Below, in pieces: positions 1 through 13,368 of a stretch of DNA of 13,368 nucleotides. Position 1 is the first letter of the stretch; every line of letters begins with the position of its first letter. The translations under genes and the position numbers were made by a program. The DNA lies in NCBI GenBank assembly GCA_018260615.1, contig JAGWDQ010000020.1, positions 1-13,368 of the forward strand, written 5' to 3'. The notes under the pieces were generated by a model. That model had not been told where the DNA came from. It searched no databases and saw only the letters and a list, made by a program, of their open reading frames with translations. Source of the DNA: Candidatus Altarchaeum sp. (lineage in GTDB: Archaea > Altiarchaeota > Altiarchaeia > Altiarchaeales > Altiarchaeaceae).

Positions 1-21
1 TAATTATAAATTAACATTTAT

Positions 22-636
22 TTAAAAAACGCAATTTATGTGGTTGGGCAGTATAAAATACAATCCCAAAAACAGGAATACCAAAAAGCAAACCCCCACA
101 ACTGCATTTGTAGTAAAAAATGCCTTTTGTATTGCTGCTTCCGAAACATCAGAATAACAAATTTTATGCTCGTAAATTAAGAGCAATGCAATTATCGCTA
201 TTCCTAAACCAAACATAAATGCCGATGAAAATAACGACTGAAATAGCACATAAAACAATATTAAAATTCCTATGCTGACAAGATGAAACAGCAAACTTAT
301 TCTTAAAGCGTTCCTGACACCAAATTTTGCCGGAACCGAATATAAATTTTGCTCTCTATCAAATTTAACATCCTGAATTGCATAAATTATATCAAAGCCG
401 GCAACCCAGAACATAACAAAAAAGCAGAGTATTAACGGATAAATTAAATTTTCAAAATTTCCCGTAATTGCCAAATATCCTCCGCCGACACCAATTCCCA
501 AAGTTAATCCCAGAAACAAATGCGAAAAGTAAGTGTGCCTTTTAAGATAAGGATAAATTATAAACAGAAGCACAGGAACAGGGGCGAGAATAAAGCAGAG
601 GAAATTTAAAAAATAAGCGGAAGCAAAGAATAATAA
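22..636 (-). pseudogene. 5'-truncated duplicate of the UbiA/MqnP-like prenyltransferase (codons 99-283 plus an alternative C-terminus)
   Basis: 82-636 is base-identical to 2302-2856. The frame lacks the first 98 codons and has an in-frame TAA two codons upstream of 636. It ends ...VCFLVFLFLGLYFILPNHINCVF*, whereas the intact copy ends ...VCFLLALILGLFL*. Confidence 0.9.
82..636. repeat. 555-bp perfect direct repeat, copy 1 (partner 2302-2856)
   Basis: Line-by-line comparison found no mismatch. Identity breaks at 81/2301 (c/g) and 637/2857 (a/g). Offset is 2220 bp. Confidence 0.97.
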
Positions 637-703
637 ATCTATTTATTGATAAACTCATAATTGTTGATAAAGTTTTACTTTTTTAATTACATAAAAAGAC
701 AGA

Positions 704-1996
704 ATGACTGCTGAAATAGCAATAATGAATAAAGAAGGAATAGCGATTGCAGCCGATAGCGCAGTTACAATGACTGTAAGGGATGAACAGAAAATATTTA
801 CCTCTGCAAATAAACTTTTTTCTTTATCAAATCACTCTCCCGTAGGCATAATGGTTTATGGAAATGCTATTTTTATGGGTGTTCCATGGGAAACGATAAT
901 TAAAATTTATAGAAGCATGTTAGAAAAAAAGAAATTTGATACCTTGAAAGAATATGCAGATAATTTTATAGCATTTTTGGATAAGGGGAATAAATTGTTT
1001 CCCGATTCTGTGCAAGAGAAATATTTAAAGAGTTCTGTTTATGGTTATTTTGCTTATGTTAGAAAAGAAATAAATGATAAGGTATATTTGAAAATCGCCG
1101 AAGAAAAGAAAATTACTGATGAAACAACCGAGCAGATAATATCTGAAATAATAAAAAAGCACTATGAAGATTGGGAAAAAACAGATAACATCCCATCAAT
1201 TCCAAAAAGTTATAATGAAGAGGTAGTAAATAAATATAGTGAAATCATTGACAAAGCAATAAAGGAAGTTTTTGAAAAGTTGCCCATATCAAAAAGTCAT
1301 ATAAATCAATTAAAGAAAATTGTAAGCTATTTATTTTCAAAATTTCCGGAAGGTGTTCAAAAAGGAGATATTTCCGGAGTCGTAATTGCCGGTTTTGGAG
1401 AGAAAGAAATTTTTCCTTCACTTGTGTCATTTATTATTGATGGGGTAGTTAATAATAGGTTGAAATATAAAACCCACATAACTCAAAAAATTAACTTTGA
1501 AATAGATGCTTCGGTTGTTCCTTTTGCTCAAAGTGAGATGGTTCACACATTTATGGAAGGTATTAATCCTAATTTCCAGAATAAAATGGATGGCTACTTA
1601 TCAGAAATATTTGATAAGTATCCTGAAATTATTGTTCGCAGCATAACAAAATATGATGATAATGAAAAGAATCAACTCAAAGAGGAGATGAAACAAGAGA
1701 GTAATAAGATATTCAAAAGTTATCAGGAACATATGCAAATAGTCAGACGGCAGGATAATGTAGATCCTATTATAAAAGTTGTTTCAATGCTTCCGAAAGA
1801 TGAACTTGCAGCAATGGCGGAATCGCTTGTAAATTTAACTTCTTTCAAACGAAAAGTTACAATGGAAATGGAAACGGTTGGCGGCCCAATTGATGTTGCG
1901 ATAATCTCCAAAGGTGATGGTTTTGTATGGATTAAAAGAAAACATTATTTTAGTCCCGAATTAAATCCGCAATTTTTATCAAAATATTATAAATAA
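704..1996 (+). CDS. Ntn-hydrolase (proteasome beta/HslV-like fold) protein with large insertions, 430 aa
   Basis: After Met removal the N-terminus TAEIAIMNKEGIAIAADSAVTM...NKLFSL aligns with proteasome beta TTTVGITLKDAVIMATERRVTM...KKLFQI (Thr1, acidic residue 17, Lys33 equivalent). C-terminal GGPIDVAIISKGDG matches beta-subunit GGMIDVAVITRKDG. Alignment was by eye, with no database search. Confidence 0.7.
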   Translation: MTAEIAIMNKEGIAIAADSAVTMTVRDEQKIFTSANKLFSLSNHSPVGIMVYGNAIFMGVPWETIIKIYRSMLEKKKFDTLKEYADNFIAFLDKGNKLFPDSVQEKYLKSSVYGYFAYVRKEINDKVYLKIAEEKKITDETTEQIISEIIKKHYEDWEKTDNIPSIPKSYNEEVVNKYSEIIDKAIKEVFEKLPISKSHINQLKKIVSYLFSKFPEGVQKGDISGVVIAGFGEKEIFPSLVSFIIDGVVNNRLKYKTHITQKINFEIDASVVPFAQSEMVHTFMEGINPNFQNKMDGYLSEIFDKYPEIIVRSITKYDDNEKNQLKEEMKQESNKIFKSYQEHMQIVRRQDNVDPIIKVVSMLPKDELAAMAESLVNLTSFKRKVTMEMETVGGPIDVAIISKGDGFVWIKRKHYFSPELNPQFLSKYYK

Positions 1997-2003
1997 TCAC
2001 AAA

Positions 2004-2183
2004 ATGAAAAAAAATAAAAATAAAAAAGAGACATATGTATCAATGATTGAATTTGAGAAGAAATTTTTTCCAAAGTCCTTTGAAAAAAGAATGAAGGAGA
2101 GAATTACGGATGCCCGAGCCATAGGAATTAACTCGGCAAAAGAATCTTTAGACAAAATCAGAGAACATTTAGCAGAGAGCTAA
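2004..2183 (+). CDS. Small basic hypothetical protein, 59 aa (not in the ORF track)
   Basis: ATG lies 7 nt after the stop of the upstream gene. The frame is open: MKKNKNKKETYVSMIEFEKKFFPKSFEKRMKERITDARAIGINSAKESLDKIREHLAES*. Confidence 0.65.
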   Translation: MKKNKNKKETYVSMIEFEKKFFPKSFEKRMKERITDARAIGINSAKESLDKIREHLAES

Positions 2184-2189
2184 ACTTTG

Positions 2190-2252
2190 TCTGACTCAGC
2201 AGATGCGCTATGGCTTTCAGCACTTATCCTTCGGGACATTTGCCTTTGGCAA
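2190..2252. other. Cluster of short GC-rich hairpins between convergent genes (possible terminator or REP-like relic)
   Basis: gct[ttc]agc at 2213-2221, tcc[ttcg]gga at 2227-2236 and ttgcc[ttt]ggcaa at 2240-2252. The region is more GC-rich than its flanks. Confidence 0.4.
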
Positions 2253-2271
2253 CTTTAAAGAAATAATTAAA

Positions 2272-3150
2272 TCAAAGGAATAACCCTAAAATTAAAGCCA
2301 GCAAAAAGCAAACCCCCACAACTGCATTTGTAGTAAAAAATGCCTTTTGTATTGCTGCTTCCGAAACATCAGAATAACAAATTTTATGCTCGTAAATTAA
2401 GAGCAATGCAATTATCGCTATTCCTAAACCAAACATAAATGCCGATGAAAATAACGACTGAAATAGCACATAAAACAATATTAAAATTCCTATGCTGACA
2501 AGATGAAACAGCAAACTTATTCTTAAAGCGTTCCTGACACCAAATTTTGCCGGAACCGAATATAAATTTTGCTCTCTATCAAATTTAACATCCTGAATTG
2601 CATAAATTATATCAAAGCCGGCAACCCAGAACATAACAAAAAAGCAGAGTATTAACGGATAAATTAAATTTTCAAAATTTCCCGTAATTGCCAAATATCC
2701 TCCGCCGACACCAATTCCCAAAGTTAATCCCAGAAACAAATGCGAAAAGTAAGTGTGCCTTTTAAGATAAGGATAAATTATAAACAGAAGCACAGGAACA
2801 GGGGCGAGAATAAAGCAGAGGAAATTTAAAAAATAAGCGGAAGCAAAGAATAATAAGCCCGAAATAATTGCAAATGTCCAGGCTTCCTCCACCTTTATTA
2901 TTCCCGAAGGAATGTGCCTGTCTGCCGTTCTTAAATTTAATGCATCAATATTTGCGTCAATAATGCGGTTTAATGCCATTGCCGTGCTTCTTGCCGAAAT
3001 TGCCGCAATTGTGAGCAGGATAAATTTTAATGCATCAAAATCAAAATTTTCTGCTCTCATCGCAATGAGCATTCCCGCATAAATGAAAGGCAAAGCAAAA
3101 ATGCTGTGTTCAAATCGGACAAAATTCAGGAAGTCCTTTGTTGTTGCCAT
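2272..3150 (-). CDS. ubiA: UbiA-family prenyltransferase (MqnP/4-hydroxybenzoate polyprenyltransferase-like), 292 aa
   Basis: Motifs FEHSIFALPF, AMALNRIIDANIDALNLRTADRHIPSG (Asp-rich NxxxDxxxD), YPYLKR and GFDIIYAIQDVKFD, plus multiple transmembrane segments. Confidence 0.92.
   Translation of the reverse strand: MATTKDFLNFVRFEHSIFALPFIYAGMLIAMRAENFDFDALKFILLTIAAISARSTAMALNRIIDANIDALNLRTADRHIPSGIIKVEEAWTFAIISGLLFFASAYFLNFLCFILAPVPVLLFIIYPYLKRHTYFSHLFLGLTLGIGVGGGYLAITGNFENLIYPLILCFFVMFWVAGFDIIYAIQDVKFDREQNLYSVPAKFGVRNALRISLLFHLVSIGILILFYVLFQSLFSSAFMFGLGIAIIALLLIYEHKICYSDVSEAAIQKAFFTTNAVVGVCFLLALILGLFL
2302..2856. repeat. 555-bp perfect direct repeat, copy 2 (inside the intact ubiA)
   Basis: Identical to 82-636. 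Confidence 0.97.
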
Positions 3151-3337
3151 ATAAAATTAAATACAAATTTAGTTTATTTCATTAAAAATTTATCAGCCAC
3201 CATAAAATTTCCAAATAAGCAATCATTTCCAAACGAGAATATATGAAATTTCCATTCAAATTTTACGAACCTTAAATCTTAAAAAACGACTATATTTTTA
3301 CATCTGAATTTACTTTCCCGGTTAAAGCAAACACATA

Positions 3338-4453
3338 CTAAATTTCATCAATTTCCTTTAAAATTTCCCTTATTCCCAAAAGATCAAATCTCGTCTGTGG
3401 TTTTATTATTTTTTCTCTCGTATCAACAAACAATATGTTTTTTGAAACTAAATAACACAGTTCGGGAGTTATCACGGAATATTTATAAAAGTCGTTCCCG
3501 GAAAAATTTTTCAATATCTTTGTTGTGCCTTCATAATTAACAGCAATGTCATTCTCCTGGTATTTTATCGTTACACCAATTGTCTTAATATAGTATAACA
3601 GTTGTGCGATTTCTTCCTTTGAATTGGCAAGACCTTTTTCCACATAGTCATTTATATTTCTTCTAATTTTCTTCTCATCAATCATTGCTGTAAGTAATGC
3701 CGGTTTTCCACCTGCATAGTCCTTTGCCAGTTTTATCTCTTCTTCTGTAAATCCATATTTTTCCAAAAATTTTCCTGCTGTTTCTTCATCAAAATCATCA
3801 ACTAACAGGTATCTGCATCTGTTTTTGAGTATTGCTTCATTATAAACCCTTTCAATAAATAACGAATCGGAAGATAAAGCAAAAACATGGCAAATATGCA
3901 ATTCTTTTGTTAAGCCAATGAAGAAGTTAAACAATTTATAAATCAGTTTTCCATTAATCTCAAGATCGCCAATCATCTGTAATTCATCAATTACCAAAAC
4001 AGGCGTTTTGTGTTTTGCAATGTTTTTAAAATATTCTACAAGATAGTTAAACACATCTTCATTACTTTTTTCTTTGAAAAATGTTTCAAGCAAACTCTTA
4101 TCCACAGGAATTCCATGGGATTTATATAATGTCTTTTCTCCTGTGGAAGTGATATGTTTTAAGACCTTTGTAAAAATATTTTTGATTTTTTTTAAGAATC
4201 CTCCTTCTTCAATTGCGAATAAAACCCTGATAAAATCCTCATATCTTATAATTGATTTTCTCCTTAAATTCACATAAAAAACAACATAATCATCAGGTAA
4301 ATTTTCAATCAGATTTGTAATCAGCGTTGTCTTTCCGCTGTTTATCGGGCCGTAAATAAAATTGAGCAGTTGCGGTTCTGACTCTAAAATTTGCATGATT
4401 TCCCATCTTTCCTTTTCCCTGTCAAAAAATTCAATTTTCCTTATATTTGCCAT
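3338..4453 (-). CDS. Archaeal P-loop ATPase (ATPase_2 / MJ-type AAA family), 371 aa
   Basis: N-terminal FFDREKE, Walker A YGPINSGKTT and Walker B VLVIDELQ. The length and layout are typical of this multicopy archaeal family. Confidence 0.9.
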   Translation of the reverse strand: MANIRKIEFFDREKERWEIMQILESEPQLLNFIYGPINSGKTTLITNLIENLPDDYVVFYVNLRRKSIIRYEDFIRVLFAIEEGGFLKKIKNIFTKVLKHITSTGEKTLYKSHGIPVDKSLLETFFKEKSNEDVFNYLVEYFKNIAKHKTPVLVIDELQMIGDLEINGKLIYKLFNFFIGLTKELHICHVFALSSDSLFIERVYNEAILKNRCRYLLVDDFDEETAGKFLEKYGFTEEEIKLAKDYAGGKPALLTAMIDEKKIRRNINDYVEKGLANSKEEIAQLLYYIKTIGVTIKYQENDIAVNYEGTTKILKNFSGNDFYKYSVITPELCYLVSKNILFVDTREKIIKPQTRFDLLGIREILKEIDEI

Positions 4454-4621
4454 TTTTAATGAATAAAAAGAATTGGTATAAATTTATAAAATCAAATGTT
4501 GCTCATTTTGACTTTTATTATTAATTTTGTTTGATAATAAATATATTTTGGATGTATTTTAAATTAAATATAAAACAATATAAAATATTATGTGCCATTT
4601 ATAAAAATAGAGATGTTAATT

Positions 4622-4640
4622 TTTGACAGGAAGTGTCAAA
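4622..4640. promoter_or_regulatory. Inverted repeat TTTGACA-ggaag-TGTCAAA (possible operator or element end)
   Basis: Perfect 7-bp inverted repeat with a 5-nt spacer, upstream of the ATPase. Function is inferred only. Confidence 0.3.
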
Positions 4641-4672
4641 CCCATGATTTCGTTGTTCGGAAAAATTTTCGT

Positions 4673-4783
4673 TTAAATATTTATTGGATGCGGATTAAAT
4701 TTTAAAATGTTCAGAATTTCCTCTTTTTCCTTTTCTCTGTCAAAAAATTCTATATCGTATTCAAATTTTTTAGTTGTATTCAT
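4673..4783 (-). pseudogene. 36-codon N-terminal remnant of a paralogous archaeal ATPase
   Basis: Translates as MNTTKKFEYDIEFFDREKEKEEILNILKFNPHPINI*. This aligns with IEFFDREKERWEIMQILESEPQLLNFI of the 3338-4453 protein and stops just before Walker A. Confidence 0.8.
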
Positions 4784-4995
4784 TTTAAAAACTTGTTTTT
4801 AAATACTGAAAATCTGCAAGATTTTCAATCTGCTAAAAATATTTGAATATTTTTGGTAATGTCCGAACGAAGTGAGGTCATTTCATCTTTAGCAATAACT
4901 TCATTGCAGCAATCAATAAATTTTTCATTTTTCTGTTGTTTTAAAAATTTGTTTTTGAAACATAAATTTATAATACAAAACTCAAATTTACAACA

Positions 4996-5079
4996 AATGG
5001 ATGCCCTTAAAATTGACTCTGATGAGTGGAAAAATCTGGAAAATGTCCTGGAAGAAATGATACCTCACTATGACAATAT
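4996..5079 (+). repeat. 84-bp perfect direct repeat, copy 1 (first 27-28 codons of ubiE/menG; partner 5160-5243)
   Basis: aATGGATGCCCTT...TGACAATAT is identical at 4996-5079 and 5160-5243, offset 164 bp. Confidence 0.96.
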
Positions 5080-5089
5080 GGAAATGAAC

Positions 5090-5114
5090 TTTTCTCTTTT
5101 AAAAAAAGAGAAAA
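5090..5114. other. Perfect 11-bp inverted repeat in the spacer between the 84-bp copies
   Basis: ttttctctttt-aaa-aaaagagaaaa. Confidence 0.6.
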
Positions 5115-5159
5115 CACTCCGAAAAGAGAAAAAAGTAAAAAGGTAAATTAATAAATCAC

Positions 5160-5243
5160 AATGGATGCCCTTAAAATTGACTCTGATGAGTGGAAAAATC
5201 TGGAAAATGTCCTGGAAGAAATGATACCTCACTATGACAATAT
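5160..5243 (+). repeat. 84-bp perfect direct repeat, copy 2
   Basis: Identical to 4996-5079. Confidence 0.96.
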
Positions 5244-5850
5244 AAATTCAAGAATGACTTTCGGAATGGACAAAAAATGGAGAAAAATTTTAATAAATGA
5301 AAGTTGTAATAAGGAAGTTGCGGTTGAAATCGGTTCGGGGCCCGGAACATTGGCAATGATGCTTAAATCAGAAAAAATTTTTTGCGTTGACCCGAGTGCC
5401 CAAATGCATAAAATTGCAAGAGAGCGACTTAAACAGGCAAAAATTTCTCCGGAAAAATTTGAATTTATAACCGCTCCGGCTGAAAAAATTCCGGTAAGCA
5501 ATAATGTTGCCGATTTTGTGTGCTGTGCATTTGCATTCAGGGATTTTTACGATAAAAAGAAGGCATTAACGGAAATTTACAGAATACTGAAAAACAACGG
5601 AAAATTTATGATTTTGGATATTGCAAAGCACAATAATATTTACGGAACACTGATATACAATTACATAAAACACATTGCTCCGGTAATTACGGGTTCTGAT
5701 GCTCCGAAAATGTTAGCAAAGACATATAATGCCTTCGGAACGCCTGAATATTATGCAGATATTATGAAAGAAACAGGATTTAAAAATGTCCAAATCAGGT
5801 TTTTAAATTTCAGAACGATATTTGTATTGAGTGCTGAAAAACGAATTTAA
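5161..5850 (+). CDS. ubiE: UbiE/MenG-family SAM-dependent (demethylmenaquinone) methyltransferase, 229 aa
   Basis: YDNINSRMTFGMDKKWRK, SAM motif I VEIGSGPG, CAFAFRDF and RILKNNGKFMILD match the UbiE/MenG pattern. Confidence 0.82.
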   Translation: MDALKIDSDEWKNLENVLEEMIPHYDNINSRMTFGMDKKWRKILINESCNKEVAVEIGSGPGTLAMMLKSEKIFCVDPSAQMHKIARERLKQAKISPEKFEFITAPAEKIPVSNNVADFVCCAFAFRDFYDKKKALTEIYRILKNNGKFMILDIAKHNNIYGTLIYNYIKHIAPVITGSDAPKMLAKTYNAFGTPEYYADIMKETGFKNVQIRFLNFRTIFVLSAEKRI

Positions 5851-5851
5851 A

Positions 5852-5911
5852 TTTCAACACTTTTGCGAATTTTTTCAACACTTTTGTAAAATTTTGTAAA
5901 ATTTTCAACAC
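5852..5911. repeat. Short direct-repeat array (tttcaacac x3, ttttgtaaaa x2)
   Basis: tttcaacac at 5852, 5873 and 5903; an inverted tgttgaa near 5986. Confidence 0.7.
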
Positions 5912-6035
5912 CGCTGCTTTGGATTTTGGAGTTTGATGTTAGCAAACGAATAAAATTTATTAATTTATTTTAATGTGTGCATAATTGTTGAACATAATTG
6001 AATTTATTTAATAAAAATATAAATTATCAACCTAA

Positions 6036-6043
6036 TTTATTAA
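6036..6043 (+). promoter_or_regulatory. Candidate archaeal TATA box for the redox cluster
   Basis: TTTATTAA about 37-44 nt upstream of the ferredoxin ATG. The AT-rich context makes this weak. Confidence 0.3.
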
Positions 6044-6079
6044 ACCAAAATTAAAAACAAATAAAAGCGAAAAAACAAA

Positions 6080-6301
6080 ATGGTGAAAGTAGAGATAAAC
6101 CACAATAGGTGCGGAGGAGCAGGAGAATGTATTGATATTTGCCCGAATGGTGTATGGGTATGGGAAAAGATAAAAGTTAAAACATTAGGAATGTTTAACA
6201 GCGAAAGGGAAATGCCGGTTCCGAAATATCAGGAAAAATGTACAGGATGCATGAAATGTTATGATATTTGCCCGACAAAATGCATTAAAATAACCAAATA
6301 A
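6080..6301 (+). CDS. Dicluster ferredoxin, 73 aa (first motif CxxAxxCxxxCP, second CxxCxxCxxxCP)
   Basis: CGGAGECIDICP and CTGCMKCYDICP. Confidence 0.92.
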   Translation: MVKVEINHNRCGGAGECIDICPNGVWVWEKIKVKTLGMFNSEREMPVPKYQEKCTGCMKCYDICPTKCIKITK

Positions 6302-6323
6302 ATAAAATAAATATATAAGTAAA

Positions 6324-6566
6324 ATGAAAGAAGATACAAAAAAGACGGACACAAAAAAGACAAAGACCAATACAAAGAAAACAGATGTAAAAAAGATAAA
6401 ATGTTACACCTGCGGAAAGGAAATGAATGAAAACGAAGCAATTTCATACACAGTCCCAAGCTGCTGCGGAGTGGATGAAATTAAGGTCTGTAAAAAATGT
6501 TCCGAAGAATTAATAAAACAGGGAGAAAATGAAGACCACGGATGCAACTGCGACTGCTGCAGATAA
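6324..6566 (+). CDS. Small Cys-rich putative metal-binding protein, 80 aa
   Basis: Lys/Thr low-complexity N-terminus, then CYTC...SCC...CKKC and a C-terminal CNCDCC. It is tightly packed in the operon. Confidence 0.75.
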   Translation: MKEDTKKTDTKKTKTNTKKTDVKKIKCYTCGKEMNENEAISYTVPSCCGVDEIKVCKKCSEELIKQGENEDHGCNCDCCR

Positions 6567-6567
6567 T

Positions 6568-13368: not shown

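Follow-up and report, generated by a model that had tools for sequence, protein, structure and literature searches.

A mobile gene pair of a PMI-4 proteasome homolog and a small basic protein, inserted at ubiA in Candidatus Altarchaeum sp., as a possible conflict module

We found a self-contained cassette of about 1.5 kb, consisting of the gene of a putative threonine hydrolase of the PMI-4 family and the gene of a small basic partner protein, inserted at ubiA in Candidatus Altarchaeum sp. (contig JAGWDQ010000020.1; the window is the whole stretch of 13,368 nucleotides that was analysed). The pair has moved horizontally among bacteria, archaea, temperate phages, phage satellites and plasmids. 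The best explanation for this foreign cassette is that it is a conflict module, which would act in phage exclusion or abortive infection or as a toxin-antitoxin (TA)-like addiction unit, and we give this reading a probability of about 0.5. It was preferred because phages, phage satellites and plasmids carry the cassette as well. The locus was laid out as follows:

1..56, no strand: end of a multi-copy IS630-like element, which abuts the native ubiA stop codon and is also the contig end
22..573, minus strand: displaced ubiA 3' remnant ORF, to which the left repeat copy belongs
57..81, minus strand: native genus-type ubiA tail (VFLFLGLYF), matching the ubiA 3' ends of G001 and G003, two genomes of the same genus
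82..636, no strand: exact 555-nt direct repeat, left copy, corresponding to an internal-to-3' portion of ubiA
637..703, plus strand: non-coding stretch at the insert's left end that lies upstream of the enzyme gene, presumed promoter
704..1996, plus strand: proteasome-like, putative N-terminal-threonine hydrolase of PMI-4, 430 aa, intact, with an M-T start (ORF call, homology and model)
2004..2183, plus strand: conserved 59-aa basic partner ORF (ORF call and homologs at family loci)
2184..2271, no strand: non-coding 3' flank of the cassette, within the insert
2272..2301, minus strand: surrogate UbiA-like C-terminal tail (LALILGLFL plus stop), from the right end of the insert
2302..2856, no strand: exact 555-nt direct repeat, right copy, within full-length ubiA
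2272..3150, minus strand: full-length ubiA

The original prediction had placed a 59-aa ORF 7 nt beyond the enzyme stop and the pair on the strand opposite its neighbours, inside a duplicated-flank unit. Both the coordinates and the spacing were recovered: the partner start codon was located 7 nt past the TAA stop of the enzyme gene, the two ubiA ORFs (22..573 and 2272..3150) were both on the minus strand, and positions 82-636 were repeated exactly and directly at positions 2302-2856. The RNA structure of the 3' flank at 2184..2271 was not significant (z 0.72), and no tRNA or Rfam matches were detected in the window.

Family, fold and active site of the enzyme

Comparison of the 430-aa enzyme with HDY66466.1 revealed 62% identity over 100% of the query (E 1.7e-163). 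HDY66466.1 is the representative of PMI-4 named by Fuchs, Alva and Lupas in 2021 (Bioinformatics, PMC8665760), where PMI stands for "Proteasome homolog with Multiple Insertions", and because of this full-length identity the product of ORF 704-1996 is assigned, on sequence grounds, to PMI-4. The 2021 catalogue of 22 homolog families offered no functional clue to PMI-4 and explicitly reported nothing informative on the gene context of the family (PMC8665760). The idea that the enzyme is an uncatalogued oddity was therefore abandoned. Like the described PMI-4 proteins, the enzyme had no propeptide, carried insertions after H1/H2 and between H3 and H4, and belonged to a family with a broad distribution that includes phages (PMC8665760); it differed from PMI-4 in nothing. 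At least 7975 relatives were present in the database, and 5406 clusters at 50% identity were counted, which shows that 704-1996 is not a chance ORF, and no fused or longer versions of the enzyme were found. The Pfam and NCBIfam search at E <= 0.01 returned nothing for the enzyme or the partner, including no match to PF00227; the canonical psmA and psmB of the host genome scored 174-178 bits to the proteasome Pfam model. A literature search on PMI-4 and on proteasome homologs in phage defence returned only the 2021 catalogue and no experiment on a PMI-4 protein.

The AF2 model built from a 139-sequence alignment had a pLDDT of 93.2 and a pTM of 0.90. Only this alignment was usable, since the model built with 31 close homologs had a poor core with a pLDDT of 72 and values below 50 for residues 21-71. 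Upon superposition with VIA-align, the model matched the 20S beta subunit with a Z-score of 16.3 and an rmsd of 3.5 over 184 aligned residues, and model residue 2 fell on residue 1 (Thr1) of the 20S beta chain. The Z-scores for other relatives were 15.1 for Anbu, 12.4 for HslV, 12.1 for BPH and 9.3 for connectase, and the top Foldseek matches were 20S beta or Anbu without exception. The model and the two structure comparisons agreed with the proteasome-beta-like Ntn fold that had been proposed from the sequence, and the enzyme is predicted with high confidence to be a proteasome beta-type Ntn hydrolase. PDB searches with sequence only gave marginal proteasome-beta matches (E 0.015-0.4) on the N-terminal and GGxIDVAVI motifs, and hhalign of the family profile against the single psmB sequence aligned the correct residues at a probability of 1.4%; because this probability is negligible, the fold claim rests on structure comparison. 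A Cullin-3 repeat match (E 4e-4) to the first helical insertion was attributed to helical-bundle resemblance and rejected as homology.

In the model, the core strands were located at residues 4-53, 224-275 and 396-411, and H1 and H2 were present as helices 62-73 and 81-94. The first helical insertion followed H1/H2 at residues ~95-210, with modelled helices at 101-210, and the second insertion was a helical hairpin at ~289-360 between H3 and H4, which was followed by a helix at 365-385. These two large predicted insertions explain why the enzyme is about twice the size of a beta subunit, and they bear out the earlier description of an oversized protein with helical insertions.

Conservation was assessed in an alignment of 139 family members with 40-76% identity. 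T2, K37 and D397 were invariant, and D18, E390, T391, G394 and P395 were at least 90% conserved; T2, D18 and K37 aligned with T1, D17 and K33 of the host genome's own psmB. G53 was invariant in alignment A1, and its equivalence to Gly47 of the oxyanion hole was assigned by eye from strand 47-53. Asp18, Lys37 and Gly53 correspond to Asp17, Lys33 and Gly47, and the catalytic Thr/Asp/Lys set is retained as anticipated. All 122 complete homologs began with (M/V/L)-T, in keeping with the proposed M-T start without a propeptide, and Thr2 would become the N-terminal nucleophile after removal of the initiator Met. The proposed replacement of GSG by AQS fitted the order of elements in the model (strand 269-275, then helix 278-285), a correspondence that holds at the element level only.

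The small partner protein and the spread of the pair

The partner was ~60 aa long with a net charge of ~+5, and its layout comprised a Lys-rich N-terminus, then S13..E16..F22-P23, and then G41..L44-A45..L48. Among 119 complete loci, drawn from bacteria, archaea, phages and one plasmid, 111 carried a partner homolog directly downstream of the enzyme gene, and this recurrence indicates that the partner is not a chance ORF; the small ORF of the original prediction is conserved and co-located with enzyme homologs. Such a small ORF began no more than ~30 nt after the enzyme stop both in these 111 loci and in 75 of a set of 80 loci. The pairwise identities of enzyme and partner were correlated (Spearman 0.50), with means of 45% for the enzyme and 25% for the partner; the partner co-diverges with the enzyme yet evolves faster. 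We read the two genes as a tightly coupled, co-transcribed pair in which the partner is nearly always present. The partner profile had no match in the PDB, its records carried no name beyond "hypothetical protein" and no Pfam family, the ESM Atlas gave no lead, and no description of it was found in the searchable literature. A Pup/UBact-like modifier and a ribbon-helix-helix antitoxin were each considered as the identity of the partner and rejected, as it showed no conserved C-terminal motif, the wrong spacing and no HMM match.

The most conserved residue of the partner was Pro23 (at least 90%), which was preceded by aromatic residues. Connectase (MJ0548/DUF2121), a monomeric proteasome homolog that has no propeptide and functions outside a barrel of the proteasome type, cleaves and re-ligates at KD|PGA, with Pro at P1', and shows that the proteasome fold is capable of acting on a single small, specific sequence motif (PMC7980362). 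By analogy, the enzyme might be a connectase-like, sequence-specific processing enzyme or ligase, for which the partner would be a substrate, pro-peptide or acyl acceptor and not a regulator. The predicted insertions would suit such a function, as insertions at these two positions may keep rings and double rings from assembling and PMI insertions have been suggested to bind interactors (PMC8665760). The argument on ring assembly also weighs on the original suggestion that the enzyme may be self-compartmentalising. Nevertheless, we consider a connectase-like function unlikely. Connectase was structurally distant from the model (Z 9.3 versus 16 for 20S beta) and is confined to methanogens (PMC8665760); it lacks H1/H2, which are present in the enzyme, and has a two-helix lid between S3 and S4, where the enzyme has no insertion. 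Moreover, no conserved third gene was linked to the pair as a possible target, and a dedicated enzyme-substrate pair would be of no obvious benefit to phages or satellites.

Clustering of the neighbours at 80 loci revealed no third conserved gene near the pair; clusters that appeared in 17-37 loci were rejected as antisense shadow ORFs within the enzyme gene. No alpha subunit or AAA+ unfoldase (HslU, PAN, Mpa) was present among 143 immediate neighbours, and none was conserved across the 80 loci, which extends the earlier remark that neither is linked to the enzyme. Approximately 10% of the immediate chromosomal neighbours matched defence or restriction-modification (R-M) models. Housekeeping genes overwhelmingly made up the second and third chromosomal neighbours, among which integrases and transposases were not enriched. 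This indicates that the cassette is usually a solitary islet and not part of a defence island, and the solitary setting of the chromosomal copies counts against the conflict reading.

Temperate phages and Streptococcus phage satellites carried the cassette at accessory positions, as a moron or as cargo. In the satellites, the pair was located at the cargo end, after terS, and in a Streptococcus prophage it followed the lysin at the prophage end. A Providencia lambdoid phage carried it between Q/dam and the holin, and in Stenotrophomonas and Porphyromonas phages it adjoined lysis or methyltransferase genes. An Enterococcus plasmid also carried the pair, and phrog_5990 matched the enzyme at full length (E 1.8e-121). 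Since the pair adjoins lysis cassettes and late-gene regulators in three phages, and lies within the structural module of one phage and in phage satellites, it might serve these elements in a way other than defence, such as counter-defence, degradation of host or rival-phage factors, or control of lysis or induction. We regard such a role as quite improbable, because most copies, that in this window included, are solitary chromosomal islets without nearby phage genes, and this setting points towards a function exerted autonomously within the cell.

The enzyme had an extremely patchy distribution, in which copies from different phyla and domains shared 60-76% identity, and a search of 60 other genomes from the host's phylum did not recover the cassette. 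Its presence in the host archaeon represents a single recent acquisition, and the proposal that the pair is foreign cargo was upheld both by its absence from these 60 genomes and by the congeners in which ubiA lacks the cassette. These data bear on the view that the enzyme is an ordinary protease for quality control or regulation, comparable to Anbu, BPH or HslV, with the partner as an assembly factor or adaptor and an incidental association with mobile elements. The proteasome-type active site and the mostly housekeeping chromosomal neighbours are compatible with this view, and ATP-independent clearance was considered for the new homologs by Fuchs et al. (PMC8665760). The enzyme also shares with 20S beta, HslV, Anbu and BPH the Ntn alpha-beta-beta-alpha core, the N-terminal Thr, the Asp17 and Lys33 equivalents and the GG-x-ID-V-A-V-I strand, as judged from the model and alignments. 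In contrast, the enzyme has no PF00227 match, is twice their size, lacks a propeptide, appears to have A-Q-S at the GSG position, and is accompanied by no alpha subunit, HslU or conserved neighbour except the partner. Whereas those proteins are vertically inherited, the enzyme is mobile and patchy. The spread at 60-76% identity across phyla and domains, the absence from 60 relatives in a host that already has canonical psmA and psmB, the moron or cargo slots on phages and satellites, and the arrival here as foreign DNA make a quality-control role unlikely as well.

The insertion at ubiA

The insert was 1665 bp in size, and an exact 555-bp copy of the ubiA 3' region lay on either side of it. 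Its coding content was limited to the two cassette genes, with no recombinase, and at the left junction (636/637) ubiA-internal sequence met cassette DNA. The 25-30 nt tails next to the two repeat copies differed strongly. Because the insert supplies a substitute tail, ubiA remained full length (2272..3150). In the congeners G001-G003, ubiA was present as a single copy, and the genus-type tail matched the tail of the left copy. Unrelated DNA directly followed ubiA in G002 and G003, and G001 was masked beyond the stop codon. A PF01637 ATPase gene at 3338-4453 adjoined ubiA in the window and also in G001, where the enzyme was absent.

The arrangement is an insertion accompanied by a long target duplication, read from a metagenome-assembled contig and with the downstream side of G001 masked. 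By Furuta, Abe and Kobayashi (2010, PMC2853133), this is documented as a mobility style of R-M gene complexes. The present locus resembles those cases in being a small, selfish-looking unit without its own recombinase, with long direct target copies, well beyond the 30 bp that sets the lower bound for this class, and an empty site in relatives. It differs in that the cargo is not R-M, the host is archaeal, a diverged substitute gene tail is present, and the repeat measures 555 bp, compared with up to ~420 bp in the examples consulted.

We also considered whether the duplicated flanks are an assembly artefact, in which strain variants or a repeat were mis-joined and one molecule never held two ubiA copies. 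The source is a metagenome-assembled genome of 148 contigs and 87% completeness, and the copies were 100% identical over 555 nt, yet their adjoining 25-30 nt tails were strongly different; this identity could partly stem from repeat collapse during metagenome assembly. In addition, the contig begins at a repeat-induced graph branch: its first 55-56 nt recurred at the ends of contigs C79 and C49, the latter of which encodes a 347-aa product that was read by eye as a DDE transposase. However, repeat collapse cannot create the ubiA/cassette junction at 636/637, a protein identical to the enzyme was recorded on four contigs, the longest of 48.8 kb, and two further gene-end duplications of the same style were present within 3 kb. 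Taken with these points, an artefact appears rather improbable.

Candidate function and significance

The pair resembled type II TA and small two-gene Abi systems in several respects: the genes are tightly coupled and one is small, the small component evolves faster, solitary islets stand amid housekeeping genes, and copies occur on plasmids, prophages and satellites with rampant horizontal transfer. The coupled two-gene architecture on mobile DNA by which TA modules are recognised was thus found here. Differences from these systems were the lack of a recognisable toxin, antitoxin or DNA-binding family and the presence of a 430-aa enzyme. Counting against the conflict reading, family and PDB profile searches recognised no toxin or antitoxin family in either protein, and PADLOC-DB 2.0 (2023 library) gave no significant match, with best E values of 0.18 for the enzyme and 0.019 for the partner. 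The size of the enzyme also runs counter to this reading, since toxins are typically much smaller than 430 aa.

On balance, the genomic context points towards a conflict role; protease/inhibitor, TA-like and defence functions are all candidates. For such a conflict module, we propose that the partner would bind the enzyme, probably at or close to the helical insertions around the active site. The partner may keep the enzyme inactive until it is itself removed by a trigger, or it may direct the enzyme to a target. More tentatively, and at clearly less than even odds, PMI-4 and its partner might constitute a widespread, unrecognised two-component conflict class, in which a threonine protease is gated or aimed by a basic protein of ~60 residues and which spreads as a recombinase-free 1.5-kb cassette, in this case via a 555-bp target duplication and a substitute gene end.

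The enzyme family itself was already known as PMI-4; the conserved downstream mini-partner, the phage and satellite cargo positions and the ubiA insertion are absent from the 2021 account and go beyond that catalogue (PMC8665760). The locus adds an archaeal example of a recombinase-free insertion that leaves its target gene intact, through 555-bp ubiA copies and a surrogate tail. Proteasome-type enzymes are textbook housekeeping machines. The near-constant mini-partner, the cross-domain movement of the pair and its accessory slots on phages, satellites and plasmids provide the first testable hypothesis for PMI-4, namely that of an enzyme-regulator conflict module. If this is true, a proteasome-like protease would join the prokaryotic immunity or addiction repertoire.

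Fold, active site and family of the enzyme

No Pfam, NCBIfam or PADLOC match was found for the enzyme or its partner. The AlphaFold2 model of the 430-residue enzyme, built with a 139-sequence alignment as input, was confident (pLDDT 93.2, pTM 0.90), and the best Foldseek matches in the PDB were exclusively 20S proteasome beta subunits and Anbu. A VIA-align search, run all-against-representatives, gave a Z-score of 16.3 against 20S beta, with 184 of ~203 residues aligned at an rmsd of 3.5, followed by Anbu (15.1), HslV (12.4), BPH (12.1), connectase (9.3) and other Ntn hydrolases (Z 7-9). Upon superposition, residue 2 of the model fell on residue 1 of the 20S beta chain. In the 139-sequence alignment T2 and K37 were invariant and D18 was at least 90% conserved; alignment with the psmB product of the same genome placed these residues on Thr1, Asp17 and Lys33, a clear mapping at a negligible hhalign probability. 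All 122 complete homologs examined began with (M/V/L)-T, so that removal of Met would bare the Thr nucleophile without a propeptide. Thr is permissive for methionine aminopeptidase. The model and the conserved residues thus show a predicted proteasome-type Thr1 active site, and the original prediction of a Thr1 Ntn hydrolase lacking a propeptide was borne out by the 20S beta match, T2/K37 invariance and the N-termini.

The large helical insertions that had been proposed were also evident in the model: the first is a bundle of helices following H1/H2 (residues ~95-210), and the second is a long hairpin of helices placed between H3 and H4 (residues ~289-360). The suggested replacement of GSG by AQS agreed with the order of secondary-structure elements, an agreement that holds at the element level only. 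A profile of the first insertion (residues 84-162) matched Cullin-3 N-terminal repeats in the PDB at an E-value of ~4e-4, which is probably generic helical-bundle similarity.

Fuchs, Alva and Lupas catalogued 22 new families of proteasome homologs in 2021, among them the types named "Proteasome homolog with Multiple Insertions" (PMI), of which PMI-3 and PMI-4 carry a long insertion after H1/H2 and a second between H3 and H4 (PMC8665760). The named representative of PMI-4 is HDY66466.1 (PMC8665760), to which the enzyme was 62% identical over its full length (E 1.7e-163); by this sequence identity, the enzyme belongs to PMI-4, an already catalogued family. Of the PMI types, PMI-4 was listed as having the most members, with occurrences in many bacterial phyla, Euryarchaeota and phages, and no genomic context or co-occurrence hinting at function was found for it in 2021; the authors considered that PMI-type insertions may rule out ring formation (PMC8665760). 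A self-compartmentalising assembly, as originally envisaged, is not supported. We found no publication on PMI-4 in the literature after 2021. The family is far bigger than the 2021 picture, with at least 7975 matches in one search and 5406 clusters at 50% identity.

A conserved small partner

In roughly half of 80 genome loci, a tblastn search with the 59-residue partner gave a match directly 3' of the enzyme gene, and an iterated partner HMM matched in 75 of the 80 ORF sets and in the DNA 3' of the enzyme in 111 of 119 loci, each with a complete enzyme gene and drawn from genomes, metagenomes and phages. Loci without an HMM match were the most diverged ones; one of them, in a Providencia phage, has an annotated 58-residue ORF at the partner's position. 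The partner started from ~29 nt upstream to 23 nt downstream of the enzyme stop, with frequent overlap. These results show that the partner is real, co-inherited and nearly universal as a companion of the enzyme, in line with the tight coupling first noted. No third gene conserved beside the pair was found, nor any fused, longer enzyme form in the database searched.

The partner (~60 residues, net charge ~+5) had a Lys/Arg-rich N-terminus followed by x-S-x-x-E-(F/Y)-x-+-x-(F/Y)-(F/L)-P and then G-x-x-L-A-x-x-x-L, and had no match in the PDB, Pfam or named clusters. Partner sequences change more quickly than those of the enzyme (25% versus 45% mean pairwise identity), and the two diverge in a correlated way (Spearman 0.50); as these loci share ancestry, the correlation reflects co-inheritance and is no proof of contact. 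The Pro of the (F/Y)-(F/L)-P segment was at least 90% conserved, and this near-invariant residue, with aromatics before it, hints weakly at one alternative function, in which the enzyme would specifically process or ligate the partner in the manner of connectase.

Insertion of the pair at ubiA

The window is an entire contig (C20, 13,368 bp) from a metagenome-assembled genome (2.2 Mb, 148 contigs, 87% complete). The features at the start of the window are as follows.

Features around the gene pair
1-56: end of a multi-copy IS630-like element, abutting the stop codon of the native ubiA remnant; assembly graph branch point
22-573, - strand: fragment (3' part) of a gene for a UbiA-family prenyltransferase, opposite to the pair
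704-1996, + strand: enzyme ORF, 430 aa, N-terminus M-T-A-E-I-A-I-M-N-K
2004-2183, + strand: partner ORF, 59 aa, 7 nt past the enzyme's TAA stop
2272-3150, - strand: full-length copy of the UbiA-family gene, opposite to the pair

These coordinates agree with the 7-nt gap and the orientation opposite to the neighbours that had been noted. The pair, which was thought to be cargo of a duplicated-flank unit, is indeed flanked by an exact 555-nt direct repeat (82-636 = 2302-2856) of internal-to-3' ubiA sequence. No enzyme homolog was found in any of 60 further species-level genomes from the phylum, three of them congeners (65-87% complete). The gene tails past the repeat differ (left VFLFLGLYF; right LALILGLFL and stop). 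Alignment with congeners revealed the genus-type tail to be the left one (57-81), so that the native order was tail, repeat and ubiA 5' part (2857-3150). The insert is therefore 637-2301 (1665 bp); through its last 30 nt, which form a diverged UbiA-like tail, the full-length ORF stays open, and the displaced native 3' end persists as the remnant. The DNA after ubiA was unrelated in two congeners and masked in the third (G001). The pattern is the one that restriction-modification gene complexes show and that is called insertion with long target duplication (PMC2853133), although here the repeat is longer and a surrogate gene tail is added. This tail may have come from a donor whose cassette lay immediately downstream of a diverged ubiA. 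That the 555-nt copies are perfectly identical could reflect gene conversion or, in part, an assembly effect; the junction 636/637 cannot be produced by repeat collapse.

This archaeal copy of the enzyme gene is intact and is the only one in the genome. Proteasome alpha and beta genes of archaeal type are present elsewhere in the genome. The GC content of the pair (0.29-0.33) did not differ from the remainder of the window.

The ends of contigs C79 and C49 were identical to the initial 55-56 nt of the window, so the window starts where a multi-copy IS ends. The 347-residue product of C49 looks, by eye, like an IS630-like DDE transposase. The IS went into a TA at the very stop codon of native ubiA and thereby lengthened the remnant ORF by 10 residues. 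Just inside C79 lies a 342-residue tyrosine-recombinase-like ORF (92-1120, - strand; …HxLRHSFATHLL…GH…Y), for which no link to the cassette was established.

Two more gene-end duplications were present near the insert, at the starts of ubiE and of the neighbouring PF01637 "archaeal ATPase" gene, the latter in the form of a remnant with 73% identity. An exact 84-nt direct repeat (4996-5079 and 5160-5243, spacing 164 nt) has its second copy starting 1 nt ahead of the ATG of ubiE, a ubiE/menG-type methyltransferase gene (5161-5850); here a gene start has been duplicated in miniature, in the style of the ubiA event. The 5' 450 nt of the ATPase gene (3338-4453, - strand) were ~73% identical to G001, against ~89% for the rest of the locus, and a native-like stretch at 4676-4753, left over from the gene start, matched G001 at 88%; in region 4000-4753 the gene start seems to have undergone homeologous replacement, with its native version persisting as a remnant. 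Further repeated DNA (8636-8694, 10384-10406, 12539-12597 and 12951-13009) encodes lipobox-type signal peptides (…LSGC/ISGC…) that begin several co-oriented ORFs, paralogous exported proteins in a thioredoxin/rhodanese gene row.

Mobility and proposed function

The pair was found in Dehalococcoidia, Bacillota, Planctomycetota, Nitrospirota, Poribacteria, Cyanobacteria, Actinomycetota, Acidobacteriota and others, and in archaea including ANME-1, Methanosarcinales and Woesearchaeota. Identity between domains reached 60-67%, which argues for recent horizontal transfer. The family phrog_5990 was matched over the full length. In Streptococcus phage satellites the pair forms the last genes, after terS and opposite the integrase; the Streptococcus prophage Javan85 carries it at its end, behind the lysin; a lambdoid phage of Providencia has it between antiterminator Q/dam and holin; and in a Stenotrophomonas phage it adjoins the lysis cassette on the opposite strand. 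A methyltransferase lies near the pair in a Porphyromonas phage, and plasmid copies occur in Enterococcus faecium and rhizobia. Such phage and satellite slots usually hold accessory genes, often for exclusion or defence. We consider the pair to be a conflict module with a probability of about one half; an alternative is a function that benefits the mobile element, such as counter-defence.

At chromosomal loci, about one in ten immediate neighbours was a DNA methyltransferase or other PADLOC-type protein. Genes in second and third position were of the ordinary housekeeping kind and showed no integrase or transposase signal. A housekeeping protease with the partner as assembly factor or adaptor is a further alternative. 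The typical state of the pair is a solitary two-gene islet, and these loci together show that it is autonomous, horizontally mobile and found in accessory positions of mobile elements. As a conflict module, the pair may act in phage exclusion or abortive infection, or in addiction, and the partner would restrain or direct the proteasome-type enzyme.
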